Source of the DNA: a virus
Lineage: Duplodnaviria; Heunggongvirae; Uroviricota; Caudoviricetes
Strand: one strand, 5' to 3'
DNA: 64,000 nt
Virus record (IMG/VR): IMGVR_UViG_2718217859_000011
Location: 23,757 to 87,756 of that record
The position numbers and the translations under genes were made by a program. Shown here one piece after another: positions 1-64,000 of the stretch (positions within the stretch are counted from its first letter, which is position 1; each line of letters starts with the position of its first letter). The notes under the pieces are model-generated. The model saw nothing but the letters and a program-made list of their open reading frames with translations. It had not been told where the DNA came from and ran no database searches.

Positions 1-19
1 TCTTCTGCATGTGCCATAA

Positions 20-48
20 CCTGCCGTAACAACCCGGCAGGTTTTTTT
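20..48 (+). terminator. Putative rho-independent terminator (GC hairpin cctgccg/cggcagg followed by T7)
   Basis: Inverted repeat at 20-41 followed by ttttttt at 42-48. Confidence 0.45.
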
Positions 49-255
49 ATTGAATAAATTTCCGGTTTCTTCCACCATCGCACCGGCCAGGCGACTATGA
101 GGGGACAACGCCGCGCTCCGTTAACGCAGTAAACCCCGGTGTGTATCGTTTTTGATTATCCCCGCACACTCGCGCAGAGGAGTCTCCCTGTCGGGCTGCG
201 GTCTCTGTTAATGCGGAAATACGGCGACAATACCGCGCATGGATAATAAGGTCGC

Positions 256-480
256 TCAACACACTGGCTGTAATGCAGCCGATACCATGCGGCATTTAGC
301 GGCATTCATCGTACACTCAACGGTTAGCTCTTCATTCGTGGCATTCACCTGAAAGATCCGGGAGTGTAATTGCGTACATTTACCACTGAACGAACCTTCA
401 ACAAGAACACGACCACGCTGCAAAATACGGAACAGAATTGTTCCCTGAAAAGGCTTTACGGTTACCAGTAATTTCTTCAT
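256..480 (-). CDS. Hypothetical small protein (74 aa) downstream of the lysis genes
   Basis: ORF with GGAG RBS 5 nt upstream of ATG at 480; no family recognised. Confidence 0.4.
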   Translation of the reverse strand: MKKLLVTVKPFQGTILFRILQRGRVLVEGSFSGKCTQLHSRIFQVNATNEELTVECTMNAAKCRMVSAALQPVC

Positions 481-503
481 GCATTCTCCGGATAACAAAA
501 ATA

Positions 504-971
504 CTAGTTAATACACTGAGTGCGGATATATTCCTGCGCCCCTTCCAGCTGCTTCTGCATCATCATCAACCGCTCTCTGAGAGTGAAATAATCCCGTTCA
601 ACTGTGTCTGCCAGTCGGGGGCCGGTTGCATTATCCACGCCGGAGGTGCCGGTGGCTTCACGCACGGTACCGGAGCAGGTGGCGTTGATCCGCAGGCGCT
701 TACGACCAGCGGCAACATCAGCACGCAGAGTTTCATTTTCAGCTCTCGCATCGGCTAATTCCCTCGAGTATCTGGCATCAAGTGCAGCGACATCACGCTG
801 GCGTATCTGCATATCAGTAATTGTCGCGTTCGCCAGCTCCAGCTCTCTGACTTTTTTATCGCGCTGCGCTTTGTAGGTGATGGCGTTATCGCGGTAATGA
901 TTCAGCCCCAGACCAAGCGCACCACAGGCTACCAGCAGGACAATAATCACCACACACAGAACACGGTTCAT
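504..971 (-). CDS. Rz: Rz-like i-spanin (lysis)
   Basis: 155 aa, N-terminal TM segment, strong resemblance to lambda Rz ([31 protein letters not shown] motifs); embedded Rz1 frame. Confidence 0.85.
566..751 (-). CDS. Rz1: Rz1-like o-spanin lipoprotein embedded in the +1 frame of Rz
   Basis: 61 aa, lipobox LVVSAC, proline-rich ([15 protein letters not shown]) like lambda Rz1; fully nested in Rz. Confidence 0.8.
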
Positions 972-1111
972 ATCCCCCTCACCCCAGCATCCCCGACGAA
1001 GACAACATCATCCAGCCTAAGAGCAACCAGCATTAGTGAAAATGAAATGCCGACGATTACACAGAGGATCTTCGCCAGCGTTATGAGCTTGTCTGACATG
1101 CTTAATCCTCT

Positions 1112-1294
1112 TCACGATTTCAACGCAATGACCAGTTTTGCCAGCCCATACAGCATCGGAGACACAGCAATACCGACCGCCACCCACTTAATAGCAAAAG
1201 CCAGCGCTCTGCTGATGTCATCAGTTACAGGCGCTTTCAGTTCAAGGCCGTTTTTCATAGTCAACCTCAACAGAATTCGTTTATACTTTTCCAT
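1112..1294 (-). CDS. Small membrane protein (60 aa) between endolysin and Rz
   Basis: ORF starting MEKYKRILL with GGGAG RBS; C-terminal hydrophobic segment. Confidence 0.4.
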   Translation of the reverse strand: MEKYKRILLRLTMKNGLELKAPVTDDISRALAFAIKWVAVGIAVSPMLYGLAKLVIALKS

Positions 1295-1326
1295 GTTCTC
1301 CCTTGCCTTATCCAAGGTCAGAAACA

Positions 1327-1362
1327 CAAAACCCCGCTTGCTGCCAACAAACGGGGTTTTAC
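1327..1362. terminator. Hairpin aaaccccg...cggggtttt (possible bidirectional or partial terminator)
   Basis: Inverted repeat ccccg(n)cgggg flanked by A/T runs on both strands. Confidence 0.3.
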
Positions 1363-1449
1363 TTTTATTCACTTAGGTTTTGCCAGTTCGCAGGATTTCG
1401 TGTTATCCGTCCGCGTTGGTCAACGTCATTTTTCAGCAAAATATTCTGC

Positions 1450-1983
1450 TTATCTGTCGATTCCCCAGCACGCCAGCGCACTTTCCTGATCTCGCCGGGA
1501 TACCTGACCGTAGCAATTATTTGAGCGGATACGGCAGTCTCTGCCACCGTCCTTAATCCACCAGCGAATCGCTTCACACGCTCCCCTGCGATCGCCTGCA
1601 TTAATTCGTTTATAAAACGTCGACGGGAAACACTTACCGGGGCCAATGTTATACGGACAGAATGACGCGATCCCCGCTTTCTGGGGTTCAGTCAGTGGCA
1701 CTTTGATGTTTTTCGCCACCCATGCCAGCGCCTTGTCACGTTCAATGGCGTTAACCCGGTCGCATTTTTCCTTTGACAGCTTCATGCCAGGAATAACAGG
1801 CTTACCATCCACCCGGGTGGCTCCACGGCAGATGGTCCAGATCCCCGCACCATCACGGTATGCCGTGGTGTGGTTACCTTCCTTTTCATCCAGAAACTGG
1901 TCGAGGATTTCAGGCGCAGGCGCACCTGCGGCAATCAGCGCCAGAACGGCAGCCGACAGACCGTATTTGATTTTGGTGTTCAT
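1450..1983 (-). CDS. SAR endolysin (phage lysozyme, GH24-like)
   Basis: 177 aa; N-terminal signal-arrest-release-like hydrophobic stretch (GLSAAVLALIAAGAPA) followed by a lysozyme catalytic region (EGNHTTAYRDGAGIWTICRG). Confidence 0.8.
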   Translation of the reverse strand: MNTKIKYGLSAAVLALIAAGAPAPEILDQFLDEKEGNHTTAYRDGAGIWTICRGATRVDGKPVIPGMKLSKEKCDRVNAIERDKALAWVAKNIKVPLTEPQKAGIASFCPYNIGPGKCFPSTFYKRINAGDRRGACEAIRWWIKDGGRDCRIRSNNCYGQVSRRDQESALACWGIDR

Positions 1984-2111
1984 GGATATTTATCAGGATT
2001 TATCGGTTCCGAATCCCTGGATATGTTAAGTCTTCAGCCTGCCAGTGGTGGGCACTGGTGTTTTACCTGATGGCTGAAATATATCTGACAATTCCCGTCG
2101 AGGATTTAGCA

Positions 2112-2426
2112 ATGTATAACGATGAACATAAATATACCGCCTGCATGCAGGCCATGAATGAACAATTTAAATCAGCATTCCTTAAACTCATTCAGCAAAA
2201 CCACGAAGCAGTAAAATCCATTCAGGCTGAGCCGTATGGACACCTCACACCACCAACTCTCGACATTATGTCCAGAATATTAACACCAGCCATGCTTCTA
2301 CGTCTGAAAGACAATATAAATGACTGGTTAAACGAAGAATTAAACTACCTTGAATGTGAGTGGGATCATCATTACGCCAAATCACAAAAAGAACGCATCT
2401 TCCGTCGATTATCCGGCAACAGATAA
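2112..2426 (+). CDS. Hypothetical protein (104 aa), oriented against the late operon
   Basis: ATG at 2112 with GAGGA RBS; convergent with the 2436-3077 gene; no family recognised. Confidence 0.5.
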   Translation: MYNDEHKYTACMQAMNEQFKSAFLKLIQQNHEAVKSIQAEPYGHLTPPTLDIMSRILTPAMLLRLKDNINDWLNEELNYLECEWDHHYAKSQKERIFRRLSGNR

Positions 2427-2435
2427 CGAGCCAGC

Positions 2436-3077
2436 TTATATACGTCCTTTAAGATAAGTCAGTCCTGGATGAAACCAGTAAGCCGGCACTTTTTTAAAGG
2501 GCGGATTATCAAAATCACGAAGAAGAGCCTCCCGCACAACTGCATCCTTGTCCGCACCACTGGCCAGCGCTTCAATCTCAGCAGCTACCTGCAGATATCC
2601 CATGCAACGACCAATGCGCTTCATTAGTCCCTGCTTTTTATTGTTCTTCAGGTAATCAATGGCAAATTCAATGAGCGCCTCACTGTGCTGGTGCGATGCT
2701 GGTGTTACTTTTCCATCTTCACGGATCGTGATATTCCAGTCATCGCTTGTCACAATAAAAGATGGCCGATTATCCCCCCATTCCTGGTCTTTATCCGGTG
2801 CAGACGCAATAAAATAACGTTTATTGCCTTCCTCTCCGGCACTTTTAACTGTAATGGAGTACTTTTCTGACAATGCGGTCGGTAAAAACTTTTCCTGCAA
2901 AATCTTCGCAAAGGTCCTGCGAGCAATTTTGATGCAATCATCGTAAAACGCTGCTTCCTGCTCATCGCGGCGTTTTTTTTCATCTTCAGAAACCATCAGC
3001 ACCGACAGTTTTTTATTCAGTTCAGTGATTTCATTTTCCAGGCAACTTATGCGCTGATTCATTTCTTCATGGTTCAT
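2436..3077 (-). CDS. Hypothetical protein (213 aa, N-terminal coiled coil), cargo gene inserted between pinholin and endolysin
   Basis: ATG 3 nt after the pinholin stop with GGGGAGAG RBS inside the end of the pinholin gene; AT-rich relative to flanks. Confidence 0.55.
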   Translation of the reverse strand: MNHEEMNQRISCLENEITELNKKLSVLMVSEDEKKRRDEQEAAFYDDCIKIARRTFAKILQEKFLPTALSEKYSITVKSAGEEGNKRYFIASAPDKDQEWGDNRPSFIVTSDDWNITIREDGKVTPASHQHSEALIEFAIDYLKNNKKQGLMKRIGRCMGYLQVAAEIEALASGADKDAVVREALLRDFDNPPFKKVPAYWFHPGLTYLKGRI

Positions 3078-3080
3078 CGT

Positions 3081-3296
3081 CTACTCTCCCCGCGCCGCCT
3101 TACGCCGGTCCTCTCTGATTTTGAAATACAGGTTAGTCAGGTACGTCAGCAGGCCAAACAGCAGACTCCCCAGCACACCTATCGCCACCCACTGGGACGG
3201 AGAGACTTTGTCCAGCAGCTGCAGTAACCAGTATCCCGTCCCCACCGCTGACGTGGTGTATGACACACCTGTTGTGATTTTTTCCATCTGGTACAT
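3081..3296 (-). CDS. Pinholin (phage 21 S21-like holin/antiholin with dual start MYQM)
   Basis: 71 aa; C-terminus [27 protein letters not shown] matches the S21 pinholin pattern; two TM segments; dual-start motif Met1/Met4. Confidence 0.8.
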
Positions 3297-3597
3297 ACCC
3301 CGTCTCCCGTTATCCGGAAGCTGACAACAATAAAAAAGCCACCCGTTAATTACTGATGGCTCTGATGCATAAACGTCATCATTCCCGACCGTTATGATTG
3401 ACAATGGTTATCATTTTTATATAAAAATACTCCCGATATGTGTTACATATCATTTCTCCACGGGGAATATCCCCACGCCAGCGTCAGACTCGTTTTCCCG
3501 TTCTCTTCTGTGCTGGCGTTTTTTTATCATGATGTCGGTACATTTATCTCCAGCACCAGGCTTTCAATCTCAACACCATACGCGGAATTTTTGGGCG

Positions 3598-3627
3598 TAA
3601 AAAATCCCCTCCGGTGAGGGGATTTGC
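3598..3627 (-). terminator. Strong hairpin (aatcccctc cggt gaggggatt) upstream of the lysis cassette
   Basis: 9-10 bp GC-rich stem with flanking A/T runs; lies between the moron block and the pinholin gene. Confidence 0.4.
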
Positions 3628-3856
3628 TTATGTAAACATTTACACTGCTTACCTGCATGGTGCCGGGTGCCTCCCGGTGAATTCAGTATCAGCACCTGAA
3701 TCCGCAATTATCCCATATACCTACTTGCTGATTGCCCCTCCGCACAGGGGGATTCACCATGCGAAATTTTTTTAACAAATGCTCAGTCTGACAGGCAACT
3801 GTCAACTGACTGAATTGTGAGACAATTAAAATTTTCTGGGCGTAACTGATACCCGG

Positions 3857-4021
3857 TTAACTACCTGGCATGTCCTTTTTCACCAAAGGAAAAAGCACCA
3901 CCACAATACCGACCACCAGCACTCCATCCGCCAGCACCGACATGATCCTGCTGGTGAAATCCACCATCACCACCAGAAACAGCAGGAGTGCCACAGCGGC
4001 CAGACGCAGTTTTACCGTCAC
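3857..4021 (-). CDS. Small hydrophobic peptide (54 aa, GTG start overlapping the TerB-like stop)
   Basis: Reverse-strand frame VTVKLRLAAVALLLFLVVMVDF...VVVLFPLVKKDMPGS; GTGA start/stop overlap with the upstream gene; below the 60-aa ORF-track cutoff. Confidence 0.35.
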   Translation of the reverse strand: MTVKLRLAAVALLLFLVVMVDFTSRIMSVLADGVLVVGIVVVLFPLVKKDMPGS

Positions 4022-4449
4022 AGGTGGTTCTCCAGTCGCAGGCCAAGAACACCAGCAATCTCTTCCAGAACCTTACGCTCTTCCGGCTCAATTTCACCAT
4101 CTGCTTCAGCAATGGCCACCGCCACATCCAGCACATCTTCCGCTTCACGCGTATCGTGTTTCACATCTTCAATTTCACGCAACGCTGCACGACGACCAAT
4201 TTTAAAATTGGTGTCAAGCTGACCTGTGATCGTGGCACTGATGGCATTAATTTCTGACGTAAATGCGGACAATGCTGGCTGGTTACGTAATACCTGTTCG
4301 ATCTTCGCTTTCTCTGAAGTCTCACATTCACCATCTGCATAGGCCACCAGGTAGGCAGCATTAATAACCGCCTGTGCCAGATCGCGTTTCTCAAACTTTT
4401 TAATTTCAGTTGCTGCTCTGCGGGTTTTCTTTTTGAAAATACCAAACAT
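4018..4449 (-). CDS. TerB-like (tellurite-resistance TerB family) protein
   Basis: 143 aa with paired ADGExxxxE-type motifs (LVAYADGECETSEKAKIEQV, IAEADGEIEPEERKVLEEI); AAAGGAAA RBS. Confidence 0.55.
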   Translation of the reverse strand: MFGIFKKKTRRAATEIKKFEKRDLAQAVINAAYLVAYADGECETSEKAKIEQVLRNQPALSAFTSEINAISATITGQLDTNFKIGRRAALREIEDVKHDTREAEDVLDVAVAIAEADGEIEPEERKVLEEIAGVLGLRLENHL

Positions 4450-4622
4450 CGTGACTTTTCCTTTTAGTGGGTGAGCCTGCGCCCGGGGGTGACCAGCCCA
4501 CAGAGAAAGTCACACTGACCATCCAGTAAGCTCCCCCCTGAAAAGCTCTGTGGTTTTTGATATGCGCCGGGCGTGGCGCGGATACAAAAAAGGCCCGCAA
4601 AAGCGAGCCAGGAAAATAAGTA

Positions 4623-4699
4623 TGGCGCGTTGTACTGGATTCGAACCAGTGACCGATTGCTTAGAAGGCAATTGCTCTGTCCGACTGAGCTAACAACGC
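4623..4699 (-). tRNA. tRNA-Arg (anticodon UCU)
   Basis: Reverse complement GCGTTGTTAGCTCAGTCGGACAGAGCAATTGCCTTCTAAGCAATCGG...GGTTCGAATCC..ACAACGCGCCA folds as a cloverleaf; anticodon loop CTTCTAA. Confidence 0.8.
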
Positions 4700-4712
4700 A
4701 TGATGCAGATAA

Positions 4713-4793
4713 TGGACCGCCATCGAGGACTCGAACCCCGCACCAACAACCCTGTTATCGTGTCGTCTGCTCTTCCTGATGAGCTAATGGCGG
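4713..4793 (-). tRNA. tRNA-like sequence with atypical anticodon arm (possible degenerate tRNA)
   Basis: Acceptor stem CCGCCAT/ATGGCGG, D-arm and T-arm (GGTTCGAGTCC) are recognisable but no clean 5-bp stem with 7-nt anticodon loop could be folded by eye. Confidence 0.35.
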
Positions 4794-4800
4794 TATGTTA

Positions 4801-4876
4801 TGGTGGCCCTTGCTGGATTTGAACCAGCGACCTGGCGATTATGAGTCGCTCGCTCTCACCACTGAGCTAAAGGGCC
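4801..4876 (-). tRNA. tRNA with anticodon CAU (Ile2/Met type)
   Basis: Reverse complement GGCCCTTTAGCTCAGTGGTGAGAGCGAGCGACTCATAATCGCCAGGTCGCTGGTTCAAATCCAGCAAGGGCCACCA; anticodon loop CTCATAA. Confidence 0.75.
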
Positions 4877-4916
4877 GGGCGCAGGATAATAACGGTACGT
4901 AACTAATTCTGCAATA

Positions 4917-5975
4917 TCATCCGTTCTGACTGACTAAATCCTGAACTTCCCTCACCGTCTGATCAAAACGCCCGGTCTCCAGCTCAACGCCAATTGCACG
5001 ACGTCCCAGCGCCATCGCTGCTTTGACCGTCGAACCCGACCCCATGAAAAAATCTGCAACCAGAGCTCCCGGACGACTGCTGGTGGTAATTATCTGACGC
5101 AACATCTCCGCCGGTTTTTCACAGGGATGTTTGCCGAGGTAATACTGTACAGGCTTATACATCCAGACATCCGTATACGGAACAGCAGCCGATACAGAAA
5201 AATAACGCCGCAAAGATTTGTACTCCTCCAGCGGGCTGGCATATTGCCGGTTAAGTTCACTGTATGTGCTGACCAGCTGGTGGTGTGGCTTTTCCAGTTC
5301 CCCGCGTTGATGTTTTTCTGCTGCAACACGCGCAAACAACGCCTGCAGTTTTCTGTAATCATCCTCGTTCGGTAACTGCCACTGGCGGGCACCAAACCAG
5401 TGCGACACCATGTTTTTCTTTCCGGTGGCTTCCGCTATCTGTTTTGACGTTATTCCCAGTGATTCACGCGCATCACGAAAGTAAGAAATCAGCGGGGCCA
5501 TGACGTGCTGTTTTAGCTCGCGCCCCTTTGCCGCATAGCCGTCATTTTTGGGCTGGTATGGCCCCTGATAATGTTCTGCAAACAGAATGCGTTCTGTCGC
5601 CGGGAAATACGCCCGCAGGCTTTCCTTGCTGCACCCGTTCCAGCGCCCGGACGGCTTCGCCCAGATAATGTGATTCAGCACATTAAAGCGTTCACGCATC
5701 ATGATTTCGATATCAGATGCCAGGCGATGACCACAGAACAGGTAAAGACTTCCGGCGGGCTTTAATACCCGCCAGAACTGCGCCAGACACTGGTCCAGCC
5801 ATTTCAGGTAATCATCATCGCCCTTCCACTGGTTATCCCAGCCCTCGGGCTTCACTTTAAAGTATGGCGGGTCTGTGACTATCAGGTCGACAGAGTTTTC
5901 CGGTAAGGCCTGGATAAACTCCAGGCAATCAGCGTTGATTAACTCACAACTGGATATTTTTACAGTATCAACCAT
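4917..5975 (-). CDS. DNA methyltransferase (N6-adenine/N4-cytosine type; DPPY motif before the C-terminal SAM-binding FMGSGST)
   Basis: 352 aa; motif IV VTDPPY near the N-terminus and FxGxG near the C-terminus (beta-class permutation). Confidence 0.8.
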   Translation of the reverse strand: MVDTVKISSCELINADCLEFIQALPENSVDLIVTDPPYFKVKPEGWDNQWKGDDDYLKWLDQCLAQFWRVLKPAGSLYLFCGHRLASDIEIMMRERFNVLNHIIWAKPSGRWNGCSKESLRAYFPATERILFAEHYQGPYQPKNDGYAAKGRELKQHVMAPLISYFRDARESLGITSKQIAEATGKKNMVSHWFGARQWQLPNEDDYRKLQALFARVAAEKHQRGELEKPHHQLVSTYSELNRQYASPLEEYKSLRRYFSVSAAVPYTDVWMYKPVQYYLGKHPCEKPAEMLRQIITTSSRPGALVADFFMGSGSTVKAAMALGRRAIGVELETGRFDQTVREVQDLVSQNG

Positions 5976-6125
5976 AGATCAATAAGCACTTCTCTGATAG
6001 GCTCATACCGCTTTTGCGCAAAGCAGATGGGCCTGAGGTTTGCTTGTGACCCCAACGCATGAGCAGATGGCTGGCAGGTGCCGCTAACACCCACCAGCCG
6101 CCCATTACCACAAATTAAAAAGCCT

Positions 6126-6323
6126 TCACTGCGGAAGGCGTCTGTAACAACCGAACTGATAATCTGCCAGACCCGCCATAACAAGCTGGGTCAGTATTAA
6201 CTGACAGCGTTCGCGTGAAAGGTAAGTATTCTGCGCAATTTCCCCGACGGTCGCCGGTTCGGTGACACTTAATTCATTAAACACCACTCTGGCGGTTTCG
6301 GTCATATCCTGCTGTTTTAGCAT
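6126..6323 (-). CDS. Small putative DNA-binding protein (65 aa)
   Basis: ORF from MLKQQDMTETARV; HTH-like segment EIAQNTYLSRERCQLILTQL. Confidence 0.35.
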   Translation of the reverse strand: MLKQQDMTETARVVFNELSVTEPATVGEIAQNTYLSRERCQLILTQLVMAGLADYQFGCYRRLPQ

Positions 6324-6497
6324 GTCTTTTTCCCTTTTCTGGTTAACGTGACATACCAATACCTCTTGTCGAAAAAGCCAGCAAGCTGAAAGACCGGTAT
6401 TAATAACCACCAGCGCGTTTAATATACCGCACCACTTTCGGGGCATAAAAAAATGCTCAATGACGGGCAGTAAAAATTCTTTGTTACTCAGGTGATT

Positions 6498-7217
6498 TTA
6501 ACGCACCCTGACAATGTTAATTTCAAAATCATCAATATGTCCGCTATTAAGTATAACGAATTTCGTACTCCCACTTCTGTACGATTTTGATAACACAAGA
6601 CGATCATCATAGCGTGCAAGAACGTAATACCAGACATTATCATAGTGGATCGACTGATATTCCCTCTTAAACTGGGGTTTGTACCAACCGGCAATAAGAG
6701 AGAATGTCCAGAAATAAATCATGAATCCAGCCATCATGAACTCAATTCGGTGATGGCGAATAAAAGATACTTCCGAAAAGCATTTGACTGAAATAAGTTT
6801 TCTTCCTGACCTGACAAAAAGCGTAATTATAAAGACAGCAATAACACAAAAAATAAGCACATCTGGCTCAACGTACTGATGAATGACCGAAAATTCCAGA
6901 ACAGGTGGAATAAAAAGCAGCAATATTGCCAGAAAAAGTCTGATAAAACTCAAATTCTGTATATTGTTTTTTTGTTTTATGCCTAAAAAGAAAACAATAC
7001 CAACACCCCATCCAGTAAGGAATATAACGATAACGGTCACAGCATAAAACAAACTTCGGGCCACATCATCAACGCCAGCTCCGACAACCCACCATGGAAA
7101 GCCATAGTAAAAGGAAGTACCCCATCCATAGAAATAAGCGCTTCCCCATCCAAGACAGCCCATATAAGCAATAAAAAGTGAAGAGTTCCTCAGTAGAGTA
7201 CTGTCATCCATACCCAT
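6498..7217 (-). CDS. AT-rich multi-pass membrane protein (239 aa), late-operon moron
   Basis: 5-6 predicted TM segments rich in W/Y/F/G; markedly AT-rich coding sequence; lies directly downstream of the candidate late promoter. Confidence 0.55.
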   Translation of the reverse strand: MGMDDSTLLRNSSLFIAYMGCLGWGSAYFYGWGTSFYYGFPWWVVGAGVDDVARSLFYAVTVIVIFLTGWGVGIVFFLGIKQKNNIQNLSFIRLFLAILLLFIPPVLEFSVIHQYVEPDVLIFCVIAVFIITLFVRSGRKLISVKCFSEVSFIRHHRIEFMMAGFMIYFWTFSLIAGWYKPQFKREYQSIHYDNVWYYVLARYDDRLVLSKSYRSGSTKFVILNSGHIDDFEINIVRVR

Positions 7218-7351
7218 CTCTCTAACAATTTAAAAACATTGACTCACCTTACATAACAAAGGAGATTCCATGCAGTCAAGAGACTTCAGAGCAGGAGAAA
7301 CTCATTGCACAATCGCCATCACGTTTAACGTTATGCACCGCTTTTCGGGCA

Positions 7352-7373
7352 CAAAAAACCCGCTCTATGGCGG
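7352..7373 (-). terminator. Candidate early terminator of the late promoter transcript (tR'-like)
   Basis: Hairpin cccgc-tctatg-gcggg followed by T6 on the minus strand, about 50 nt downstream of the candidate promoter. Confidence 0.4.
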
Positions 7374-7422
7374 GCTGTAAAAATTCTTCTAACGTCAGGC
7401 ATAAAGCACCCATAATTAGGGC

Positions 7423-7450
7423 AAACTTACCACAGATTCGGGAAAAATCA
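7423..7450 (-). promoter_or_regulatory. Candidate late promoter (pR'-like) immediately downstream of the Q-like gene
   Basis: Minus-strand TTGATT, 16-bp spacer, TAAGTT; position relative to the Q-like gene and downstream hairpin. Confidence 0.3.
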
Positions 7451-7456
7451 ATAACA

Positions 7457-8278
7457 CTAGCACATTACCCTCTTTAACTGCCGCTCCGCCCATGCCTCTT
7501 CAATGTCAAACCGAACCACCAACGTATCGTAAAAGCGCTTCACTGATTTTTTCCATGTATCAAGTGTAATAGCACTCGTCACTTTGCATATGGCATTAAA
7601 TGCCTCTGTTGACGGCAATCTTTCATAGCCACGACCGCCACAACGCTGGCAGTCCCTGATAACCGGCATCCCCCGTTTTTCCGACTCTTCACGATGAACG
7701 GCAATACCGCGCCCACGGCAGTCTTTACAGGCAGTGGAAATCTCCCCCTTCCCTTTACATTCCGGGCAGGAAACTTTTACCACCTCCCTGACTTTTTTCC
7801 ATTCTTCCCAGTAAGACGGATACACACCTTTCGTACACTTTGCCCATACTGGCGGCTTGCCATCCGGATACTGAACCTTGTTTGTAAAAACTTCGCTTTC
7901 AATAAATCTTTCCCCATGGCAACAAGGGCACTGCTTTTTACTCGCTGCGCTGCGGGCGTAATCCTCAAAAGCGTACGAAGCCATAATGCGCATCACTACC
8001 GGTTTTATTTCTGCCGGGAGTTTTCTTAACGCCGAGACGCGATCGCACTGACTTAATGCATAATCTGCCAGTAATTCTGTTGCCCGCGCCCTGTCATTCA
8101 TACTAATGCCCATTTTCCCCAGGAACGCAGAAAATCCCATCTCAGCCCGGTTCTGTGTCATACCCTGCGCAGCCATCACATCAGTGATACTCAGCGCATC
8201 TTTTGACGTCGAAGCGGATGCATCAGTCAGGCCTGGGGATTTTGGGGAATAGTATTTCGGTAAATCTTCCAGTTTCAT
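7457..8278 (-). CDS. Late-gene antiterminator Q-like protein (Cys-rich zinc-binding)
   Basis: 273 aa with multiple CxxC pairs (CPCC, CPEC, CKDC, CQRC); sits between rusA and the late promoter/lysis region, as in lambdoid phages. Confidence 0.55.
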   Translation of the reverse strand: MKLEDLPKYYSPKSPGLTDASASTSKDALSITDVMAAQGMTQNRAEMGFSAFLGKMGISMNDRARATELLADYALSQCDRVSALRKLPAEIKPVVMRIMASYAFEDYARSAASKKQCPCCHGERFIESEVFTNKVQYPDGKPPVWAKCTKGVYPSYWEEWKKVREVVKVSCPECKGKGEISTACKDCRGRGIAVHREESEKRGMPVIRDCQRCGGRGYERLPSTEAFNAICKVTSAITLDTWKKSVKRFYDTLVVRFDIEEAWAERQLKRVMC

Positions 8279-8649
8279 TTTTGGACCTGACCGTCATGCA
8301 TTATTTCGTAAATCTTCACACCCAGCCGACCACCAGGAACAGGCAGTCCGCGCACAATATTAATTTCATCAAACTGCTCGTCGTCGATAAGCAGTCCCGC
8401 ATGCGTCAGCGCATCCAGCGGTGCCTTCAGGATATTGTCCAGGTCACGACGGCGTTTATCCGGTGGCTCTGCAATAATTTTTATTGCCAGCCTTCCCGAC
8501 AGGTTTAATTTCAACCGCTGCTGGCGAACAATGAGCGCCAAATCACGGCGATAACGCTCACCGGCTTTTGATACAAAATATGTGCTGCCATGACGTCGCC
8601 AGTAGGTGTTCACCGTCAGCGGGTAAGGCAAAACAAACTCTATACACAT
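8275..8649 (-). CDS. rusA: RusA Holliday-junction resolvase
   Basis: 124 aa; LPYPLTVNTYWRR and RRRDLDNILKAPLDAL motifs typical of RusA. Confidence 0.8.
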   Translation of the reverse strand: MCIEFVLPYPLTVNTYWRRHGSTYFVSKAGERYRRDLALIVRQQRLKLNLSGRLAIKIIAEPPDKRRRDLDNILKAPLDALTHAGLLIDDEQFDEINIVRGLPVPGGRLGVKIYEIMHDGQVQK

Positions 8650-8661
8650 CAGTACCCCCTT

Positions 8662-9651
8662 TTACCCAAGCACGCCGGTTGCAAAGGCGTGATCAAGAAA
8701 ACGAAAAATTAAATCAACCTGAGAACCATGGTTTTCTTCGAACGCCAGCAGATCCGCATGAAGTTCGTTGTGATGCTCCCGGCACAGCGGTAGTGTAAAA
8801 ATATCGTGGGCCTTTGTTCCCATTCCGCCCTGACCATGACCAATCAGGTGATGGGGATCGTCGGCTGGCTTACCACAACACGCACACGGCTGTGTCTTTA
8901 CCCAACGCGTGTATTTCTCATTCACCCAGCGGCGACGTTTGGGGCGTAACATAAAAGACACCGGCGACTCCGGATCCACTTTCAGCGCCAGCACCTTTTT
9001 CGCTTTATCCTGGATGATGCTGGTGGCAGGAACCGAAGGCCCAAGGTCACACTCCCGGGTGACAGACGGCACAACAGGCGTCGGTAATCTCAGTGCCTTA
9101 CGGGCTGCACTTTCCGGTAAGGCATCCGCCAGGTCATTACGAGCCAGCCACCAGCACAGTTCCGGCATTGTCACAACGTGACTGTCATCAAAACCGAGAT
9201 CCCGACGCACAACAGACAACACCCAGCGGGCACAGTTATCCGTTGCCATTGATTCCAGCCGTTCCGTGAACTGATCGCGCAGCTGGTTATCGCAGTGCCA
9301 GCACAGACGGATTGCGCCCGGAGCGTGTCGCATTGTTGTCATGTTCTCGCTGTGCCAGTCGGAATGAAGCCACTGGCAGCCTTTTTCACGAAGTAACCAG
9401 CGTTCAAGACATTCCACGCCACCAGCACGACGGATCACTGCCTCATTGCGGAACACGGCCCGAACGGCAGGATCATCCGCCAGCGGTTGTGATGCCGCCG
9501 GAACGGCACCACTGGCGAAAGATGAATAACGTTCCGGCTCAGGCTCCAGCAGGACACGCCCCTGCATAAACAGGGGCATCAACTCTGAACCTGGCCTGAA
9601 CAATACGATCCCCATACGTGGGGCAATTTCAGGGGTCAGTAGTGCTCTCAA
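8662..9651 (-). CDS. DUF968-type nin-region protein with C-terminal HNH-like motif
   Basis: 329 aa; C-terminal CACCGK...HHLIGHGQGG...LCREHHNELH resembles an HNH/zinc-finger nuclease motif. Confidence 0.55.
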   Translation of the reverse strand: MRALLTPEIAPRMGIVLFRPGSELMPLFMQGRVLLEPEPERYSSFASGAVPAASQPLADDPAVRAVFRNEAVIRRAGGVECLERWLLREKGCQWLHSDWHSENMTTMRHAPGAIRLCWHCDNQLRDQFTERLESMATDNCARWVLSVVRRDLGFDDSHVVTMPELCWWLARNDLADALPESAARKALRLPTPVVPSVTRECDLGPSVPATSIIQDKAKKVLALKVDPESPVSFMLRPKRRRWVNEKYTRWVKTQPCACCGKPADDPHHLIGHGQGGMGTKAHDIFTLPLCREHHNELHADLLAFEENHGSQVDLIFRFLDHAFATGVLG

Positions 9652-9660
9652 CGTAGAACC

Positions 9661-10176
9661 TCACAGCACAATCTGTTTCAGTTTCTGTACCGCTTTCCCC
9701 ATATCCGCCATAGCATCAACAAACTCATCAAATTTACGACTTGCCATTCCATACGCCTGGAGGATTTCCAGTTTCAGAGGATCCAGTTGCTTTTTAATTT
9801 CCGCACGATCATTAAATTTCTTCTCTGCTTCTTCCGCAGCCCTGATCAGCTCCTCAGCATGCCTGCGTAATTCATCCGGAGTAACGGTCTTTTTAATCAC
9901 AACGGGTTCCTCTGTTTTTACTGGTATTTCACTATTTACTGCCTGATGTCCAAATTTAGGATGATGTAACGTTGTAGTTCTTCCATCATTCGCAACGACC
10001 AGAAGTCCACTGTCGCGGATAATGCCAATGAGTATCTCCTTATCCCTTTTATTCAGCAGACTGTACGCCTGCACTTTCTGTGATATCTGGGTCAGTGTTG
10101 CGCCTTCCGGCATTCGTTCAACAAAACGTTTAACCCTGGATAAAACTGGCTGCAGATGGGGTGGTGTAATTCTCAT
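9661..10176 (-). CDS. Hypothetical protein (171 aa, coiled-coil C-terminus)
   Basis: ORF in the nin region; no family recognised. Confidence 0.45.
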   Translation of the reverse strand: MRITPPHLQPVLSRVKRFVERMPEGATLTQISQKVQAYSLLNKRDKEILIGIIRDSGLLVVANDGRTTTLHHPKFGHQAVNSEIPVKTEEPVVIKKTVTPDELRRHAEELIRAAEEAEKKFNDRAEIKKQLDPLKLEILQAYGMASRKFDEFVDAMADMGKAVQKLKQIVL

Positions 10177-10191
10177 GCTCCACGCCTCCCA

Positions 10192-11007
10192 TCAGTGAAC
10201 GGTATCGAGCAGCTTTAACAGCTCAGGGAATCGGGATTCGAAGAAATGCGGCTGCGTCTCGCGCGGATTTGCAGGACTGGTGATGTTCTTGCCGAACATG
10301 CAGCCTTTCGCCGTCAGCGACCAGAATTTTTTGATGTTGTTAATCGCGGTACGGCTGTATCGTTCGCGTTGTTCAACAATCCCCAGCTTCGCCATCTGGT
10401 GATATGCCTGACTAGCCGTCAGGCGGATACCATACTGCTTCAGCAGTGCACTCAGCGACAGCGTAGGGCGGCTTGAACCATCTGGCGCATCAGCAGGTGC
10501 ATCAATGGCATAGATCGGCATAAGTTCAGGAAGACCTGCTACCTTTGATAATTTCTGGTATGCACCAAGTTTCGAGGAGTTTGACAGATTTAGAGTCTTT
10601 GCTGCTGATTCAAGCAGAATGACCCCGGATTTAATTTTGTCGGATGTGGTTTCTTCTGGTGATGAATTATGAAGCGCATCAAAAGTACGTATCACTTTTA
10701 AGCTGAATGCCGGGCTGATCCACATTGCATATGCATAGACCAGCTCTTTACAGACATACGTCCCACCATTGCGCCCCTGAATGGTGATGACAGGAATACT
10801 ACGGGAATCTCCCGTAGTTTCTTCTTCCAGTAATTCCACAAGAGCCTTCGTTTCAGGACGACGCATAAACTCGTGAACTTCCAGCGAACGGGAGGAGCGA
10901 TTCTCACCAGCGGCAAGAAGAGCAGCTTTCTGAAGGTCGTTAAGACAGTAGTTAGATTCAAAGTACTGGCGCACAGAAACGCCATCAATTACAAGCAACT
11001 GATTCAT
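10192..11007 (-). CDS. KilA-N domain protein (antirepressor-like)
   Basis: Start at 11007 with GGAGAA RBS; N-terminal KilA-N-like segment (GRNGGTYVCKELVYAYAMWISPAFSLKVI). Confidence 0.6.
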   Translation of the reverse strand: MNQLLVIDGVSVRQYFESNYCLNDLQKAALLAAGENRSSRSLEVHEFMRRPETKALVELLEEETTGDSRSIPVITIQGRNGGTYVCKELVYAYAMWISPAFSLKVIRTFDALHNSSPEETTSDKIKSGVILLESAAKTLNLSNSSKLGAYQKLSKVAGLPELMPIYAIDAPADAPDGSSRPTLSLSALLKQYGIRLTASQAYHQMAKLGIVEQRERYSRTAINNIKKFWSLTAKGCMFGKNITSPANPRETQPHFFESRFPELLKLLDTVH

Positions 11008-11158
11008 TGGTTTCTCCACAAATTTCGGGACTGCACTCCCTTTTCGTTGATGCAAGATGAACTTACTGCGATTTTTAATAGTTATCAAGGATACACTGTT
11101 CATAAATACAGTATCTTTAACGAGGTAATACCCAAATTTAGGGTGTTGCTCAATTCCG

Positions 11159-11554
11159 TTACCGAGTTGCTAATTTGCAACTCGCTTTTTCGTACTTACT
11201 GATAGTGATCTCGACCTTACCTTCCGGGATAACCGGTCCCCACTCCACCAGCATTCTTTTCACCTGACTGTCGTCTTCCCACACCCCCGCGTGGGTCAGG
11301 GCGTCAAACAGCGCCTTGTTATAGTTGTCCAGATCGCGGATCCGGTTATCCGGAGGAAACAACACGATCTCCACTGAAGCAGGTGCCGACGTTGGTTTCG
11401 GCAGACGACGTAACTGCTCAACTATTGCTGCGCACGCCGCGCTCTGGAATTTTCGCCCCGCCGCGCTTATCAGGCTCTTACCAGCAAACGCCCCTTTGTT
11501 GGGGTGTCGCCAGTACGTGTTCACGCTGGGCGGGAAAGGCAGTATTAGCTTCAT
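11159..11554 (-). CDS. Second RusA-family resolvase paralog
   Basis: 131 aa; PPSVNTYWRH and NRIRDLDNYNKALFDALTHAGVWEDD match the RusA signature. Confidence 0.7.
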   Translation of the reverse strand: MKLILPFPPSVNTYWRHPNKGAFAGKSLISAAGRKFQSAACAAIVEQLRRLPKPTSAPASVEIVLFPPDNRIRDLDNYNKALFDALTHAGVWEDDSQVKRMLVEWGPVIPEGKVEITISKYEKASCKLATR

Positions 11555-11877
11555 ACTTTCAGGCCCCTCTCATGTAACCAGTGGGTTGCACGCAGCCTGG
11601 CGTTTTCCTCACCGGCAAGCAGTGAGCGGATAATCCCGACCGCCTCGCTGTCGTCGTCCTTCATCGCAGTATGAAGCGTTATCCCCCGGGCCACGCCACG
11701 CTTTATCGTGATGACGCCTTTTTTCTCCAGTGCGCGAAGATGCTCCACCGCTGCATTCACTGAACGGTATCCCAGCATGGTTGCCACCTCCTGATTGGTT
11801 GGCGGGAAGCCACGTTCTTGCTGGTAAGAAATCAGCATATCCAGCACCTGCTGCTGACATTGAGTTAACGTCGTCAT
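11551..11877 (-). CDS. LexA-like N-terminal DNA-binding domain protein (no peptidase domain)
   Basis: 108 aa from MTTLTQCQQQVLDMLISYQQERGFPPTNQEVATMLGYRSVNAAVEHLRALEKKGVI (LexA-type winged HTH); TAATG stop/start overlap with the upstream gene. Confidence 0.5.
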   Translation of the reverse strand: MTTLTQCQQQVLDMLISYQQERGFPPTNQEVATMLGYRSVNAAVEHLRALEKKGVITIKRGVARGITLHTAMKDDDSEAVGIIRSLLAGEENARLRATHWLHERGLKV

Positions 11878-12371
11878 TAAGCCCCCACGTAATTCCCTGA
11901 CAGATACCATTCATCACCCGATACAGCGCGCTTGCTGCTTTTCCGTAAGCACCGCTCACGACGCGCCAGAAAATTGTTTCGTTCTGGCTGGGAGTGGCTT
12001 TCACGGAATGCCTCCATCCACACCGTTGCAGCTCGACGGAATAAGCTCCTAGACTCCAGTTCTTCAGCCTGGCGGGTCAGGCACAAAATCACCCGGGGGT
12101 CGTTAGTGCCGACATAGAAATTGCGCACAGGTCTGGTTTCACGAACAGATTGTGGTTCCGGCTCCTGCGCTCTCTCAGTCAGGCGCGGGAAATGTCTGCG
12201 TGTATCTCCTTCACAACGGTGAGCCACACGCCCACTCTGACGTAACTTGCTTGCTGACTGCAGAACGCGCTGCCGTGAGTAACCAGCAAAAGCATCCGCA
12301 ATGTCTCCGGAAGTACACCCCGGATGGGCTTCAATGAATTTCTGAACTTCATTCAAAAGACTCATAATCAC
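11877..12371 (-). CDS. Hypothetical protein (164 aa) in the position of the replication partner gene
   Basis: ATGA overlap with the stop of the O-like fragment; no DnaC or lambda P signature seen. Confidence 0.45.
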   Translation of the reverse strand: MIMSLLNEVQKFIEAHPGCTSGDIADAFAGYSRQRVLQSASKLRQSGRVAHRCEGDTRRHFPRLTERAQEPEPQSVRETRPVRNFYVGTNDPRVILCLTRQAEELESRSLFRRAATVWMEAFRESHSQPERNNFLARRERCLRKSSKRAVSGDEWYLSGNYVGA

Positions 12372-12769
12372 CCCCTGAATCCTGCCGGGATCTGGCTGTA
12401 GTCCACGTTGTCGTAACTGGCTTTGAAGTACGGGTCCTCGCGTCTGGCTGCAGATACTGCAGGAACTTCCCAGGATTCTTCGAAATGACGATCCGGACCA
12501 AAGAACGTGACAGCCTGTTTCACAAATTGTGTGCCGCTGTTACCCATCGCAGATACCCAGCCCGCGTAGCGTTTCACACCTTCCAGCATGGTTTCGGGGT
12601 TTACCCCCTCATTCAAACGGGCTTTCCAGGCTTTGAAGGCTGCAGATTTTAAATTGCCACCAGCACGTTTGGGATAGGCCAGCCATGCCTGCTCAAACTC
12701 CGGAGAGTATTCCGGTCGGTTTGAACGAACTCGCACAGACTCATCAGCAGATGCACCAACAGCTATTGG

Positions 12770-12925
12770 TTCATTGACTGGTTCTTTGACTGGTTCAAAA
12801 GAGTGACTGGTTCTGGGTGAATCTCCTGCACTACCCCCTGGTGCAACTCCTGCACTACCTGGTGAATTTGCTGCACCAGATAGTGAATTATTTGCACTAC
12901 CCCCTAGTGAATCTCCTGCACCATC
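12770..12925. repeat. Iteron-like direct repeats (lambdoid ori within the O gene)
   Basis: Tandem imperfect repeats (tgactggttc x3; tgcactacc..ggtgaat units) that remain in frame and encode GSAG-type linker repeats. Confidence 0.5.
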
Positions 12926-12946
12926 AAGATGAAGGAGATAGATATT

Positions 12947-12951
12947 ACTTG
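12947..12951. repeat. Target-site duplication ACTTG (left copy) of the Mu-like insertion
   Basis: Identical 5 bp at 51963-51967. Confidence 0.6.
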
Positions 12952-13110
12952 TGTGGGGTAGTGATCAATTCTGGGCGGACTTAGTGCAGCCTGGTAGAAC
13001 CAGCAAGCCTTGTGTGGCGCGGGGTGTGGTGATTTAGTGTGATTCTGGGCGGATTTGTGAGAAATGACCAAAAACGCTTTTTTTTGCGCTTTTTTCTGGG
13101 CGCTTTTGAT
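12952..13110. repeat. Mu-like left end with three direct TTCTGGGCG-containing repeats (putative transposase binding sites)
   Basis: caattctgggcgga (12966-), gattctgggcgga (13040-), ttttctgggcgc (13093-); terminal TG. Confidence 0.5.
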
Positions 13111-13263
13111 CTGGTTCTGCTACAAACTTAACGGGTTTTAAATGCTTTTAAAAAAGTGTTTTATCCTTACCCGTTTTCCTCAATTTGTTCTCATCTGTGT
13201 GTTCGGTTTTGTTGTGGTTATTGCTGATTAGCTAACAGCACACGCCCCGCCAAAACGAGGCGC

Positions 13264-13926
13264 TTATGCTGATTTCTTGTTTACAGGCTTAGTTTCTTGC
13301 TCCGGTGTGACGGGAACGCGATCACCTGGTGTTCCAGCACAGAAAATAGCTTTGGCGCGGCGCAAAATCTCTTTGTCATTTTCCTCATCGCCAGCTAATG
13401 CCATGCAAACAGCGTCTTTAAGCGATTGCCTGATGTTCAGGCTTTGAATGGCCTTCCTTTGTTCCTCAAGTTCGCTATCGGCTTGCTTGGTTTGCCTGGT
13501 GGGTTGCTGTAGGCGTTCAAGGACTCCTTTGATGCCAATACAACACAGCATATCAATAAGACGCTCTCTATCTTCTGGAGTAGCTCGCCTTAGTATTTCA
13601 TCGACAATACTTGTGTTTGGGCGGTTAACGTCTTCTGTAGGCACCTTTTTTTCTATTATTGGATCACGATCGCCCTCACCGTAGACCAGCCATTCCAGTG
13701 ATACATTCTCTAATTTTGCTATCGTAGCGACCACATTTAGGCCGGGAGTGGTGCCTTTCTCAAAGTAGTTATTTATGGTCGAGTACGGCAACCCCCAGTC
13801 TGAGGTGGCTTTACGCAGACTCCTAGTGCCAACCAGTTGCTTGATTCTGTCCTGAATGCTTTCTTTTCTATTCTGAGAAAAGGAAAAATCATCGGCGGTT
13901 TGTTTACTCACTTTCTTTCCTCTCAA
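13264..13926 (-). CDS. Mu-like repressor (c / Repc family)
   Basis: 220 aa, divergent from ner; N-terminal DNA-binding region and C-terminal region resembling Mu repressor. Confidence 0.65.
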   Translation of the reverse strand: MRGKKVSKQTADDFSFSQNRKESIQDRIKQLVGTRSLRKATSDWGLPYSTINNYFEKGTTPGLNVVATIAKLENVSLEWLVYGEGDRDPIIEKKVPTEDVNRPNTSIVDEILRRATPEDRERLIDMLCCIGIKGVLERLQQPTRQTKQADSELEEQRKAIQSLNIRQSLKDAVCMALAGDEENDKEILRRAKAIFCAGTPGDRVPVTPEQETKPVNKKSA

Positions 13927-14040
13927 TCTATTGATTTACAACACATTTCTACAAAAAGACTTTCTTTTCACCAAAGCAAGAAAAGAAAGCTTGTAATTTT
14001 CTATTTATGGATCAATACTTATATCCGAAGGGATAACACG

Positions 14041-14062
14041 GCGGTGTTATCCGCACGGATAA
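14041..14062. promoter_or_regulatory. Perfect palindrome GGATAACAC-ggcg-GTGTTATCC in the c/ner intergenic region (candidate operator)
   Basis: 9-bp inverted arms with 4-bp spacer; additional GGATAAC half-site at 14066-14072. Confidence 0.4.
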
Positions 14063-14079
14063 CTTTTAAGGGTAACCTA

Positions 14080-14316
14080 ATGATGGTTAGAAATGAAGTA
14101 ATGAACAAAGACTGGCACCGCGAGTACATCGTTGCCGCTGTGCACACCAAAGGTTTTACATTGCGTGAACTTTCTGAACGCGCTGGTCTAAAAAAAGACT
14201 CTTTAAAAAATGCACTGTATCGCTCATGCCCTAAATATGAACGCATCATAGCCGATGCTATTGGTGTGGAACCTGCGGAGATCTGGCCAAGCCGGTATGC
14301 CAGTAAGGCGGCGTAA
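14080..14316 (+). CDS. ner: Ner-like DNA-binding protein
   Basis: 78 aa; WHREYIVAAVHTKGFTLRELSERAGL...IADAIGVEPAEIWPSRY resembles Mu Ner/Nlp. Confidence 0.8.
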   Translation: MMVRNEVMNKDWHREYIVAAVHTKGFTLRELSERAGLKKDSLKNALYRSCPKYERIIADAIGVEPAEIWPSRYASKAA

Positions 14317-16358
14317 TGTTTTATTCAGCCAATGAGCTGGCCGGTCTTCCTGGTTTGCCCGGTACAGTTCAGGGGGTGCGCTGGACGCTCAATCGGATCA
14401 CAGATACGCACCCGGAATGGAAGCGCAAGCGCGAAGGCACCAAAGCATTCGAGTATCACATCGACTGCCTGCCCGCTGAAGCGCAGAAAGTTTTACGTAA
14501 GCGCCTGACCCATCAGGTTCTGGAAGATGCACAACTGCCCGCCGTGGTTGAGCAGAAGGCAGTTAAAAACGTCGCCGTTCGCGATGAACTGGAAGTGATG
14601 GTCAAATGCCCGGAACTGGCATTACGCGAAGTCCAGGCACTGACCGACAAGCAAAAGGCCATTGCTGATGCGCGGATATTGCTGGCTACTGAAGTGCATA
14701 AACTGCGTGAATACGCCGGAATGACCAGGAAGGCCGCGTTAAAGCACATCGTTGATGGTGTGCGCATGGGGGCGTTGCCTGACCGCATTATCGAAGCAGC
14801 GAATACTGCAAATGCACGTCAGGGAAAGCGAACCGGTGTCAGCACCGGCAGCCTGGATAGCTGGTACTCCAGCTGGGTGATGGCGCGCGGTGATGCCAAT
14901 CAGTTACTGGCGTTACTGGCTCCCGGTCATCATAAGGGAACACCGTGGGAGCAGGTCTGGTGGTTGAGCGATTTCTTTATGTTCTATCGCTCATGGAAGC
15001 GCCCGACCGTTGAATATGCGTATCGCGAGTTTTCAGCCTGGTGGCATGAGAAGCACGCGAACGATGCGGGAATGCTGGCGGCACTGCCTTCCGTTCACGC
15101 AGTAAGACGGGTATTAAGCAGTGTCCCGGTGATTGTTAAGGAGCGTTTCCGCTCCACCGGTTCAGCCTGGCGTTCGCTCAATCCCTTTGTGCGACGCGAC
15201 TGGAGCACATTACCGGTTAATGCGGTATGGGTCGGGGATGGTCACTGTATGAAACTGATGGCATTCAGCCCTGCCACCGGGAATACATTCCGGCCAGAAG
15301 TGACGCTGGTTATGGATGCAGGACAACGCTTTATTGTGGGCTGGTCGCTGTCCCTGTCGGAGAACGTGGTGGCCGTTGCTGATGCATTGCGTCATGGCAT
15401 GTCACAACACGGAATACCGCTGATTTATTACTCCGATAACGGGGGCGGTGAAAAAAACCGGGTGCTTGATGCCGATATTACCGGGATTTTGCCCCGGCTG
15501 GGTGTGGAACATCACACGGGGATACCAGGTAACCCGCAGGGGCGCGGGGTAATAGAACGGGCAAACAAAGGAATACCCAAAGATGTGGCTCTGAGTTTCC
15601 AGACGTACTGCTCAAAAAATGCAGACAAGGAAACGGTGATGATGCAGCAACGCATCACACAGTCAGCCATTAAGGCCACCCACAAAGGGAAGGAGCTGAC
15701 AAAGCGGCAGGTTAAAGCAATGGGAGAAGTCCCCACCTTTGAGCAATTGATGGCCGCAATAGAGCTGGAGGTAAAACGGTATAACAACCGCCCACACAGC
15801 AGCCTTCCCCGCAAAGAGGATGGCGAACATTACAGCCCGGCAGCGTATCGCCGGAAACTGATAAAAGAGCAGAAAGCTGAAATCGACATGCTGTCGCCGG
15901 AAGAACTTCACGAAATGTTCCGACCGGAAAGCATCTGCACAGTGCGACGCGGTGAAGTGGTGTTATTCAGAAACATCTATTTCTCCACAGAACTGGCAGC
16001 AGAGCACGGAAATGAAGTCAGGGTTTGTTACGACATTCACGACGCAAACAGCGTGATTGTCAGGCGGATGGACGGTTCTTATATCTGCGATGCCATCTGG
16101 AACGGTAACAAGGTTGATGCGTTCCCTAAAGCTGTTATCGAACAACAGCAGGAGAAACGCACCAGAGGCCGCATTGCACGGGCCGCGCAGAAAATCGAAG
16201 AGGCTAAACGCGAGCTTACTCCGGCTATTACGCAGAAACCTGACTTTAATTTTGGATTTGGTCTGGAGCGCCCGGAGAAAAAGGAAAAAGAAGAACTTTA
16301 TTTATTCGCATCTGAACGCGAACGCAATTTAAAGAAAAACGGCACAAACAACCGTTAA
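14316..16358 (+). CDS. A: Mu-type DDE transposase A
   Basis: 680 aa; N-terminal end-binding region (ANELAGLPGLPGT) and DDE core resembling MuA; followed by the B gene. Confidence 0.85.
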   Translation: MFYSANELAGLPGLPGTVQGVRWTLNRITDTHPEWKRKREGTKAFEYHIDCLPAEAQKVLRKRLTHQVLEDAQLPAVVEQKAVKNVAVRDELEVMVKCPELALREVQALTDKQKAIADARILLATEVHKLREYAGMTRKAALKHIVDGVRMGALPDRIIEAANTANARQGKRTGVSTGSLDSWYSSWVMARGDANQLLALLAPGHHKGTPWEQVWWLSDFFMFYRSWKRPTVEYAYREFSAWWHEKHANDAGMLAALPSVHAVRRVLSSVPVIVKERFRSTGSAWRSLNPFVRRDWSTLPVNAVWVGDGHCMKLMAFSPATGNTFRPEVTLVMDAGQRFIVGWSLSLSENVVAVADALRHGMSQHGIPLIYYSDNGGGEKNRVLDADITGILPRLGVEHHTGIPGNPQGRGVIERANKGIPKDVALSFQTYCSKNADKETVMMQQRITQSAIKATHKGKELTKRQVKAMGEVPTFEQLMAAIELEVKRYNNRPHSSLPRKEDGEHYSPAAYRRKLIKEQKAEIDMLSPEELHEMFRPESICTVRRGEVVLFRNIYFSTELAAEHGNEVRVCYDIHDANSVIVRRMDGSYICDAIWNGNKVDAFPKAVIEQQQEKRTRGRIARAAQKIEEAKRELTPAITQKPDFNFGFGLERPEKKEKEELYLFASERERNLKKNGTNNR

Positions 16359-16376
16359 TTTAAAAGGTATTTAATT

Positions 16377-17270
16377 ATGAGTTTAATTACGCAATTAAAT
16401 GACGTAATGGCCCGTCGCGGCTATACGCAGACCCACGTCGCCCGTGCTATTGGTCGTAGCAGCGCCGTTATCAGCCAGTATTTGCAGGGTAAATATCAGG
16501 GCGATATGTCTGATATTGAAGAACGCATTTCTGCCTTTGTGACCCGTGAGCGGGAAAAAGAAAACAGCCGCCGTATTAAAGCAAAGTTTGTGACCACCGG
16601 TATGGCTGCCAAAGGACTGGAGGTGCTGGCCTACGCTCACCTGGAATGTGAAATCTGTGTGCTGTATGGCGCAGCAGGTCTTGGCAAAACAATGATTCTG
16701 CGTGAATACGCCGCCAGAAACCGGGATGCGGTCCTGATTGAAGCCGACCCGGGCTATACAGCCAGAACACTGCTTGAGGAGCTGTGCCGCCAGCTGGGGG
16801 TAAAAGTTCGCGGCAATATCCACGAACTGATTGATGCATGTGTGCGAGAACTGCGTGATTCCGGTCGTCTGCTGATGGTGGACGAGGCTGAACTGCTCCC
16901 CTATCGCGCACTGGAGGTTCTGCGCCGTCTGCATGACAAAGCGGGTATCGGGGTTGTTCTGGCGGGTATGCCTCGCCTTCTGATTAACCTCAAGGGGCGT
17001 CGTGGTGAGTTCGCCCAGTTATACAGCCGCGTGGCGCTGGCGCTTAACCTGGGCGATACGTTGTCGCAGGAAGATTTTAACCAGATAGCTACCGGGTTGA
17101 TGCCGGAAGCAGCAGAGCCGGAAATCAGCGAGGCGCTTTATACACGTTCGCTGGGTAATGCCCGCCGTCTGTTCAAGCTGGCGCGTGGTGTGTACCGGAT
17201 TTGTGATATCAGCGATGCGCCGGTCAGTGTGCAGGCCATTGATAAATTCGCAGAAATGTTAATTCACTGA
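16377..17270 (+). CDS. B: Mu B-like ATP-dependent target-DNA activator
   Basis: 297 aa; N-terminal HTH, Walker A GAAGLGKT, Walker B LLMVDEAE. Confidence 0.8.
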   Translation: MSLITQLNDVMARRGYTQTHVARAIGRSSAVISQYLQGKYQGDMSDIEERISAFVTREREKENSRRIKAKFVTTGMAAKGLEVLAYAHLECEICVLYGAAGLGKTMILREYAARNRDAVLIEADPGYTARTLLEELCRQLGVKVRGNIHELIDACVRELRDSGRLLMVDEAELLPYRALEVLRRLHDKAGIGVVLAGMPRLLINLKGRRGEFAQLYSRVALALNLGDTLSQEDFNQIATGLMPEAAEPEISEALYTRSLGNARRLFKLARGVYRICDISDAPVSVQAIDKFAEMLIH

Positions 17271-17509
17271 TGGAGAACAAGACGATGGACAAGCAGACCA
17301 TTAACGCCGTCCGTTCCCGTGCCCGTGTGGCCATCCACACCACTGGTGGTCGTGTAACGGGACAACATCACCGTTTACCTGTGGTTTATGCCTGCCCGCC
17401 CGTGGGTGGTCCTGTATGGCCGGTAACGGAAATCATCCAGACATTCAGCGGCCTGCGCCGCGTGGTTAAAACGTCCTGTATCGACGGCTGCACCGTCGTA
17501 TGGCAATGA
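17270..17509 (+). CDS. Hypothetical early protein (79 aa)
   Basis: ATGA overlap with B stop. Confidence 0.4.
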   Translation: MENKTMDKQTINAVRSRARVAIHTTGGRVTGQHHRLPVVYACPPVGGPVWPVTEIIQTFSGLRRVVKTSCIDGCTVVWQ

Positions 17510-17521
17510 GAGGAAATCAGA

Positions 17522-17737
17522 ATGGCGGTCAAGTTAGAAGTAATTATCTATACCGATGAAAACGGTACGCTTCGTGTCAGGAGCATGGGGGCTGTTGATA
17601 AAAAAGGATTTACGGATGAAGAGGTCGGAGTAAGACAACGGTTATGGGAGGTAATGAATCAAACTCTTAATAAAGAATTTAACGGCGTTGATTTATTTTC
17701 TGTTGGCGTGGAACCCTGCGCGCAAAACACACATTAA
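17522..17737 (+). CDS. Hypothetical early protein (71 aa)
   Basis: ORF with RBS in the Mu-like semi-essential early region. Confidence 0.4.
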   Translation: MAVKLEVIIYTDENGTLRVRSMGAVDKKGFTDEEVGVRQRLWEVMNQTLNKEFNGVDLFSVGVEPCAQNTH

Positions 17738-17766
17738 TTTGTAAATATCACTGAGGTAATTTAATT

Positions 17767-18411
17767 ATGACGACTGAAAATAAAGTTAAGCAATACACGA
17801 AAACTGAAGCGCCTGAAGGTTACTGGGTGGATGCCCGTGGCGTAATGACACCTGAAAGTCTTATCAAAGATATTGACCGCGACCGTGAGCAGCTGGTCGG
17901 TGAGCTTGTGGAGATGGTGATTGCTGCCTCCGCCTCACTGCGTGAACTGAAACTGCGTGCGTTTGGTGATATTCAGGCGTTTATTGACCTGTCGGCGGAG
18001 AAATACGGCGCTGTGAAAGGCGGTAAAAAAGGGAATATCACGCTTTACAGCTTTGACGGGCGTTACAAGATTCAGCGCGCCATGCAGGACCGTATCGCGT
18101 TTGATGAACGCATTCAGACCGCGAAGTCGCTGATTGATGATTGCCTGGCTGACTGGACGGAAGGTGCACGTCCTGAAATAAAAGCCATCATCAGCGAAGC
18201 ATTCAGCACGGACAAGGAAGGCAACATCAACACCGGGCGCGTTCTGGCTCTGCGTCGTCTCGATATTACGGAGGAGCGCTGGGATAACGCCATGAAACTG
18301 ATTGGTGAAGCCGTCCAGGTGGTTGGCAGCAAAAGCTATATCCGCGTGTATGAGCGCGTCGGTGATTCCGACGAATACCGCGCAATCCCGCTTGATATTG
18401 CAGGGGTTTAA
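17767..18411 (+). CDS. Mu-like early-region protein (214 aa)
   Basis: ORF typical of Mu-like early regions; family not resolved by eye. Confidence 0.45.
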   Translation: MTTENKVKQYTKTEAPEGYWVDARGVMTPESLIKDIDRDREQLVGELVEMVIAASASLRELKLRAFGDIQAFIDLSAEKYGAVKGGKKGNITLYSFDGRYKIQRAMQDRIAFDERIQTAKSLIDDCLADWTEGARPEIKAIISEAFSTDKEGNINTGRVLALRRLDITEERWDNAMKLIGEAVQVVGSKSYIRVYERVGDSDEYRAIPLDIAGV

Positions 18412-18412
18412 C

Positions 18413-18646
18413 ATGCATCAGGATATCAAAGAGTACAGAGCCGGAAATAGTTGCGCGGCGTATTCGCTGGGCGCGTCCAGAGCAGAACAACGCGGCGATT
18501 ATGCCGAGGCTGAAAAGTTGTGGCGTAAGGCAGCGCAAAGCCCGTGTAGCACCCTGCGCCGCATCTGGGCTGAACATCGTGCGGAGTTCTGCGCTAACGC
18601 TCACCTGAAGGGATGGAGGCCACGCCATGAATGCGAAGAACTTTAA
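18413..18646 (+). CDS. Hypothetical early protein (77 aa)
   Basis: ATG at 18413 directly after the previous stop. Confidence 0.35.
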   Translation: MHQDIKEYRAGNSCAAYSLGASRAEQRGDYAEAEKLWRKAAQSPCSTLRRIWAEHRAEFCANAHLKGWRPRHECEEL

Positions 18647-18818
18647 TAAGCAGTATCCGCCAGGGACTCGCTTCATGCACACGGCACATCCGGCGTTGCG
18701 CGGTGGCCGGGTGGTGAAAACCGTTGCACCGGCCAGAGATTTTAAATGTGGTTGTGTGGTTGAAATTAATGTCGAGCCTTATTTCGTAAAAGTCGAAACA
18801 CTGAAAGCAGCGCATTAA
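18627..18818 (+). CDS. Hypothetical early protein (63 aa)
   Basis: ORF overlapping the upstream gene end. Confidence 0.35.
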   Translation: MNAKNFNKQYPPGTRFMHTAHPALRGGRVVKTVAPARDFKCGCVVEINVEPYFVKVETLKAAH

Positions 18819-18898
18819 TTTAATTCGTTTTTAATTGTTATTTAAAACAGGCGTAAACCCGCCGGGGCTGGCTTACGCCTGAATCTGAGGGATTCATT

Positions 18899-19627
18899 AT
18901 GGAAAATAAAAGCAAATATATCGCCAGAATTAAAAAACTGTTACGCCTTGCCAGAGGAACATCAAGCCCGGAAGAAGCCGCTAACGCTATTGCAAAAGCC
19001 CAGGCTTATATGCGCCAGCATGGTATCAGCGAAAACGACGCGGAATTGTTCGACATTCAGGAAGCTGCCAGCGCGGGTGCGCCGAGTGATGCCAGTACAC
19101 CGCCGCGTTATATGCACATCCTGTGTGACCTGGTATGTAAAGCCTTCGGTGTCGAGTGTTACATCTCCGGTGAATACCGGGCTTCTGGTTCACTCAAACG
19201 TTACGTTCGTTTTTATGGTCCTGACAGCCGCCCGGAAATTGCGGCCTACGCGTTTGATGTGCTTTCCCGTCAGATGATGGCAGAGCGTAATCAATATCAG
19301 GATAAACACTGTAAGCGTTGCAAACCATCCACGCGGGTGGCCCGTGGCGACCAGTTCTGCGAAGGCTGGGTCTTTGGTGCCCGTGATGTCATTGCGGTGT
19401 ATGACGTCTCCCCGGAAGAAAAAAGCCGCCTTGAGCTTTACAGAGAAAACCTGCACAGGACTAAAGTGCGGCGCGACGGGGATATGCGCACAGCTAAAGC
19501 GTGTCGGGGTGCAGAGTTTGCCGCTACTGCTGGTTTTATCGCCGGGAAAAATGCCAGGTTGCATCAGGGGGTTAATGGTCAGAGCAACAGGCCGCTGGCG
19601 CTGGGAGGGGATAACGATGGCTTTTAA
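18899..19627 (+). CDS. Hypothetical early protein (242 aa)
   Basis: ORF with upstream RBS; Cys-containing middle region (CKRCKPSTRVARGDQFCEGW). Confidence 0.45.
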   Translation: MENKSKYIARIKKLLRLARGTSSPEEAANAIAKAQAYMRQHGISENDAELFDIQEAASAGAPSDASTPPRYMHILCDLVCKAFGVECYISGEYRASGSLKRYVRFYGPDSRPEIAAYAFDVLSRQMMAERNQYQDKHCKRCKPSTRVARGDQFCEGWVFGARDVIAVYDVSPEEKSRLELYRENLHRTKVRRDGDMRTAKACRGAEFAATAGFIAGKNARLHQGVNGQSNRPLALGGDNDGF

Positions 19628-19844
19628 ACTTCTCAGTGTTACCGAAGCAATATACCAGCCGCCAGAAGAACGCCACGAATACAGGATGAATGACGGCAGC
19701 GCGGCGGTTGAGTTTCCCAAATATCCGGGGGCTTCCCGGTGGCGGTTCTATGACAGTGCGGGACGCCGGATTATTAAAAGAACCGTGCACAACGCCATGA
19801 AAGCCGCTGTAGAACGTCACAAAAGAAGGTTTAACTGCAAATGA
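19617..19844 (+). CDS. Hypothetical early protein (75 aa)
   Basis: ATG at 19617 with GGAGG RBS. Confidence 0.4.
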   Translation: MAFKLLSVTEAIYQPPEERHEYRMNDGSAAVEFPKYPGASRWRFYDSAGRRIIKRTVHNAMKAAVERHKRRFNCK

Positions 19845-20071
19845 ATATTGAATTTTATGACTACGGAGTCACCTCAAAAATCATTGTTACCTGCTGGTTC
19901 TGGGAGTTCCGTCGCTATTGCCGGGTTGTGGATGCGGCGTTGTTTGTGGCTCCTGAAGTGCGCCACCAGAGTGGCGGTGGCCTTTTAATGAAAACCGTCA
20001 TCACCGGTAAAACGGTCCCGATGTTACGGGCGTTTAAAGTGGCAAAACAGGAGGCTTGCAATGGTCATTGA
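19841..20071 (+). CDS. Hypothetical early protein (76 aa)
   Basis: ATGA overlap with the upstream stop. Confidence 0.35.
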   Translation: MNIEFYDYGVTSKIIVTCWFWEFRRYCRVVDAALFVAPEVRHQSGGGLLMKTVITGKTVPMLRAFKVAKQEACNGH

Positions 20072-20351
20072 TAAAACGATAACGATCGATGTAGCCATGA
20101 ATACAGGTCTGGCGCTTATCGGTTATGGCTATATCACTTTTATGTCATTCAGGTGGTTGATTTCTTCGTTCTTTAAGCAATGTGAAAAACGTTGCCGCAA
20201 AGACAAGCGCGTGAAGGCACTAAATGCGTTTAATGACGCTTTTGATATTGACCGTATGCAACAGGGAGACCCGGCACGCGTAATTACCCAGGGAGATGTC
20301 GTGATTTTGGTATACCGGAGTGAAAAAAATGAACAGGAGGCGGCGCAGTGA
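20061..20351 (+). CDS. Hypothetical membrane-associated early protein (96 aa)
   Basis: Hydrophobic N-terminal segment. Confidence 0.35.
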   Translation: MVIDKTITIDVAMNTGLALIGYGYITFMSFRWLISSFFKQCEKRCRKDKRVKALNAFNDAFDIDRMQQGDPARVITQGDVVILVYRSEKNEQEAAQ

Positions 20352-20656
20352 ACCAGCAAACCAGAATAAGCGATAAGAGCCTGACCAGACTGATTGCCGA
20401 TGCTGACAAAATGCTTGATATGCGCGGACCGATTGTAGACAGAGAGTGGTGGATGCTTTTACGGCAGTCCCTGGTTGAACTTCAGGAACGCCGGAGTGCT
20501 GGAATCATTCCAGTGACGCTGAGAGTAAAGGAGCATCAGGTCAGAGAGCTGGTTAATCAGTTACGAGATGTGGCAATCAAATACCACGGAACGCAGCAAT
20601 TACGGGAGCGTATTGCAACAACAGTCATTTATTCAGAACTGGTTTCAGGGGAATAA
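20348..20656 (+). CDS. Hypothetical early protein (102 aa)
   Basis: Overlapping start/stop with neighbours. Confidence 0.4.
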   Translation: MNQQTRISDKSLTRLIADADKMLDMRGPIVDREWWMLLRQSLVELQERRSAGIIPVTLRVKEHQVRELVNQLRDVAIKYHGTQQLRERIATTVIYSELVSGE

Positions 20657-20660
20657 TCAG

Positions 20661-20843
20661 ATGAAAAACCGTAAGGCAAAAATTCTGTTAGCTCGCAGAA
20701 ACGGTGTTGGGGTCTGGCGATGGTTGAGGATTAGTAACAGACGAGTGAGGTTGACGGGGTGTCGTGGTGTGATGGGGCACAGTTGTTGCAAAAAGCCCAG
20801 CGCGGCGCAAAACCGCTGGAAGAATCACACTAACGCAAAGTAA
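20661..20843 (+). CDS. Small basic protein (60 aa)
   Basis: ATG at 20661 with AGGGGA RBS; Arg/Lys-rich. Confidence 0.3.
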   Translation: MKNRKAKILLARRNGVGVWRWLRISNRRVRLTGCRGVMGHSCCKKPSAAQNRWKNHTNAK

Positions 20844-20874
20844 TTAAATAATAACCAATAGCAGACCAAAATAT

Positions 20875-21189
20875 ATGTTTTGGTCTGCCAAAAGCGATGT
20901 TTTGGTCATTATGAAGATTGAACAAATCGGAATGGCAGCCTTCCGGCAGCAGGCTGAAAGCGGTGGCGTGGATGAGTTCGTCGTGCAGAGGTTCGGTGGT
21001 GTGTATCACCTCTTCGCTGTGAATCGCCGCGCTGGTGTGTCTTATTTTCTACAGGAACGCCGTGGCGATTACAAGACGTGGCTGTCTCTTGACCGTGCCG
21101 CCGCGTTCCTGTCAGGGATTGGCGTTTCACGTTTTACCGTGCGTTTTGAGGATAACAAACATGCTGAAAAAGATGATCGGAGCCATTAA
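20875..21189 (+). CDS. Hypothetical early protein (104 aa)
   Basis: ORF preceding gemA. Confidence 0.35.
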   Translation: MFWSAKSDVLVIMKIEQIGMAAFRQQAESGGVDEFVVQRFGGVYHLFAVNRRAGVSYFLQERRGDYKTWLSLDRAAAFLSGIGVSRFTVRFEDNKHAEKDDRSH

Positions 21190-21559
21190 AGCCGGTCAGG
21201 CGTATCTGGGGTGGGATGATGTCCTTTATCGCCAGACGCTGGCCCGCCTGACCGGTAAAACCAGCACCACACGCTGCAACCTCGATGAACTGCGCATCAT
21301 CCGGGAATACATGCACGAACAGGGATTTCCGCGCAAAGCACCCGCCGGTAAAGGTCGCCGCCCCCGTGTTGCAATGAGCAGAAAATCAGTATTATCCAAA
21401 ATTGAAGCGTTGCTGGCTGATGCCGGTCGTTCCTGGGCATATGCAGAAGGGCTGGCATCTCACATGTATAAGCAACATGTGATCGAATGGCTGACGGATG
21501 AACAGCTTTTTGGGGTAATGGTGGCGCTGGTTAAAGATTCAAGAAGGAGAAATCAATGA
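21161..21559 (+). CDS. GemA-like regulatory protein (Mu gp16 family)
   Basis: 132 aa from MLKKMIGAIKAGQAYLGWDD; position before mor. Confidence 0.55.
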   Translation: MLKKMIGAIKAGQAYLGWDDVLYRQTLARLTGKTSTTRCNLDELRIIREYMHEQGFPRKAPAGKGRRPRVAMSRKSVLSKIEALLADAGRSWAYAEGLASHMYKQHVIEWLTDEQLFGVMVALVKDSRRRNQ

Positions 21560-22035
21560 TGAAAAAATGGTTGTTTTGTTTAGTAGGGGTTATTTTCTCT
21601 TGTTCTGCGTTGGCTCAGACAGAGGAACAGGCGCAAAAGGAACTGAAACGTTATCAGGATATGAAACCACAGGTTGAGCAACTTCTGAGGGAAAGCCTGA
21701 AACTCTATTATGACATGCCAGACGCTGCATCAGAATATAATAACGGTAACCCTGAAAAATGGCGTAAGGTCATAACAGGCCTGAAGGAATTCGATAAACA
21801 AATAGAGAAAATTGGCGGTAATGGCTTCGATCCTGTTTATAGTTCCTGTGTAAATATGGGGATTCAACTACAGGATTACTGGTCTAACGTCCTCGGCAAC
21901 AACAAACAGTTTCTCGAGCGTTCCAGAAGTTTGTTTATACAGGATCGCATGGATTGCTTTGATCAATTCGTCTTTGGTAAAGAACGTATAGAGGCCAGAA
22001 AAGACCTTGCCATTGTTAATGTCTGGGATGAATAA
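21556..22035 (+). CDS. Secreted/periplasmic protein with signal peptide (moron between gemA and mor)
   Basis: AAGGAG RBS; N-terminal signal peptide MMKKWLFCLVGVIFSCSALAQ; followed by its own terminator. Confidence 0.55.
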   Translation: MMKKWLFCLVGVIFSCSALAQTEEQAQKELKRYQDMKPQVEQLLRESLKLYYDMPDAASEYNNGNPEKWRKVITGLKEFDKQIEKIGGNGFDPVYSSCVNMGIQLQDYWSNVLGNNKQFLERSRSLFIQDRMDCFDQFVFGKERIEARKDLAIVNVWDE

Positions 22036-22042
22036 ACAGGAA

Positions 22043-22066
22043 CCTCCGCAAACGCGGAGGTTTTTT
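22043..22066 (+). terminator. Rho-independent terminator after the secreted-protein moron
   Basis: cctccgc-aaa-gcggagg hairpin followed by tttttt. Confidence 0.6.
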
Positions 22067-22129
22067 ATGAACTGTACAGGCGATCATGTATGGCTATAAT
22101 AACAGTAAGTTACTACCGGAGACGCCATC

Positions 22130-22597
22130 ATGCAGACCTTCAGTGAAACAGATCTTCGCGATGCGCAGGTACTGCTGCCCGATTCCGTACAGCAACTGAT
22201 TAGCGTGATTGGCTTCCCCGCCCTGACCCGGTTAATCCGTTCTTTTGGTGGCGTGACGTTAAGCGGTAAAACCGGCGCACACGCCGGACGCACCGGCGGT
22301 GTCCATGCCCTGTTACATGACGTGCTGACCGAAGACGAAATCAACAAATTGATCCGCTTTCTTGGCGGTGCACCGTTTTACATTCCTCGTTGCGATCATG
22401 CGTTACGTGCCCTGCGTAACACCCGTTTTATGGCTGATTTACAGCAGCATGTAAAAGACGGATGCTCACACCGGCAGGCGCTGGCACTACTCTGTCCCCG
22501 TTACGGGATTTCAGACCGGTACGCATGGCAACTGATACACCGACGACAAAAACAGACTTCGCTGAAAAGCCCCACCCAGGTGGGGCTTTTTGATTAA
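22130..22597 (+). CDS. Mor/C-family transcription activator (Mu middle/late regulator)
   Basis: 155 aa; C-terminal HTH region (CSHRQALALLCPRYGISDRYAWQLIHRRQ) typical of Mor/C. Confidence 0.6.
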   Translation: MQTFSETDLRDAQVLLPDSVQQLISVIGFPALTRLIRSFGGVTLSGKTGAHAGRTGGVHALLHDVLTEDEINKLIRFLGGAPFYIPRCDHALRALRNTRFMADLQQHVKDGCSHRQALALLCPRYGISDRYAWQLIHRRQKQTSLKSPTQVGLFD

Positions 22598-22622
22598 CAG
22601 GCCTCAGAAAAAGGAGACACTT

Positions 22623-22901
22623 ATGACCAACTATACGGCACCAGGCGAGTATACGGCCTACTCAGAGCAGGCCCGGGATGCTGCCGGACGCCGCTTCGCT
22701 TATATGAAAAATCTGGCCAGCCAGCTAAACCGAATGGCCGAACAACCGGATATGGTTGTTCAGGAAGAAGCGTTGCAGTGTGCCATTGCTGACATCATCG
22801 CCAGCGAAAACGAGATGCGCGCAGCGATGGAAAAGGCGAACGCCTCTGCTCCGCTTTGTAATAAACCTCTTATTACGCCGGATTCTCTTTCCCGCTTCTG
22901 A
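22623..22901 (+). CDS. Hypothetical protein (92 aa)
   Basis: AGGAG RBS; followed by a perfect palindrome. Confidence 0.4.
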   Translation: MTNYTAPGEYTAYSEQARDAAGRRFAYMKNLASQLNRMAEQPDMVVQEEALQCAIADIIASENEMRAAMEKANASAPLCNKPLITPDSLSRF

Positions 22902-22904
22902 TTT

Positions 22905-22928
22905 AGCACCCCGCCGCGGCGGGGTGCT
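22905..22928. promoter_or_regulatory. Perfect 24-bp palindrome agcaccccgccg/cggcggggtgct
   Basis: 12-bp arms without loop, no downstream T-run; terminator or protein-binding site. Confidence 0.35.
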
Positions 22929-23084
22929 GAACTCCCCCAGCAGTACCCACCACACCAGACCGTTTACCCTCTCCACTCAGACCACAAGGCACCTTAAGGG
23001 ATAGCGCCCGGCAAAAGTCATTCTGTGCCTTTGACCGGGTGTTATTTACGGGCCGTCAGTGGCTCAGATTTACAGGAGAAACTC

Positions 23085-23477
23085 ATGTCTGAACCCTTAT
23101 CAGGCGGCGGAGCTGTGGCAGTCACCATCGGTGGTGCCAGTGTGTTTGGTCTTCTCACCAATACCGATTTTGGCGTCGTGGTGGGCGCGTTTGCCGGGGC
23201 GCTTTTTGTTGTCACGCAACAGAAAGAAATCCCGGTGTGGCGAATGGCCATCCACCTGCTCGTCGCGTTTGTGGTTGGCGTTCTGGGGGCTGGCGTGGCT
23301 GCGTCACTGATGCAGTGGCTGACCCACTACAACGACAAGCCGCTCGATGCATTGTGTGCGGTCGGTGTCTCGGCGTTATCCATCAAGATACTGACCTTTC
23401 TTTATCAACAGGAAATTTCATCGCTGTTCGGCCTGTTTTCCAGACTGCGCGGCGGAGGGGGTGGAAATGGAAAGTAG
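23085..23477 (+). CDS. Membrane protein, holin candidate (130 aa)
   Basis: Several hydrophobic segments; immediately upstream of the endolysin gene. Confidence 0.4.
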   Translation: MSEPLSGGGAVAVTIGGASVFGLLTNTDFGVVVGAFAGALFVVTQQKEIPVWRMAIHLLVAFVVGVLGAGVAASLMQWLTHYNDKPLDALCAVGVSALSIKILTFLYQQEISSLFGLFSRLRGGGGGNGK

Positions 23478-23745
23478 CCTTGCCGGTATCGTGAATGTCT
23501 GGCTGTGTCTCGCCATTGTGCTGGGGTTGTTTGTGTATCGCCGTCACGGTGCGGCGCATAAACCGATGATTACCTGGCTGGCGTACTGGCTGATGCTCGG
23601 CTACATCATCATCCCGTTCCGCTGGCTGTCAGGTACATACACACACTCCAGCTGGCTGGTTGTGGCGCTGAATCTGGTGTTCTGTGCGCTTATCGTGTGG
23701 GCGCACGGGAATTTGTCAAAAATCCTTTCGTTACTGCGGAGGTGA
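23461..23745 (+). CDS. Membrane protein (94 aa, three TM segments), holin/antiholin candidate
   Basis: Hydrophobic profile; lysis-cassette position. Confidence 0.4.
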   Translation: MEMESSLAGIVNVWLCLAIVLGLFVYRRHGAAHKPMITWLAYWLMLGYIIIPFRWLSGTYTHSSWLVVALNLVFCALIVWAHGNLSKILSLLRR

Positions 23746-23747
23746 AT

Positions 23748-24125
23748 ATGTCGGAAAAATTCCGTTTCAGTCAACGTAGCGAGAAAAATCTGGCTGGTGT
23801 AAAACCACAACTGGTGGCGGTTGTACGCCGTGCGCTGGCGTTGTCGGACGTCGATTTTGGTATTACCGAAGGTTTACGCACGAAAGAACGTCAGAAACAA
23901 CTTGTCGCTGAAGGCAAGAGCCAGACCATGAACAGCCGTCACCTTACTGGCGATGCTGTTGATGTCGTGGCTTACGTTGGTGGCACCATTTCATGGGACT
24001 GGCCGTTATACGAAAAAATCGCCCGAGCCTTTAAACAGGCTGCCGCAGAGCTGGGTGTCGCCATCGAATGGGGCGGAGACTGGAAAACGCTGAAAGACGG
24101 GCCTCATTTCCAGTTAAAACGCTGA
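23748..24125 (+). CDS. Endolysin, peptidase M15-like (L-alanyl-D-glutamate peptidase type)
   Basis: 126 aa from MSEKFRFSQRSEKNL; motifs SRHLTGDAVDV and DGPHFQ; GGAGG RBS. Confidence 0.65.
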   Translation: MSEKFRFSQRSEKNLAGVKPQLVAVVRRALALSDVDFGITEGLRTKERQKQLVAEGKSQTMNSRHLTGDAVDVVAYVGGTISWDWPLYEKIARAFKQAAAELGVAIEWGGDWKTLKDGPHFQLKR

Positions 24126-24138
24126 TGCGGGAGGGATT

Positions 24139-24321
24139 ATGAACAGAAGTCACTGGCCCCACAGAACGCCACGTAAAGCCGTGCGCTGTGTTCTGGCCCT
24201 GTTTCTGGTGATGTTGCTTCCGGTGGGATGCACTGACATTAACAGAGCGGGCCAGCTGTTTGACGCGGCGGCACAGGTCTGCCGGATTATCGACGGTATC
24301 CGGCAGTGTTCGCAGAACTGA
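24139..24321 (+). CDS. Small lipoprotein (spanin candidate)
   Basis: 60 aa; lipobox-like LLPVGC after a signal sequence. Confidence 0.4.
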   Translation: MNRSHWPHRTPRKAVRCVLALFLVMLLPVGCTDINRAGQLFDAAAQVCRIIDGIRQCSQN

Positions 24322-24341
24322 TTTTTTGAAGGTCTGGCACA

Positions 24342-24548
24342 GTGAGCGTTATCAGATTTACAGAATACACAGGTTCAGGAGGTGCAGGCGCTGTCATGGT
24401 GCTCGCTGAACGCATCACCCATTTTTACCGTCAGCACGGTACACATGATGGCACTGTCATTGAACTGGATACCGGGAAAAACGTGTTCGTTCTTGAAAAT
24501 CCCGACGAAGTTCAGCGCAGGATTGAACAGGCTCAGAAGGACACTTAA
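24342..24548 (+). CDS. Hypothetical protein (68 aa)
   Basis: ORF between lysis and packaging genes. Confidence 0.35.
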   Translation: MSVIRFTEYTGSGGAGAVMVLAERITHFYRQHGTHDGTVIELDTGKNVFVLENPDEVQRRIEQAQKDT

Positions 24549-25048
24549 TGGCGTGGTCACAGGATATCAGGGACAAAGTCCGTAACGGGTACATCTTTGA
24601 CCAGCTTCCGCTGGATATCGTCGCCATGAAGTACGCCGTGCCGCACGATACCGCGCGGCGCTGGAAAACGCAGGCGATGAAGAACGGTGACGACTGGGAC
24701 AAGCTGCGGGCCGCTCACGCGCTCGCCGGTGACGGGCTGGAAAGTGTCGCCCGCACCGTGCTTATCAGTCTGGTGGTGAAGTGTCAGACGACGCTTGAAC
24801 GGCTGAACCAGAACCCGGACATCCCGCCGCAGGAGTCCGTCGAACTGCTGGCGAGTCTGTCTGACAGTCTCAGTAAGGCGGTGGCCAGCAGTAAAAAAAT
24901 CCTGCCGGAAACCGACCGGCTCGCCACGGCACTGGAAGTGGTGCAGCGGCTCGGCGCGTTCATCAAGGAGCGTCACCCGGCACAGTATGCCGCGTTCCTT
25001 GAGGTGCTCGAAGGCTTCGCTAAAGAGCTTGAGGATAATTTCAGTTAA
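24548..25048 (+). CDS. Putative terminase small subunit / DNA-binding packaging protein (Mu gp27-like)
   Basis: 166 aa, positioned upstream of the large terminase; assignment by position only. Confidence 0.35.
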   Translation: MAWSQDIRDKVRNGYIFDQLPLDIVAMKYAVPHDTARRWKTQAMKNGDDWDKLRAAHALAGDGLESVARTVLISLVVKCQTTLERLNQNPDIPPQESVELLASLSDSLSKAVASSKKILPETDRLATALEVVQRLGAFIKERHPAQYAAFLEVLEGFAKELEDNFS

Positions 25049-25094
25049 CCACAGCGGCCCGGTTTTCCGGGCCGTCTGATATTCGGGATTTGTA

Positions 25095-25835
25095 ATGCAA
25101 AAACAGATTATTGGTAACGCAACGTTGTATTGCGGTGATGTTCTTGATGTGCTGCCAGCGTTATCCGAACGTTTTGATGCCGTCATTACCGACCCGCCTT
25201 ACAGCAGTGGTGGCACACATAAATCAGACCGCAGCATAGCCCCTTCGGACAAGTATGTCGGTCACACCCGGTATGCCGAGTTCACCGGCGATAACCGCGA
25301 CCAGCGCAGCTGGGCGTTCTGGTGTTCCATGTGGATTTCTCATGCATTGCACAGGCTGAATCCCGGCGGTTATTTCATGGTGTTCAGTGACTGGCGACAA
25401 CTACCGGCGCTTACCGATGCATTTCAGGCCGGTGGTGTGCTGTGGCGTGGTCTGGTTGTCTGGGATAAAACGCAGGCTTCCCGTGCGCCACACACCGGCT
25501 ATTTCCGGCATCAGGCCGAGTATGTGGTCTGGGGCAGCAACGGAAAACTCGACAAATGCCCGCACGGTGGCCCGTTCCCTGGTGTGATTACGCAGCGTGT
25601 TGTCCCGTCTGAAAAACTGCACATGACCGCAAAGCCAGTTCAGCTGATGGCCGAGCTGGTTAAACCGCTGGCACCGGATGCGCACGTCCTCGATCCGTTT
25701 ATGGGAAGCGGCACCACCGCCATCCCTGTACTTGCCCGTGGCGGACGGTTTACCGGCATTGAAATGACTAACCAGTATTTTGATATCGCCTGCGCACGTA
25801 TCGAAAAAGCGCAGGCAGAAGCAGCGCAGGTGTGA
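25095..25835 (+). CDS. DNA methyltransferase (N6-adenine/N4-cytosine type) inserted between packaging genes
   Basis: 246 aa; motif IV ITDPPYSSGG N-terminal and motif I FMGSGTT C-terminal. Confidence 0.8.
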   Translation: MQKQIIGNATLYCGDVLDVLPALSERFDAVITDPPYSSGGTHKSDRSIAPSDKYVGHTRYAEFTGDNRDQRSWAFWCSMWISHALHRLNPGGYFMVFSDWRQLPALTDAFQAGGVLWRGLVVWDKTQASRAPHTGYFRHQAEYVVWGSNGKLDKCPHGGPFPGVITQRVVPSEKLHMTAKPVQLMAELVKPLAPDAHVLDPFMGSGTTAIPVLARGGRFTGIEMTNQYFDIACARIEKAQAEAAQV

Positions 25836-25836
25836 C

Positions 25837-27477
25837 GTGGCAAAACGTAAACTTTCCATTAAAGAGTTTCAGAGAAGCTTACAGGAGTACATCGCCAACC
25901 TCCGCCAGACCATTGAGGCTGAATGTCTGGGGTTTGATGTTAACCCGCAGGCCACACAGGCCCGCCGGGCGGCAGTCTGCGACCCGGTGACGGGCTACGA
26001 TTATTTTGTCGAAAACTATTTCCCGCACTACGTCCGCAACCCGGCAAAAAGTGAGCTGCATAAATACCTGTTCAGCCGTCTGCCACAGGTTGTGGCAAGC
26101 CCGGACCCGGAGAACGACGCCATCGCCGCGCCCCGTGGTGAAGCAAAATCCACGCTGGTGACTCAGCTGTTTACCCTGTGGACCATTATCCGGGCCATTA
26201 AACATTATCCGGTCATCATTATGGACAGTATCGACCAGGCTTATCCGATGCTGGAAGCCATCAAGGCTGAACTGGAGTTTAACCCCCGTTTAAAAAACGA
26301 TTTCCCGGAGGTGTGCGGGCAGGGTCGCGTCTGGCGTATGGGGACCATCGTCACAGCCAACAATATCAAGGTGACCGTTGCCGGTAGTGGTAAAAAGCTG
26401 CGTGGTCTGCGCCACGGCCCGTACCGTCCTGACCTGGTTATCCTCGACGATATCGAGAACGACGAGATGGTGCGTAACCCGGAGCAGCGCGACAAGCTGC
26501 ATGACTGGCTCACCAAAACCGTGATGCCACTGGGTGAGGCTGGCGGTAAAACCGATATTATTTATATCGGAACCATCCTGCATTACGACTCCGTACTGTC
26601 GCGCACGCTGAATAACCCGATGTGGAAAACGGCCCGTTTTAAGGCCGTCATTCAGTGGCCTGCCAATATGAAGTTGTGGGACGAGTGGGAAGAACTCATC
26701 CGCAACAAACAGCCGGAAGCGGCGGAGGCACTTTACCGGCAGAACGAAGCCGAGATGCTCGCCGGGTCGGTGGTGTCATGGGCGGCGCGTCCCCTGCTGG
26801 CACTGATGAAAATCCGTGTCCGTGACGGTCACGACACCTTTGATTCTGAATACCAGAACGACCCGGTCAGCGGTGAAGATGCGCTGTTTGCGGGCTGCAT
26901 TAAGTTCTGGGTTAACCGTCTTGATGAATGGGTGTTCTACGGCGCTGTTGACCCCAGTCTCGGGAAGAAAAACAAAAACCGCGACCCGTCGGCCATTCTC
27001 GTGGGGGGCTTTAACCGCTTTACCGGCATTCTGGATGTGGTTGAAGCCGATATCCGCCGACGTCTGCCAAATAAACTTATCGAAGACGTGATCAAGTATC
27101 AGCGGGAATACCACTGTCTGTGCTGGTCGTTTGAGTCCGTTCAGTTTCAGGAGTTTCTGCGTACCGTGCTGGTTGAGCGTTCGGCGGCGCTGGGCGTACC
27201 GGTTCCGGCGCTGCCGGTCATCCCTCTGGAGGATAAGGCGCTGCGTATTGAGTCCCTTCAGCCGCATATGGCCAACGGCCTGATTCGCATCAGTCCCGCA
27301 CATCAGACTCTGATTGACCAGCTGCGCCACTACCCCAAAGCCGACCATGATGACGGCCCGGACTGTCTGCACATGCTGTGGACGCTGGCAGTGTCGCGCA
27401 GCGCAAAATTTCAGATACACACCCCACGCAGCACCGGGCGTGACCGTGGCGGGCGTTTTGGTTCAGGAGGATGGTAA
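25837..27477 (+). CDS. Terminase large subunit (Mu gp28-like)
   Basis: Long ORF (frame open from 25780; likely GTG start at 25837, 2 nt after the MTase stop); precedes the portal gene. Confidence 0.65.
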   Translation: MAKRKLSIKEFQRSLQEYIANLRQTIEAECLGFDVNPQATQARRAAVCDPVTGYDYFVENYFPHYVRNPAKSELHKYLFSRLPQVVASPDPENDAIAAPRGEAKSTLVTQLFTLWTIIRAIKHYPVIIMDSIDQAYPMLEAIKAELEFNPRLKNDFPEVCGQGRVWRMGTIVTANNIKVTVAGSGKKLRGLRHGPYRPDLVILDDIENDEMVRNPEQRDKLHDWLTKTVMPLGEAGGKTDIIYIGTILHYDSVLSRTLNNPMWKTARFKAVIQWPANMKLWDEWEELIRNKQPEAAEALYRQNEAEMLAGSVVSWAARPLLALMKIRVRDGHDTFDSEYQNDPVSGEDALFAGCIKFWVNRLDEWVFYGAVDPSLGKKNKNRDPSAILVGGFNRFTGILDVVEADIRRRLPNKLIEDVIKYQREYHCLCWSFESVQFQEFLRTVLVERSAALGVPVPALPVIPLEDKALRIESLQPHMANGLIRISPAHQTLIDQLRHYPKADHDDGPDCLHMLWTLAVSRSAKFQIHTPRSTGRDRGGRFGSGGW

Positions 27478-27480
27478 TTA

Positions 27481-29076
27481 ATGGCACAGCTTGTTGATAT
27501 TTACGGACGCCCGCTGAAACGTGAGGCACTCAAAACCACGCAGTCGGTCAGAGTGGCAGAACGGCTGCGCATTTATCCCGACCACCCGTCCCGTGGTCTG
27601 AATATCAGAAAACTGCCGCGCATTCTGGAAGCTGCCGAACGCGGCTATCTTCCGGCGCAGGCGATGCTGTTTGCGGATATGGAAGAACGTGATGGCCATC
27701 TGTTCGCAGAGATGGAAAAGCGCAAAAAAGCCTTGCTGACGCTGGACTGGTCGGTGGAGCCGCCCCGCAATGCCTCGAAGGCAGAAAAGGAGCTGGCCGC
27801 CGCCGTGGATGAATGGCTGCACGGTATCCCGGACATGGAGGACATCATCCTCAACGGGATGAGTAGTGTCGGTTACGGCTTCAGCTGTCAGGAAATCAGC
27901 TGGGCGTTCGTGGATAAAACGTGGTTACCGGATGCGGTGACGCTGCGCCCGCATAACTGGTTTATTACCCTGCCGGAACACAATGACGAACTCCGCCTTG
28001 ATGACGGCAACCGTGGGGAAGATGGTAAGGACGGCTCCGCACTGTGGCCGTTCGGCTGGCTGGTTCATCGTTACAACGCCCGGTCGGGGTTCCTGGGTTC
28101 ATCCGGCCTGTTCCGCGTACTGGTCTGGCCGTATCTGTTTAAAAACTTTGCGTTGCGTGATATGGCGGAATTTCTGGAGATTTACGGCCTTCCGGCGCGC
28201 ATTGCGTACTATGCACAGGGCACCAGTGACGAAGACCGGGACAACATTCTCGAAGCCCTGGTTAATCTGGGCCATGAAGCGGTGGCAGCCCTGCCGCAGG
28301 GTAACGAAATCGAGTTCAAGGAAGCCGCGTCCGGTGGGCCGGAGGCGTTCATGTCGATGGTGGAATGGGCGGAGCGTACCACCTCAAAAGTGATTCTGGG
28401 CAGTACGCTGACCAGCCAGGCTGACGGTAAAACCTCCACCAACGCGCTGGGTAATGTGCATAACGAGGTCCGGCACGACATTCTGGCCGCCGATGCGCGC
28501 CAGCTGTCCGGCATGTTCAGCAGCCTGATACAGATGATGGCCAGCCTCAACGGCTGGCAGGATATCCCGCCACGCCGTCTGCCGCGTCTGGTGTTTGATG
28601 TGCAGCAGGAAGCCGACATTAAGGGGGTGGCGGAAGCCGTCAGTGTGCTGGTCAACAATGTGGGAATGAAGGATATCCCGGTGTCGTGGGTGCGCAAAAA
28701 AACCGGTATCCCCACCCCGAAAGACGGCGAAGAGGTACTGGTTCCGGTGGCACAGCGTCTCCCTGTGCAGGCCGGTCTCAGCCAGCTGCGTGAGCGGATG
28801 AATGTTGCCGCACTCAGTCAGCAGGACAACGGGGAGGACGACCCGGCACAGCGCGCCATCGACCGGGCAGCACTTCCGGCAGAGGCCATCGCGCAGGGAA
28901 TGAACGAACTGGTGGCCCCGCTGGTGCAGGCCATACAGGAAGGCCGGAATGCAGACGAGGTCATGAACGTACTGGCGGATGCATGGACGGAGCTGCCGGA
29001 TGACACACTGCGGCAGTTGCTGGCGCAGGCATTCTTTGTGGCGGATATCTGGGGGCGACTGAATGCCGACAGCTGA
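27481..29076 (+). CDS. Portal protein (Mu gp29/H-like)
   Basis: 531 aa; position after the terminase. Confidence 0.75.
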   Translation: MAQLVDIYGRPLKREALKTTQSVRVAERLRIYPDHPSRGLNIRKLPRILEAAERGYLPAQAMLFADMEERDGHLFAEMEKRKKALLTLDWSVEPPRNASKAEKELAAAVDEWLHGIPDMEDIILNGMSSVGYGFSCQEISWAFVDKTWLPDAVTLRPHNWFITLPEHNDELRLDDGNRGEDGKDGSALWPFGWLVHRYNARSGFLGSSGLFRVLVWPYLFKNFALRDMAEFLEIYGLPARIAYYAQGTSDEDRDNILEALVNLGHEAVAALPQGNEIEFKEAASGGPEAFMSMVEWAERTTSKVILGSTLTSQADGKTSTNALGNVHNEVRHDILAADARQLSGMFSSLIQMMASLNGWQDIPPRRLPRLVFDVQQEADIKGVAEAVSVLVNNVGMKDIPVSWVRKKTGIPTPKDGEEVLVPVAQRLPVQAGLSQLRERMNVAALSQQDNGEDDPAQRAIDRAALPAEAIAQGMNELVAPLVQAIQEGRNADEVMNVLADAWTELPDDTLRQLLAQAFFVADIWGRLNADS

Positions 29077-30229
29077 CGATGTTGACCTGGGGTATGCGTA
29101 CACACTGAAACCGGAAGAAGCGATTAAGTATTTCGAAAGTAAGGGATACGTTATCGGCTTCCGCTGGCACGATGTGAAGGATATCGCCAACGCCCGGGCG
29201 TTCACGGTGGCGGGCGTGCTGAAACTGGATGTGCTGAAGGATATCCGTGATGGCCTGACGGCCGCACTGGCTGACGGCGGGACGTTCCGGGAGTTTGCTG
29301 CACAACTGGAGCCACTGCTGGAGAAAAAAGGCTGGCTGGGTAAAAAACTGATTGTGGACGAGGACACCGGCGAACTGCACGGCAGACAGCTGACGCCGCG
29401 CCGGTTGCGCACGATATTTGATACCAACATTCAGTCGTCCTACAACGCCGGACGTTATCAGCAACAGATGGCGAACGTGGCCGACCGGCCTTATTTTGAG
29501 CGCGTGGCGGTGATGGACCTTCACACACGCCCGAAACACGCCGCCCTGAACGGCTTTACCGCCCGGGCGGATGACCCGGTCTGGGAGTATTTCTACGCCC
29601 CTGACGGGTACGGATGCCGCTGCCGTATCCGGGCGCGTTCGGCGTCTGATGTGGAGAAATATGGCCTGACGGTGCAGAGCAGCGAGGGGCGACTGGTTGA
29701 GGTTGAGCAGGAATATGGCCAGCCGGGCCTGACCATCAGAACAATGGGACTGAAGATGCCGGACGGCTCCGTGTATACCGCCGACCCGGGCTTCGGATTT
29801 AATCCCGGTCGGGTGGCATGGCAGCCGGAACTGGAGAAATATGATTACCGCAGTGCCCGCCAGTATGTCACCGGCACTCTGACCGGGCCGGATTTTGCCC
29901 GGGGACTGGCGAACGTCAGCGAACTGGATGCGCGCCAGCGATATCCGCTGGCCATCCGTTCACCGGAACAGGTCGCCGCCACGGGCGCTGCACGGCAGAC
30001 GGTAAACCTTACGGCTGACGTTATGAAGCGCCTCAGTGCAACAGACACGCCCCCGGCCGCCGCCGACTATGTGCTGATGCAGCAGACCATCGAACGGGCG
30101 GAGCATGTCACGCAGGACGGCAACGCGTGGCGGTATGCGTTACAGTCGGGCGACCGCTGGTCAGTGGCGACGGTTGAGGATGACGTGCTGACAGACTGGG
30201 TTATGCAGGATACCCCGGAGGCATCATGA
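29063..30229 (+). CDS. Head morphogenesis protein (Mu F/gp30-like)
   Basis: 388 aa; overlaps the portal stop. Confidence 0.7.
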   Translation: MPTADDVDLGYAYTLKPEEAIKYFESKGYVIGFRWHDVKDIANARAFTVAGVLKLDVLKDIRDGLTAALADGGTFREFAAQLEPLLEKKGWLGKKLIVDEDTGELHGRQLTPRRLRTIFDTNIQSSYNAGRYQQQMANVADRPYFERVAVMDLHTRPKHAALNGFTARADDPVWEYFYAPDGYGCRCRIRARSASDVEKYGLTVQSSEGRLVEVEQEYGQPGLTIRTMGLKMPDGSVYTADPGFGFNPGRVAWQPELEKYDYRSARQYVTGTLTGPDFARGLANVSELDARQRYPLAIRSPEQVAATGAARQTVNLTADVMKRLSATDTPPAAADYVLMQQTIERAEHVTQDGNAWRYALQSGDRWSVATVEDDVLTDWVMQDTPEAS

Positions 30230-30777
30230 GCAACGGTAAACTGGATATTAAGATTGATTTAAGCGCGTATAACACCACGCTGGGGAAACTGATTCGTTCC
30301 GTGAAGGACCGGCGCGATCTGATGACGGCACTTGCGGGTTCCATGCTGGATGCGGTTGAGACTAACTTTGAACAACAGGGGCGCCCGAAATGGATGGGCT
30401 GGAGTCCGGCTTATGCGAAACGGCGCGGCCCCGGGCAAATCCTTCAGAAATCCGGGCGACTGGCTGCCAGTATCCGCTCTGCGGTTAACAATAACGAGGC
30501 CACGGTCGGGACAAACGTCCGTTATGCCCGTATCCACAACGAAGGCGGCGAAATCCGCCATCAGGCACGGACGCAGAACCTGTATTTTAAACAGTACAAA
30601 AACGGCAGCGTCAGCACCCGCTTTGTGAAAAAGCGCAACAGTAATTTTGTGCAGAGCGCAACGGTCGGAGCGTATACGGTCAACATGCCCGCGCGCCCCT
30701 TCCTTCAGCTTGTACAGGACGACATCGACGAGCTGGAGAACACCGCAAACCGCTATTTTGCGCGTGTGATTGACTGA
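30226..30777 (+). CDS. Virion morphogenesis protein (Mu G-like)
   Basis: 183 aa; ATGA overlap with F. Confidence 0.6.
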   Translation: MSNGKLDIKIDLSAYNTTLGKLIRSVKDRRDLMTALAGSMLDAVETNFEQQGRPKWMGWSPAYAKRRGPGQILQKSGRLAASIRSAVNNNEATVGTNVRYARIHNEGGEIRHQARTQNLYFKQYKNGSVSTRFVKKRNSNFVQSATVGAYTVNMPARPFLQLVQDDIDELENTANRYFARVID

Positions 30778-30932
30778 ATGACCACAAACGCGCTGTAATC
30801 GTCTGTGGCAACATAAACGCCTCACGGATGAGGCATTACAGCACCGCACCCCGTAAATGCTGTCAGAATCGTTTTTAAAAGGGTTTTAAAAACGGTTTTA
30901 TTTCCCCTTTTATCCTTTCGCGTTATGGCTGG

Positions 30933-32102
30933 GTGCTGAACACCCTCCACAGTACCCCGTGTTCCCCTTCCGTCATCATGCCGCGTATGAAACTGAACAT
31001 TGCGGCGTTAAGCCTCGAAATTACTAAAGCAACCCACAGCGAAATCCAGCTGTTTCCGGCGGGCGAGTTCAGCGCGGTGGATGGTCGCCCACATACCGAT
31101 GAAGTCGAAAGCGGTAAATGGGTGCTGACCGCTGAACTGGCCGCGCAGCTTGTCGCGCAGGTGGCCGCCCGTACCACGCCTTTTGTCATTGATTACGAAC
31201 ATCAGACGCTGCGCGCCGTAAACAACGGCAAGCCCGCCCCGGCGGCGGGCTGGTTCAGCCAGGTGGAATGGCGAGAAGGCGCGGGCCTGTATGCCACCGG
31301 TGTGGAGTGGACGGATAACGCGGTGGCCATGATTGCCGCCGGTGAGTACAAATTTATTTCCCCTGTTTTTGCCTACAACAAGCGCGGCGAAGTGCTGGAG
31401 CTGTTACATGCTGCGCTGACCAATACCCCGGCGCTCGACGGTATGGACGCGGTCATGCTGGCTGCGGCCAGCCGTCTGGCGAGTCTGTCAACTGAAACGG
31501 AGAACACAACGGTGGATGAAGAACTGTTAAACGACTTGCTGTCCAGTCTGCGCTGGATGCTTAACCTCCCGGTTACCTCAACGGCGGAAGATATCAAAAA
31601 CGAGCTGCAAAAGGTCGTTGACATGATTTCGAACGGTCAGGGAACGGCGGCGGCATCCGTCAGCCTGCTGGCCCTGCTGAATCAGAAAGACGAGCAAATC
31701 GCCAGCCTGTCAGCCAGTGCCTATGACCCGTCAAAACACATTTCCCTTGCGGCCTTTGAAGAACTTCAGGGGCGTTATGCCGCACTGGCGCAACAGTCCG
31801 GTGAGGCCGAAGCCGGGGCACTGATTCAGGCGGCGCTGTCTGACGGGCGACTGCTTCCGGCGCAGGAAGACTGGGCGAAAGATTACGCCAGCCGCGATAT
31901 CAACGGCTTTAAGTCCTGGCTGGATAACGCACCAAAACTTGTTGCACTCAGTCAGACCCAGACCGGCGGTAAACCACCCCAAACGCCGTCGCCTGCCCCG
32001 GCGCAGATTAAAACCGGTGATGACATCGATGTCGATATCGCCATTTGTTCAATGATGGGCGTTGATCCAGAGGATGTCGCCCGTTACGCAGGAGACAAGT
32101 AA
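30933..32102 (+). CDS. Head protease/scaffold (Mu I-like); N-terminus uncertain
   Basis: 389-aa frame starting at GTG 30933 (alternative ATG starts at 30978/30987); precedes the major head gene. Confidence 0.6.
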   Translation: MLNTLHSTPCSPSVIMPRMKLNIAALSLEITKATHSEIQLFPAGEFSAVDGRPHTDEVESGKWVLTAELAAQLVAQVAARTTPFVIDYEHQTLRAVNNGKPAPAAGWFSQVEWREGAGLYATGVEWTDNAVAMIAAGEYKFISPVFAYNKRGEVLELLHAALTNTPALDGMDAVMLAAASRLASLSTETENTTVDEELLNDLLSSLRWMLNLPVTSTAEDIKNELQKVVDMISNGQGTAAASVSLLALLNQKDEQIASLSASAYDPSKHISLAAFEELQGRYAALAQQSGEAEAGALIQAALSDGRLLPAQEDWAKDYASRDINGFKSWLDNAPKLVALSQTQTGGKPPQTPSPAPAQIKTGDDIDVDIAICSMMGVDPEDVARYAGDK

Positions 32103-32498
32103 ATGGATCGCAATACCCCCTATCGTGACGGCGAGCTGAACCCGGTGCCGGTTGCCGCTGCGACCGAAATTTTTGGCGGCCATATGGTGGCCGTTAACGC
32201 ATCCGGTTATGCCGTTCCGGCCAGTGCCACGGCCTCACAGATTACGCTGGGCGTGTCTGATGGCTGGGTGGATAACAGCACCGGCAGCGATGGCGACGCC
32301 ACCGTTCTGGTGCGTTGCGGCAAAGCCTTTCTGATGGCGAACAGCACCTCAGACCCGGTCACGCAATCGCAGGTCGGCAAGGTGTGCTACGTGGAAGACA
32401 GCGTGACCGTGGCAAAAACCGACAACAGCAGCGCCCGCCCTGTCGCCGGGAAAATAATCGGCATCGGTGACGATGGCGTCTGGGTTCATTTCAGTTAA
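32103..32498 (+). CDS. Hypothetical head-associated protein (131 aa)
   Basis: Directly between the protease/scaffold and major head genes. Confidence 0.4.
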   Translation: MDRNTPYRDGELNPVPVAAATEIFGGHMVAVNASGYAVPASATASQITLGVSDGWVDNSTGSDGDATVLVRCGKAFLMANSTSDPVTQSQVGKVCYVEDSVTVAKTDNSSARPVAGKIIGIGDDGVWVHFS

Positions 32499-32508
32499 GG
32501 AGCAAAAC

Positions 32509-33417
32509 GTGATAGTCAACGTTAAAAACGTCAAACAGATTTTTATCAATCTGAAGGCCACCTTCCAGAAAGCCTTCGACCAGTCACCAACTGACTGGCA
32601 GAAGGTGGCAATGGAAGTGCCATCAAACGGCAAGGAGAACGACTACAGCTGGTTAAGTCGTTTCCCGAAAATGCGCGAGTGGATTGGTGACAAGGTCGTT
32701 AAATCACTGGCGGCATTTAACTACACCATCCGTAACAAGGACTGGGAAGCCACGGTTGAAGTCGATCGTAACGACATCGAGGACGACCAGATTATGGGCT
32801 ATGCCCTTCAGGCGAAAGGGGCCGGACAGTCGGCGGCAGAGCTACCAGCAGATATTGTGGCGTCCCTTATCAGTAACGGTTTTACCAATCCCTGTTACGA
32901 CGGCCAGCCGTTCTTTGATACCGACCACCTGGTCGCCGGTAAATCGGTGTCCAACAAAGGCACCAAAAAACTCAAAGTTGGCTCGCTTGCCGAGGCGAAA
33001 GCCTCCTACGGTGCCGCCCGTACATCCATGCGCAGCCTGAAAGATGACGAAGGCGCATCCCTTAAAATTCGCCCGAATCTGCTGGTTGTGCCACCGGCGC
33101 TGGAAGATGACGCGAACTACCTGATGACCGCCGAGAAGTTCCCGGACGGTACGCCGAACCCGTACCGCAACACCGCCGACGTGCTGGTGATGCCGGAGCT
33201 GGCGTCGGATTCTGCATGGTTCCTGTTTGACACCACCAAACCGGTGAAACCGCTGATTTATCAGCTGCGTAAAAAGCCTGTTTTTGTGGAGCAGACGGAC
33301 TACAGCAGCGACAACGTGTTCGCGCGTAAGAAGTTCCTGTTTGGTGCCGAAGCGCGCTGTAACGGCGGTTACGGCTTCTGGCAGATGGCATTTGGTTCTG
33401 ATGGTACGACGGAGTAA
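32509..33417 (+). CDS. Major head subunit (Mu T/gp34-like)
   Basis: GTG start at 32509 with AAGGAG RBS at 32497-32502. Confidence 0.7.
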   Translation: MIVNVKNVKQIFINLKATFQKAFDQSPTDWQKVAMEVPSNGKENDYSWLSRFPKMREWIGDKVVKSLAAFNYTIRNKDWEATVEVDRNDIEDDQIMGYALQAKGAGQSAAELPADIVASLISNGFTNPCYDGQPFFDTDHLVAGKSVSNKGTKKLKVGSLAEAKASYGAARTSMRSLKDDEGASLKIRPNLLVVPPALEDDANYLMTAEKFPDGTPNPYRNTADVLVMPELASDSAWFLFDTTKPVKPLIYQLRKKPVFVEQTDYSSDNVFARKKFLFGAEARCNGGYGFWQMAFGSDGTTE

Positions 33418-33420
33418 TGC

Positions 33421-33762
33421 ATGGAAAAGGTGATTGAAATTACCGCCCGCCGTGAAGGTTTTCGCCGCTGCGGTGTGGCGCACAGTGCAACCACGAAGGC
33501 ATGGCCTGCGGATGCGTTCACCCCGGAACAGCTGGCGGTGCTGAAGGCTGACCCCATGCTGATTGTGGTGGAGCGCGATAAAGCGTCCGGCCAGAACGAC
33601 GCGCTCCGGGGTGATGAACTGGCCGCACAGCTTGATGCCGAGCGTCAGAAAGTCAGCGAACTGACGGCGCAACTGGAAGAAGAGCGCCAGAAAGTCAGTG
33701 AACTGACCGCACGGCTGAACGCCGCACAGAAAACACAAAAAGCGGACAAAAAGGAGAAGTAA
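33421..33762 (+). CDS. Hypothetical head-tail region protein with coiled coil (113 aa)
   Basis: Repeated ELTAQLEEERQKVSELTA segment. Confidence 0.4.
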   Translation: MEKVIEITARREGFRRCGVAHSATTKAWPADAFTPEQLAVLKADPMLIVVERDKASGQNDALRGDELAAQLDAERQKVSELTAQLEEERQKVSELTARLNAAQKTQKADKKEK

Positions 33763-33765
33763 CCC

Positions 33766-34197
33766 ATGTCTTACGCCACACCGGAACAGTTCATCAGGGC
33801 GTTCAGTGAACGCGAGGCACGCACACTGACGGATGAAGACATGACGGGATTCATCGACGAAGAAAAGCTGGCCTCCGCGCTTGCGCGTGCCAGTGCCCAG
33901 ATTGATGGCTATCTGGTGGGGCGTTACCGGACCCCGTGGCCTGACAGCCCGGGGATTCTGGTGGGTTACTGCTGCGATATCGCCCGTTATCACCTGGCGA
34001 CCGATTACCGTATCTGCTCAGAAGAAATTCAGATGCGCTACCGGGACGCCATCCGCTTTCTGGAGAAAGTCGCGGCAGGACAAATCAACCTCGGACGGGA
34101 TACGTCCGGCAGCGTGATCCAGTCATCGTCACAGGTGCGTATCCGCTCCGGCTCCCGTCAGTTCGGGCGTGAGTCCACGCGGGGAGGTGCATTCTGA
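33766..34197 (+). CDS. Head-tail joining protein (Mu gp36-like)
   Basis: 143 aa; position and size. Confidence 0.55.
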   Translation: MSYATPEQFIRAFSEREARTLTDEDMTGFIDEEKLASALARASAQIDGYLVGRYRTPWPDSPGILVGYCCDIARYHLATDYRICSEEIQMRYRDAIRFLEKVAAGQINLGRDTSGSVIQSSSQVRIRSGSRQFGRESTRGGAF

Positions 34198-34250
34198 TTA
34201 CTGAAATTGAACGGGCGCTGGTTGAGCGTCTGCGCTGTGGTCTGGGGCAT

Positions 34251-34847
34251 ATGGTGCAGGATGTCCGCACCTATGCCGGTGAACTGGATGAAGACCCGGG
34301 CCGGATTGTTCGCAGCCTTCCGGCAGCCTGGGTGACGTTCGGCGGCATCGTGAAAACCGAACGCTATTCCACGTCACGCCGGAAATACATTGCCACCGGA
34401 CGCTTTGTGGTTGTGGTGGGTGATTACAACACCCGCAGCGAACAGAGCGCCAGACAGGGAGGCACCGTCCGGGATGAAGTCGGGACAAACCTGCTGGTTG
34501 AATCCGTCCGCCGTCTGCTGACCGGTCAGGATTTGGGGCTGGAGATTGATTATTTCGAACCCGGGCGGGTCAGGACGCTGTTTAACACCGGCGTGGCAGA
34601 GCGGGCAATGTCCGTATTTGCCTGTGAGTTCGATACCCGCTGGGTGGAGCACGCGCTGGAGAACGGCAAATGGCCGGAGCGCGGCGCAGAAGCGGACCGC
34701 CTCTTCAACCGCTACCACGGCAGGCTGTCAGACCCTGACCCGGAACTGCTGAACCTTGGCATCCTGTACCAGATGCAGGACAGCGACGCTGAAATATCAG
34801 GGCTGACTGAATTAAGAGAGCAACAGCATGAACAAAATGAAGGTTAA
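34251..34847 (+). CDS. Mu gp37-like protein; start may lie upstream
   Basis: 198 aa from ATG 34251; frame open upstream to 34194. Confidence 0.5.
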   Translation: MVQDVRTYAGELDEDPGRIVRSLPAAWVTFGGIVKTERYSTSRRKYIATGRFVVVVGDYNTRSEQSARQGGTVRDEVGTNLLVESVRRLLTGQDLGLEIDYFEPGRVRTLFNTGVAERAMSVFACEFDTRWVEHALENGKWPERGAEADRLFNRYHGRLSDPDPELLNLGILYQMQDSDAEISGLTELREQQHEQNEG

Positions 34848-35070
34848 GGCGGCTCCCGGGATGAAGTTCCCGATGGAGGATAACGCCCGGAAATACATCA
34901 CCACGGAAGCAGTGACCGTTGAGAACACCGCTTATTACCGGCGCGCCGTTCAGGACGGTGACCTGATTCTGGTGAAGGATGAGCCTGAAACCACCGTGAC
35001 GGCTGAACAGGACGCCGTGCAGGTAAAAGCGAAGGCGAAGAGAGAGAAACAGGTGGATTCCGATGAGTGA
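34828..35070 (+). CDS. Hypothetical protein (80 aa) preceding the sheath gene
   Basis: Small ORF with conserved synteny position. Confidence 0.4.
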   Translation: MNKMKVKAAPGMKFPMEDNARKYITTEAVTVENTAYYRRAVQDGDLILVKDEPETTVTAEQDAVQVKAKAKREKQVDSDE

Positions 35071-36484
35071 AATTCAGTTTGACACCATTTCGGGCGGCAT
35101 CCGTAAGCCCGGTGTGCATTTTGAGTTCAATACCCGGCTGGCCGTTAACACGCTGCCGGGTAACGAACAGCGTGTTCTGGTGATTGGCCCGATGCTGTCA
35201 GGCGGCACCGCCACGCCCCTGAATGCGGTTTCCGTGTATTCCGAAGACGAAGCGGATTTGTATTTCGGGGCCGGTTCGCTGGCCGCTGCAATGGCGCGCG
35301 CGGCTATTAATGCCAACAGCTATCTGCAACTGGATGTTATCGGTATTGCAGACAGTGGCGCAGGAAAGGCAGCAACCGGCGCGGTTACCGTCAACGGTAC
35401 GGCAATCAGCAGCGGCACACTGTCGGTATGGGTTGCTGGTGAGCAGGTCACGGTGGATGTGGAAACCGGCGATGAACCGTCGAAAATCATTCCTGCACTG
35501 GTGGAGGCAATGACGCAGACGCCATCGCTTCTGGTCACGGGGGAATACAAATCAGAAGCCTCTCAGCTGACGGTGACCACCCGGACCAAAGGAGCCTGGG
35601 GGAATGACATTACCCTGTCAGCATCCACCACGGCAGGTGGTCTGACCGTGAGCGCCACGCCGATGGCGAACGGTGAAATGGACCCGGATATTCAGCCCGC
35701 ACTGGATGCGGTCTTTGCCGCCGGTCACAACATTCTGATTTGTCCGTTCAGTACCACGCCAGCCCTTGCCGCCCTGAAGCAGCATCTGGAGAAAACCGGG
35801 AACGCGATGGAACAGCGCGGCGCGATTGGCTGTGCGGGCTGGACGGGCAGTCTCGGAAACGGGATCACCCTGGCAGCCGGTGTGAACAGCGGGCGCGTGT
35901 CCGTCCCCTGGTATCGCGGCTCCGTGAAGCTGCCAGCGGTACTGGCTGCCATCTACGGCGCTGTGATGGCGGGCGAGGAAGACCCGGCGCGTCCGCTGAA
36001 CTCGCTGGCGCTGTCCGGGCTGGATGTGGTCGCCATGTCACAGCGTGAAAGCCGTAACGAGCAGGAAAACGCCCTGCATAACGGCCTGACGCCGGTTGAG
36101 GTTGGCCCGGGTAACACGGTGCAGATTGTGCGTGCGGTCAGTACGTACACGGTTAACGCACAGGGCGTGACTGACGTCTCGTTACTGGATATCACGTCCA
36201 TCAGAACGCTGGACTACACCCGCAAGGCGTGCCGCGAACGCATCAGCCTTCGCTTCCCGCGCGAAAAACTCAGCACCCGCACTATCGCAAAAGTGGAAAG
36301 CGAACTGTATGACGTGCTGATTAAGCTGGAGGAAGCGGAAATTCTGGAGAACGTGGAAGCGAACAAGGCAAAGCTGCGCGTTCAGCGAAACGGGAAAGAT
36401 GCAAACCGTCTCGACTGCGTGGTTCCGGCGGATGTGGTTAACGGCCTGCATGTGTTTGCCGGTCGCATCGACATGATTTTGTAA
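35063..36484 (+). CDS. Tail sheath protein (Mu L-like)
   Basis: 473 aa; followed by tube, chaperone and tape-measure genes. Confidence 0.8.
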   Translation: MSEIQFDTISGGIRKPGVHFEFNTRLAVNTLPGNEQRVLVIGPMLSGGTATPLNAVSVYSEDEADLYFGAGSLAAAMARAAINANSYLQLDVIGIADSGAGKAATGAVTVNGTAISSGTLSVWVAGEQVTVDVETGDEPSKIIPALVEAMTQTPSLLVTGEYKSEASQLTVTTRTKGAWGNDITLSASTTAGGLTVSATPMANGEMDPDIQPALDAVFAAGHNILICPFSTTPALAALKQHLEKTGNAMEQRGAIGCAGWTGSLGNGITLAAGVNSGRVSVPWYRGSVKLPAVLAAIYGAVMAGEEDPARPLNSLALSGLDVVAMSQRESRNEQENALHNGLTPVEVGPGNTVQIVRAVSTYTVNAQGVTDVSLLDITSIRTLDYTRKACRERISLRFPREKLSTRTIAKVESELYDVLIKLEEAEILENVEANKAKLRVQRNGKDANRLDCVVPADVVNGLHVFAGRIDMIL

Positions 36485-36496
36485 GGAGCGCGGTAA

Positions 36497-36871
36497 ATGT
36501 CCATTAAAGAATATGTCGGCTCGATTGTGCTGGAGGTGGACAGCCAGGAAATCGAGATCACCGACTTCGATGTTCAGATCAACACCGGGCGAAAGCTGGT
36601 CAAGACCATGAACAAAACTGGCAGGGCAAAAGGCTTTGCCCGTGGCATTGCCACTTACGATATTTCAGTTTCGGCGGTTATCCCTGATACCAACGAGCCG
36701 GACTGGGAAAATCTGGAAGGTGTGAAAATTTCAATTTATCCGCTCAGCAACAGCGGCAAGCGCACCTCCTATCTGGACTGCTTCACTGTTGAAGTGGGTG
36801 AGAAATACACCGTCGACAGTGAAGCGAAAATTGATATCAAAATGGCTGCACTCAGGAAGGTGACAGGATGA
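36497..36871 (+). CDS. Tail tube protein (Mu M-like)
   Basis: 124 aa directly after the sheath gene. Confidence 0.75.
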   Translation: MSIKEYVGSIVLEVDSQEIEITDFDVQINTGRKLVKTMNKTGRAKGFARGIATYDISVSAVIPDTNEPDWENLEGVKISIYPLSNSGKRTSYLDCFTVEVGEKYTVDSEAKIDIKMAALRKVTG

Positions 36872-37251
36872 CTTTGATTAATACACAGACCGGCGAACTG
36901 TCTGATGGCGTGGTATTTAACGGCACCGTTCATAAAAACTTTGAGCTGCGTCTGCCGGTCATGCGTGATAACGGGCAGGCACTGGAAGAAACCGAAGAAC
37001 GCTTTCAGACGGTGGACGGCTTCGCGGCAGATTATTACTACCGTTGCGCAGTGATGGCGGCAACGCTGGTCCGTCTTGGGGATATCCCGCAGGAAGAACT
37101 GACGGCGGATCTGTTGCACGACAACATGACGCCGGACGATTTTAATATTCTGCTGGCATCACGCAACGTCCTGAAGGTAAAGCGGAACGGCGGGAATCCC
37201 GGCTCGCCGGACTCCGGCTCGCAGTCCTTATCCTCGGGCGCTACGGAATAA
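36868..37251 (+). CDS. Tail assembly chaperone
   Basis: 127 aa between the tube and tape-measure genes. Confidence 0.55.
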   Translation: MTLINTQTGELSDGVVFNGTVHKNFELRLPVMRDNGQALEETEERFQTVDGFAADYYYRCAVMAATLVRLGDIPQEELTADLLHDNMTPDDFNILLASRNVLKVKRNGGNPGSPDSGSQSLSSGATE

Positions 37252-37428
37252 CCGAAGAGCAAATCATGACCATGAGCCGTCCCGAGCTGGACGGCTGGCT
37301 TGCCGCCGTTGACAGGCTGAACGGCGGCGGTTCAGGAAGAAAGGACACCTCACAGACCACCCGCCAGTCATTTAAATCCCTCAGAAAGAAACGCAGAAAA
37401 GGTAAGCAGAAAAATGGCCGGTAATTTC
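37146..37428 (+). other. -1 frame extension overlapping the chaperone 3' end (candidate programmed frameshift product)
   Basis: -1 frame open from 37146 to a stop at 37426-37428, bridging the chaperone stop and overlapping the tape-measure start. Confidence 0.3.
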
Positions 37429-39393
37429 AAAGTTGGCATGACCCTGACTGCGAAGGACGAAGCCTCGCAGGTTCTGGAAAAGGGACAAAAACAGGTTATC
37501 AAAGCCACCGAAGGTGTAACAAAGGCAACACGGAAGGCAGGCGCAGAGCAGAAGCGTACCGAGCAGGAAAGCATTAACAGCACGAAAAAGGCCGCAAAAG
37601 AGATACAGCGTGCCGCCCGTGCCCGGGAAACGCTCGGTATTCGTGCAGAACGTGAAATCCGGCGTGAAATTTATCAGACAGTTGCCAGCTATAACCGTCT
37701 GGCCCGCGCCGGTTTTGAATCTGCGCAGGAGCAGGAGCGCGCCATGCAGGCCGCCCGGGAAAAAGCCCGGGCACTCAAGCGTGAACTGGATGGCGTCACT
37801 CAGGCTCAGATGAAGATGGCGAAAACACCTGTTATCCCGGAGCCGGGGCGTTTTGCACGTGCGGCAGCATTTGGCGGGAATGCCGTGACAATAGGTGGTG
37901 GTATCGCGGCAGGTGCTGCCATTATGGCGCAGCCGGTCAAAAAGCAGATGAGCTACGAACGCCAGCTGGCAATGATGGCCAATACCGCCTTCAGTGATGG
38001 CGGACTGGAGGGGCGCAAAGCCGGTCTTGAGCAGATGAAAAGCAGCATCCGTAACGCGGTGACCTATGGTGGCGGCACAAAAGAGGATGCAGCCGAAACA
38101 CTGGATGCCCTGCTGAAAGATGGCGGTATTTCATTTGACACAGCCAGCAAGTGGCTGCCTGAACTGATGAAATACGCCACGGCTTCCGGTGCATCAGCGA
38201 CAGACCTGGCTAATGTGATGCTTAAGGGCAAAAAGACTTTTGGATTCAGGGATGAAGATATTTCCACCGTTCTGAATATGGCAATTGCAGCGGGCAAAGA
38301 AGGCAGCTTTGAACTGAGCGACATGGCCCGATGGTTATCTTCGCAACTGGGGTCAGCGTCAGCTGCGGGGATGAAAGGCAAAGATGATTTCGTCAAGATT
38401 CTGGCACTGAATGAAGCTGCTGCCATCACGGCGGGAAGCAGTGATGAGGCCGGAAATAACGTGTTTAACCTGCTGGCTAAACTGACCAGCCACGATATTG
38501 AAACAGCGGCAAAGAGCATTGATTACAACGGTAAAGGAATTGATTTTTCCGGTACGCTGGTTCAGGCGCGCGAGCATGGGCTTGATCCGATAGATGCGCT
38601 GTCCAGCCTGATAGACAAAATCGTTGCCAGCGATAAACGCTTTCAGGAGTTGCAAAAGAAACTGGCCTCCGCCCGGGATAAAGGTGAGCAGACGGCTGTT
38701 TACGATTCGATGGCAAAACTCCTTGAAGGCTTTGGTGTCGGGAAACTGGTTGCAGACCAACAGGCGTTAAAAGCGTTGCTGGCTTACCGTAACAACCCTG
38801 AATACCGCAAGAAGGTTGAAGATGCGGTTAATCAGCAGCGCACCCTGCCGGAAGGTCAGCGCGCGGGTGATGTGGATTTTAACTTCATATCCGGCCTCAA
38901 TGACTTTAAAACCGAACAGGCTAAAAACACGCTTGAATTTTCACAAATGGATGGTGTGAAAAAACTGGCTGATGCATCCGGGACTGTGGCCGATGCCATA
39001 AGCTGGGCGGGTGAAAAATTTCCGGGGCTGACCACAGCAGTGGTGACAGCTACCACAGCCATTAAAGCGATGACAGCAGCGGCCGTCACGTTTGCGGGGC
39101 TGAAACTTATTACCGGTAATCCAGTGTCCGGAGGAGCAGATAAGCCCGATGATACTGGGGATACTGCATCCAAAGTTAAAGATATCAGTGAAGTCGCTTC
39201 CGGCAATCAGGGACGTCTGGGAAAAATAATGGGCGCTGCCGGAAAAATTGCAACCATTTACGCAGGCTATGAGGCCGCAGAAGAACTTTATGGGGCTGTT
39301 GTTGGCGATACCATCAAGAACTTTACAGATAATCATGGTTTGTTTTTTGCAGACGATGGCTCCTTGTTCTTTACCCGTGAAGGAATGCTTAAA
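37414..39393 (+). pseudogene. Tail tape measure gene, 5' part (interrupted by IS66-family insertion)
   Basis: Frame continues in phase at 42093-42361 after removal of the IS and one TSD copy; last 8 codons before the stop at 39418-39420 are IS-encoded. Confidence 0.75.
39386..39393. repeat. Target-site duplication TGCTTAAA (left copy) of the IS66-family element
   Basis: Identical 8 bp at 42093-42100. Confidence 0.7.
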
Positions 39394-39423
39394 GTAAGCG
39401 ACTCGTCAGAACCGTATTGATAT

Positions 39424-40995
39424 TTACTGAGAGCTCAGATCAACTTTCCAGGGCAACAGATCGCGTACCCGGTTTGCCGGCCAGTCCTGGATATGTTCAA
39501 TGACGTAACGCAGCCACTTTTCTGGCTCCACATTGTTCAGACGGCATGTGCCGATCAGCGAGTACAACACCGCCGCATGTTCACCACCGCTGTCGGAACC
39601 CGCGAACATCCAGTTTTTCCGGCCTACGGCCACTCCCCGTAAGGCGTTCTCTGCGATGTTGTTGTCGATTTCCACCCAGCCATTACTGCAGTACACGTTC
39701 AGTGCATCCCACTGTTTCAGCAGGTATGCGAACGCTTTTGCCGTATCTGAGTGACGCGACAGTGTTTTCATCTGTTGCTGTATCCAGTCATACAGTGACT
39801 GCATCAGTGGCGCGGCTCTGGCTTTTCTTGCCGCCAGACGCTGTTCTGCTGAACAGCCCCGGACCTCTGCCTCGATGGCATACAGTTCACCGATACGCTG
39901 CAGGGCTTCCGTGGTGATGTAGGTGGGCGCTCTTGCATGCACATCGTGGATTTTTCTCCGGGCATGAGCCATACACGCGGCTTCCGTTATTCTGCCGGAT
40001 TCGTATAACGCCCGGTAACCACCGTAAGCATCGGCCTGAAGCACACCGCTGTAACCGGCCAGGTGATTTTGTGGATGGATACCTTTCCGGTCCGGACTGT
40101 ACGCGAACCAGACCGCCGGGGGCATCTGTGAACCGGCGTTACGGTCATCACGGACGTAGACCCACAGCCGGGCTGTCCGGGTTTTACCGCTGCCCGGCTC
40201 CTGGACCGGGACGGGGATATCATCAGCATGGACTTTACCGGGCATCAGCACATACTGGCGCAGGACGTCATACAGCGGCTCCAGCAGTTCAGCAACAGCA
40301 CCTGTCCAGCGCCCCAGTGTGGCACGGCTCAGCTCCACTCCCTGACGACGGTATATTTCTGACTGGCGGTATAACGGCAGATGGTCTGCATATTTCCCGG
40401 TGACAACATGGGCCAGAAGCCCCGCTCCGGCATAACTGCGTGCAATGGGTTTTGAAGGTACTGGTGCCTGCACGATATGGTCGCACCGGCAACAGGCCTG
40501 TTTCGGACGTTGTGTTTCGATAACCTTAAAGGCGCTGCTGATAAGCTCCAGTTGCTCTGACACATCACATCCCAGAGAACTGAGTTCACCACCACAGGCA
40601 GGACAGCATTCCTCTTCCGGCCGGATAACCCGGGTTTCACGGGGAAGTGAGGCCGGTAACGGTTTACGGGCTGAAGACTGGCGCAGGGCGGATGGCAGTA
40701 CCGGGTCATATTGCTCACCCAGCGTTTCCGCCATTTCTTCCTGAAGTGCGCTGATTCGCTCCTGTGCTTCCTGTATCTGCCGTTCGGTTTTTGCACGAAG
40801 TTTTTCTGAGCTTTTACCGAACTGCATACGTTGCAGTTTCGCAACCAGCGCCTTCAGCCGGTTGATTTCGGAAGCATAAGCCGCCACCCGCTGTGAGAGC
40901 AGGCGGTTGTATTCAGCCATCTGGCGGATGGTGTCCTGTTGCGTCTGCAACAGTGCCCGCAGGCGGGCGTTCTCATGAGCAAGTGAGGTGTCCAT
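39424..40995 (-). CDS. IS66-family transposase TnpC
   Basis: 523 aa; N-terminal leucine zipper, Cys-rich zinc-finger region (CPACGG...CRCDH) and DDE core. Confidence 0.85.
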
Positions 40996-41014
40996 ATCCT
41001 CACTTTACAACGGG

Positions 41015-41362
41015 TTATATGCGGATTCCAGCGCGTTCCGTTCGTTTCGGGTGCTTCCAGTTGATACCTTCAAGAAGCATGGATAACTGAGCCGGAGTAA
41101 GGTGCACCTTGCCGTCACGGGTGACTGGCCAGACGAAGCGGCCCCGCTCCAGGCGTTTGGTGAAGAGGCACAGTCCGTCACTGTCAGCCCACAACACTTT
41201 TATCTGGTCACCCCGGCGTCCGCGGAAGATGAACAGGTGTCCGGAGAACGGGTCATCCTTCAGGACGTTCTGAACTTTTGATGCCAGGCCGTTAAAGCCA
41301 TTTCGCATATCGGTGATACCTGCAACCAGCCAGATACGCGAACCTGCAGGGAGAGATATCAT
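41015..41362 (-). CDS. IS66-family TnpB (Orf2)
   Basis: 115 aa; typical size and sequence of IS66 Orf2. Confidence 0.8.
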   Translation of the reverse strand: MISLPAGSRIWLVAGITDMRNGFNGLASKVQNVLKDDPFSGHLFIFRGRRGDQIKVLWADSDGLCLFTKRLERGRFVWPVTRDGKVHLTPAQLSMLLEGINWKHPKRTERAGIRI

Positions 41363-42039
41363 CAGTGGCTGCTCCCTTTTATTTCGCGGATAAGTGTCTG
41401 TAATAACGCCGGCGTCAGTTTACCTTTAAGCCTGAGAGTTCCGGCCGGCAGAACCAGCTCACAACACAGACTGTCGGACGGTGTATTTATCTGCTCTGGT
41501 TCCTGTGCGGGGGCCGGGATTTTATTATCCGGCTCCGGCGTTAACGTCACGGGAAGCAGTGCCGGCATATTTTTTCCGGAAGGCAGCAGGCCACCTTTCC
41601 GGTATTGATGGCGCCAGTTGAAGAGCAGGTTATCGTTGATTCCGTTTTCCCGGGCGATCTGCGCCACACAGGCTCCGGGCTGCAGTGACTGCTCCACTAA
41701 GGCGATTTTAAACTCATAAGGGAAGTTGGGCCGCCGGGGACGTTTTTTTACCACGGGGGCTTCGGATATAACGGTGCTTTCAGGACGTACGACTGGTACC
41801 GTGGAAAATTGTCCGTAAAGGCAGGCATCAAGTTCCTGCTCCGACATGCCTGCGGGCAAAGGCCACGAAAGGCCAGCTCTCCGAAAGCGCACGAACATAC
41901 TACAAACTGTTGATTTTGGTACACCCAGGCGACGCCCGGCCACAACCCGGGGTAAATGTTCTTCAAAGTGAAGACGTAAAGCTTCAGTGATCCAGGTCCG
42001 GTGTTTCATACGATAGTGTCCATTAAAAATGATGGACAT
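41362..42039 (-). CDS. IS66-family accessory protein TnpA (Orf1)
   Basis: 225-aa ORF with ATGA overlap to tnpB; HTH-like N-terminal region. Confidence 0.55.
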   Translation of the reverse strand: MSIIFNGHYRMKHRTWITEALRLHFEEHLPRVVAGRRLGVPKSTVCSMFVRFRRAGLSWPLPAGMSEQELDACLYGQFSTVPVVRPESTVISEAPVVKKRPRRPNFPYEFKIALVEQSLQPGACVAQIARENGINDNLLFNWRHQYRKGGLLPSGKNMPALLPVTLTPEPDNKIPAPAQEPEQINTPSDSLCCELVLPAGTLRLKGKLTPALLQTLIREIKGSSH

Positions 42040-42092
42040 TATTTTTGTAGAGCCGGAGGAAACAGACCAGACGGTTTAAATGAGCCGGTTAC

Positions 42093-42100
42093 TGCTTAAA
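42093..42100. repeat. Target-site duplication TGCTTAAA (right copy) of the IS66-family element
   Basis: Matches 39386-39393. Confidence 0.7.
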
Positions 42101-42361
42101 CGGGATAATGAGCTGAAAGCCGCAGCTGATGCTCTGCCATCACCGGAGCAGGTGAACAAAGCCGCCGGAAACACAACGCCTGAATCAGCATCAAAGCAAC
42201 CCGGACGCATCACCCAGCCGGAATACCTCACGCACTGGGGACCACCTGCCAGCCCCATTAATTTCACCACACAACTGGTGCTCGATGGTCAGGTCGTGGC
42301 GGAGGCAGTGAACAAATACAACCTTCAGGACGGCAACAGAGGCACGGGAGGAACTTACTGA
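42093..42361 (+). pseudogene. Tail tape measure gene, 3' part
   Basis: In phase with 37414-39393 across the duplicated 8 bp; ends by overlapping the next gene. Confidence 0.7.
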
Positions 42362-43710
42362 TGGGCTGGGCTGAAAACCTGCAAAACGCCTCCTTTCGTG
42401 GCGTGCAGTTTGATGTACTGAACACGGATGAACAAATCAGCCGCGACCATGCGGTCTATGAATACCCGTTTGTTGACGGGGCGGATTTGCACGACCTCGG
42501 ACGCAAGGCGCGACCGTTCCGCATGACGGCGTTCCTGTGGGGGGAGTATTACGAATATAAACTTGAAAAGCTGATCGCCGCCCTGGATAAAGGCGGTGAT
42601 GGTGAGCTGATTCACCCGGTTTACGGCTCCGTACCGTCGGTGATTGTGACCGGCTACAGCATCCGCCATGACGCAGAAAGCCCGGACAGCTGCACCATCG
42701 ACATGAGTTTTCTGGAGAACCGCACCGGCAGCGCGTTGTTCAGCACCCCGTTACCGGAGCTGTTTGCACAGAAGTTATTTGAAGAACTGGATAAGTTACT
42801 GGCACAGTTAAGCGAATTATTTGACGCTGTTACGGCCCCTTTAAAGACCATTAACAGCGTGATTAAAAAAATCCAGACGGTGCGTGCCACGCTGGTGAAT
42901 ACCCTGCTGACATTCAAAAGCGATTTTCTCTCATCCATCGACAATATGATGTCACTGGCCAGCGAACCCGGAAAGTTCATCGGCGGGCTGGCAGAGGTGC
43001 TGGAAATCCACACGTCAGATGTCGGGCACGCGGTGCCGGTGCTGGAGCGTACTGATTCCGCCACCACGACCGGACTGACCGGGGAAGACAGCGTCGCCAG
43101 TTCTGCGACAGTGATGACCTGCTGGAATGAGGTGATGGCAGATATGGATGAGCTGGTCGCACTGCCGGTCGCACTGGTCAGCGGTGATAAAACGCCGTCT
43201 GTGGCACTTCCGCCGGATGCGTCCGTGGAAGACGTGCAGGACGTGAAAGCGGCATATGCGGTTCTGGCAGCCTCAGAGCTGGCCAGCGTGGCGACGGCGA
43301 TACTGTCAGATGAGGCCCAGTCAGAGCAGCTTATACCGGCGGATATCGGGCGACTGGTCGGGGATGTGCGCACCCGCTTACAGGCAGCCATCACGCTGTT
43401 CCGTGAACGCTATGAAGGCGAACGCGAACGGATAACCGAAACCGCATCACCGCTGGGGCTGATGTACCCGGAAATCATTCAGAGCATGAAGAACGTGGCG
43501 GCATCCGTGCAGGATGTCGGCCTGCTGGTTCTGTCTCGCCGCCCACCGCTGACGCAGAAACAGGTGCAGGCGGACAGCTGTCTGCTGTTGCTGGCGTGGC
43601 AGTGGTACGGCGATTACAGCCGTGCGGCAGAGCTGCAACGTCTGAACCCGCAGCTGCGTGACCCGAACAACATAACCGCCGGGATGGTGATTAATGCCTA
43701 TGCAAAATAA
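42361..43710 (+). CDS. DNA circularisation protein (Mu N/gp43-like)
   Basis: 449 aa immediately after the tape measure. Confidence 0.7.
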   Translation: MGWAENLQNASFRGVQFDVLNTDEQISRDHAVYEYPFVDGADLHDLGRKARPFRMTAFLWGEYYEYKLEKLIAALDKGGDGELIHPVYGSVPSVIVTGYSIRHDAESPDSCTIDMSFLENRTGSALFSTPLPELFAQKLFEELDKLLAQLSELFDAVTAPLKTINSVIKKIQTVRATLVNTLLTFKSDFLSSIDNMMSLASEPGKFIGGLAEVLEIHTSDVGHAVPVLERTDSATTTGLTGEDSVASSATVMTCWNEVMADMDELVALPVALVSGDKTPSVALPPDASVEDVQDVKAAYAVLAASELASVATAILSDEAQSEQLIPADIGRLVGDVRTRLQAAITLFRERYEGERERITETASPLGLMYPEIIQSMKNVAASVQDVGLLVLSRRPPLTQKQVQADSCLLLLAWQWYGDYSRAAELQRLNPQLRDPNNITAGMVINAYAK

Positions 43711-44905
43711 CGACGACAAAATCAGCCTGGTCATTGCCGGAAGGTCGCATTCTGACTGGAGCAGTTATCGTATTGACAGCGATTTCCTGAAAGCCGCCGA
43801 CGGCTGGCAGCTTCAGCTGGGACTGCCTGAAAAGGTGTTCCCGGCGGATATCGTCCGGGGTGCGCCGGTCCGTTTGCAGGTGGGAGACGAGACGGTCCTC
43901 AGTGGTCGCGTGGACAGCGTGCGCCGCAGTGTATCCCGTCAGAGCTGCACGCTGACCCTGTCCGGGCGTGATGATGCCGCCATCCTGGTGGACTGTGCCG
44001 CACCGGTGTTCAGCGCCAACCAGCTGACACTGGACGAGGTCATCGACAGGATAGTCAGACCGCTGGGGATACAGCGCATCCGTATTCAGGCGTCCGGTGT
44101 GTCACGTAATGACAAGGTCGTTATAGAGCCGGGGATGCGTGCGTGGGATGCACTGGCTAAAGCTGCCGCCGGTCGCGGCTTATGGCCGTGGTTTGAGCCT
44201 GACGGGACGCTGGTTGTGGGTGGCCCTGACTACACCACCACGCCGGTGGACACGCTGATTATGAAGCTGGACGGCACCGGGAACAACGTGATGGAGCTGG
44301 ACGATACCCGGTCCATTAACGGCTGTTTCTCCGAGCTGACGGTGCTGGCCCAGAGCCACGCCCGCCGCGCAGACAGCAAGAAACAACTGGCCGTGGTGCC
44401 GCTGGATATCTGGAACGAGGACGGCAGCGTGCGCACATTGTCCGGGCAGGACAGCGGTAATACGGACAGTGGCCAGACGGGCATTCATAACATGAAAGCC
44501 GTGGCCACCGACCCCACCGTGGATTATTACCGCCCGCAGATAATCACCCAGGGCGACACCAGTAACATGGAGCAGGTGAACTGGCGCGCCAAAAAAATGA
44601 TGAGTGATGCCCGTCTGTCGGGGCTGGATATCGTCGCACTGGTTGCAGGTCATCGCACGGCGGACGGTGTCCTGTGGCAGCCCGGCCAGCGTGTGCGGAT
44701 TGTCAGCGAACCCCACGGCATCGACGCCATCTTTTTCCTGATGGGGCGTGAGTTCAGCGGAGGCCGGAGCGGGCAGACAACCCGGCTCCGCTTTAAGGAG
44801 GATGGCGTGTGGATACCTGATGCCTTCCCGCGCGAGACGAAACGCCATCACCGCAGGGGCAAAAAGAAAAAAGAGGTCGCCATTGTTAAGGTCTGGGAGA
44901 AATGA
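43694..44905 (+). CDS. Baseplate hub protein (Mu P/gp44-like)
   Basis: 403 aa; synteny. Confidence 0.7.
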   Translation: MPMQNNDDKISLVIAGRSHSDWSSYRIDSDFLKAADGWQLQLGLPEKVFPADIVRGAPVRLQVGDETVLSGRVDSVRRSVSRQSCTLTLSGRDDAAILVDCAAPVFSANQLTLDEVIDRIVRPLGIQRIRIQASGVSRNDKVVIEPGMRAWDALAKAAAGRGLWPWFEPDGTLVVGGPDYTTTPVDTLIMKLDGTGNNVMELDDTRSINGCFSELTVLAQSHARRADSKKQLAVVPLDIWNEDGSVRTLSGQDSGNTDSGQTGIHNMKAVATDPTVDYYRPQIITQGDTSNMEQVNWRAKKMMSDARLSGLDIVALVAGHRTADGVLWQPGQRVRIVSEPHGIDAIFFLMGREFSGGRSGQTTRLRFKEDGVWIPDAFPRETKRHHRRGKKKKEVAIVKVWEK

Positions 44906-45558
44906 TGTGGGACAAGGTTAATCAGCGCATACAGCAGGCACTGGCCGCCGTTCGCCAGGCATTCAGGGTGGTGACCGGTACGGTGGACAGTTCGACCAAA
45001 GTACAGTTGCTTCAGCTGAACGGGCTGGCAGGCGAACAGCTGGACGGTGCGGAGTATTTTCAACATTACGGCCTCACCACATCCCCGCCGCCCGGCTCGA
45101 TGGGTATTGCCGTTCCGCTGAATGGTAATACCTCCCATACCGTCGTCGTGGCCACAGAGCACGGCGCATATCGCCTGACGGAATTGAAACCCGGGGAAGT
45201 GGCCCTGTATACCGACGAAGGCGCGAAAATTGTGCTGAAGCGCGGACGTGTGATTGAAACGGAGTGTGATATTTACCGGGTGAAATGTAATTCGTTTGAA
45301 GTTGAAGCAAAGGACAGCGCTGGTTTTATTACTCCCCAACTTACCGCAAGTGAGCAATTAATTGCTGAAGGGAAAATATCCGGTAATGGGGGTATGGCCA
45401 TTAAAGGCGGCAAAGGAAAATATACTGCCACCTTTGAAGGCAATATCAACCACACAAGCGGTGTGATTACCTCCGTTGACGTCACCATTAATGGCGTTAA
45501 AATCGGAACGCACAAACACCCGACCCCACACGGCATGTCTGACACGCCGGTTAATTAA
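44902..45558 (+). CDS. Baseplate assembly protein (Mu Q/gp45-like)
   Basis: 218 aa; synteny. Confidence 0.6.
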   Translation: MMWDKVNQRIQQALAAVRQAFRVVTGTVDSSTKVQLLQLNGLAGEQLDGAEYFQHYGLTTSPPPGSMGIAVPLNGNTSHTVVVATEHGAYRLTELKPGEVALYTDEGAKIVLKRGRVIETECDIYRVKCNSFEVEAKDSAGFITPQLTASEQLIAEGKISGNGGMAIKGGKGKYTATFEGNINHTSGVITSVDVTINGVKIGTHKHPTPHGMSDTPVN

Positions 45559-45611
45559 GTGCTGAACACCCTCACCTGATTCTGACCTGTCCATGCTGCC
45601 AGACTGGCGGC

Positions 45612-45962
45612 ATGGACCAGACGATTTCACCTGCAACCGGCGACTACGAACGCCGCCGGATTTATACACTCCATAACGCGGTTTATCTGCGACTGGCGAC
45701 ACCGCTTGGCAGTTACTGGGCGGATGCGTCGCTGGGGTCACGCCTGCACGAACTGAAGCGGGAAAAAGACGTTTCCCGTGTTCACAGGCTGGCGGCGCAG
45801 TATGCCAGCCAGGCACTTCAGCCCCTGCTTGATGACGGGCGGGCAAAATCCATTACCGTTGACACGAAAGCGGGCCAGCGAGGCTGGCTGTTGCTGTTAA
45901 TCACCGTCACGGATAACGCGGGCACACCGCAGACGTTTGAACACCCTGTGAGGATTATGTAA
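45612..45962 (+). CDS. Baseplate protein (Mu gp46-like)
   Basis: 116 aa; synteny. Confidence 0.5.
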   Translation: MDQTISPATGDYERRRIYTLHNAVYLRLATPLGSYWADASLGSRLHELKREKDVSRVHRLAAQYASQALQPLLDDGRAKSITVDTKAGQRGWLLLLITVTDNAGTPQTFEHPVRIM

Positions 45963-47041
45963 TGCCGTTTCCTGTTCCGGGCGTTGCTGAAAACACAGAA
46001 CGCCAGCTACGTGATATCGCTAACGCCCTGCCGGGAGAAACCATCGACACCGGCGCTGACAGCGATTACCGCATTCGTGCAAATGCCGTATCCGGCGTGG
46101 CGGACGGACTTTATATGCATCAGGGATGGATCCTCCGTCAGGTGTTTCCTGACACGGCAGACCCTGAATATCTGGAGCTGCACTGCCGTACGCGCAATGT
46201 TTTTCGTAAAAAAGCAACGGCCTCATCCGGTCCGGTAGTGATTACCGGCACACCCGGTAAGACGCTGCCAGCCGGTGCGGAAATTCGTGGTGAAGGTGTC
46301 AGCGTGGCCACCACAGCAGACTGCACCATCGGTGATGAAGGCAGCGCAGAGGTGACGGTAAAAAGCACCGCCACGGGTGTACAGACGAACGCATCCGCAA
46401 CGCAGACGGCAACGCTGGTCAGCCCGCCGGAAGGCATCAACAGCACGGTGACGATTAAATCCCTGACCGGTGGAACGGACAGGGAAAGTGACACCGACCT
46501 GCTGGCGCGTTATCTGGATATCCTGCGCAGGCCGCCCGCTGGCGGTAACAAATATGATTACAAACGCTGGGCGCTGGAAGTGGATGGCGTTACCTCAGCA
46601 TATGTGGAGCCGTTACGTCGTGGGTTGGGGACGGTTGATGTGGCCATTACGTCAGCCAATGACCTCCCTTCGCAGGAACTGATTAATGCCGTGCTGGCAC
46701 ATATTGAGGAAGTCCGCCCGGTCACAGCGAAGGACACAATGGTACTGGCCCCGACGAAAAAAGCCGTTGATTTCGTTGTTCGGGTAAAAACCAGCGGCCT
46801 GACCGTTGAGCAGATAAAACCGCAGATAACTGACGTTATCACGGATTTTATGAACCGGCTGGAGCCGGGGCAGGAATTAATAATTTCACAACTGGAAACC
46901 CAGATTTCATTAATTTCCGGTGTCAGTGACCGGCGAATCATTACGCCAGCAGACAACGTAAAAGCCATTATTAACGCGTCAACGTGGGAATGGCTGCGCC
47001 CGGGAAATATTGATATTCAGTCTTTTCCACGTGAGGGGTGA
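45962..47041 (+). CDS. Baseplate J-like protein (Mu gp47-like)
   Basis: 359 aa; synteny. Confidence 0.65.
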   Translation: MPFPVPGVAENTERQLRDIANALPGETIDTGADSDYRIRANAVSGVADGLYMHQGWILRQVFPDTADPEYLELHCRTRNVFRKKATASSGPVVITGTPGKTLPAGAEIRGEGVSVATTADCTIGDEGSAEVTVKSTATGVQTNASATQTATLVSPPEGINSTVTIKSLTGGTDRESDTDLLARYLDILRRPPAGGNKYDYKRWALEVDGVTSAYVEPLRRGLGTVDVAITSANDLPSQELINAVLAHIEEVRPVTAKDTMVLAPTKKAVDFVVRVKTSGLTVEQIKPQITDVITDFMNRLEPGQELIISQLETQISLISGVSDRRIITPADNVKAIINASTWEWLRPGNIDIQSFPREG

Positions 47042-47045
47042 TTTT

Positions 47046-47618
47046 ATGAATATGGTCGATTTATTTCGCGCCATGCTGCCACCTGTCAGTTATGACCTGA
47101 ACGGGAAATATATTTCCGCAGAACTGACAGCCGAGGCTGACGTCATGGAGGCCGTGAAGGCCTCAGCGGCGCGCGTTCTGGCACAAATCACCCCGTTGCA
47201 GGCATCGATGACGCTGTCCGACTGGGAGCGCGTGTACAGTGTTGTCCCCCGTGAAGAGGCAACACAACAGGAGCGGCGGCAGAACATTCTGGTAAAAATG
47301 GCAGCCACTGGCGGACTGTCAATCCCTTACTTTAAGAGCCTTGCCGCCAGTCTGGGCTATACCATCACCATTACGGAGCCGCGACCGTTCCGGGTGGGGA
47401 TAAACCGCTGCGGCGACCGTCTGCTGATACCGGAAATCCGCTGGGCGTGGCAGGTCAACGTTATCGGGACAAAAACACCGGTCTACCGGTTCAGAACGGG
47501 CGCATCGGCAACCGGCGAACCTCTGACGGCCTTTGGTGAATCCATTTTAGAAAACACGTTTAAAGACCTTAAACCGGCTTTTACAGACTGTTATTTTACG
47601 TATGAGGTGGAGGAATAA
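47046..47618 (+). CDS. Tail protein (Mu gp48-like)
   Basis: 190 aa; ATG at 47046. Confidence 0.55.
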   Translation: MNMVDLFRAMLPPVSYDLNGKYISAELTAEADVMEAVKASAARVLAQITPLQASMTLSDWERVYSVVPREEATQQERRQNILVKMAATGGLSIPYFKSLAASLGYTITITEPRPFRVGINRCGDRLLIPEIRWAWQVNVIGTKTPVYRFRTGASATGEPLTAFGESILENTFKDLKPAFTDCYFTYEVEE

Positions 47619-48421
47619 TGCAGAATTTAATGCCCCCGGTGAATACGCCGGATAAGTTATTTCATGATGGTGACCCGACTCAGGGAATTGAGGGAACCAT
47701 CGTTACTGCTGAATTTATGAATAATCATCAGGCAGCAACGCGTGATTTGCAGCAGGAGGTGATTAACGTCCTTAAAGAGGCTGGCGTCACCCCTGACCCG
47801 GAAAAACAAAACCAGCTGGTTGAGGCGCTGACCTCGTTTATTGGTCAGAAAGTCCCGGATGCATCGCTGACGCAAAAAGGCGTGGTGCAGCTTAACAGTG
47901 CTGTTAATAGTGAATCAGAAACAGAAGCTGCCACACCAAAAGCGGTCAAAATTGCGATAGATAACGCAAACGCCAGACTGGCAAAAGACCGTAACGGCGC
48001 AGACATCCCGAATAAACAGTTGTTTCTGGATAACATCAGCGGTGTGCCAAAAGCACGCAAGGTCAACGGTATGGCCCTGACTTCGGATATCACCATCAGC
48101 AGCATCAGCGGCAACGCCGGAACAGCAACCCGCCTTCAGAACGCCCGCAGAATCAACAATGTGCTGTTTGATGGCTCCAGCGATATCACAATCACCAGTA
48201 CCGATTCTGGTGCTGTGCGTAATTTCCAGTATACCAACGAGGTGTTTCATAATCCCGGCGGTGCTGAAATTACATGGACATTCCGGGCACCTTCCGGCTG
48301 TCAGTTGTCAGGCATTTATGTCCAGGAAACGGGAGATAATACAGCAGACAATATCGGTGGTGTGTATTACAAATCCGCGCAGATTTATATCAATGGCTCA
48401 TGGCGCACCGTATCCGGTTAA
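47618..48421 (+). CDS. Tail fibre protein (set 1)
   Basis: 267 aa; shares an ATPKAVK motif with the second fibre. Confidence 0.6.
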   Translation: MQNLMPPVNTPDKLFHDGDPTQGIEGTIVTAEFMNNHQAATRDLQQEVINVLKEAGVTPDPEKQNQLVEALTSFIGQKVPDASLTQKGVVQLNSAVNSESETEAATPKAVKIAIDNANARLAKDRNGADIPNKQLFLDNISGVPKARKVNGMALTSDITISSISGNAGTATRLQNARRINNVLFDGSSDITITSTDSGAVRNFQYTNEVFHNPGGAEITWTFRAPSGCQLSGIYVQETGDNTADNIGGVYYKSAQIYINGSWRTVSG

Positions 48422-48435
48422 TTAAGGAGAAAATA

Positions 48436-48960
48436 ATGGAACTCAGAAACGTCACGCGTTATTACCCGGAAGAAATGCCTTATGGTGAAAACATTCAGTA
48501 TTTCCGCAGTGAAGACGGACAGGATTTTTATGAATCACTGGATAAATTCACGAAGAAATACAAATTGTGTATTCACCCTGAAACCGGCGTGATTTATTCG
48601 ATGGCGGAAGACGTGTCCCGTCTTTATCCGGCTGGTTTCACTATTGTGGAAGTGGACGAACTGCCGGAGGGTTTTGGCATTGAAGCCTGCTGGTATTACC
48701 GGGATGGCGAAGTGCTGCCGGTTCCGGTTGATTATTCGCAACTGGCAGAAAAGCAACGCCAGCGTCTTCTGGCTGAAGCCAGGGACATCACCTCCGACTG
48801 GAAAACCGAGCTGGGACTGGGCACCATCAGCGACGATGACAAAGCCCGTCTTACGCAGTGGATGGCATATATCAAAGCGGTGAAGGCGCTGGATTTAAGC
48901 CTGGTCAGTGATAAATCTTCCTTTGATTTAATTCAGTGGCCGGAAAAACCTGACGTGTAA
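48436..48960 (+). CDS. Tail fibre assembly chaperone (set 1)
   Basis: 174 aa directly downstream of fibre 1. Confidence 0.65.
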   Translation: MELRNVTRYYPEEMPYGENIQYFRSEDGQDFYESLDKFTKKYKLCIHPETGVIYSMAEDVSRLYPAGFTIVEVDELPEGFGIEACWYYRDGEVLPVPVDYSQLAEKQRQRLLAEARDITSDWKTELGLGTISDDDKARLTQWMAYIKAVKALDLSLVSDKSSFDLIQWPEKPDV

Positions 48961-49008
48961 AACAGTAACGGTCGCTGTCTGGTGACCGTTTTCAGTTCAG
49001 AAGGCTTT

Positions 49009-51288
49009 ATGTCTGTATTAATTTCAGGAGCGCTGATTAATGGCGCTGGCATTCCGATGGCGGAATGCAAAATTTATTTAGATGCACTGGTTAATACCAG
49101 TGAAGTGGTTATTGAATCATTTGCGGTTATTGAAACCGATGCGGCGGGACAGTATGCCTTTGAAGCACAAAAAGGCAAATACACCGTACACATCAAACAA
49201 AAGAACGGCCCTAAGTGCTGTGTGGGTGATATTTCGGTTTACGATGACTCAAAGCCCGGCACACTGAATGATTTTCTGACCGCGCTGGATGAAGGCGACC
49301 TCAAGCCCGACGTGGTGAAACGCTTTGAGGAAATGGTGGCGCAGGCGCAGCAGAGCGCGGAAGCAGCAGCGGAAAGCGAGCGACAGGCCGGGCAACATGT
49401 CGCTGATGCGCAGAAGATAAAGGAAGACTGCGAGACGCTGGCGGATAACGTACAGCAGAATGCAGAAGCCGTTGCCGAAGACAAAAATCAGGTGGCGTTG
49501 CTGGCGTCATCTGCCACACAGGATGCAGCCCGCGCAGAGCAGGCTGTCAAGGATGCCGACACGATAGTCCGGAAAGCGGTCGATAAACTTGCTGATGCTG
49601 CAACGCTGACCGGCGAGGCAAAAGCCAGTGCCGGAGCTGCCGCACAAAGCGAACAGAATGCGGAAAATCACGCTGATAATGCAGCACAAAGCGCACAGCA
49701 GACCGCGCAGGATGTGCAGGCAACGGTCACAGCCCGCAGTGATGCGGAACGTTTTGCGGGTGAGGCAGAAAACAGCGCACAGTCATCAGGCACAGCGCGG
49801 GACGAATCAGTCGATGCCGCCGAACGCGCCCGCCTTTATCATAATACCGCATCATCAGCAGCGACCAGTTCAGGACTGTCGGCAAATGCGGCGCTGGGGT
49901 ACAAAAACAGCGCCGCTGAATACGCCCGACAGGCTAAAGCCAGCCAGGATGCAGGTGCAGACAATGCGCAGGAAGCGAAACAGTACAGGGATGAGGCACA
50001 GCAGATAGTTGATGACCTGAATGCAACAAATGCCAGCACGACAGAAAAAGGTCTGGTGCAACTCTGTAGTGATACGGACAACGACAGCGAGGAACTGGCT
50101 GCCACGCCAAAGGCTGTCAAAGACGTCATGGACGAGACGAAAACAAAAGCGCCACTGGACAGCCCGGCCTTCACCGGCACCCCAACCACCCCAACCCCAC
50201 CGGATGATGCCGCCGGTCTGGAAGCAGCGAACGCAGCGTTTGTGCGCAAACTGCTTGCTGCGCTGGTTGGCTCATCGCCGGAAGTTCTGGACACCCTGAA
50301 CGAGCTGGCAGCGGCGCTGGGCAATGACCCGAACTTTGCGACGACAATCACAAACGCGCTGGCAGGCAAACAACCGCTTAATGACGTCTTAACGGCAATC
50401 AGCGCACTGACGCAACGGGCAGATAATCTTCTGTACTTCAATACAGACGGGAATGCCTCACTGTCTCTGCTGTCAGAGAAGGGCCGCGCATTACTGGCGC
50501 ATGACACGGCTGAAGCCATGCGCACGGAGCTTGAGCTGAGCGCGTCTGCGACGATGGAACCCCAGAGTGATATCCGTGACCGCACACCGGGCAGGCTGGC
50601 CCTGTCCGGGATGTATGGGTTTGGACAGGCATTCACCAGCGCCGAAGCTCTGTCATTTAACGGACAGGCTGATTTCGTTGAGTGGTTGAAGAAAGTCACG
50701 CCGGGGCGGTATGCGGTCAGTATTGCGGACTCCTCCACGCTGCTGGTGGGCACCACGAAATTTAACGGTATCATTGATGTGATGTGGTCACCCTCTGATA
50801 ACAATGGTTCAGACTCAGCGCGTAAATTCAAAACGCTGCTGTACTACAACCAGTATTACGAGGATGAGCACAGCATACATTGTATGCGTTATCGCTACAG
50901 TGGTAACAGCTGGAATGCAACATCAAGCCTTATTGTGTATGACGGCAACTCCCTGGCATATCTGATGTCCTCAACCGCCGGTAATGGTCCGTTCTCATAT
51001 TACCAATACCCGGCCGTCGGTGTGCCGATTATGGCGGTATATCAGGGAGAAAGTTTTGGTGAAAATGCTTCTCTGGGACTCGGTGATACTGTGCCGGGTT
51101 CCCGTCTTGGTCCTCTGGCCATGAGTGCACAGGTTAGTGATACAGGGACATACGCATCCTCACCGCAGGTTGTGATTGGCGGTGCCGGTGAATACAACTT
51201 CCCCGGTCGTTACAAGGCGCTTTCGGGCCTGGGTAACAATTATGGTACTCAGCGTGGCTTTATCGGTCTTTTTGTACGCATTGAGTAA
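49009..51288 (+). CDS. Long side tail fibre protein (set 2)
   Basis: 759 aa; Ala/Gln-rich repeats, ATPKAVKDVMDE motif, C-terminal variable domain. Confidence 0.7.
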   Translation: MSVLISGALINGAGIPMAECKIYLDALVNTSEVVIESFAVIETDAAGQYAFEAQKGKYTVHIKQKNGPKCCVGDISVYDDSKPGTLNDFLTALDEGDLKPDVVKRFEEMVAQAQQSAEAAAESERQAGQHVADAQKIKEDCETLADNVQQNAEAVAEDKNQVALLASSATQDAARAEQAVKDADTIVRKAVDKLADAATLTGEAKASAGAAAQSEQNAENHADNAAQSAQQTAQDVQATVTARSDAERFAGEAENSAQSSGTARDESVDAAERARLYHNTASSAATSSGLSANAALGYKNSAAEYARQAKASQDAGADNAQEAKQYRDEAQQIVDDLNATNASTTEKGLVQLCSDTDNDSEELAATPKAVKDVMDETKTKAPLDSPAFTGTPTTPTPPDDAAGLEAANAAFVRKLLAALVGSSPEVLDTLNELAAALGNDPNFATTITNALAGKQPLNDVLTAISALTQRADNLLYFNTDGNASLSLLSEKGRALLAHDTAEAMRTELELSASATMEPQSDIRDRTPGRLALSGMYGFGQAFTSAEALSFNGQADFVEWLKKVTPGRYAVSIADSSTLLVGTTKFNGIIDVMWSPSDNNGSDSARKFKTLLYYNQYYEDEHSIHCMRYRYSGNSWNATSSLIVYDGNSLAYLMSSTAGNGPFSYYQYPAVGVPIMAVYQGESFGENASLGLGDTVPGSRLGPLAMSAQVSDTGTYASSPQVVIGGAGEYNFPGRYKALSGLGNNYGTQRGFIGLFVRIE

Positions 51289-51302
51289 TGAGGAAATCAG
51301 GC

Positions 51303-51881
51303 ATGAAAATCAGAGCGGTGAAAGGCATCAGAAACGCACATTATCTTGAAAATGGTGCGGTTGACTGCGAGGTGTTATTTGAAGGTGAAACGGAGTTTGC
51401 CCTGTATACCGCCATACAGGATGACACGGCCCCGACAGGCCAGCACATCTGGCAGGAGCTGCAAAGCGGGAAATGGGGCGAAATCGCCCCGTTCACTGTC
51501 ACGCCTGAACTTATTGCAGCGGCAAAGGATGCCAAAAGGCGGGAAATTGAGGCATGGCGCGACAGTCAGGAAAACGTTGAGTTTATTTTCACGTTTGATG
51601 GCCGTCGTTTTGATGGCGGAAAAACCTCGCAGTCACGCCTTGCCCCCGTGGTTGCAACAGCACAGGCCGGACTGCTTCCGGATGGTTTTTTCTGGACTGA
51701 TGCGGATAATAACAACGTCGTACTGACCAGGGAGAAACTTATTGCGCTGAACGATGCCATGATGGTGGCCATGGTGGCGGAGGGCTTTAAAATCCACGAA
51801 CGTCAGCGGAAGATGAAAGAGGAACTGAGTAGCCTGGAGGATTTACGCTCAATCAGAGCGATGGCGATTAGTGGTAATTAG
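51303..51881 (+). CDS. Tail fibre assembly chaperone (set 2)
   Basis: 192 aa directly downstream of fibre 2. Confidence 0.65.
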   Translation: MKIRAVKGIRNAHYLENGAVDCEVLFEGETEFALYTAIQDDTAPTGQHIWQELQSGKWGEIAPFTVTPELIAAAKDAKRREIEAWRDSQENVEFIFTFDGRRFDGGKTSQSRLAPVVATAQAGLLPDGFFWTDADNNNVVLTREKLIALNDAMMVAMVAEGFKIHERQRKMKEELSSLEDLRSIRAMAISGN

Positions 51882-51962
51882 CGGTCAATTCTGGGCTTTT
51901 GGGTTGCGCGCTCCCCGCCCGGAATTGCGCGTCAATTAGCCCAGAAAAAAACGCGAAGTTAC
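51880..51962. repeat. Mu-like right end with inverted copies of the end repeats
   Basis: gcccagaaaaaaacgc and cgcccggaattg are reverse complements of left-end motifs (gcgcttttttctgggcg, caattctgggcg). Confidence 0.5.
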
Positions 51963-52202
51963 ACTTGAGTTACCTTTTTCACCTTTCCGGGTGACTTTTT
52001 TTACCAGCCCAGACTCACAAAGGGCCGCAATATGATTCATCACAGAACGTTTGCTAATCTCGCACTGGTCAGCAATATGCTGGTAGCTGGGCCAGCACTC
52101 CCCCTGATCGCTGGCATTATCAGCCAGCTTGATCAGAACCAGTTTTCGCAATGGATTACCCACTCGAATTTTCATCGCTTTAACCATCAGCTCCATACTC
52201 AT
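51936..52202 (-). pseudogene. 5' fragment of lambdoid O-like replication initiator gene (N-terminal HTH domain), truncated by the Mu-like insertion
   Basis: 88-aa ORF whose last 9 codons are encoded by the Mu-like right end; joins in frame with 12368-12951. Confidence 0.6.
51963..51967. repeat. Target-site duplication ACTTG (right copy) of the Mu-like insertion
   Basis: Matches 12947-12951. Confidence 0.6.
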
Positions 52203-52423
52203 GCTGCACCTCCGAGATGCTTCATGTTTTTTCCGGAGCGAAAGGCTATAAGCGGCATACTGACGCGGTAATTACGGCCCAGCGGTTCACAAATCACCTT
52301 CTGACATTCACGGTCAACCAGGCTAACACGTAGAACATGCCCTGCTGGCGTGGTGTACCACTGACCGGGGAGAGGACAACGGAAAGTCTGATTGGTAAAT
52401 CGTTTGAAAATATTCCGGATCAT
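52199..52423 (-). CDS. Hypothetical protein (74 aa)
   Basis: ATGA overlap with the downstream gene. Confidence 0.4.
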   Translation of the reverse strand: MIRNIFKRFTNQTFRCPLPGQWYTTPAGHVLRVSLVDRECQKVICEPLGRNYRVSMPLIAFRSGKNMKHLGGAA

Positions 52424-53571
52424 TTACGCCCCCTTACCTCTGAAGAGTTCAGCGACGAATGAATAAGACGGGCAAGAAATGCCGCATCGTTAATTCGGTC
52501 ATACAGACTTACAGCCAGCGGTGATTCAGCTTTTTCCAGCATGGGATAAAGCTGCTGCAACCAGACCTGATGAATTGATGAAATGTAGGAATAGAGTACG
52601 CTGGCGTTATGTGCAACGTCGCTCGGTACAGCGGGCTTTGAAAGCTGTTTCTCCATCTGGTTAAAGGCATTGATGTATGCCTCTTTGAACTGGGCAGCAC
52701 GTTTACCCGTGAAACCCATAGCAAGAAACGCAAAACCGTCGCGGGTTATTTGATAGCAAGGTAGTTTGCGGCCTGTGCAATCGGTGTAATCACTCACCGA
52801 AAAATTGCGGGCAGTGAATGATGCGGAGCATTCAAGCGTGCGGATCTTTTTCAGTACATCGTCATGACGTTTGGAGAAGAAGTTGGCAACAGCCAGGGAT
52901 GAAGTAACAGCCTGACCATCAACGATGGCAATTTCAGGTTGAGTGAGGGTTGGGATCGTAGCCATGATGGCAGCCTCTTTGGTGATTTTTAATAACTCAC
53001 CACCAAGGCTTTCCACGACCTTATTGGTGGTGAGACGTACAGGGGTGGAAATACCGGTCACCAAAGAACCCGGCCCAACCGAAGTTGGCCCTGCACGCCC
53101 CACCATAATTTGGGCGTAATGCTGCTCATGACACAAAAAAACCGCAAGAGCGCGGTTGTGCGCTTTGGTGAATTCCGGGTTTCCACGCCCGGCACCCGCT
53201 TTATAAGGTGCCTGAACAGTGTAACGTCCCGGAATGGCAGAATCAATGTGCTGGTGGTCCTTCACACTCAACAAAATCACGCCTGAATTTCCACAAAGGG
53301 CTAAAGCACTCATGCGGGTAGTCTTTGCGAAGATAGATAACGCGCTGTGTTTCTGGCTCCCAACGAATAACATGAACATAAAGTCCTCTTCCGTCACGAA
53401 ACCAGCGGTTAAGTTCCTGCACAACTCGCCCCCCACAGTCAGGTAAAGTTCTCTGTGGTTACTTACAGCCAGGAGATTTGGTAATCTGCATTCATGCCGT
53501 AACAACAGGTGTTCAGCGACGCTGACCACCAGCTGTTGCGACAAATGGTTATTTGCCGTTAAACTGTTCAT
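52420..53571 (-). CDS. Rha-family regulatory protein (Rha domain from the ATG at 52965; the N-terminal 200 codons of the open frame are of uncertain status)
   Basis: C-terminal 181 aa MATIPTLTQPEIAIVDGQAVTSSLAVANFFSKRHDDVLKKI resembles the Rha family; AAGAGG RBS before 52965. Confidence 0.5.
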   Translation of the reverse strand: MNSLTANNHLSQQLVVSVAEHLLLRHECRLPNLLAVSNHRELYLTVGGELCRNLTAGFVTEEDFMFMLFVGSQKHSALSIFAKTTRMSALALCGNSGVILLSVKDHQHIDSAIPGRYTVQAPYKAGAGRGNPEFTKAHNRALAVFLCHEQHYAQIMVGRAGPTSVGPGSLVTGISTPVRLTTNKVVESLGGELLKITKEAAIMATIPTLTQPEIAIVDGQAVTSSLAVANFFSKRHDDVLKKIRTLECSASFTARNFSVSDYTDCTGRKLPCYQITRDGFAFLAMGFTGKRAAQFKEAYINAFNQMEKQLSKPAVPSDVAHNASVLYSYISSIHQVWLQQLYPMLEKAESPLAVSLYDRINDAAFLARLIHSSLNSSEVRGRK

Positions 53572-54131
53572 GCGTTAGTTTCTCCACAGATACAAAACGC
53601 CACGACGCCCGGAGCTGCACACTCGCGGGCGTCACTCTTTTCTGGAGCGCAAAAGATTTTGTAGACCAGTGCTGCATGCTCCTGGAGCTTCGAAATTGAC
53701 AGATACAACTCATCATTAATTGCTGTCTGCTCGTGTGGCTCCACTACCCCATCTTCGATTGCCGAACGAATCTGCTTTGAGTAACTCCCGATCTGTTCGA
53801 TGACTTCCAGCAGGCGCTGGTTTATATCGGCGTTCTCTACTTCCTCAATTTCAGGAAGCGATACAAACACCCCACCAGCAGACTGTGCGACAGCATCCGC
53901 AATGTAGTGAGTGCCAGCCGCGCGCTGTAAAATCATTGCCCATCCCAGCGGGAAAATCTGATCGCCATCTGCACGAAGGCGGTTGAATAAAGCGTTCTCT
54001 GTTACATCCAGCCACTCAGCAGCTTCAGAGTAACCCCCCGGCAACGCCGCGATAGTTTTTCTGACAGCTTTCACGTACCACTCAGGCTGTTTTTCTACTT
54101 TCCAGTGATGCTTACCCACGGTTAGCCTCAT
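53568..54131 (-). CDS. Hypothetical regulatory protein in the cII position
   Basis: 187 aa directly downstream of the Cro-like gene; assignment by position only. Confidence 0.4.
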   Translation of the reverse strand: MRLTVGKHHWKVEKQPEWYVKAVRKTIAALPGGYSEAAEWLDVTENALFNRLRADGDQIFPLGWAMILQRAAGTHYIADAVAQSAGGVFVSLPEIEEVENADINQRLLEVIEQIGSYSKQIRSAIEDGVVEPHEQTAINDELYLSISKLQEHAALVYKIFCAPEKSDARECAAPGVVAFCICGETNA

Positions 54132-54162
54132 CGTTCTGTGGTTAAAAATTAAAGGTGTTCTG

Positions 54163-54363
54163 TTAATCTTTCGGATAGATATCCGGTCTTAAGTCAGATT
54201 TCGTAATTGCACCTGACGTGCATTGCTCAAGTTTTTTAGCCAGCACAAAACTGGCTTTTTTATAACCATTGAAAACCAGCCGTAAGTAGCCTGGTGTTGA
54301 GCCAACTTTTCCGGCCAACTCGCCCTGCTGTTCTTTGGTTAAAGAGTCCCAATACGCTTTCAT
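54163..54363 (-). CDS. Cro-like repressor (Cro/CI-type HTH)
   Basis: 66 aa from MKAYWDSLTKEQQGELAGKVGSTPGYLRLVFNGYKK; divergent from the CI-like gene. Confidence 0.6.
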   Translation of the reverse strand: MKAYWDSLTKEQQGELAGKVGSTPGYLRLVFNGYKKASFVLAKKLEQCTSGAITKSDLRPDIYPKD

Positions 54364-54366
54364 ACA

Positions 54367-54437
54367 ATATGTATCTCTTATATACATATTACATGATTGA
54401 AATGAACCTTCAAGATACTTGTACCCTATCGGTACAA
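54367..54437. promoter_or_regulatory. Immunity-region operator/promoter segment with two palindromes
   Basis: ATATGTAT-n7-ATACATAT (54367-54389) and TTGTACC-ctatc-GGTACAA (54419-54437) between the divergent Cro-like and CI-like genes. Confidence 0.4.
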
Positions 54438-54453
54438 AGGTTTTAATTTCGTT

Positions 54454-55128
54454 ATGAAAACAGTCCATGACATCCGGCGGTCTAACGCCAGAAAACTGAG
54501 AGATGGTGTTGGCGGGAATTCTTCCTTTGCCACCATGATTGATCGCGAACCAACCCAGACCAGCAGGTTTATGGGAGATGGTGCTACTAAAAATATCGGT
54601 GACAGCATGGCACGGCACATCGAAAAATGTTTCGACCTGCCTGTCGGATGGCTTGATCAAGAACACCAGACAACGAACATCACAAAAAAACCTGATGTTT
54701 CAATCACTAATAAACAAATAACGTTAGTCCCTGTCATATCATGGGTACAGGCCGGAGCATGGAAAGAAGTTGGCTATTCTGAGGTTGATTTGAGCACAAC
54801 AGAAACATATCCCTGCCCTGTACCCTGTGGCGAAATGACTTATATATTGAGGGTGATTGGTGATTCAATGATTGATGAGTACCGTCCGGGGGACATGATT
54901 TTTGTCGATCCAGAAGTACCAGCCTGCCACGGTGATGACGTTATTGCATTGATGCACGATACAGGTGAAACCACCTTCAAAAGGTTGATAGAAGACGGGA
55001 CACAGCGTTATCTCAAAGCATTAAACCCCAACTGGCCTGAGCCTTACATTAAGATAAACGGTAATTGCTCTATCATTGGTACAGTTATTTTCTCAGGAAA
55101 ACCAAGAAGATACAAAATTAAAGCCTGA
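54454..55128 (+). CDS. CI-like repressor (N-terminal HTH, C-terminal LexA/S24-type peptidase domain)
   Basis: 224 aa; C-terminal region with Ser...Lys-type self-cleavage domain pattern (RVIGDSMIDEY...KRL). Confidence 0.7.
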   Translation: MKTVHDIRRSNARKLRDGVGGNSSFATMIDREPTQTSRFMGDGATKNIGDSMARHIEKCFDLPVGWLDQEHQTTNITKKPDVSITNKQITLVPVISWVQAGAWKEVGYSEVDLSTTETYPCPVPCGEMTYILRVIGDSMIDEYRPGDMIFVDPEVPACHGDDVIALMHDTGETTFKRLIEDGTQRYLKALNPNWPEPYIKINGNCSIIGTVIFSGKPRRYKIKA

Positions 55129-55140
55129 TCAATGTCTATG

Positions 55141-55166
55141 AACCTGCTTCGGCAGGTTTTTTTATA
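55141..55166 (+). terminator. Rho-independent terminator after the CI-like gene
   Basis: aacctgc-ttcg-gcaggtt hairpin followed by ttttttt. Confidence 0.6.
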
Positions 55167-55323
55167 CTTGACAATGTACCATTAAGATACATAATGTACC
55201 TGCATAAGATATCGAACAGGCAGGACGCCCACGAAGTAGCCGTCCGGGGCATACGAAGACCGGAATGATTCGTAAATAAAAAAGCGCCCAAGTGGACGCT
55301 TCACTTTTGAACTGGATTTATAA

Positions 55324-55533
55324 TCAATTATTTTCTTCATAAATGTTTTGTAATGTATTTATGAGATTTGGTATTTCTTTTATGGGAAAAGAATATATTG
55401 GACTTTCGATAATTTTATCAGATTCAAATGGTGGTTGTTTGCAGGACAGTTGAACTATAACTGAATTATGATCTTTAACTGGCACACAGTACCAACCACA
55501 TACATCAAAAACAGGAGTATTTTGATTATCCAT
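55324..55533 (-). CDS. Small AT-rich protein (69 aa) adjacent to the immunity region
   Basis: ATG at 55533 with GAGG RBS; very AT-rich gene and flanks. Confidence 0.4.
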   Translation of the reverse strand: MDNQNTPVFDVCGWYCVPVKDHNSVIVQLSCKQPPFESDKIIESPIYSFPIKEIPNLINTLQNIYEENN

Positions 55534-55799
55534 TATGTCCTCGACAACTAAAAACACTGCGTACAAACCTCAAAAGCAGGGAGTTATTTATAAAATTTCA
55601 TAAAGAATAATTACTGATAGCGACAATTCATTGTTCTTGAATTTTGAAAAATAGCAAGACAAAACAATGTAAACTTATTTAAGAAAACTTCTTATTATGT
55701 AAACAAAACAACCAATTCGTTATATAGGAAAAACAAATAGTACGCAAGAAAATATTCAACAGGGGTATTACATTCAACCATAAGAGTAATCGTCTCTTT

Positions 55800-56377
55800 G
55801 GTAACTAATACCGAACATTTTATTGTAACACGTCGTATGGCACATGCGTCGTTAGCGGTCTGGGGACGTTAAAGGGGACAATCCACTCCTTGCTCGGGCA
55901 AACAAACCAGGTAGCCGGAATGTGCAAGTCAATGATGATGCTGATAAGACGCCTAACCAGCGTGGCGATCCGGTTTGACGCCTGGGAAGAGACCAGGGTG
56001 CAACGATGAGGGCATTTATGGAGCCGCGACAAAGTGTGGTGCCGTAACTGGCTAAGTGCTCTCAGCGTTGTGGTAATCCGCGAAATGGCGCGGCGGTAAG
56101 TATGGCGGGGTTACTCTTTCCCCGTTGAGGACACCGGATTGTCAGGTTGACCATACGCCTGAGTGACAACCCCACCACAACAGCCACTGCTTTGGCGGTA
56201 CCAGTTTGTACACTTGCTTCCGGCTGGTACCGCTCTTTTTACAAAACAGAGAAGAGCATCACCGGACGACGGGCTCATAACCCAATCCATCCGGGCGGCT
56301 GCCACCGCAGGTGTTCTTCTCTGTTTTGTGGAGAAACCAACCGACCTTGCAGGGTCGATATGATGAGGAGCAGCAAA
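55800..56377 (+). other. ORF-poor, structured leader region upstream of the early operon
   Basis: About 580 bp without a convincing ORF on either strand; several long inverted repeats. Confidence 0.35.
56196..56240 (+). terminator. Strong hairpin with U-tract inside the leader (candidate terminator/attenuator with boxA-like CGCTCTTTTTA)
   Basis: gcggtaccag...ctggtaccgc 10-bp stem followed by tcttttta. Confidence 0.45.
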
Positions 56378-56614
56378 ATGGCTAGCGAACGCAGTACTGA
56401 TGTGCAGGCATTTATCGGGGAGCTGGACGGCGGCGTATTTGAAACCAAAATCGGCGCAGTTCTCAGTGAAGTCGCTTCCGGTGTGATGAACACGAAAACC
56501 AAAGGTAAGGTCTCACTCAACCTGGAAATCGAACCATTTGATGAGAACCGTGTGAAAATCAAACACAAACTCTCATATGTTCGCCCGACTAACCGCGGGA
56601 AAATTTCCGAATAA
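56378..56614 (+). CDS. Hypothetical early protein (78 aa); frame continues past an in-frame TAA to 56740
   Basis: GAGGAG RBS before ATG 56378; in-frame TAA at 56612-56614 followed by 41 further sense codons. Confidence 0.45.
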   Translation: MASERSTDVQAFIGELDGGVFETKIGAVLSEVASGVMNTKTKGKVSLNLEIEPFDENRVKIKHKLSYVRPTNRGKISE

Positions 56615-56805
56615 GACACCACCGAAACGCCGATGTATGTCAATCTCGGTGGTCGCCTGACTATTCTGCAGGAAGACCAGGGACAATTACTGACTCTTGC
56701 CGGTGAACCTGACGGAAAACTACGCGCAGCAGGTCATTAATATCGTTCTTAATTAACTGATTATTTATCTCATCACTGAATATCTTTATATAGTGAGGAC
56801 TTATT

Positions 56806-57630
56806 ATGTCTCAGAACTTAGACGCAACCGCAATTAATCAAATCCATGCCCTTATTTCTGCTCAGGGTGTTAATGAAATTATCAGTAAGATTGGTGCCGA
56901 TGCTGTGGCATTGCCTGAGAATTTCCGCATTCATGATCTGGAAAAATTTAATTTAAATCGCTTCCGTTTCCGTGGTGCGCTTTCCACTGCCAGCATCGAT
57001 GACTTTACCCGTTATTCTAAAGATCTTGCAGATGAAGGCACCCGCTGCTTTATCGATGCCGATAATATGCGTGCCGTCAGTGTGCTTAACCTGGGTACTA
57101 TTGATGAACCAGGTCACGCAGATAACACCGCCACTCTCAAACTGAAAAAGACAGCGCCGTTCTCTGCTCTGTTGTCTGTTAATGGCGAGCGTAACTTCCA
57201 GAAGTCACTGGCAGAATGGATTGAAGACTGGGCCGACTACCTTGTGGGCTTTGATGCTAATGGTGACGCCATTCAGGCAACAAAAGCAGCTGCGGCAGTC
57301 CGTAAAATCACAATTGAAGCAAACCAGACCGCTGATTTTGAAGACAATGACTTCAGCGGCAAACGCTCTCTGATGGAGTCTGTCGAAGCGAAGACCAAAG
57401 ACATTATGCCAGTGGCATTTGAATTTAAATGCGTTCCGTTTGAAGGTCTGAAAGAACGTCCGTTTAAATTACGCCTCAGCATTATCACTGGCGATCGTCC
57501 TGTACTGGTTCTGCGCATTATTCAGCTGGAAGCGGTGCAGGAAGAAATGGCTAACGAATTTCGTGATCTGCTTGTTGAGAAATTCAAAGACAGCAAAGTA
57601 GAAACCTTTATTGGTACTTTCACCGCCTGA
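56806..57630 (+). CDS. YfdQ-like prophage protein (DUF2303-type)
   Basis: 274 aa; recalled resemblance to CPS-53 YfdQ (unverified). Confidence 0.5.
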
Positions 57631-57757
57631 TTTCATTACTGCAAATGCCCCTGCGGGGGCATTTATGGAAACGTAATTAACTCAATAATCGCCTGAAGGC
57701 GAGGGTTTTCTTTAACCAAAATTCAGAGCGGTGCAGCGCATATACGTGGAGAACAAA

Positions 57758-58294
57758 ATGTCATTTATTAAAACTTTTTCCGGGAAGCATTTTTATTATG
57801 ACAAGATAAATAAAGACGACATCGTGATTAACGATATCGCGGTTTCCCTTTCAAATATCTGCCGCTTTGCCGGTCATCTTTCTCACTTCTACAGTGTCGC
57901 CCAACATGCGGTGCTTTGCAGCCAGCTGGTGCCGCAGGAATTTGCTTTTGAAGCGTTAATGCATGATGCAACAGAAGCGTATTGCCAGGACATTCCCGCA
58001 CCACTGAAACGCCTTCTTCCTGACTATAAACGGATGGAAGAAAAAATAGACGCCGTAATCCGTGAGAAATACGGGTTACCCCCAGTTATGAGTACACCCG
58101 TGAAATATGCCGATCTCATCATGCTGGCAACCGAACGCCGCGATCTCGGGCTTGATGATGGCTCTTTCTGGCCTGTACTGGAAGGCATCCCGGCAACAGA
58201 GATGTTCAACGTGATTCCACTGGCACCGGGCCATGCCTACGGGATGTTTATGGAACGCTTCAACGAGTTATCGGAATTACGCAAATGTGCATAA
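57758..58294 (+). CDS. HD-domain phosphohydrolase (YfdR-like)
   Basis: ATG at 57758; HD motif region (HLSHFYSVAQHAV, EALMHDATEAY). Confidence 0.55.
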   Translation: MSFIKTFSGKHFYYDKINKDDIVINDIAVSLSNICRFAGHLSHFYSVAQHAVLCSQLVPQEFAFEALMHDATEAYCQDIPAPLKRLLPDYKRMEEKIDAVIREKYGLPPVMSTPVKYADLIMLATERRDLGLDDGSFWPVLEGIPATEMFNVIPLAPGHAYGMFMERFNELSELRKCA

Positions 58295-59163
58295 CTCATG
58301 TAGTTAGTTTTTCTGGCGGGAGAACATCCGCATATCTTGTTCACCTGATGGAAGAACAAAGAAAGGCTGGCAATAACGTCTGCTACATCTTTATGGATAC
58401 CGGTTGCGAACATCCGCTGACATACCGCTTTATCCGGGAGGTTGTGAAGTTCTGGGACATACCACTAACTGTGTTACAGGTCGATATAAATCCTGAGCTT
58501 GGGCAGCCAAATGGTTATACAGAATGGGAGCCAAAGGATATTCAGACACGAATGCCGGTGCTTAAACCGTTTATGGACATGGTTAAAAAGTACGGTACGC
58601 CATACATCGGCGGCGCGTTCTGTACTGACAGGCTAAAACTCATCCCTTTCACGAAATACTGCGATAACCATTTCGGGCGAGGTAATTACATCACATGGCT
58701 GGGTATTCGTGCAGACGAACCCCGTAGGCTGAAACCGAAATCGGGCGTCCGGTATCTTGCCGAGCTGTCAGATTTTGATAAGTCGGATGTTATCCGGTGG
58801 TGGCGAAAACAACCTTTTGATTTGCAAATCCCGGAGCATCTCGGGAACTGTGTTTTCTGCATCAAAAAGTCAACGCAAAAGCTGGGGCTTGCATGTAAAG
58901 ACGAACCAGGTCTGATGCGAGTTTTTAATGAGCTGGTTACAGGCAAACACGTCAGGGATGGTCATCGCAGAACAGGTAAAGACATTATGTACCGTGGTCA
59001 CCTGACGCTTGACGGAATTGCCAGAATGTCTGCCAACAGCGACTACAGAAATTTGTATCAGGCGATGGTACAGGACAGGCGATTCGATACCGGCTCGTGT
59101 TCAGAGTCATGTGAAATCTGGGGTGATCAATTGGAATTGGAATTCGAAGAGGTAGGGGTATGA
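58285..59163 (+). CDS. PAPS-reductase-like PP-loop protein
   Basis: 292 aa; PP-loop SFSGGRTS near the N-terminus. Confidence 0.65.
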   Translation: MCITHVVSFSGGRTSAYLVHLMEEQRKAGNNVCYIFMDTGCEHPLTYRFIREVVKFWDIPLTVLQVDINPELGQPNGYTEWEPKDIQTRMPVLKPFMDMVKKYGTPYIGGAFCTDRLKLIPFTKYCDNHFGRGNYITWLGIRADEPRRLKPKSGVRYLAELSDFDKSDVIRWWRKQPFDLQIPEHLGNCVFCIKKSTQKLGLACKDEPGLMRVFNELVTGKHVRDGHRRTGKDIMYRGHLTLDGIARMSANSDYRNLYQAMVQDRRFDTGSCSESCEIWGDQLELEFEEVGV

Positions 59164-59507
59164 CAACCGAAATTAACTACCATGCACTGCTTGAGCGCGC
59201 ACGGAATAAAGTGCAGAGCATTGAGTTCGCCTTAACACAGAGTGCATTCGCTGAGATTCGCGCTGAGCTTGAAAATGATTTAGAACTGGCACGGATTGCA
59301 CTGGCATCTCTGGAAGTTGAGCCAGATGAACGCGCAGCCTATGAATTATTTATGGAAAAGCGTTTCGGTAAAACAGTCGATCGTCGGAGAGCAAAAAACG
59401 GTGATAACGAGTACATGGCGTGGGATATGGCTCTCGGCTGGGTCGTCTGGCAACAACGCGCTGGCATGAGTCTTTCAACTGCACAACCACAGGAGGGTCA
59501 ACAATGA
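59160..59507 (+). CDS. Hypothetical protein (115 aa)
   Basis: ATGA overlap with neighbours. Confidence 0.4.
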   Translation: MTTEINYHALLERARNKVQSIEFALTQSAFAEIRAELENDLELARIALASLEVEPDERAAYELFMEKRFGKTVDRRRAKNGDNEYMAWDMALGWVVWQQRAGMSLSTAQPQEGQQ

Positions 59508-59698
59508 ACAACTTAATGACAACAAAACAAGTCGCCGAATTCTGTGGCGTTTCAATATCGACGGTGCTTCGCTGGAACAGCGTAAACCGGAGAACTGGCC
59601 AGAAGTACAGGCCTGATTTTCCAGATCCTGATATTAAATCATGCCCAAATAAATGGGCATCACGCAAGATTTACAGGTTTGCAGGAGTTATTGAATGA
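59504..59698 (+). CDS. AlpA/Xis-family DNA-binding protein (excisionase-like)
   Basis: 64 aa; MTTKQVAEFCGVSISTVLRW HTH typical of AlpA/TorI/Xis. Confidence 0.6.
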   Translation: MNNLMTTKQVAEFCGVSISTVLRWNSVNRRTGQKYRPDFPDPDIKSCPNKWASRKIYRFAGVIE

Positions 59699-59987
59699 CG
59701 TATGTGAACAGACACGTCTATGGCACGGTAAGCGTCTGTCTGAGCGATACAGGCACGGACGTTGCTATCCACAAGCATTAATTATCAGGAAACGGGGACC
59801 GCTCCCCAAGCATGATGTATTGAAACGAAGACATTTACACAATGATAGAAAAAATACTAAAATAATGATTCAACTCAAAGAGTTGATGTACATAAAATGC
59901 CTCACCAGCCTAGGTGAACATTTTCATGGGTGGGGAAAAACATGATGTGGACCACACTTCCCCCTCTAAAAAGAGGGGAAAGAGTAT

Positions 59988-59995
59988 GGTTTTGT
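59988..59995. repeat. Target-site duplication GGTTTTGT (left copy) of IS1
   Basis: Identical 8 bp at 60764-60771. Confidence 0.7.
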
Positions 59996-60050
59996 GGTGA
60001 TGCTGCCAACTTACTGATTTAGTGTATGATGGTGTTTTTGAGGTGCTCCA

Positions 60051-60326
60051 GTGGCTTCTGTTTCTATCAGCTGTCCCTCCTGTTCAGCTACTGACGGGGT
60101 GGTGCGTAACGGCAAAAGCACCGCCGGACATCAGCGCTATCTCTGCTCTCACTGCCGTAAAACATGGCAACTGCAGTTCACTTACACCGCTTCTCAACCC
60201 GGTACGCACCAGAAAATCATTGATATGGCCATGAATGGCGTTGGATGCCGGGCAACAGCCCGCATTATGGGCGTTGGCCTCAACACGATTTTACGTCACT
60301 TAAAAAACTCAGGCCGCAGTCGGTAA
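60051..60326 (+). CDS. insA: IS1 InsA
   Basis: 91 aa [23 protein letters not shown]... Confidence 0.9.
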
Positions 60327-60748
60327 CCTCGCGCATACAGCCGGGCAGTGACGTCATCGTCTGCGCGGAAATGGACGAACAGTGGGGCTATGTCGGGGCT
60401 AAATCGCGCCAGCGCTGGCTGTTTTACGCGTATGACAGTCTCCGGAAGACGGTTGTTGCGCACGTATTCGGTGAACGCACTATGGCGACGCTGGGGCGTC
60501 TTATGAGCCTGCTGTCACCCTTTGACGTGGTGATATGGATGACGGATGGCTGGCCGCTGTATGAATCCCGCCTGAAGGGAAAGCTGCACGTAATCAGCAA
60601 GCGATATACGCAGCGAATTGAGCGGCATAACCTGAATCTGAGGCAGCACCTGGCACGGCTGGGACGGAAGTCGCTGTCGTTCTCAAAATCGGTGGAGCTG
60701 CATGACAAAGTCATCGGGCATTATCTGAACATAAAACACTATCAATAA
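60245..60748 (+). CDS. insB: IS1 InsB (expressed as InsAB' by frameshift)
   Basis: 167-aa ORF overlapping insA in the -1 frame. Confidence 0.9.
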
Positions 60749-60763
60749 GTTGGAGTCATTACC

Positions 60764-60771
60764 GGTTTTGT
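60764..60771. repeat. Target-site duplication GGTTTTGT (right copy) of IS1
   Basis: Matches 59988-59995. Confidence 0.7.
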
Positions 60772-60818
60772 TGTACACTAAAGGCCATATGGTTTTTTAT
60801 TATGTTTGGATAAGATAA

Positions 60819-61004
60819 ATGAATGTAATAGCATTTGATGAAATAGAATCTAGCATAGCCGCCAATGATCAGGTTGATTCTATCTGCATTGAATTAACAA
60901 CATTTAATCAAGATAATGTCATTTCATTTGAAAGTAAAAAGAAAAATAAAGAAATTCTTGATGCATTTTTTGAAATAATAAATACTGATATAGTTTTCGA
61001 CTAG
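60819..61004 (+). CDS. Small acidic AT-rich ORF (61 aa) upstream of the deaminase gene
   Basis: Weak; could be a real small protein or a noncoding/sRNA region. Confidence 0.3.
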   Translation: MNVIAFDEIESSIAANDQVDSICIELTTFNQDNVISFESKKKNKEILDAFFEIINTDIVFD

Positions 61005-61091
61005 GTAATTAGCAATGGCTGAAGCAGCAAAAAAACTCCACAAAAGCTGAATGAAAAAAAAGGCTCAACATCGGCATCATCACTTGAGATT

Positions 61092-62609
61092 GTGAATTCA
61101 CGACAATCAAAAGATATTTATCTTGGATTGTGTGGATATGTTGGATGTGGCATGAGAACGATAAACAAAATTATCGAAGAGATATCCAAAGAATGGGGGT
61201 ATAATGTTGTACACATCCGCATAAGTGCGCTTATGGAAAACCCATTATATTTTGAGCCAGCAGCACTGAAGGTATCCGAAAGCACACAAGTTAATAGACA
61301 TTTAAAACTCCAGGATATTGCCAATAAACTTCGTAAACATTACAAAAAAAATGAGTTGCTTGCAGAAGCTGCTATTGCAGCAATCGCAGCAGAGAAAAAT
61401 AATATTGATTATAATAATGATGAATATAAAGGTACTGTCTTCATCATTGATCAATTCAAAAGGCCGGAAGAAATAGAGTTATTCAGAGTTATATATCAGC
61501 ATAATTTCTATTTGTTAGGAGTTTTGCGCGATTTAGATTACCGAATTCCGAATCTCATTGATGACGAATCGACAAAGAACGACCTTCATTTAATTATCAA
61601 TATTGATAATAAATCCTCTGATCCGTATGGACAAAGAACCGGGGAGACCATTCTTGATTCAGATTTTTTTATTAAAAATAACTTCAGCCAAAAAAGTGAA
61701 TTAAAGAAGAAGATTGATCGGTTTTTCGGTCTTATTCATGGCAAAAATGGTTTAACACCAACTTTTAACGAGAAAGGTATGTATGCTGCCTTTTCAACAT
61801 CATTACAATCAGCTTGTTTATCACGTCAAGTAGGGGCTGCACTGTTTGATGATGAAGGGAATTTGCTTGCCGTGGGTAAGAACGACGTACCTAAAGCTGG
61901 TGGCGGGTTGTATAGCAGTGATGATTTTGATAACGATCATCGATGCGTTCACAAAAGTGGTAAGTGTTATAATGATGCAAACAAGCTAAAAATTAAAGAC
62001 CGTATAAAAAGCATATTATCAACCGAAGTAAGAACTGTATTAGGTATTTCCGCAGGACAAACTGTTGCCGATATTAATATAACACGACTTCTAAACAAAT
62101 TAGATAATATTGCAGAAGGCATTTACAAAGACAGCAAAATATCAAGTGTAATGGAGTACTCCAGATCAATTCATGCTGAAATGGACGTCATTACATCAAT
62201 GGCTAGAAAACAAAACGGCGATACTAAAGATAAAATTCTTTTTACGACAACCTATCCCTGCCACAACTGTGCAAGGCATATTGTCGCAGCTGGAATAAAA
62301 AAAGTAGTATATATAGAGCCATTTGATAAAAGCCTTGCTCTTGATCTGCATAATGATGCAATAACAAAGAACGAAGAATCTTCCAAAGTAATATTTTGTG
62401 ATTTTGAGGGGGTATCACCCCGCCGCTACCATAAATTTTTTAGACCAACGGATGAACGTAAAGATGATAAAACAGGGGCTGCAAATAAATTTAATGCTCG
62501 CTACAAAAATCATATAGATGTTCAATATCTTGATGATTATAGAAAGTATGAGACTGTTGTAGCTAAGAAATTTATAAACGAGATTGCTAAACCAGAGTCT
62601 CAGCCATAA
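61092..62609 (+). CDS. Two-domain protein: N-terminal NTP-binding-like domain + C-terminal cytidine/deoxycytidylate deaminase domain (AvcD/dCTP-deaminase-like defence candidate)
   Basis: 505 aa; C-terminal zinc-deaminase signature HAEMDVI ... PCHNCARHIVAAGIKKVVYIEP; N-terminal glycine-rich loop GLCGYVGCGMRT; strongly AT-rich. Confidence 0.65.
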   Translation: MNSRQSKDIYLGLCGYVGCGMRTINKIIEEISKEWGYNVVHIRISALMENPLYFEPAALKVSESTQVNRHLKLQDIANKLRKHYKKNELLAEAAIAAIAAEKNNIDYNNDEYKGTVFIIDQFKRPEEIELFRVIYQHNFYLLGVLRDLDYRIPNLIDDESTKNDLHLIINIDNKSSDPYGQRTGETILDSDFFIKNNFSQKSELKKKIDRFFGLIHGKNGLTPTFNEKGMYAAFSTSLQSACLSRQVGAALFDDEGNLLAVGKNDVPKAGGGLYSSDDFDNDHRCVHKSGKCYNDANKLKIKDRIKSILSTEVRTVLGISAGQTVADINITRLLNKLDNIAEGIYKDSKISSVMEYSRSIHAEMDVITSMARKQNGDTKDKILFTTTYPCHNCARHIVAAGIKKVVYIEPFDKSLALDLHNDAITKNEESSKVIFCDFEGVSPRRYHKFFRPTDERKDDKTGAANKFNARYKNHIDVQYLDDYRKYETVVAKKFINEIAKPESQP

Positions 62610-62615
62610 CTGTTT

Positions 62616-62654
62616 CCACTCCTTATTTCTGTAAGGATAAGGAGTGGTGTTTTT
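62616..62654 (+). terminator. Rho-independent terminator after the deaminase gene
   Basis: ccactcctta...taaggagtgg stem followed by tgttttt. Confidence 0.55.
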
Positions 62655-62761
62655 ATAAGTATAATGACCGTCTCTTCATAAATCGGCAAATCGAAATATC
62701 AGCAACCAGTTAATTATAAGCCAAGAATCATTACTATTTTCTTACTCTGTATGTCTATTCA

Positions 62762-64000
62762 TTATTCAATAGGCTGTCTGTTGGAACCTAAATTAGTGTA
62801 AGTAAGAATCGAATCAACCCTATCCCACCATGCCTGATAGGCTTTACGCTGTTCTTCTAGATAATCGCTCTTATCATAAACTTGCCATACCCCTGGCAGT
62901 TTATGACCGAGCATTATTTCAGCAATATGAGGCGCAGTAAGATCAGAAAAGTTTGTTCGTGCTGTTCGTCTCAAATCATGAAGAGACCAATGAGGAAATT
63001 GATACCCCAAACGCCGCCATGCGTACTGCATTAAATTGTAAGGCAGCGACTGCAATGATGTCCGACCAACTGGCTCCTTGCTTCCTTCCTTGGTAAAAAG
63101 CATATCGGAACCGTTGTTCATAGAGATAACGTATTTTATAAGCTCTTCAACCGGTTCAATAATGGGGCGCTTTAGCGGTTCGCCTGTTATATCACCTGTC
63201 TTATGTCGTTCTGGCGGTACAGTCCATACCTTATTAATGAAATCAAAATCATCCATCCTGGCAGTAATCAGCTCTGAACTACGACAGCCGAAATGCAGCA
63301 ATAGTTTAATGAAGGCCCGGTATTTGGGAACCATTCGAGAACCATCGATCGCAGCATAAAGGATTTTAATTTCATCGTGTGTCAGAAACCGTTTCTTCTG
63401 ACCTTTACGTATATCCATATCTTTACCCGTGATATCCGACAGAGGGCGAGTTTCAATGAGCTTTCTCTTATACGCCCAGACATGGGCCTGCTTTGCGTTA
63501 ATTAGCAATCGGTCTGCTATTGCTGGAGTCTTAGTGCTAAGAGGCTCCAGGACCTCTAACCAATCATGCAATGTAGCTACATCGTGAGGGATAATCCCGA
63601 TTTTAGAGAACAGGTGCAGTTCAAATGAGCGGAGTATCTGCTCAGAACCTTTTTTATTTTTTACACAATATGCGTCATACCAGGCACGGATCACAGACTC
63701 CACCGTCATGGCTTCAGTAGCTTTGCGTTTTTCTGCCTGCTTGACCAATCGTGGATTGCGGTTTGACTCGAGTTCACCACGAAGACGGATAACTTCTTCT
63801 CTGGCCTCTTTTAGTCCAGTTGCCGGGTAAGTTCCGATATCAAGACGCTCACCTTTCCCTGCCCATTGATAACGATATTGGAACACTACGCGACCTTTCG
63901 GTGATACTCTGACAGACAGACCATCCCGATCTGATTTAACCAAAACCTTATCACGTTCCTTTCCAACGACTGAACGCAACCACGCATCAGAAAGCGCCAT
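62762..64000 (-). CDS. Tyrosine recombinase/integrase (prophage integrase)
   Basis: 412 aa; C-terminal catalytic region with R...HxLRR...Y pattern (HDLRRTARTN, LGHKLPGVWQVYD); ATG at the window edge. Confidence 0.85.
   Translation of the reverse strand: MALSDAWLRSVVGKERDKVLVKSDRDGLSVRVSPKGRVVFQYRYQWAGKGERLDIGTYPATGLKEAREEVIRLRGELESNRNPRLVKQAEKRKATEAMTVESVIRAWYDAYCVKNKKGSEQILRSFELHLFSKIGIIPHDVATLHDWLEVLEPLSTKTPAIADRLLINAKQAHVWAYKRKLIETRPLSDITGKDMDIRKGQKKRFLTHDEIKILYAAIDGSRMVPKYRAFIKLLLHFGCRSSELITARMDDFDFINKVWTVPPERHKTGDITGEPLKRPIIEPVEELIKYVISMNNGSDMLFTKEGSKEPVGRTSLQSLPYNLMQYAWRRLGYQFPHWSLHDLRRTARTNFSDLTAPHIAEIMLGHKLPGVWQVYDKSDYLEEQRKAYQAWWDRVDSILTYTNLGSNRQPIE

Follow-up and report, generated by a model that had tools for sequence, protein, structure and literature searches.

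A YdfR-family gene and a putative moron cassette with a conserved leader converge between the holin and endolysin genes of Enterobacteriaceae prophages

The two genes found between the holin gene (S) and the endolysin gene (R) in the 64,000-nucleotide stretch of viral DNA analysed here (the window, to which all coordinates refer) are accessory units, and lambdoid and HK97-like prophages of the Enterobacteriaceae carry them repeatedly as a convergent pair. The original prediction treated them as one insert. They are better read as two different units that recur together, and we lean towards the view that one is a YdfR-family gene of the late operon and the other a moron cassette in reverse orientation (approximately 1984-2426), in which a shared RNA leader precedes a cargo gene expressed in the lysogen.

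The S-R junction and its two genes

S, on the minus strand at 3081-3296, encodes a 71-aa S21-type class II (pin)holin with a dual-start motif (MYQMEK...) and matches to PF04971 (E 1e-32), phrog_20 and phrog_9876, the last two both annotated as holin; its TAG stop codon occupies 3081-3083. R, at 1450-1983 on the same strand and divergent from the cassette, encodes an R21-type SAR endolysin (PF00959, E 1.3e-24; phrog_7, annotated as endolysin) and is followed by Rz/Rz1 (504-971 and 566-751). As originally predicted, two ORFs lie between S and R. The 213-aa ORF of the late (minus) strand (2436-3077) starts with an ATG at 3077, 3 nt past the holin stop, with its GGAGAG Shine-Dalgarno (SD) sequence embedded in the last holin codons. 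The plus-strand ORF of 104 aa (p104; 2112-2426, SD GAGGA at 2100-2104) converges on it, the two stops being separated by a 9-nt gap (2427-2435). The insert is AT-rich relative to its flanks, with a GC content of 0.39-0.43 in the p104 gene and 0.44-0.48 in the 213-aa gene against 0.51 in S and 0.52-0.56 in R, and the antisense geometry of the plus-strand gene with respect to the late lysis genes was also described correctly. Neither the sequence of the gap at 2427-2435 nor a terminator scan revealed a terminator hairpin there, so each transcript must enter the other gene antisense.

Both ORFs are real genes under purifying selection. p104 is the sole open frame of six (dN/dS 0.27-0.47), and its length stays at precisely 104 codons, free of indels, even between alleles with about 20% DNA divergence. 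PGAP places its start at 2070, which makes the gene longer; we take 2112 as the conserved start because other alleles close the upstream ATG frame with TAA before the conserved ATG. For the 213-aa gene, dN/dS over the C-terminal 109 codons is 0.17-0.39. The whole S-R interval is 100% identical in prophages of E. coli 08-00022 and other strains, mostly cattle- or produce-associated, from several sources and countries.

The expectation that S and R are normally contiguous holds for 933W, in which they lie 4 nt apart without an insert, but contiguity is not the rule among the close relatives of the holin, where a YdfR-family gene fills the junction in 58 of 59 cases. YdfR/DUF1327 proteins such as K-12 Qin YdfR and Stx2 phage 86 gp05 occupy this same slot, directly behind an S21-type holin and ahead of the endolysin, and the essQ-ydfR-rrrQ arrangement of K-12 Qin presumably has the same layout as the present junction. 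To our knowledge, the YdfR-family proteins are widespread and have no assigned role.

Judged by its sequence, the 213-aa protein is a DUF1327-less ("headless") variant of the mosaic YdfR family. It matches phrog_1085 (E 2e-101), aligned to positions 117-296 of the 296-position profile, and over its full length it is a homologue of the C-terminal two thirds of proteins of 268-333 aa that carry the annotation YdfR family/DUF1327. Its homologues form 189 clusters, many of them of 268-333 aa with an N-terminal PF07041, and it shares 55-87% identity over 69-99% of its length with PF07041-bearing proteins of 259-333 aa. DUF1327 was found by Pfam in the relatives L061 (E 7.5e-34) and L062 (E 6.6e-40) and is absent from the 213-aa protein, which has no Pfam match at E<=0.01; K-12 YdfR, with DUF1327 only, is the reverse case. 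Residues 1-64 (nt 2886-3077, minus strand throughout) are predicted to form long helices or a coiled coil, residues 65-104 (2766-2885) make up a variable, poorly predicted middle, and residues 105-213 (2439-2765) are a conserved domain of about 110 aa that we call YdfR-C, which ends in a DNPPFK...W..PG..YL tail.

The DUF1327-less form is widespread, with many alleles and 253 member sequences in a single 90%-identity cluster. Intact fusion ORFs of 268 and 297 aa are present in L004 and L007 (the latter the chromosome of O104:H4 2011C-3493), and chimeric or truncated derivatives (e.g. P0143 and P0145) exist alongside frameshifted copies. PGAP is at fault in calling the intact YdfR fusion genes of 268 and 297 aa truncated pseudogenes. 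A whole-library HMMER search with the 213-aa family returned 42 representatives only, of which the long repeat proteins (Big_12, SRCR, HEAT) were rejected as spurious summed matches. Experiments have been reported only for the DUF1327 protein, which binds the N-terminal domain of RNase E and co-purifies with RNA (PMC13232886), a result that cannot be transferred to the 213-aa protein with its coiled coil and C-terminal domain.

The claim that neither protein belongs to a nameable family survives in part. Neither has a Pfam, NCBIfam, PADLOC or PDB match: PADLOC-DB 2.0 gave no family at E<=1 for either protein and none for their homologues, and profile searches of PDB sequences gave nothing below E 0.05. 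The 213-aa protein nevertheless falls in phrog_1085 and is a YdfR homologue. Neither protein has a hydrophobic segment (GRAVY -0.62 and -0.75), and p104 has no relatives in GTDB searched at one genome per species. Structure prediction, proposed for both, modelled p104 confidently as a soluble protein of five helices (about 12.4 kDa, pI 6.5) for which no fold match was informative. For the 213-aa protein, the AF2 model (pLDDT 53) was too poor for a fold search.

A conserved leader before variable cargo

The cassette opens with a conserved block of DNA on the plus strand (GGATATTTATCAGGATTT...CCCTGG, 1984-2019), which lies between the R start codon (1983) and the leader (2020-2111, plus). In canonical copies its counterpart is the CTACTGT-N-ATATCAGGGTGTT block, whose columns are nearly invariant in alignment A6, and the first 75 nt are 94-96% identical to those of phages with different cargo. 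The leader was detected with a covariance model, R1, that was built from 44 copies with the window sequence outside the training alignment (A7). It scores 45.1 bits (E 1.3e-8), and R1 finds no other significant copy in the 64 kb of the window. Canonical copies at the test loci, some of which are not independent of the training set, reach 55-79 bits. R1 also found the leader in 14 S-R junctions of the 59-junction survey, where the cargo is p104 or belongs to one of at least 4 further types.

We took a census of the leader by an exact-pattern scan of IMG/VR viral contigs, in which all counts are of matches listed and are lower bounds. The extended consensus was present in 110 of the 121 matches listed (at least 110 copies), and in 104 of these 110 it is followed by an SD sequence and then an ORF. 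Among the matches listed, the distance from the leader core to the cargo ATG is 49-58 nt, the cargo comprises at least 67 distinct ORFs in at least 23 BLAST families, mostly of 65-104 aa, the flanking genes are all on the strand opposite to the cassette, and the contexts include lysis genes, tail genes M-L and I-J, and HNH/terminase genes. The element is also present at HK022 gene 23 ('srb; moron') and ES18 gene 25 ('possible moron'). Many cargo genes of these sister cassettes are followed by a terminator-like hairpin. PADLOC, run on 37 representatives of all cargo families, gave two weak matches only. No relationship between p104 and the largest cargo family was detected by hhalign (probability 0.2%).

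In canonical leaders, helix P1 (UCAGCC:GGCUGA) encloses an invariant hairpin, P2, and a third helix, P3, ends just before the SD sequence; because the P3 loop holds the 3' strand of P1, the predicted fold is pseudoknot-like. The window copy carries, on the plus strand, CCCTGG at 2015-2020, TATGTT at 2022-2027, the P1 strands UCAGCC (2034-2039, 5') and GGCUGA (2072-2077, 3'), and P2 with 2041-2047 paired to 2053-2059. Its 3' half is degenerate, with GGCUGA kept and no clear P3.

Covariation and G·U pairs point to the leader being a sense-strand RNA. Compensatory changes are seen at all 5 main pairs of P3, and none of 500 shuffles reaches the observed covariation score. U·G or G·U pairs are frequent, with 55 of 68 at one P2 pair and counts of 19 and 10 at two pairs of P3. 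Read from the opposite strand, each would become an A·C mismatch. P1 and P2 were predicted independently by RNAalifold. They are invariant in sequence, however, and covariation occurs in P3 only, so for these two helices a protein-binding or DNA-level site fits as well as an RNA helix. Rfam 15 contained nothing that matched at the gathering threshold, and its only matches were chance ones of snoRNA type at E>1. On sequence comparison, the conserved leader found before many unrelated small moron genes thus matches no catalogued RNA family.

It seems improbable to us that the element instead acts on DNA, as a site of cassette recombination or insertion or as a repressor operator, with its RNA fold incidental. 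P1 and P2 never covary, which would suit such a site, but P3 is compensatory at every pair and the G·U pairs work on the sense strand only. Similarly, the element occurs at several different genomic positions, and homology between phages with different cargo breaks right past the hairpin, as might be expected of a DNA-level site; yet its distance to the SD sequence and start codon is fixed, and no recombinase gene was present among the 28 commonest neighbour ORF clusters, 8 of which were scanned against Pfam. The candidate sites would be two palindromes (TTAACC-CT-GGTTAA and CAGTGG-N-CACTGG), and the conservation of the upstream CTG-N9-CAG...CCCTGG outside the predicted helices also favours a DNA site. 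A LexA box was rejected, since the spacing of CTG-N9-CAG is one base short of the known consensus, and so was a Hin/Gin-type crossover at the first palindrome, which has no invertase gene close by and does not lie in a tail-fibre gene context.

Other candidate readings of the element fared no better. Consensus scans for sigma-70 promoters found nothing upstream of either p104 or HK022 gene 23; a TAnnnT motif, also conserved, precedes the conserved UUCAGCC by about 7 nt, with no recognised -35 element, and the -12/-35 elements were too inconsistent for a sigma-54 or sigma-70 promoter to be accepted by eye. The leader hairpin was rejected as an intrinsic terminator, its T-run being found in E. 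coli alleles only and the hairpin lying upstream of the gene, as was a conserved upstream ORF (MAEIYL.../MADYL...), in which both frame and stop vary.

The missing DUF1327 of the 213-aa copy, the degenerate 3' half of the window leader and the chimeric, truncated and frameshifted derivatives seen elsewhere might suggest that the junction holds decaying remnants without present function, that is, a truncated YdfR gene and a dead moron. We consider this very unlikely, given that both ORFs are intact and under purifying selection, that the DUF1327-less form is so widespread, and that the interval is 100% conserved across strains of several sources and countries.

The pair and its possible functions

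In all 60 of the p104 loci examined, a YdfR-C gene is convergent to p104, and the pairs span 38-100% protein identity and three different neighbourhoods. The Salmonella pair lies upstream of a different holin (PF16080), and on a metagenomic contig the p104 partner is a 125-aa protein consisting of the C domain only, which adjoins a GH108 endolysin. Among 5426 E. coli genomes, a YdfR-C gene without p104 is about eight times commoner (787 versus 95). Both L004 and L005 are without the 104-aa gene; in L005 the leader and p104 have been removed by a clean microhomology deletion, so p104 is dispensable for its YdfR-C partner. Since L074 pairs a YdfR-C-bearing gene with cargo other than p104, the linkage of p104 and YdfR-C may be just the sharing of a common slot. 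At tail and terminase loci, too, the cassette faces convergent partners of the DUF1327 type. A 111-aa partner family was not counted as YdfR-like, resembling DUF1327 only weakly (E 0.004-0.025, probability 2-8%).

We find nothing here that supports a dedicated role in lysis timing. Such a device, in which the 213-aa protein would bind the cytoplasmic tail of the pinholin or the SAR endolysin as an antiholin or co-antiholin and p104 would be its antagonist, has a precedent in T4 RIII, a cytoplasmic antiholin/co-antiholin. It could account for the placement of the 213-aa gene directly after S with translation coupled, for the YdfR-family gene at that position in nearly all of the surveyed relatives, and for the neighbouring lysis genes in Salmonella and the metagenomic contig. 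It is nonetheless quite unlikely: 933W lyses with no gene of this kind, cassettes of this type and DUF1327-type partners are found among tail genes and beside terminase, the 213-aa protein has no transmembrane segment, and the architecture of the family is highly mosaic, often with DUF1327 alone.

A two-gene defence, abortive-infection or toxin-antidote system, in which one protein would be toxic or detect infection, the other would counteract it and the convergent overlap would serve as antisense control, is also unlikely. Strict co-occurrence at all 60 loci, across such divergent pairs and three neighbourhoods, is what it would predict, but YdfR-C genes are common where p104 is absent, L005 has lost p104 by a clean deletion, and the partner is wired into the late operon rather than co-expressed with p104. 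The locus is a prophage accessory hotspot and its cargo slot is hypervariable, like defence and anti-defence islands; against this, neither sequence has an enzymatic motif, and PADLOC was negative for both proteins and their homologues and found so little among the cargo representatives.

Under the reading we prefer, of a late YdfR-family gene and a reverse moron cassette, the 213-aa gene would, from its position, be made from the Q-dependent late transcript and be coupled to holin translation. The cassette would consist of a conserved 5' control region and a variable small ORF, here p104, and would be transcribed in the repressed prophage, with the shared leader setting expression of the cargo. 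As no promoter was recognised, expression in the lysogen is suggested by the orientation of the cassette and by the precedent of other morons. Upon induction, strong late antisense transcription through the cassette could shut it off; no terminator separates p104 from the 213-aa gene. The description of the plus-strand gene as accessory cargo is borne out, and we suggest that p104 may be an accessory protein of the lysogenic phase, with a role for example in exclusion, anti-defence or modulation of the host, and that the YdfR-C domain may be its target or its partner. The missing terminator and degenerate P3 mean that the cassette of the window may be regulated differently from its sisters or be decaying.

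A more specific version of events is possible, though we hold it only tentatively. The element of about 95 nt could be an undescribed class of cis-regulatory RNA, a pseudoknotted leader gating hypervariable morons of the Enterobacteriaceae, including those of HK022 and ES18. YdfR/DUF1327 would then be its trans-acting partner, switching the cargo off or processing sense-antisense RNA when the late operon fires, and p104 and YdfR-C would be a specific interacting pair.

Relation to known systems and significance

Like HK022 gene 23 ('srb'), ES18 gene 25 and lambda bor, the p104 cassette is an AT-richer extra unit. It is extra DNA relative to collinear relatives, 933W being without the insert and L004 and L005 without the 104-aa gene; its GC content of 0.39-0.43 differs from the 0.52-0.56 of R, and it points against the late operon, an orientation shared by bor in 933W. 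With HK022 gene 23 and ES18 gene 25 it further shares the conserved upstream element. The moron definition of Juhala et al. 2000 reportedly includes both a promoter and a terminator of its own; the p104 cassette differs from the classic moron in having no recognised promoter and no terminator. A literature search for genes located between S and R, for 'srb' and for the sequence of the element returned nothing. We found no description of a conserved structured leader common to many unrelated morons, and a term search of a moron review (PMC3594210) gave none.

Two further comparisons are instructive. The cassette places a constant control region before unrelated ORFs of, here, about 65-105 aa without domain annotation. 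The acr-aca loci likewise combine a conserved regulatory region with hypervariable small genes. The cassette, however, has no attached Aca-like HTH regulator gene, and its constant part resembles a structured 5' UTR rather than a promoter-operator alone. In its fixed place just upstream of the SD sequence, its three pseudoknot-like helices, one of them covarying, and its strand-specific G·U pairs, the leader is similar to riboswitches and translational operators. Riboswitches control coherent regulons, whereas the genes downstream of this leader are unrelated, and two of its three helices are invariant.

Our results suggest that the S-R junction of pinholin/SAR-endolysin cassettes is seldom empty in E. 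coli prophages, including those of Shiga-toxin-producing strains, and they bring under one scheme the "hypothetical" gene pairs for which "possible moron" has long been the label in HK022 and ES18. For the YdfR-family proteins they offer a testable lead, a possible link to the RNA of the cassette and to RNase E. The cargo set is large, with at least 23 unannotated families, and comparable sets elsewhere have yielded exclusion and anti-defence functions. If the leader is truly a regulatory RNA, prophage cargo of this kind could be found by its control region and not by protein similarity.

Two genes in the S-R junction

In the window, the S21-type holin gene S (3081-3296, PF04971), the SAR endolysin gene R (1450-1983, PF00959) and the remaining lysis genes Rz/Rz1 (504-971 and 566-751) all lie on the minus strand. 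As in the original prediction, two further genes stand between S and R. A 213-aa ORF (2436-3077, minus) directly follows the holin, its ATG lying 3 nt past the holin TAG and its GGAGAG Shine-Dalgarno sequence (SD) within the last holin codons, while a 104-aa ORF on the plus strand, p104 (2112-2426), converges on it with 9 nt between the stops. The AT-richness that had been noted is also present (GC 0.39-0.43 across p104 versus 0.52-0.56 in R). Both ORFs behave as genes and are under selection: p104 alleles keep exactly 104 codons despite about 20% DNA difference, the p104 frame is the only open one of the six, with a dN/dS of 0.27-0.47, and the 213-aa gene has a dN/dS of 0.17-0.39 over its last 109 codons. 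That the two are decaying remnants appears most improbable. The PGAP start of the plus-strand gene is 2070; elsewhere among the alleles, a TAA closes that upstream frame just 5' of the conserved ATG, and this ATG is preceded by a GAGGA SD of its own. The prophage resembles an Stx phage, and the interval is 100% identical in prophages of E. coli 08-00022 and other strains. Both genes also lie between S and R in Stx2 phage 86 (orf5/orf6), in Stx2_12E129 phages and at a chromosomal locus of O104:H4 2011C-3493; public records, including that of phage 86, label the pair hypothetical.

It had been assumed that S and R are normally contiguous. This is true of only some prototypes, such as 933W, where they are 4 nt apart. 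We sampled 80 IMG/VR contigs with a holin at least 94% identical to that of the window, a sample weighted toward close relatives of that holin, and both S and R could be reached in 59. YdfR-family genes occupied 58 of these junctions: 41 held DUF1327 (PF07041, the N-terminal head of long YdfR-family members) only, seven a coiled coil plus the conserved C-terminal domain YdfR-C, five the arrangement with p104, and five other YdfR-family mixes. A single junction was empty. That a YdfR-family gene is an almost constant occupant of the S-R junction in cassettes of this type has, we believe, not been described before.

Nor had either protein been assigned to a named family. Neither matches Pfam, NCBIfam, PADLOC or PDB sequences, but the 213-aa protein proved to be a YdfR-family relative that matches phrog_1085 (E 2e-101), covering only positions 117-296 of the 296-position profile. 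A protein search returned 189 homologous clusters, with E. coli the only source named among the matches listed (120 of 189). Among these, many clusters are 268-333 aa long, carry DUF1327 at the N-terminus and are named "YdfR family". The alignment gives the module order as DUF1327, linker, coiled coil, variable middle and YdfR-C, the last with the consensus …MKRIGRCMGYLQVAAEIEA…DNPPFK…W..PG.TYLKGRI; judged from this alignment, the window protein is coiled coil, middle and YdfR-C, without DUF1327. The 213-aa family is narrow: among 1.84 billion representatives searched, no more than 42 proteins matched. Structure prediction, which had been proposed as a check, was informative for one protein of the two: the AlphaFold model of the 213-aa protein is poor (pLDDT 53; long N-terminal helices, a disordered middle, then a small β-meander followed by helices), whereas p104 is confidently modeled as a five-helix protein (pLDDT 85, pTM 0.79). 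The sole family-database match of p104 is phrog_1853, and a search of BFVD found nothing.

RefSeq/PGAP labels long forms "YdfR family pseudogene, missing C-terminus" (L004 3055-3390, L005 3155-3490, L007 3296-3631) and gives no annotation to the remainder of the gene. Because the ORFs under this label are intact at 297 and 268 aa (L004 and L007; L005 has the label only), the label is an annotation artefact, and it looks like a systematic one arising from a short family model. In the protein P0162, the YdfR-family coiled-coil module is fused to another N-terminal domain, which by eye resembles the small gene downstream of Rz (window 256-498, minus; MKKLLVTVKPFQG...). To judge from the sequences, this fusion points to wider domain shuffling among accessory genes of the late region.

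Several neighboring features were also recorded. Two small ORFs lie between R and Rz (968-1372, minus), one of 86 aa (60 aa per PGAP; phrog_1115, C-terminal half hydrophobic) and one of 43 aa, hydrophobic, whereas 933W and phage 86 have ant at this position; the R-Rz interval is a second variable slot within the lysis cassette. From the DNA methyltransferase to the holin (3857-4876, minus) run several tRNA genes, given in RefSeq as Ile, Arg and an unassigned one, and then genes for a TerB-family protein and DUF3927; 933W has stx after its corresponding tRNA genes instead. An Rfam STnc100 sRNA match with a strong terminator (3593-3791, minus; 149 bits) lies just upstream of the holin, whereas in the Salmonella locus L008 the match (5299-5505, minus; 69 bits) is just upstream of the YdfR-like gene, so the pair lies on different sides of the holin relative to STnc100. 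Elsewhere in the prophage, C4 antisense RNA (84 bits) and isrK (67 bits) match side by side at 53023-53211 (minus), which suggests a P1/P7-type immI/ant-like regulatory region.

A putative leader shared by unrelated cargo genes

The 128 nt from the R start codon to the p104 start codon (1984-2111, plus) are a conserved element rather than a plain spacer. Its core, TCAGCC-N3-CAGTGG-loop-CACTGG, also stands 5' of the Salmonella and metagenomic homologues of p104 and 5' of unrelated reverse-oriented genes in the same slot. These other cargoes include an 86-aa gene in phage PhiR5_1, a DUF1883 gene on another contig and, directly after the leader in Stx1a phage Stx1_14040, an unannotated 233-aa ORF (L061 1562-2263, plus) with a 210-aa relative serving as cargo in L256. 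The 233-aa ORF overlaps the 3' end of an annotated 263-aa YdfR-like ORF, the annotated C-terminus of which is probably read-through on the wrong strand. A covariance model trained on 44 copies, R1, has a single hit in the window, at 2020-2111 (45 bits, E 1.3e-8), a copy with a degenerate 3' half. Of the 59 S-R junctions surveyed above, 14 contain the element by this model, and their cargo is p104 or one of at least four other types.

The element is about 95-150 nt long, with an upstream block lacking an evident promoter followed by a pseudoknot-like leader up to the SD. Copies were located at L008 3869-4003, L012 1598-1733, L145 4362-4511 (minus), L266 (HK022) 1500-1633, L267 (ES18) 1501-1631 and IMG/VR loci L146-L265. 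An exact-pattern scan of IMG/VR gave at least 121 matches; among the matches listed, 110 of 121 fit the extended consensus …CTACTGT-N-ATATCAGGGTGTT…CCCTGGTTAAGGT-N6-TTCAGCCCGTCAGTGGTGGGACACTGGCGCACTC…GAGGGATGGCTGATTACCTCTG…AAGGA-N-ATG, and an ORF follows in 104 of those 110. Species-representative genomes of three Citrobacter species, an Enterobacter, a Kluyvera and a gammaproteobacterial MAG carry the element as well. It matches no family in Rfam 15, and its sequence was not found in the literature searched for it.

The cargo comprises at least 67 distinct ORFs in at least 23 BLAST families, mostly of 65-104 aa. No Pfam domain was found in 35 of 37 representatives, the exceptions being DUF1883 and an aspartyl protease, and all PHROG matches were to families of unknown function. 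PADLOC gave nothing convincing for the representatives, and that p104 and its partner form a defence or toxin-antidote pair seems to us unlikely. Among the matches listed, the true flanking genes are always on the opposite strand. Such settings include lysis regions, the gap separating the genes for minor tail proteins M and L, and HNH/terminase regions. A role for the window genes in lysis timing is, we think, slightly less likely than a defence or toxin-antidote pair. In HK022 the element precedes gene 23 ("srb protein; moron gene product"), between gpI- and gpJ-like genes, and in ES18 gene 25 ("possible moron"), between M- and L-like genes. A terminator-like hairpin follows many cargo ORFs. 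Just past the element there is a late-strand terminator in HK022, one is annotated at that place in ES18, and a similar hairpin with a T-run was seen by eye in the Salmonella loci.

RNA fold or DNA site

Three helices were counted in 68 distinct copies. P1 (UCAGCC:GGCUGA) is almost invariant, with 96.8% of cells paired, and P2 (GUCAGUG:CACUGGC) is invariant save for one pair, U·G in 55 copies and C-G in 13; neither gives covariation evidence. P3, of 5 bp, encloses GGCUGA and ends just before the SD, and shows compensatory changes at all five pairs (for example CAGAGG/CCUCUG, UGCGAG/CUCGCA and AUGGGG/CCCCAU), together with many G·U pairs. In 500 column shuffles, neither the observed covariation score nor the observed number of double changes was ever reached, and when the partners were slid by 1-3 columns only 27-44% remained paired, against 93% in register. 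Read from the opposite strand, the G·U pairs would become A·C, which assigns the fold to the cargo-sense RNA. P1 and P2 are also predicted independently by RNAalifold; since P3 crosses P1, the full fold is pseudoknot-like. The lack of covariation in P1 and P2, and the conservation of the upstream block outside any helix, would also suit an element acting at the DNA level, as an operator or recombination boundary, although we consider such a site an improbable substitute for an RNA leader.

Cassettes facing YdfR-family genes

p104 occurs in 95 and the YdfR-C module in 787 of 5426 complete E. coli genomes. YdfR-C was convergent to p104 in 60 of the 60 p104 loci examined; the reverse linkage fails, as YdfR-C is not always found with p104. 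Profile searches recovered p104 homologues from Salmonella (49% identity) and a metagenome (38%), both converging, across gaps of 21 and 6 nt, respectively, on a minus-strand gene with a C-terminal ~100 aa 41-44% identical to YdfR-C. Their neighborhoods are unlike that of the window: the Salmonella pair comes after Q and hicAB, with a PF16080 holin downstream of it, and the metagenomic partner, 125 aa with little beyond the C-terminal domain, adjoins a GH108 endolysin. In L005, a deletion between the near-repeats GATTTATCGG and GATTATCCGG removed p104 and its leader exactly (scar at L005 2459-2500 versus window 1991-2010 and 2405-2426), leaving only the last p104 codons beside R; loss of the cassette of leader plus cargo can therefore leave the YdfR-C gene intact.

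Across 62 distinct modules, at least nine have a DUF1327-type gene converging on the cargo (lysis 4, tail 2, terminase 2, unclassified 1), including a 76-aa family aligned to DUF1327 by hhalign at 96.7% probability, and three have the YdfR-C form. With 24 modules, a 111-aa family is the commonest partner; its resemblance to DUF1327 is weak and not significant. In other modules the neighbor that the cargo abuts is an ordinary late gene. Pairing of the cassette with a facing YdfR-family gene is thus recurrent, not obligate. We believe that this repeated facing has not been described before.

In K-12, YdfR is made up of DUF1327 alone. A published study found that it binds RNase E at the catalytic N-terminal half and that RNA co-purifies with it (PMC13232886). 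This makes an RNA-level link between the YdfR-family gene and the cassette plausible, although the RNase E result is not directly applicable to the window protein, which lacks DUF1327.

We suggest that the 213-aa protein would be made late, together with S, and that the cassette would be transcribed in the lysogen. Consensus scanning recognised no promoter at the cassette; the start may lie close to the conserved UUCAGCC, which follows a conserved TAnnnT at a distance of about 7 nt. The leader would set translation or stability of the cargo, and late transcription, with no terminator between the genes, would silence the cassette through antisense and collision effects. The moron concept itself is old. 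We believe, however, that one feature of reverse morons has not been described before: in enterobacterial prophages, whether in lysis, tail or terminase regions, they have a common leader, conserved and apparently structured, ahead of many unrelated small genes. As one such gene, p104 would be an accessory protein of the lysogen phase and may act with YdfR-C.

Follow-up and report, generated by a model that had tools for sequence, protein, structure and literature searches.

Gene content of the locus

The window, that is, the whole stretch of 64,000 nucleotides that was analysed, carries two overlapping genes on its minus strand at 3857-4449. Judged by the homology of both products, this pair forms an accessory cassette of two genes and is the homologue of tciA-tciB of phage P1. 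All genes from the antiterminator gene Q to the holin gene are found on the same strand. The locus comprises:

3081-3296, minus strand: class II holin S, whose gene comes next in the late operon (Pfam PF04971, 110.7 bits; PGAP)
3593-3791, minus strand: small RNA STnc100, which includes an intrinsic terminator (stem 3602-3625) and bounds the slot downstream (Rfam RF02076, 148.7 bits; fold)
3857-4021, minus strand: tciB, coding for a hydrophobic predicted membrane protein of 54 aa, pI 9.7
4018-4021, minus strand: GTGA start/stop overlap read from the sequence, with putative translational coupling
4018-4449, minus strand: tciA, coding for a predicted cytoplasmic TerB-domain protein of 143 aa, pI 5.1
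4447-4555, minus strand: structured 5′ leader of tciA, about 110 nt (alignments, covariance model R1)
4564-4579, minus strand: small conserved GC hairpin GCGCCACGCCCGGCGC, which bounds the slot upstream; the homology to phage WGPS8 ends inside it, at 4575
4592-4609, minus strand: terminator-like hairpin with T6 behind it, separating tRNA-Arg from the tciA leader (terminator scan)
4623-4876, minus strand: tRNA island (ARAGORN, Rfam, PGAP, argN alignment)
7357-8278, minus strand: antiterminator Q at 7457-8278 (Pfam PF03589, 170.7 bits) and a terminator-like hairpin at 7357-7376, 80 nt downstream of it (terminator scan)

The tciA and tciB genes

The original prediction assigned the larger gene to the TerB family and proposed a profile search as a check. 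This search agrees with the assignment. TciA matches Pfam PF05099 (TerB) over residues 26-138 with 60.9 bits (E = 1.8e-16, cut-off 24.4), and phmmer aligns residues 14-137 with the Klebsiella TerB structure 2jxu in the PDB (E = 9e-8). The AlphaFold2 model of TciA is all-alpha with a mean pLDDT of 89.6, and its best Foldseek matches are TerB-like, namely 2h5n (probability 1.0, TM-score 0.55-0.6) and 2ou3 (probability 0.91, TM-score 0.5), these TM-scores being moderate only. Among the PHROGs the protein matches phrog_632 (E = 1.7e-69). With tblastn it finds two P1 records (AF234172.1, OP279344.1) at 41-52% identity, and weak matches are seen to DjlA (NCBIfam) and to DUF533. The N-terminus has a conserved MFGxFKKK sequence in the alignments, hydrophobic at first and then basic. 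Further on, TciA has two ADG-x5-E motifs; D39, G40 and E46 and likewise D117, G118 and E124 show little or no variation in alignments A1 and A7. The duplicated acidic A-D-G-x5-E motif of TerB domains is reportedly a predicted metal site. The dN/dS ratio of tciA is 0.04.

Positions 4018-4021 read tcac on the plus strand and thus GTGA in the coding direction; therefore the GTG start of tciB overlaps the TGA stop of tciA. This GTG is preceded by a GGAG at a distance of 8 nt. Both open reading frames and their overlap are thus as originally described. The original prediction had left room for the small frame not being translated. We find that tciB is a genuine conserved gene and not a chance open reading frame, as judged from its match to Pfam DUF3927 (59.5 bits, E = 3.2e-16, cut-off 25) and to phrog_1470, named 'TciB-like' (E = 1.4e-24), from a dN/dS of 0.23 against phage JLK-2012, and from homologues in other phages of Enterobacterales and in Pseudomonas phages. 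Its retention after tciA, given below, points the same way. A tblastn search of phage records with the 54 residues of TciB returned zero matches, which the low-complexity filter and the shortness of the query probably explain; HMMs built from directly read open reading frames were used instead.

Proteins of the TciB family have 30-89 aa and nearly all stand alone. TciB has basic N- and C-termini and conserved VDFTS(R/K), (A/S)DG and (W/F)P..K motifs. It had been described as a single-TM peptide. The hydrophobic character is evident, but a single transmembrane segment is not established: the hydropathy profile has two hydrophobic stretches with the conserved polar VDFTS(R/K) segment in between, whereas the AlphaFold2 model is one continuous helix (residues 2-49, pLDDT 90) and decides neither for nor against a two-segment hairpin.

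Of 44 diverse loci, drawn from phages and from the genomes of various species, 34 have a match to the TciB-family HMM directly after TciA, at a distance of -7 to +4 nt. Junctions within this range are found in P1, JLK-2012, Fostie, FSL SP-076, ChrisDB, phiK7B1 and Nafs113. The pairing looks obligate and is kept across very different phages. A recognisable TciB is absent beside about one fifth of the TciA homologues. Phage PMBT3 has TciA without TciB, beside ThyX and DNA polymerase. The pair also occurs in strictly virulent phages, that is, in the N4-like phage FSL SP-076, in the Erwinia jumbo phage ChrisDB and in Pseudomonas and Pantoea phages; in the virulent phages FSL SP-076, ChrisDB, phiK7B1 and Nafs113 its neighbors are tRNA genes or genes of nucleotide metabolism. 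In some species, represented by six of our loci, the cassette is found near immunity regions and repressor genes or in integrase-primase islands.

As possible Rosetta-stone evidence we also looked for proteins in which TerB and TciB are naturally fused. Two candidates came up, and we relied on neither. P0131 (176 aa) was rejected as a chimera with a histidine-phosphatase fragment. P0173 (197 aa), the sole case that combines TerB and DUF3927 (PF05099 and PF13064), was rejected since it comes from a draft genome and has the appearance of a double frameshift.

The cassette stands in the stx slot

The position between Q and the lysis genes had been compared with the site at which Stx phages carry stxAB. 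Alignment with the Stx2a phage WGPS8 makes this comparison exact. The homology covers window positions 4575-5027, with the tRNAs and the terminator, and 3734-3828, with the start of STnc100, and the intervening 3829-4574 stands precisely in place of stx2A/stx2B. As aligned here, the tciAB cassette fills a cargo slot with the tRNA island on one side and STnc100 on the other, which is the position of stxAB in Stx phages. The exchange of cargo takes place between the GC hairpin, 3′ of the terminator of the tRNA island, and STnc100, and such exact boundaries make the mosaics of Stx prophages and Stx-like prophages easier to read. The stxAB cassette is a positional analog only. In both cases ileZ-argN-argO and a terminator precede the cassette, and STnc100 and the lysis genes follow it, but the encoded proteins are unrelated, and Stx is an exported toxin.

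Two details of the original description of the flanks need correction. A tRNA island is present, but it holds two intact tRNAs and not three. ARAGORN finds tRNA-Ile2 (CAT) at 4801-4876 and tRNA-Arg (TCT) at 4623-4699, whereas the middle one (4713-4793) is a degenerate homologue of argN with a disrupted anticodon arm, which PGAP calls 'tRNA-OTHER'. Likewise, the strong hairpin at 3598-3627 that was said to flank the pair does exist (on the minus strand, with a stem of 10 bp, the loop ACCG and a run of U), but it is the terminator of the small RNA STnc100 (RF02076). This RNA also follows stx2B in WGPS8 and tciB in JLK-2012. At the other flank the structure of the hairpin 4592-4609 is kept in other loci with different stem sequences.

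A conserved leader upstream of tciA

The covariance model R1 scores 114.7 bits at 4447-4555. The leader is predicted to form a long hairpin in which CC-UU base pairs with the Shine-Dalgarno sequence AAGG at 4460-4463. Across the alignment 93.6% of the cells are paired, and 15 of the 23 pairs show compensatory changes. We suggest that the apical loop additionally pairs with the 5′ flank CCACAGAG to give a pseudoknot. The cells of this putative helix are paired to 86% in alignment A9, compared with 36-65% when the helix is slid, with double changes in two pairs only and with shuffles not clearly exceeded. By eye, more compensations in the pseudoknot are seen in columns which the model leaves unaligned.

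A scan of 5.5 kb gives no Rfam 15 family over 4447-4555 at E ≤ 1, and a scan of 196 nt of the leader region at E ≤ 10 gives only weak matches, which lie on the upstream terminator. The conserved leader is absent from P1 and is found upstream of other phage accessory genes. We also considered the Pas RNAs. According to the Pas preprint PasA and PasC lie beside the holin and PasD is related to STnc100; the tciA leader is therefore neither PasA nor PasC.

The gene pair itself is already known. Pfam, PHROGs and RefSeq all list it by name, and PGAP names both tciA and tciB in loci with 100% identity; the original prediction did not recognise the P1 family. New here is a conserved tciA leader with covariation support, predicted to sequester the Shine-Dalgarno sequence, which is a member of no Rfam 15 family. 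An enrichment of tRNA genes within 1 kb of tciAB, for which the numbers are given below, is also new.

Leaders that hide the Shine-Dalgarno sequence are known from the fourU and ROSE RNA thermometers and, as RNase III-processed phage leaders, from lambda N and the T7 early sites. Like these, the tciA leader has a long hairpin just upstream of the start codon with U-rich base pairs to the Shine-Dalgarno sequence and is located between genes of a polycistronic phage transcript. Unlike them, it has the possible pseudoknot between the loop and the 5′ flank, and it is not related to them in sequence or by Rfam. It is possible, if on balance doubtful, that the leader belongs to an undescribed family of cis-regulatory RNAs, in which a hairpin, possibly pseudoknotted, sequesters the Shine-Dalgarno sequence and thereby gates a number of phage accessory genes that are not related to each other (those for TciA, for Rha/Ant-like regulators and for proteins of 246-268 aa encoded after the lysis cassette); the hairpin would open in response to a signal or when RNase III cuts the late polycistronic transcripts. 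The leader is in any case a concrete candidate for a regulatory element and could explain a selective translation of cargo genes within the late operon.

Comparison with known systems

The tciA-tciB-tciC operon has reportedly been annotated in phage P1. It is the closest known relative of the cassette (AF234172): its TciA is TerB-type and 41% identical (tblastn, E = 1e-23), a TciB of 54 aa with 43% identity follows directly (alignment A2), stop and start codons overlap and tRNA genes lie beside the operon. P1 differs in having a third small hydrophobic gene, tciC. Downstream of tciB we find no such hydrophobic open reading frame in the window; STnc100 takes up this space. The P1 copy is moreover located downstream of the C1-repressed ban promoters, whereas the copy in the window would belong to a Q-dependent late operon.

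With TerB of the terZABCDEF operon (Klebsiella, 2jxu) TciA shares the Pfam family, the all-alpha fold and the two ADG-x5-E motifs. The partner of TciA is, however, a DUF3927 protein of 54 aa and not the multi-pass TerC. No terC, terD or terE is found near the cassette, the neighbors being the tRNAs, tciB, STnc100 and the holin gene. The phenotypes of ter operons are therefore not simply transferable to tciAB.

YebE, a DUF533 protein, presumably has a membrane-tethered TerB-like domain. TciA matches DUF533 and DjlA weakly, and its conserved N-terminus, hydrophobic and then basic, would fit a link to the membrane. In DjlA the TerB-like domain directly follows a transmembrane helix and is placed on the cytoplasmic side of the inner membrane (PMC11709261; its reference list includes a paper on the membrane attachment of TerB, Alekhina 2011). 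The cassette differs from DjlA in that the presumed anchor is the product of a separate, translationally coupled gene and in that the J domain is missing.

Expression and proposed role

Terminator-like hairpins are found at 7357-7376, 6122-6139, 4592-4609 and 3598-3627. A scan of the minus strand for sigma-70 promoters, which recognises near-consensus sites only, gave no consensus site, and by eye the leader region has no conserved -35/-10 candidate. Of the classical moron layout, the terminator is present downstream in the form of the STnc100 terminator, and a promoter of its own was not found with the near-consensus sigma-70 scan. Q and the hairpin downstream of it are presumed to be the source of late readthrough transcription.

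We suggest the following mode of action. Transcription of tciAB would depend on RNA polymerase which is modified by Q and passes the terminators in the late operon. The conserved leader hairpin, which buries the Shine-Dalgarno sequence, would in addition gate the translation of tciA. TciA and TciB would be made in coupled amounts and act jointly on the cytoplasmic side of the inner membrane, with TciB as the membrane partner or anchor of TciA. The arrangement could be regarded as a membrane-tethered TerB-like domain, as in DjlA and in the TerB-TerC pair, that is divided over two proteins. In the last and weakest step the module would serve the phage during lytic growth by protecting or conditioning the inner membrane of the infected cell, for example against pore-forming colicins, the entry of superinfecting phages or ion and metal stress. 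Taken as a whole, a translationally coupled TerB module of the inner membrane which is expressed by Q readthrough and has a role in the lytic cycle is the best reading of the locus, and we consider it probable, if only slightly so. In the literature searched we found no functional experiment on TciA or TciB, and a paper on an N4-like phage states their role as unknown (PMC4319500).

An exclusion or abortive-infection system is another use to which a prophage could put the pair, and the original prediction had raised it together with a stress module. TciA and TciB would be expressed in the lysogen and exclude other phages or abort their infection, or make the lysogen resistant to colicins, to the benefit of the host as with the ter operons. 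The homology to TerB speaks for this, as ter operons are reported to inhibit phages and to confer resistance to pore-forming colicins (PMC4319500, PMC7371120). Where the cassette adjoins immunity regions or repressors or resides in integrase-primase islands, as in the six loci mentioned above, expression in the lysogen may indeed occur. Yet at the present locus the cassette lies between terminators, a promoter was not detected and the Shine-Dalgarno sequence is predicted to be sequestered. No known defense-system model of PADLOC-DB 2.0 was matched, the sole hit being a partial one to PDC-S48 (14.8 bits, E = 0.0028), with nothing for TciB. To our knowledge no ter phenotype has been demonstrated for TerB by itself. 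Strictly virulent phages have no lysogen to protect and nevertheless carry the pair; an abortive-infection role that serves the lysogen is therefore unlikely, and a role in lytic growth is argued for instead. The location of the P1 copy behind the C1-repressed ban promoters also speaks for a lytic role.

The pair could also tune lysis. TciB, which is small and hydrophobic with charged ends, would act as a holin- or antiholin-like protein and TciA as its cytoplasmic regulator, so that together they adjust the firing of the S holin. In lambdoid prophages (the window, Fostie and three further loci) the pair is indeed placed just upstream of the holin-endolysin-spanin genes. In P1 and in N4-like, Pseudomonas and jumbo phages, however, it lies far from the lysis genes, and Pfam gives for TciB no holin family but DUF3927 only, the S holin being encoded by a separate gene. 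Furthermore tciA, tciB and tciC are non-essential in P1 by CRISPRi (PMC10695390). A role in lysis timing strikes us as improbable. Very improbable, in our view, is that the pair works together with the adjoining phage tRNA genes, for instance against tRNA-cleaving colicins or anticodon nucleases. We know of no link between TerB domains and RNA. Genes for tRNAs occur within 1 kb of tciAB in 11 of the 44 loci and their identities vary: Ile2/Arg in the window, Asn/Thr/Gly in JLK-2012, Asn/Thr and Ile2 in P1, an array in ChrisDB, and elsewhere Ser, Gln/Ser/Met, Arg or Ile. For the loci from GTDB species genomes, taken with flanks of up to 10 kb, six tRNA clusters lie within 1 kb where 0.92 are expected from the density at 1-10 kb (Poisson P = 4e-4, the loci being not fully independent). 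On the other hand no tRNA is close by in three quarters of the loci, and tRNAs and accessory genes may merely share insertion hot spots.

The gene pair itself is ordinary, and tciAB is among the commonest cargoes of the stx-carrying slot. With at least 80% of the query covered, the pair is present in 802 of 5,426 complete E. coli genomes (about 15%), and strains which produce Shiga toxin often have several copies of it.

The tciA-tciB gene pair

The open reading frame at 4018-4449(-) encodes a TerB-family protein of 143 aa, as the original prediction had it. A profile search returns Pfam TerB at 60.9 bits (cut-off 24.4; E=1.8e-16), and the protein also matches PHROG 632 (E=1.7e-69) and 2jxu, the solved TerB of Klebsiella (E=9e-8). 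The AlphaFold2 model, built with 31 homologues, is all-helical and confident (pLDDT 89.6). Compared with solved structures, it comes closest to the TerB-like proteins 2h5n and 2ou3 (TM-scores of about 0.5-0.6). The protein is acidic (pI 5.1), has a conserved hydrophobic-then-basic N-terminus MFGxFKKK and carries two ADG-x5-E motifs.

The small co-oriented frame at 3857-4021(-) is likewise a genuine gene. Its 54-aa product matches Pfam DUF3927 (E=3.2e-16) and PHROG 1470 'TciB-like' (E=1.4e-24). In comparison with phage JLK-2012 (85% DNA identity) the large gene has a dN/dS of 0.04 and the small one of 0.23; both are thus genuine and evolve under purifying selection. At 4021-4018 the sequence of the coding strand is GTGA, so that the GTG start of the small frame and the TGA stop of the large one overlap, as had been noticed originally; a GGAG is found 8 nt upstream of the GTG. 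The small protein has basic ends and conserved VDFTS(R/K) and (A/S)DG motifs, with (W/F)P..K near the C-terminus. Its description as a single-TM peptide is not established: two hydrophobic stretches surround the polar VDFTS(R/K), and AlphaFold2 instead gives one helix of residues 2-49.

The pair is nearly certainly the prophage counterpart of tciA-tciB of phage P1. By tblastn, TciA is 41% and 52% identical to its homologues in two P1 records, and the names TciA and TciB already stand in some phage records. We scanned 44 loci (the window, 10 phage records and 33 genomes of different species) with profile HMMs built from 11 TciA and 8 TciB sequences. At 34 loci a TciB-like reading frame starts between -7 and +4 nt from the TciA stop. 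In 1.84 billion representative proteins the search with TciB yielded 51 clusters, which are 30-89 aa long apart from one chimera.

The observation itself is confirmed, and the original reading was right on family and position, yet it is no discovery, as the tciA/tciB cassette is named and widely annotated. At a query coverage of at least 80% the pair is present in 802 of 5,426 complete E. coli genomes; a genome has up to eight such places, many of which are in Shiga-toxin-producing strains; the finding was thus already known at the annotation level. In several bovine E. coli genomes the locus is 100% identical to that of the window, and the names given there by PGAP are 'tellurite resistance TerB family protein' and 'DUF3927 family protein'. 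In P1, tciA, tciB and tciC came out as non-essential when the genome was screened by CRISPRi (PMC10695390). We found no functional experiment on tciA or tciB in the literature searched; the papers naming the genes repeat the homology argument, and the paper on the N4-like phage Pollock gives the role as unknown (PMC4319500). What we add are the exact boundaries of the slot, an argument for a role in the lytic cycle, a conserved leader RNA and an association with tRNA genes.

The stx slot and the late region

Positions 1-9,700 of the window belong to a lambdoid prophage and make up its late region; every gene there is on the minus strand.

Features of the late region in order of transcription
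(-), RusA, first in order and followed by Q
7457-8278 (-), antiterminator Q (Pfam Antiterm, 170.7 bits)
6498-7217 (-), first protein after Q
6126-6446 (-), second protein after Q
4917-5975 (-), DNA methyltransferase, preceding the tRNA island
4623-4876 (-), tRNA island, between methyltransferase and tciA
4018-4449 (-), tciA
3857-4021 (-), tciB
3593-3791 (-), sRNA STnc100 (Rfam RF02076, 148.7 bits); also at 3431-3642 of L125 and 4965-5137 of L002, two of the DNA stretches compared with the window
3081-3296 (-), class II holin S, followed by a 213-aa protein, lysozyme and Rz

The pair had been placed where Stx phages carry their toxin genes, and this is correct. Window 3829-4574 occupies the exact place of stx2A and stx2B in the Stx2a phage WGPS8. 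The two sequences share the block 4575-5027 (tRNAs, terminator and the end of the methylase gene) on one side and 3734-3828 (the start of STnc100 with 37 nt upstream) on the other, and the slot can now be defined to within a few bases. STnc100 lies directly downstream with either cargo, after stx2B in the Stx phage and after tciB in JLK-2012, and may be co-transcribed with it. The strong hairpin predicted downstream of the pair at 3598-3627 exists: its stem has 10 bp, its loop is ACCG, and a run of U is present on the minus strand. It is actually the terminator of STnc100; tciAB transcripts without extension by Q would end there. The island of three tRNAs also stood only in part. Ile2-CAT and Arg-TCT are intact, but the middle gene, 4713-4793(-), is homologous to argN and carries an insertion of 4 nt as well as a rewritten, disrupted anticodon arm. 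It is labelled 'tRNA-OTHER' by PGAP and called neither by ARAGORN nor by Rfam.

Terminator-like hairpins are found on the coding strand at 7357-7376, 6122-6139, 4592-4609 and 3598-3627, and a promoter scan gave no consensus promoter between them.

Some further observations concern the neighborhood. The stretch from Q to the methylase, 6122-7376(-), encodes a 239-aa hydrophobic protein (phrog_1521) and a 106-aa protein (phrog_331); its hairpin at 7357-7376(-) is located 80 nt past Q and is tR'-like, and the other lies at 6122-6139(-). The gap from STnc100 to the holin contains, on the opposite strand, a strongly structured element (3430-3532(+), z=-5.4) that ends with a stem and a U7 terminator. 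It matches the EHEC sRNA Esr41 weakly and below threshold (39 bits against 102), and phage Evi is its only match among phage records. Antisense to STnc100, the identical RefSeq locus has a PGAP pseudogene at 3638-3781(+) for a 'hypothetical protein', partial and with a frameshift, which is probably an annotation artefact.

Genomic contexts of the pair

In Escherichia, Pantoea and related prophages tciAB is located between Q and the holin, and in P1 the C1-repressed ban promoters lie upstream of it. The copies of Serratia, Dryocola, Pectobacterium and Buttiauxella are near repressor genes or in integrase-primase islands. Strictly virulent phages also carry it, namely the N4-like FSL SP-076, Pseudomonas phiK7B1, Pantoea Nafs113 and the Erwinia jumbo phage ChrisDB; here it sits among nucleotide-metabolism or tRNA genes. 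As the cassette is kept by phages that never form lysogens, it must pay its way in lytic infection. PMBT3 and Ebordelon have TciA without a recognisable TciB.

Small islands carrying tciAB were seen in four of the compared stretches, which come from Dryocola, Serratia, Pectobacterium and Buttiauxella. Those of L101 and L102 encode an integrase, Xre-type regulators and a primase-like protein of 770-830 aa and resemble P4-like satellites; those of L105 and L122 combine a similar primase-like gene with a repressor-like one. In a prophage of Candidatus Pantoea communis (L099, 8843-12085) a TciA homologue without TciB is flanked by three weak TerB-like reading frames (24-34 bits with the TciA profile).

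Proposed role and alternatives

We suggest that TciA and TciB would be made in coupled amounts and act jointly at the inner membrane, TciB being the membrane partner of TciA. Such a complex is plausible by analogy. TerB is reported to interact with TerC, which is a membrane protein, a TerB-like domain follows immediately upon the transmembrane helix in DjlA (PMC11709261), and membrane attachment of TerB is the subject of a published study that appears in the reference list of PMC11709261. In this prophage the pair would be transcribed only by Q-modified polymerase reading through the terminators. The least secure step is the role itself, which could be protection or conditioning of the infected-cell membrane; colicin pores, superinfection and ion or metal stress are candidates. 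Taken as a whole, a P1-type pair forming a coupled membrane complex, expressed by Q readthrough and serving the membrane, is an account that we consider slightly favored.

The module idea of the original prediction, taken as a defence or abortive-infection function that serves the lysogen, appears unlikely to us, since PADLOC gives no match, the position of the cassette is insulated and the pair is present in virulent phages. A part in the timing of lysis would agree with the adjoining holin in lambdoid phages, but does not fit the positions in P1, N4-like phages and jumbo phages; we hold this to be improbable. Least credence is given to a tRNA-linked role, which rests on a genomic association. 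Of the 44 loci, 11 have tRNA genes no more than 1 kb from tciAB, and these tRNAs differ in identity (among them are window 4623-4876 and the stretches L002, L003, L005, L093, L107, L114, L116 and L117). In 31 loci that represent species and have flanks of up to 10 kb, six tRNA clusters are found within 1 kb against 0.92 expected from the density at 1-10 kb (Poisson P=4e-4). This association may stem from insertion hot spots common to both and not from a common function.

A conserved structured leader

Over about 160 nt in front of tciA conservation is higher than in the gene itself; this leader lies outside the coordinates given originally but belongs to the cassette. In phage Fostie the leader DNA is 80% identical to that of the window, the TciA protein only 43%.

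Elements of the tciA leader
4609-4592 (-), terminator-like hairpin
4579-4564 (-), GC hairpin
4555-4447 (-), long hairpin, at the base of which CC-UU is paired with the Shine-Dalgarno sequence AAGG (4460-4463)

A pattern scan of IMG/VR retrieved 184 leaders, 168 of them with tciA within the following 900 nt; the others are truncated remnants or lie upstream of other genes. With R1, a covariance model of the leader built from 30 distinct sequences, the element was recovered at 60.8 bits in the virulent Erwinia phage ChrisDB, where it precedes tciA. The model also detected copies with lower yet significant scores (25-62 bits) ahead of other accessory genes, namely Rha/Ant-like regulators, 246-268-aa proteins past the lysis cassette and a 132-aa reading frame. 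The 3′ end of the model coincides with an ATG start codon in these intact copies, not in truncated remnants. Rfam 15 has no matching family.

Covariation was assessed in a model-fitted alignment of 17 distinct sequences, and such a structure-fitted alignment leans towards that structure. Here 93.6% of the cells are paired against 35-52% with a slid partner, 15 of 23 pairs have compensatory double changes, and five measures all exceed 500 of 500 shuffles. A MAFFT alignment gives a weaker but the same picture (94% paired; 23 double-change cells, reached by no shuffle). The alignments further suggest, with a weak formal count, that the 5′ flank CCACAGAG pairs with the apical loop CUCUGUGG; the corresponding sequences are CCGUAGAG/CUCUACGG in ChrisDB and GAAAG/CUUUC in divergent copies.

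We regard the leader as a candidate cis-regulatory element. It could act as a repressor hairpin until a signal opens it, or RNase III might cut it and thereby expose the ribosome-binding site. A G run in the long hairpin (5′ arm, about 4530-4535(-)) varies from 4 to about 12 G among otherwise near-identical copies (L062, L151 and others), which could be slipped-strand variation or assembly error.

Follow-up and report, generated by a model that had tools for sequence, protein, structure and literature searches.

The window (the whole 64,000-nucleotide stretch of DNA analysed) includes on its minus strand genes for DUF968 and RusA, an antiterminator Q of the PF03589 family, a 239-bp intergenic region and a gene coding for a membrane protein, which is followed on its 3' side by a small ORF, an N6/N4 DNA methylase gene, a tRNA-Met/Ile2-like gene, a tRNA-Arg gene, TerB, DUF3927 and a P21-type holin gene (Table 1). 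Besides PF03589, Q matches PHROG 127 and PHROG 25523, 'anti-termination protein Q-like'. The intergenic region located 3' of Q contains an intrinsic terminator preceded by a promoter-like site. The latter, a candidate pR', consists of TTGATT (7451-7446) and TAAGTT (7429-7424) separated by a 16-nt spacer ending in TGG; it was not reported by the promoter scan, and it is kept in L183, an empty-site prophage described below, as well as in other loci whose Q is of the window type. Phage 434 has TTGCAA-17-TATACT at an analogous position, upstream of its annotated terminator. The tR'-like terminator of the window has a G+C hairpin with an RNA folding energy of -10.7 to -11.4 kcal/mol, and the element is also found in L183. 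At this site Rfam gives a weak Trp_leader-like match (E 0.13), which corresponds to an attenuator-like hairpin. The initial annotation had placed the membrane-protein gene in the Q-dependent late transcript, and its position agrees with this, being that of the first gene past the Q-proximal promoter and terminator and ahead of the methyltransferase and tRNA genes.

Table 1. Features of the membrane-protein locus, in the order of the minus strand.
Feature	Coordinates	Strand	Remarks
Antiterminator Q	7457..8278	minus	273 aa; PF03589 7.4e-51; DnaJ-type zinc-finger region
Candidate Q-dependent late promoter pR'	7424..7451	minus	Read directly from sequence
Direct repeat D1, upstream copy	7343..7388	minus	Contains the intact tR'
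Intrinsic terminator, tR'-like	7350..7376	minus	Terminator scan; hairpin AGCCCGCC...GGCGGGTT, then U-run
Promoter-like element of the cassette	7250..7279	minus	Candidate extended -10 sigma-70 promoter
Membrane protein CDS (probable start)	6498..7211	minus	237 aa + stop; intact ORF
Direct repeat D1, downstream copy	6436..6481	minus	Decayed tR'
65-aa ORF (orf65)	6126..6323	minus	PHROG 331, weak HTH/TrmB-like; RefSeq annotation of identical sequence
P21-type holin	3081-3404		3.1 kb downstream of the membrane-protein gene

In the ORF list the membrane-protein ORF is read from its first ATG (6498..7217, minus strand, 239 aa), which adds two codons (MG) to a reading from nucleotide 7211. Because the second methionine, at 7211, is the start in all homologues and the sequence AGAGAG is located 6 nt 5' of its ATG, the true start is probably at 7211 and the product is likely 237 aa long. 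The identical sequence in RefSeq, WP_024166254.1, is also called as 237 aa. The ORF as first annotated is confirmed, with a probable correction of its length of 239 aa. Of 171 related loci, 170 carry the ORF undamaged, and its dN/dS is 0.11-0.19, which indicates that it is a real gene under purifying selection and not a chance ORF. The constraint is strongest in the N-terminal 56 residues.

Kyte-Doolittle windows above 1.4 define four strong segments and a weaker one, and an AlphaFold2 model generated from 53 sequences (pLDDT 83.5, pTM 0.77) includes five long helices (residues 12-38, 49-80, 91-113, 118-140 and 157-183) followed by a C-terminal five-stranded beta domain of about 55 aa (residues 186-237). 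Both analyses support the original description of a protein that crosses the membrane several times and ends in a soluble domain, and the protein is aromatic-rich as had been noted, with 24 F, 8 W and 15 Y accounting for 19.8% of the 237 residues. We are highly confident that the product is an inner-membrane protein, with a predicted architecture of five TM helices and then a C-terminal SH3-like beta barrel. Small residues form a ladder along TM1 (A27, G31, S35 and G39), and TM5 has an invariant glycine, G177; TM1 and the predicted first periplasmic loop are highly conserved and aromatic/glycine-rich. No catalytic-type residues conserved family-wide were found in the alignments. The short loops have a mean of 7.45 K+R on the proposed cytoplasmic side versus 0.74 on the opposite side, and because of this positive-inside count we infer a topology with the N-terminus inside and the C-terminal beta domain in the periplasm.

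The passage of TM helices into a small beta-barrel domain is similar in gross layout to the MscS family, and an oligomeric channel in which these domains form a ring could be considered. The best Foldseek matches in the PDB were all MscS-family chains, the last TM helix of the model continues straight into the beta domain, and the TM1 ladder and G177 would be compatible with such an assembly. However, none of the matches reached significance, with E values from 0.35 upwards, probabilities of 0.18 or less and a TM-score of about 0.16. There was no match to MS_channel (PF00924) even at E<=10, and the beta domain is predicted to lie on the other side of the membrane from that of MscS, all of which makes a channel very unlikely. 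A sequence profile search of the PDB gave no solved-structure match at E<=10, and the comparison of the model to BFVD by Foldseek gave none with E<=0.001.

The protein matches PHROG 1521 (3.7e-84, residues 19-239 versus profile positions 1-221 of 222). In addition, the precomputed label PF27470.1 ('TfpB') is found on 100 of 100 homologues, including proteins 90% identical, and on every homologue from all three homologue searches, the Pfam assignment being based on these labels. It is very probable that the protein is a member of the small, uncharacterised but catalogued family PHROG 1521 / PF27470. Members can be aligned end to end down to 15-30% identity and have in common the aromatic/Gly-rich TM1 and loop motif, five TM segments, the C-terminal beta domain and a size of about 235-250 aa. 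Named members are the 'putative membrane protein' CPT_434_68 of phage 434, a protein of phage 2B8, WP_001302581.1 of E. coli O157:H7 and WP_011114760.1 of Shigella pINV, and these agree in architecture and in length (237-238 aa). The 434 homologue is 56% identical to that of the window and is located at the same place, directly after Q and its terminator. While the window allele belongs to a group with 76-100% identity, the 434/O157/pINV group stands apart at 56-59%, and the Q that precedes the window gene is the 273-aa PF03589 type and not Q82-like or lambda-like. Phages 434 and 2B8 were recovered from the phage collection by tblastn only, megablast of the same collection gave no match to the gene, and a viral scan with an alignment of the distant subgroup returned only enterobacterial loci.

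Membership in this family gives a name and not a function for any member. No annotated Pfam or NCBIfam family matched the protein even at E<=10, the PHROGs that matched at this threshold were all of unknown function, and with PADLOC-DB 2.0 no defence-protein family matched at E<=0.1. The candidate roles named in the initial annotation, superinfection exclusion and abortive infection, therefore have no counterpart among these family matches. The alternative that it raised, a housekeeping phage protein (a holin, for example), was looked for in Pfam and PHROG at E<=10, and no such homology was found, holin families included. The annotated PHROG and Pfam families at E<=10 likewise included none homologous to characterised exclusion proteins, and a literature search returned no information on the function of the gene. 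The label 'TfpB' could be taken to suggest an accessory protein of type IV pili or type II secretion, tfpB being presumably an ORF in the Moraxella pilin-inversion region. This label is present on precomputed matches only. No pilin, secretin, PilB/C/Q or Gsp genes were found in the contexts examined, which were prophages, plasmids and the chromosomes of Neisseria, Avibacterium, Mannheimia, Klebsiella and Mangrovibacter; the homologue searches and cluster look-ups included no TfpB-named protein or Moraxella member, and the literature search found no paper tying the name to the PF27470 family. The pilus link was rejected as unsupported, and a role of this kind is scarcely credible.

An intact empty site, in which the order is Q-tR'-orf65 and the cassette is absent, was found in 1063 of 5426 complete E. 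coli genomes using as query a synthetic cassette-less junction, a match being one piece that covered positions 1-666 of 668 with 90-92% identity. An example of such a locus has the order Q - tR' - orf65 - methylase - holin, and in prophage L183 Q, tR' and orf65 are contiguous with no cassette. In 43 of the 67 loci with the Q type of the window, the next gene after Q is the 65-aa ORF. In sister prophages that share this Q, the place directly after tR' is occupied instead by Stx2A, TerB or PDC-M18A, the latter a PADLOC candidate defence protein (1.6e-196). The two copies of repeat D1 in the window (46 nt, 78% identity) have a spacing of 907 nt, and their homology reaches about 80 nt in a three-way alignment. 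The downstream copy of tR' forms no hairpin in the window, where its -3.5 kcal/mol equals that of shuffled controls, but it is an intact hairpin with a T-run in relatives L019 and L030.

We are confident, as for the family and the architecture, that a 907-bp moron cassette located between tR' and the small ORF of a lambdoid E. coli prophage carries the membrane-protein gene as cargo, and that, besides this gene, it comprises a conserved promoter-like element and a second tR' copy, decayed in the window. Since this copy has no hairpin, transcripts should continue into the 65-aa ORF, the methylase gene and the tRNA genes. A 106-aa reading of the 65-aa ORF (to 6446) was discarded as an over-extension whose extra N-terminal portion is the decayed tR' repeat. 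The cassette can be considered a clean natural example of cargo slotted into the pR'-tR' leader via duplication of the terminator region.

The promoter-like element of the cassette includes TTGACT (7279-7274), an 18-nt spacer ending in TGT, and TATGTA (7255-7250). Of 170 loci, 163 have a TTGAC-N16-TGT-TATG element, invariably 66-69 nt from the ATG. It is identical at 26 of 31 positions (84%) between the window and phage 434 alleles, for which the identity is 64% over the CDS and 45% at third positions, and it is kept on the ETEC LT plasmids, where nothing further upstream is common. By these comparisons the element is more conserved than the coding sequence, and it keeps this identity between alleles with saturated synonymous sites. 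Its -10 hexamer is weak (TATGTA/TATGAG; the final T is absent), and a consensus scan gave no promoter.

The gene has a GC content of 0.383 and a GC3 of 0.362, compared to 0.491 and 0.500 for Q, 0.495 and 0.515 for the 65-aa ORF, and 0.517 and 0.567 for the methyltransferase gene; within the 64 kb, 4.3% of the 720-nt windows are equally AT-rich. These values (0.383 versus 0.49-0.52) bear out the initial view of the gene as compositionally foreign and more AT-rich than its neighbours. That view had been extended to a recent acquisition, which was rejected as the meaning of the AT-richness because 68 of 68 alleles have a GC of 0.36-0.42 and a GC3 of 0.30-0.45. Since this set includes alleles 48-56% identical to that of the window, with synonymous sites saturated, comparison of the alleles indicates that AT-richness is an old, family-wide trait. 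The cassette is an insertion, its exact empty site being present in 1063 E. coli genomes, but 'recent' does not fit the composition of the alleles or the decay of the downstream repeat copy.

The family was found in 1196 of the 5426 complete E. coli genomes (about 22%), commensal and UPEC included, with a median of 2 and up to 4 places per genome, so that several divergent alleles can coexist in one genome. Its members follow four unrelated Q types, and in nearly all prophage loci, whichever the Q type, the gene is the first after pR'/tR', about 210-250 bp past Q. At many loci it shares the interval with TerB and DUF3927 genes. Members are present in an O157:H7 prophage and in phage 434, which came from sewage. 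Outside prophages, solitary members located among housekeeping genes were found in Neisseria, Avibacterium, Mannheimia and metagenome contigs, and others are carried by virulence plasmids as described next.

Several neighbours of the family gene could suggest an accessory factor for virulence or colonisation in enteric pathogens, for example one that alters the envelope, co-inherited with toxins and effectors. The gene adjoins stx, which is located before or after it (L021, L049, L009), a gene for an LT-A-like ADP-ribosyltransferase (L073) and, in C. rodentium, lpxR fragments; on ETEC plasmids it lies 866 bp from eltAB (LT-I). In S. enterica subsp. arizonae and diarizonae it adjoins a 408-aa ORF with an N-terminus that we take to be SseJ-like. 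On Shigella pINV, where IS elements and gene remnants abound elsewhere, it is intact in 106 records, between virA and spa40 of the spa operon. However, location alone can explain the association, as phage-borne toxins occupy the Q-proximal cargo site and parts of that site are still found with the plasmid copies, for example the tRNA fragment that follows the family gene on LT plasmids. The high frequency of the family in commensal and UPEC genomes and its presence in a sewage phage also speak against a virulence function, which we consider improbable.

No conserved partner gene of the family gene was found across more than 10 kinds of context. Because intact copies are present on ETEC and Shigella plasmids and as solitary chromosomal genes of Neisseriaceae and Pasteurellaceae, the protein very likely works without phage partners, a statement that we make with the same high confidence as those on the cassette and the family. 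In kind the gene is unremarkable, a prophage-borne moron of a catalogued family, and its distribution is the notable part.

A stand-alone multi-pass protein of this type could be an orphan immunity-like protein acting against membrane damage of non-phage origin, such as that caused by pore-forming colicins, CDI/T6SS membrane toxins or envelope stress. The solitary insertions at differing chromosomal sites across genera resemble those of orphan immunity genes, and the lack of a partner gene in any context and the coexistence of divergent alleles in one genome are in line with this explanation. So is the frequent presence of TerB and DUF3927 genes in the same interval, ter-type genes being linked to tellurite, colicin and phage resistance. 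On the other hand, no cognate toxin gene was seen near any locus, no colicin-immunity or other immunity Pfam family matched at E<=10, and with 237 aa and a folded periplasmic domain the protein is larger than the usual colicin immunity proteins, which generally have 3-4 TM segments. An immunity function of this kind is rather unlikely.

We regard as about equally unlikely a late lytic function, which could consist of lysis timing, of barring progeny injection into infected or lysing cells, or of phage or toxin release. The location of the gene as the first after pR'/tR' in nearly all prophage loci is in line with such a function, a holin-endolysin cassette is found within about 740 bp after it in L024-L028 and L077, and in the window the decayed downstream terminator implies co-transcription with the rest of the late operon. 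Nevertheless, the same prophage backbone exists without the cassette in the 1063 genomes mentioned above and the gene must be dispensable for the lytic cycle. Intact copies are also found where Q, holin and virion genes are absent, as on pINV, the LT plasmids and the Neisseria and Pasteurellaceae chromosomes, and the window includes a separate holin gene (Table 1) while no holin family matches the membrane protein. Holin or lysis activity as the primary role was rejected because the cassette is absent from these similar prophages and present in non-phage contexts. If the protein acts late, this could bear on toxin and phage release.

Our tentative proposal is that the membrane protein is a stand-alone inner-membrane envelope protein that protects the carrier cell, most likely of the superinfection-exclusion type. 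The conserved TM1, the first periplasmic loop and the periplasmic domain would stop the genome of an incoming phage from passing the inner membrane. Expression could be dual, from the cassette's own element in the lysogen and by strong Q-dependent read-through of tR' after induction. The other cargo after tR' in sister prophages (Stx2A, TerB or the candidate defence protein PDC-M18A) favours this proposal, although association with cargo sites is guilt by location only. Other observations also weigh against it: a gene purely for lysogen protection has no need of the late expression that its place after pR'/tR' guarantees, the chromosomal copies fixed in Pasteurellaceae and Neisseriaceae could mean a general envelope function, the -10 of the candidate promoter is weak, and so AT-rich a gene may be H-NS-silenced. 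A further possibility, which we consider doubtful, is that the family represents a class of stand-alone proteins, not recognised before, that protect the cell at the inner membrane and whose fold resembles no solved structure. They would block an inner-membrane step of phage genome entry, or of a membrane toxin, through the invariant aromatic/glycine TM1-loop motif and the periplasmic SH3-like domain by a mechanism unrelated to those of SieA, Imm and RexB. Were the gene an exclusion or immunity determinant, it would represent a new single-gene mechanism and help explain which phages superinfect toxin-carrying lysogens.

The cassette can be compared with known morons, the concept being used here as in PMC3594210. 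As is the case for bor and lom of lambda and the morons of HK97, it is an extra transcription unit separating genes that lie side by side in related phages. It is also AT-rich relative to its flanks and includes a promoter-like element, and the terminator expected of a moron, decayed in the window copy, is intact in relatives. Like the stx cargo, it occupies the interval from Q to the holin. Unlike these morons, it lies inside the pR' leader/terminator region and is bracketed by the duplicated tR'.

With regard to exclusion proteins, the product would be, like SieA of P22, Imm of T4 and gp15 of HK97, a small phage-borne inner-membrane protein acting alone, but no relationship to these in sequence or fold was detectable. 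SieA is a protein of 162-164 aa with 3 predicted TM segments that blocks DNA injection (PMC10883804), and the family resembles it in having several divergent sequence types with one architecture. The conserved motif of SieA is predicted to be cytoplasmic, while the window protein is predicted to include five TM segments followed by a periplasmic C-terminal beta domain.

The reading frame that the initial annotation placed at nucleotides 6498-7217 is present, but it lies on the minus strand, where it counts 239 amino acids from its first ATG. The second methionine, at 7211, is the start in all homologues and has the sequence AGAGAG 6 nt upstream, and the gene probably starts there rather than at 7217. 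The product corresponds to the RefSeq 237-amino acid "hypothetical protein" WP_024166254.1, whose sequence is identical in E. coli strain RM9088 and in another 11 complete genomes. An intact ORF of 237 or 238 amino acids, in 68 distinct alleles, was found in 170 of the 171 loci with a match to the N-terminus. Compared with the window allele, dN/dS was 0.11 to 0.19 over a range of dS from 0.19 to saturation, with the strongest constraint on the first 56 residues; the gene is real and under selection.

The protein matches PHROG 1521 (function unassigned) at 3.7e-84, and all homologues carry the precomputed label PF27470, "TfpB". Searched exhaustively with a profile, 1.84 billion cluster representatives yielded only 69 matches. 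The main enterobacterial group includes E. coli, Shigella, E. albertii, Citrobacter, Enterobacter, Klebsiella, Cronobacter, Salmonella, and Yersinia; a further subgroup from enterobacteria, sharing about 20% identity, is found in Klebsiella, Raoultella, Mangrovibacter, Lonsdalea, and Enterobacter, and other members occur in Neisseriaceae and Pasteurellaceae. Blastn analysis detected a copy in 1196 of 5426 complete E. coli genomes, often as two to four copies.

The gene follows Q, a promoter-like site, and an intrinsic terminator; it precedes a methylase gene and tRNAs, as had been annotated. The order downstream is the 65-amino acid ORF (PHROG 331), an N6/N4 DNA methylase, the two tRNAs, TerB, DUF3927, and a P21-type holin. 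The succession of promoter, short leader, and terminator is the layout that a late promoter dependent on Q would have together with its tR', and these sites are candidates for the two. Phage 434 has a matching layout, with TTGCAA-17-TATACT read upstream of a terminator that is the only one of these elements annotated in its record. This arrangement shows the gene placed where Q-modified polymerase would have to transcribe it. A function late in the lytic cycle (timing lysis, protecting progeny, or releasing toxin) would agree with such a position, but we regard it as unlikely.

Features of the gene and its surroundings in the window
Feature	Position	Strand	Remarks
213-aa ORF	2436-3077	-	Just downstream of the holin gene in the lysis region; RefSeq "hypothetical protein"; no Pfam match
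Esr41-like Rfam match	3437-3527	+	Beside STnc100; sub-threshold (39 bits; gathering score 102)
STnc100 sRNA (Rfam)	3593-3791	-	Strong match (148.7 bits, E 4.5e-34), lying between DUF3927 and holin
DUF3927 small membrane protein	3857-4021	-	Immediately after the TerB-family gene
TerB-family gene	4018-4449	-
tRNA-Arg	4623-4699		Flanks the "tRNA-OTHER" site
"tRNA-OTHER" (third RefSeq tRNA)	~4713-4793	-	Annotated in the identical RM9088 sequence (L002, 7314-7394); called by neither ARAGORN nor Rfam; may be a degenerate tRNA
tRNA-Met/Ile2-like	4801-4876		Flanks the "tRNA-OTHER" site
65-aa ORF	6126-6323		PHROG 331, weak TrmB-like HTH; probably the real gene here
106-aa ORF	6126-6446	-	Over-extension; N-terminal codons cross the decayed tR' repeat
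Direct repeat of terminator region	6436-6481 and 7343-7388	-	46 nt, 78% identity, 907-nt spacing
Membrane-protein gene	6498-7211	-	PHROG 1521
Conserved element CTCTTGACT-N15-TGT-TATGTA	7279-7250	-	~70 nt past the terminator; 68 nt from TTGAC to ATG
Intrinsic terminator	stem 7376-7357 + U-run	-	Fold -10.7 to -11.4 kcal/mol
Promoter-like site TTGATT-16-TGG-TAAGTT	7451-7424	-	Read from sequence; kept with the same Q type
Q	7457-8278	-	PF03589 at 7.4e-51; ends at 7457
RusA-family genes (two)	8275-8649 and 11201-11554	-	39% identical to each other

The terminator region recurs past the stop codon of the gene. In the window this downstream copy has lost its hairpin (-3.5 kcal/mol, no more stable than shuffled sequence); the related loci L019 and L030 retain it intact. 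A query made by joining nucleotides 6126-6481 to 7389-7700, thus deleting the gene and one copy of the repeat, was found uninterrupted (1-666 of 668, 90 to 92% identity) in 1063 of the 5426 complete E. coli genomes. One prophage with such an empty site, L183, has the order DUF968, RusA, Q, tR', 65-amino acid ORF, methylase, holin, and a three-way alignment showed a duplication of about 80 nt from the tR' region, with one copy at each end of the 907-bp insertion. The membrane-protein gene is an inserted cassette.

Among 67 IMG/VR prophage fragments with the Q type of the window, the first gene after Q was the 65-amino acid ORF in 43, the membrane-protein gene in six, and the TerB region in about seven; Stx2A (L245), the methylase, the holin, and the 346-amino acid PADLOC candidate defence protein PDC-M18A (L214, 1.6e-196, at the site of the cassette) were each found once. 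Since the first genes differ, the position right after tR' is a variable cargo site and behaves as a cargo hotspot. In the IMG/VR fragment L019 (about 4750-5000) the cassette lies about 1.4 kb past the methylase instead of after Q, and retains a pR'-like promoter and tR' copy of the window's Q type next to a resident Q that is Q82-like, a sign that promoter, terminator, and gene may travel together as a whole module from one late region to another.

A TTGAC...TTTGTTATG element precedes the gene in 163 of 170 loci, or 31 of the 37 different upstream sequences, at 66 to 69 nt from the ATG with a sole outlier at 77. The window and phage 434 alleles agree at 26 of the 31 positions of this element, against 64% identity for the coding sequence and 45% for third positions; the regulatory element is more conserved than the gene it precedes. 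Its TTGACT, 18-nt spacer, and TGn would fit an extended -10 promoter; the usual final T is missing from the -10 hexamer (TATGTA or TATGAG), and a consensus promoter scan reported no promoter. Likeness of enterotoxigenic E. coli (ETEC) plasmids to the phage loci starts just upstream of this element, and the Shigella pINV plasmids have only the coding sequence in common with them.

The G+C content of the gene is 0.383 (GC3 0.362), and the gene is indeed more AT-rich than its neighbours Q, the small ORF, and the methylase, at 0.49-0.52 (GC3 0.50-0.57); of the 720-nt windows in the 64 kb, only 4.3% reach such an AT content. The recent acquisition deduced from this composition did not hold, because all alleles, including those 48 to 56% identical and the Neisseria copies, have a G+C content of 0.36-0.42 (GC3 0.30-0.45), making AT-richness a stable family trait and not a sign of recent gain by this prophage. 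The AT-richest segments of the window, about 55,000-55,800 and 60,700-61,600 (0.32-0.33 in 720-nt windows), exceed the gene in this respect.

In prophages the gene lies 210 to 250 bp after Q of at least four types: the 273-amino acid PF03589 protein, a Q82-like protein, an E. cloacae type, and the 207-amino acid Q of an O157:H7 prophage, taken to be lambda-like by its length and NinG/phosphatase neighbours. In phage 434 (where it is annotated "TciB"), O157:H7, and many IMG/VR loci, a DUF3927 gene comes directly after the membrane-protein gene rather than after TerB as in the window. Family members are found before stx (L021, L049), after stxAB (L009), beside an LT-A-like gene (L073), and, on ETEC plasmids, 866 bp from eltAB, with a tRNA remnant and IS elements after them. 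On the ETEC plasmids L010-L014 this remnant is the first ~14 nt of a phage tRNA-Ile2-like gene, cut by an IS element, and its survival indicates that the LT-I flank on these plasmids derives from a lambdoid Q-proximal region. In 106 Shigella pINV records the member sits between virA and spa40, and lpxR adjoins it in phage 434 and C. rodentium. In Salmonella enterica subsp. arizonae and diarizonae (L006, L007) it lies about 500 bp from a divergent 408-amino acid ORF (2260-3525, minus strand), whose N-terminus (MPFSVGQGYF...WEKIKA) we take to be SseJ-like, i.e., that of an SPI-2 effector. The Klebsiella subgroup occupies an accessory region of prophages, together with SRAP, umuDC, a reverse transcriptase, and a DNA invertase, and solitary copies stand between housekeeping genes in Neisseria, Avibacterium, Mannheimia, and metagenome contigs. 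A virulence accessory could be imagined from the toxin and pINV settings, but seems distinctly unlikely. No conserved partner gene was found among the prophage, plasmid, and chromosome contexts examined, nor were pilin or secretion genes near the family member; the pilus accessory that the "TfpB" label implies is highly improbable. The gene is thus shown to be dispensable, mobile, partner-independent cargo with its own conserved upstream element, encoding a predicted inner-membrane protein.

Hydropathy identified four strong hydrophobic segments and a weaker one. An AlphaFold2 model from 27 close homologues was poor (pLDDT 58), and one from 53 sequences including distant members (pLDDT 83.5, pTM 0.77) has five long helices (12-38, 49-80, 91-113, 118-140, 157-183) and then a beta domain of five strands (186-237), which bears out the multi-pass membrane protein with a C-terminal soluble part that had been proposed. 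Of the protein's residues, 19.8% are aromatic. In the 53-sequence alignment the K+R count is 7.45 for the N-terminus and loops 2 and 4 and 0.74 for loops 1 and 3, and this concentration of positive charge predicts an N-in, C-out topology. The most conserved parts, TM1 (with a ladder of aromatic and small residues), the GFPWW loop, the first part of TM2 (DDVARSL), and the C-terminal beta domain, would then lie at or beyond the periplasmic face. The nearly invariant residues (A17, A27, Y28, Y30, G33, G39, P41, P104, F169, G177, Y197) do not look catalytic, so a binding or packing role appears more likely than an enzymatic one; an MscS-like channel seems very unlikely.

The upstream element would drive expression in the lysogen, and the functional surface would face the periplasm. 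A protein that protects the carrier cell, of the superinfection-exclusion type, is the reading that we tentatively prefer; it has no homology with SieA. Immunity to membrane toxins other than those of phages is unlikely, and the remaining probability falls to some explanation outside those listed. Because the family adjoins major enteric toxins and occurs on pINV, it is a reasonable, if unsurprising, experimental target. In sequence the protein belongs to a family that has already been catalogued, and in its genetics the gene is a moron of the textbook sort; neither kind is new, and RefSeq already contains the identical protein.
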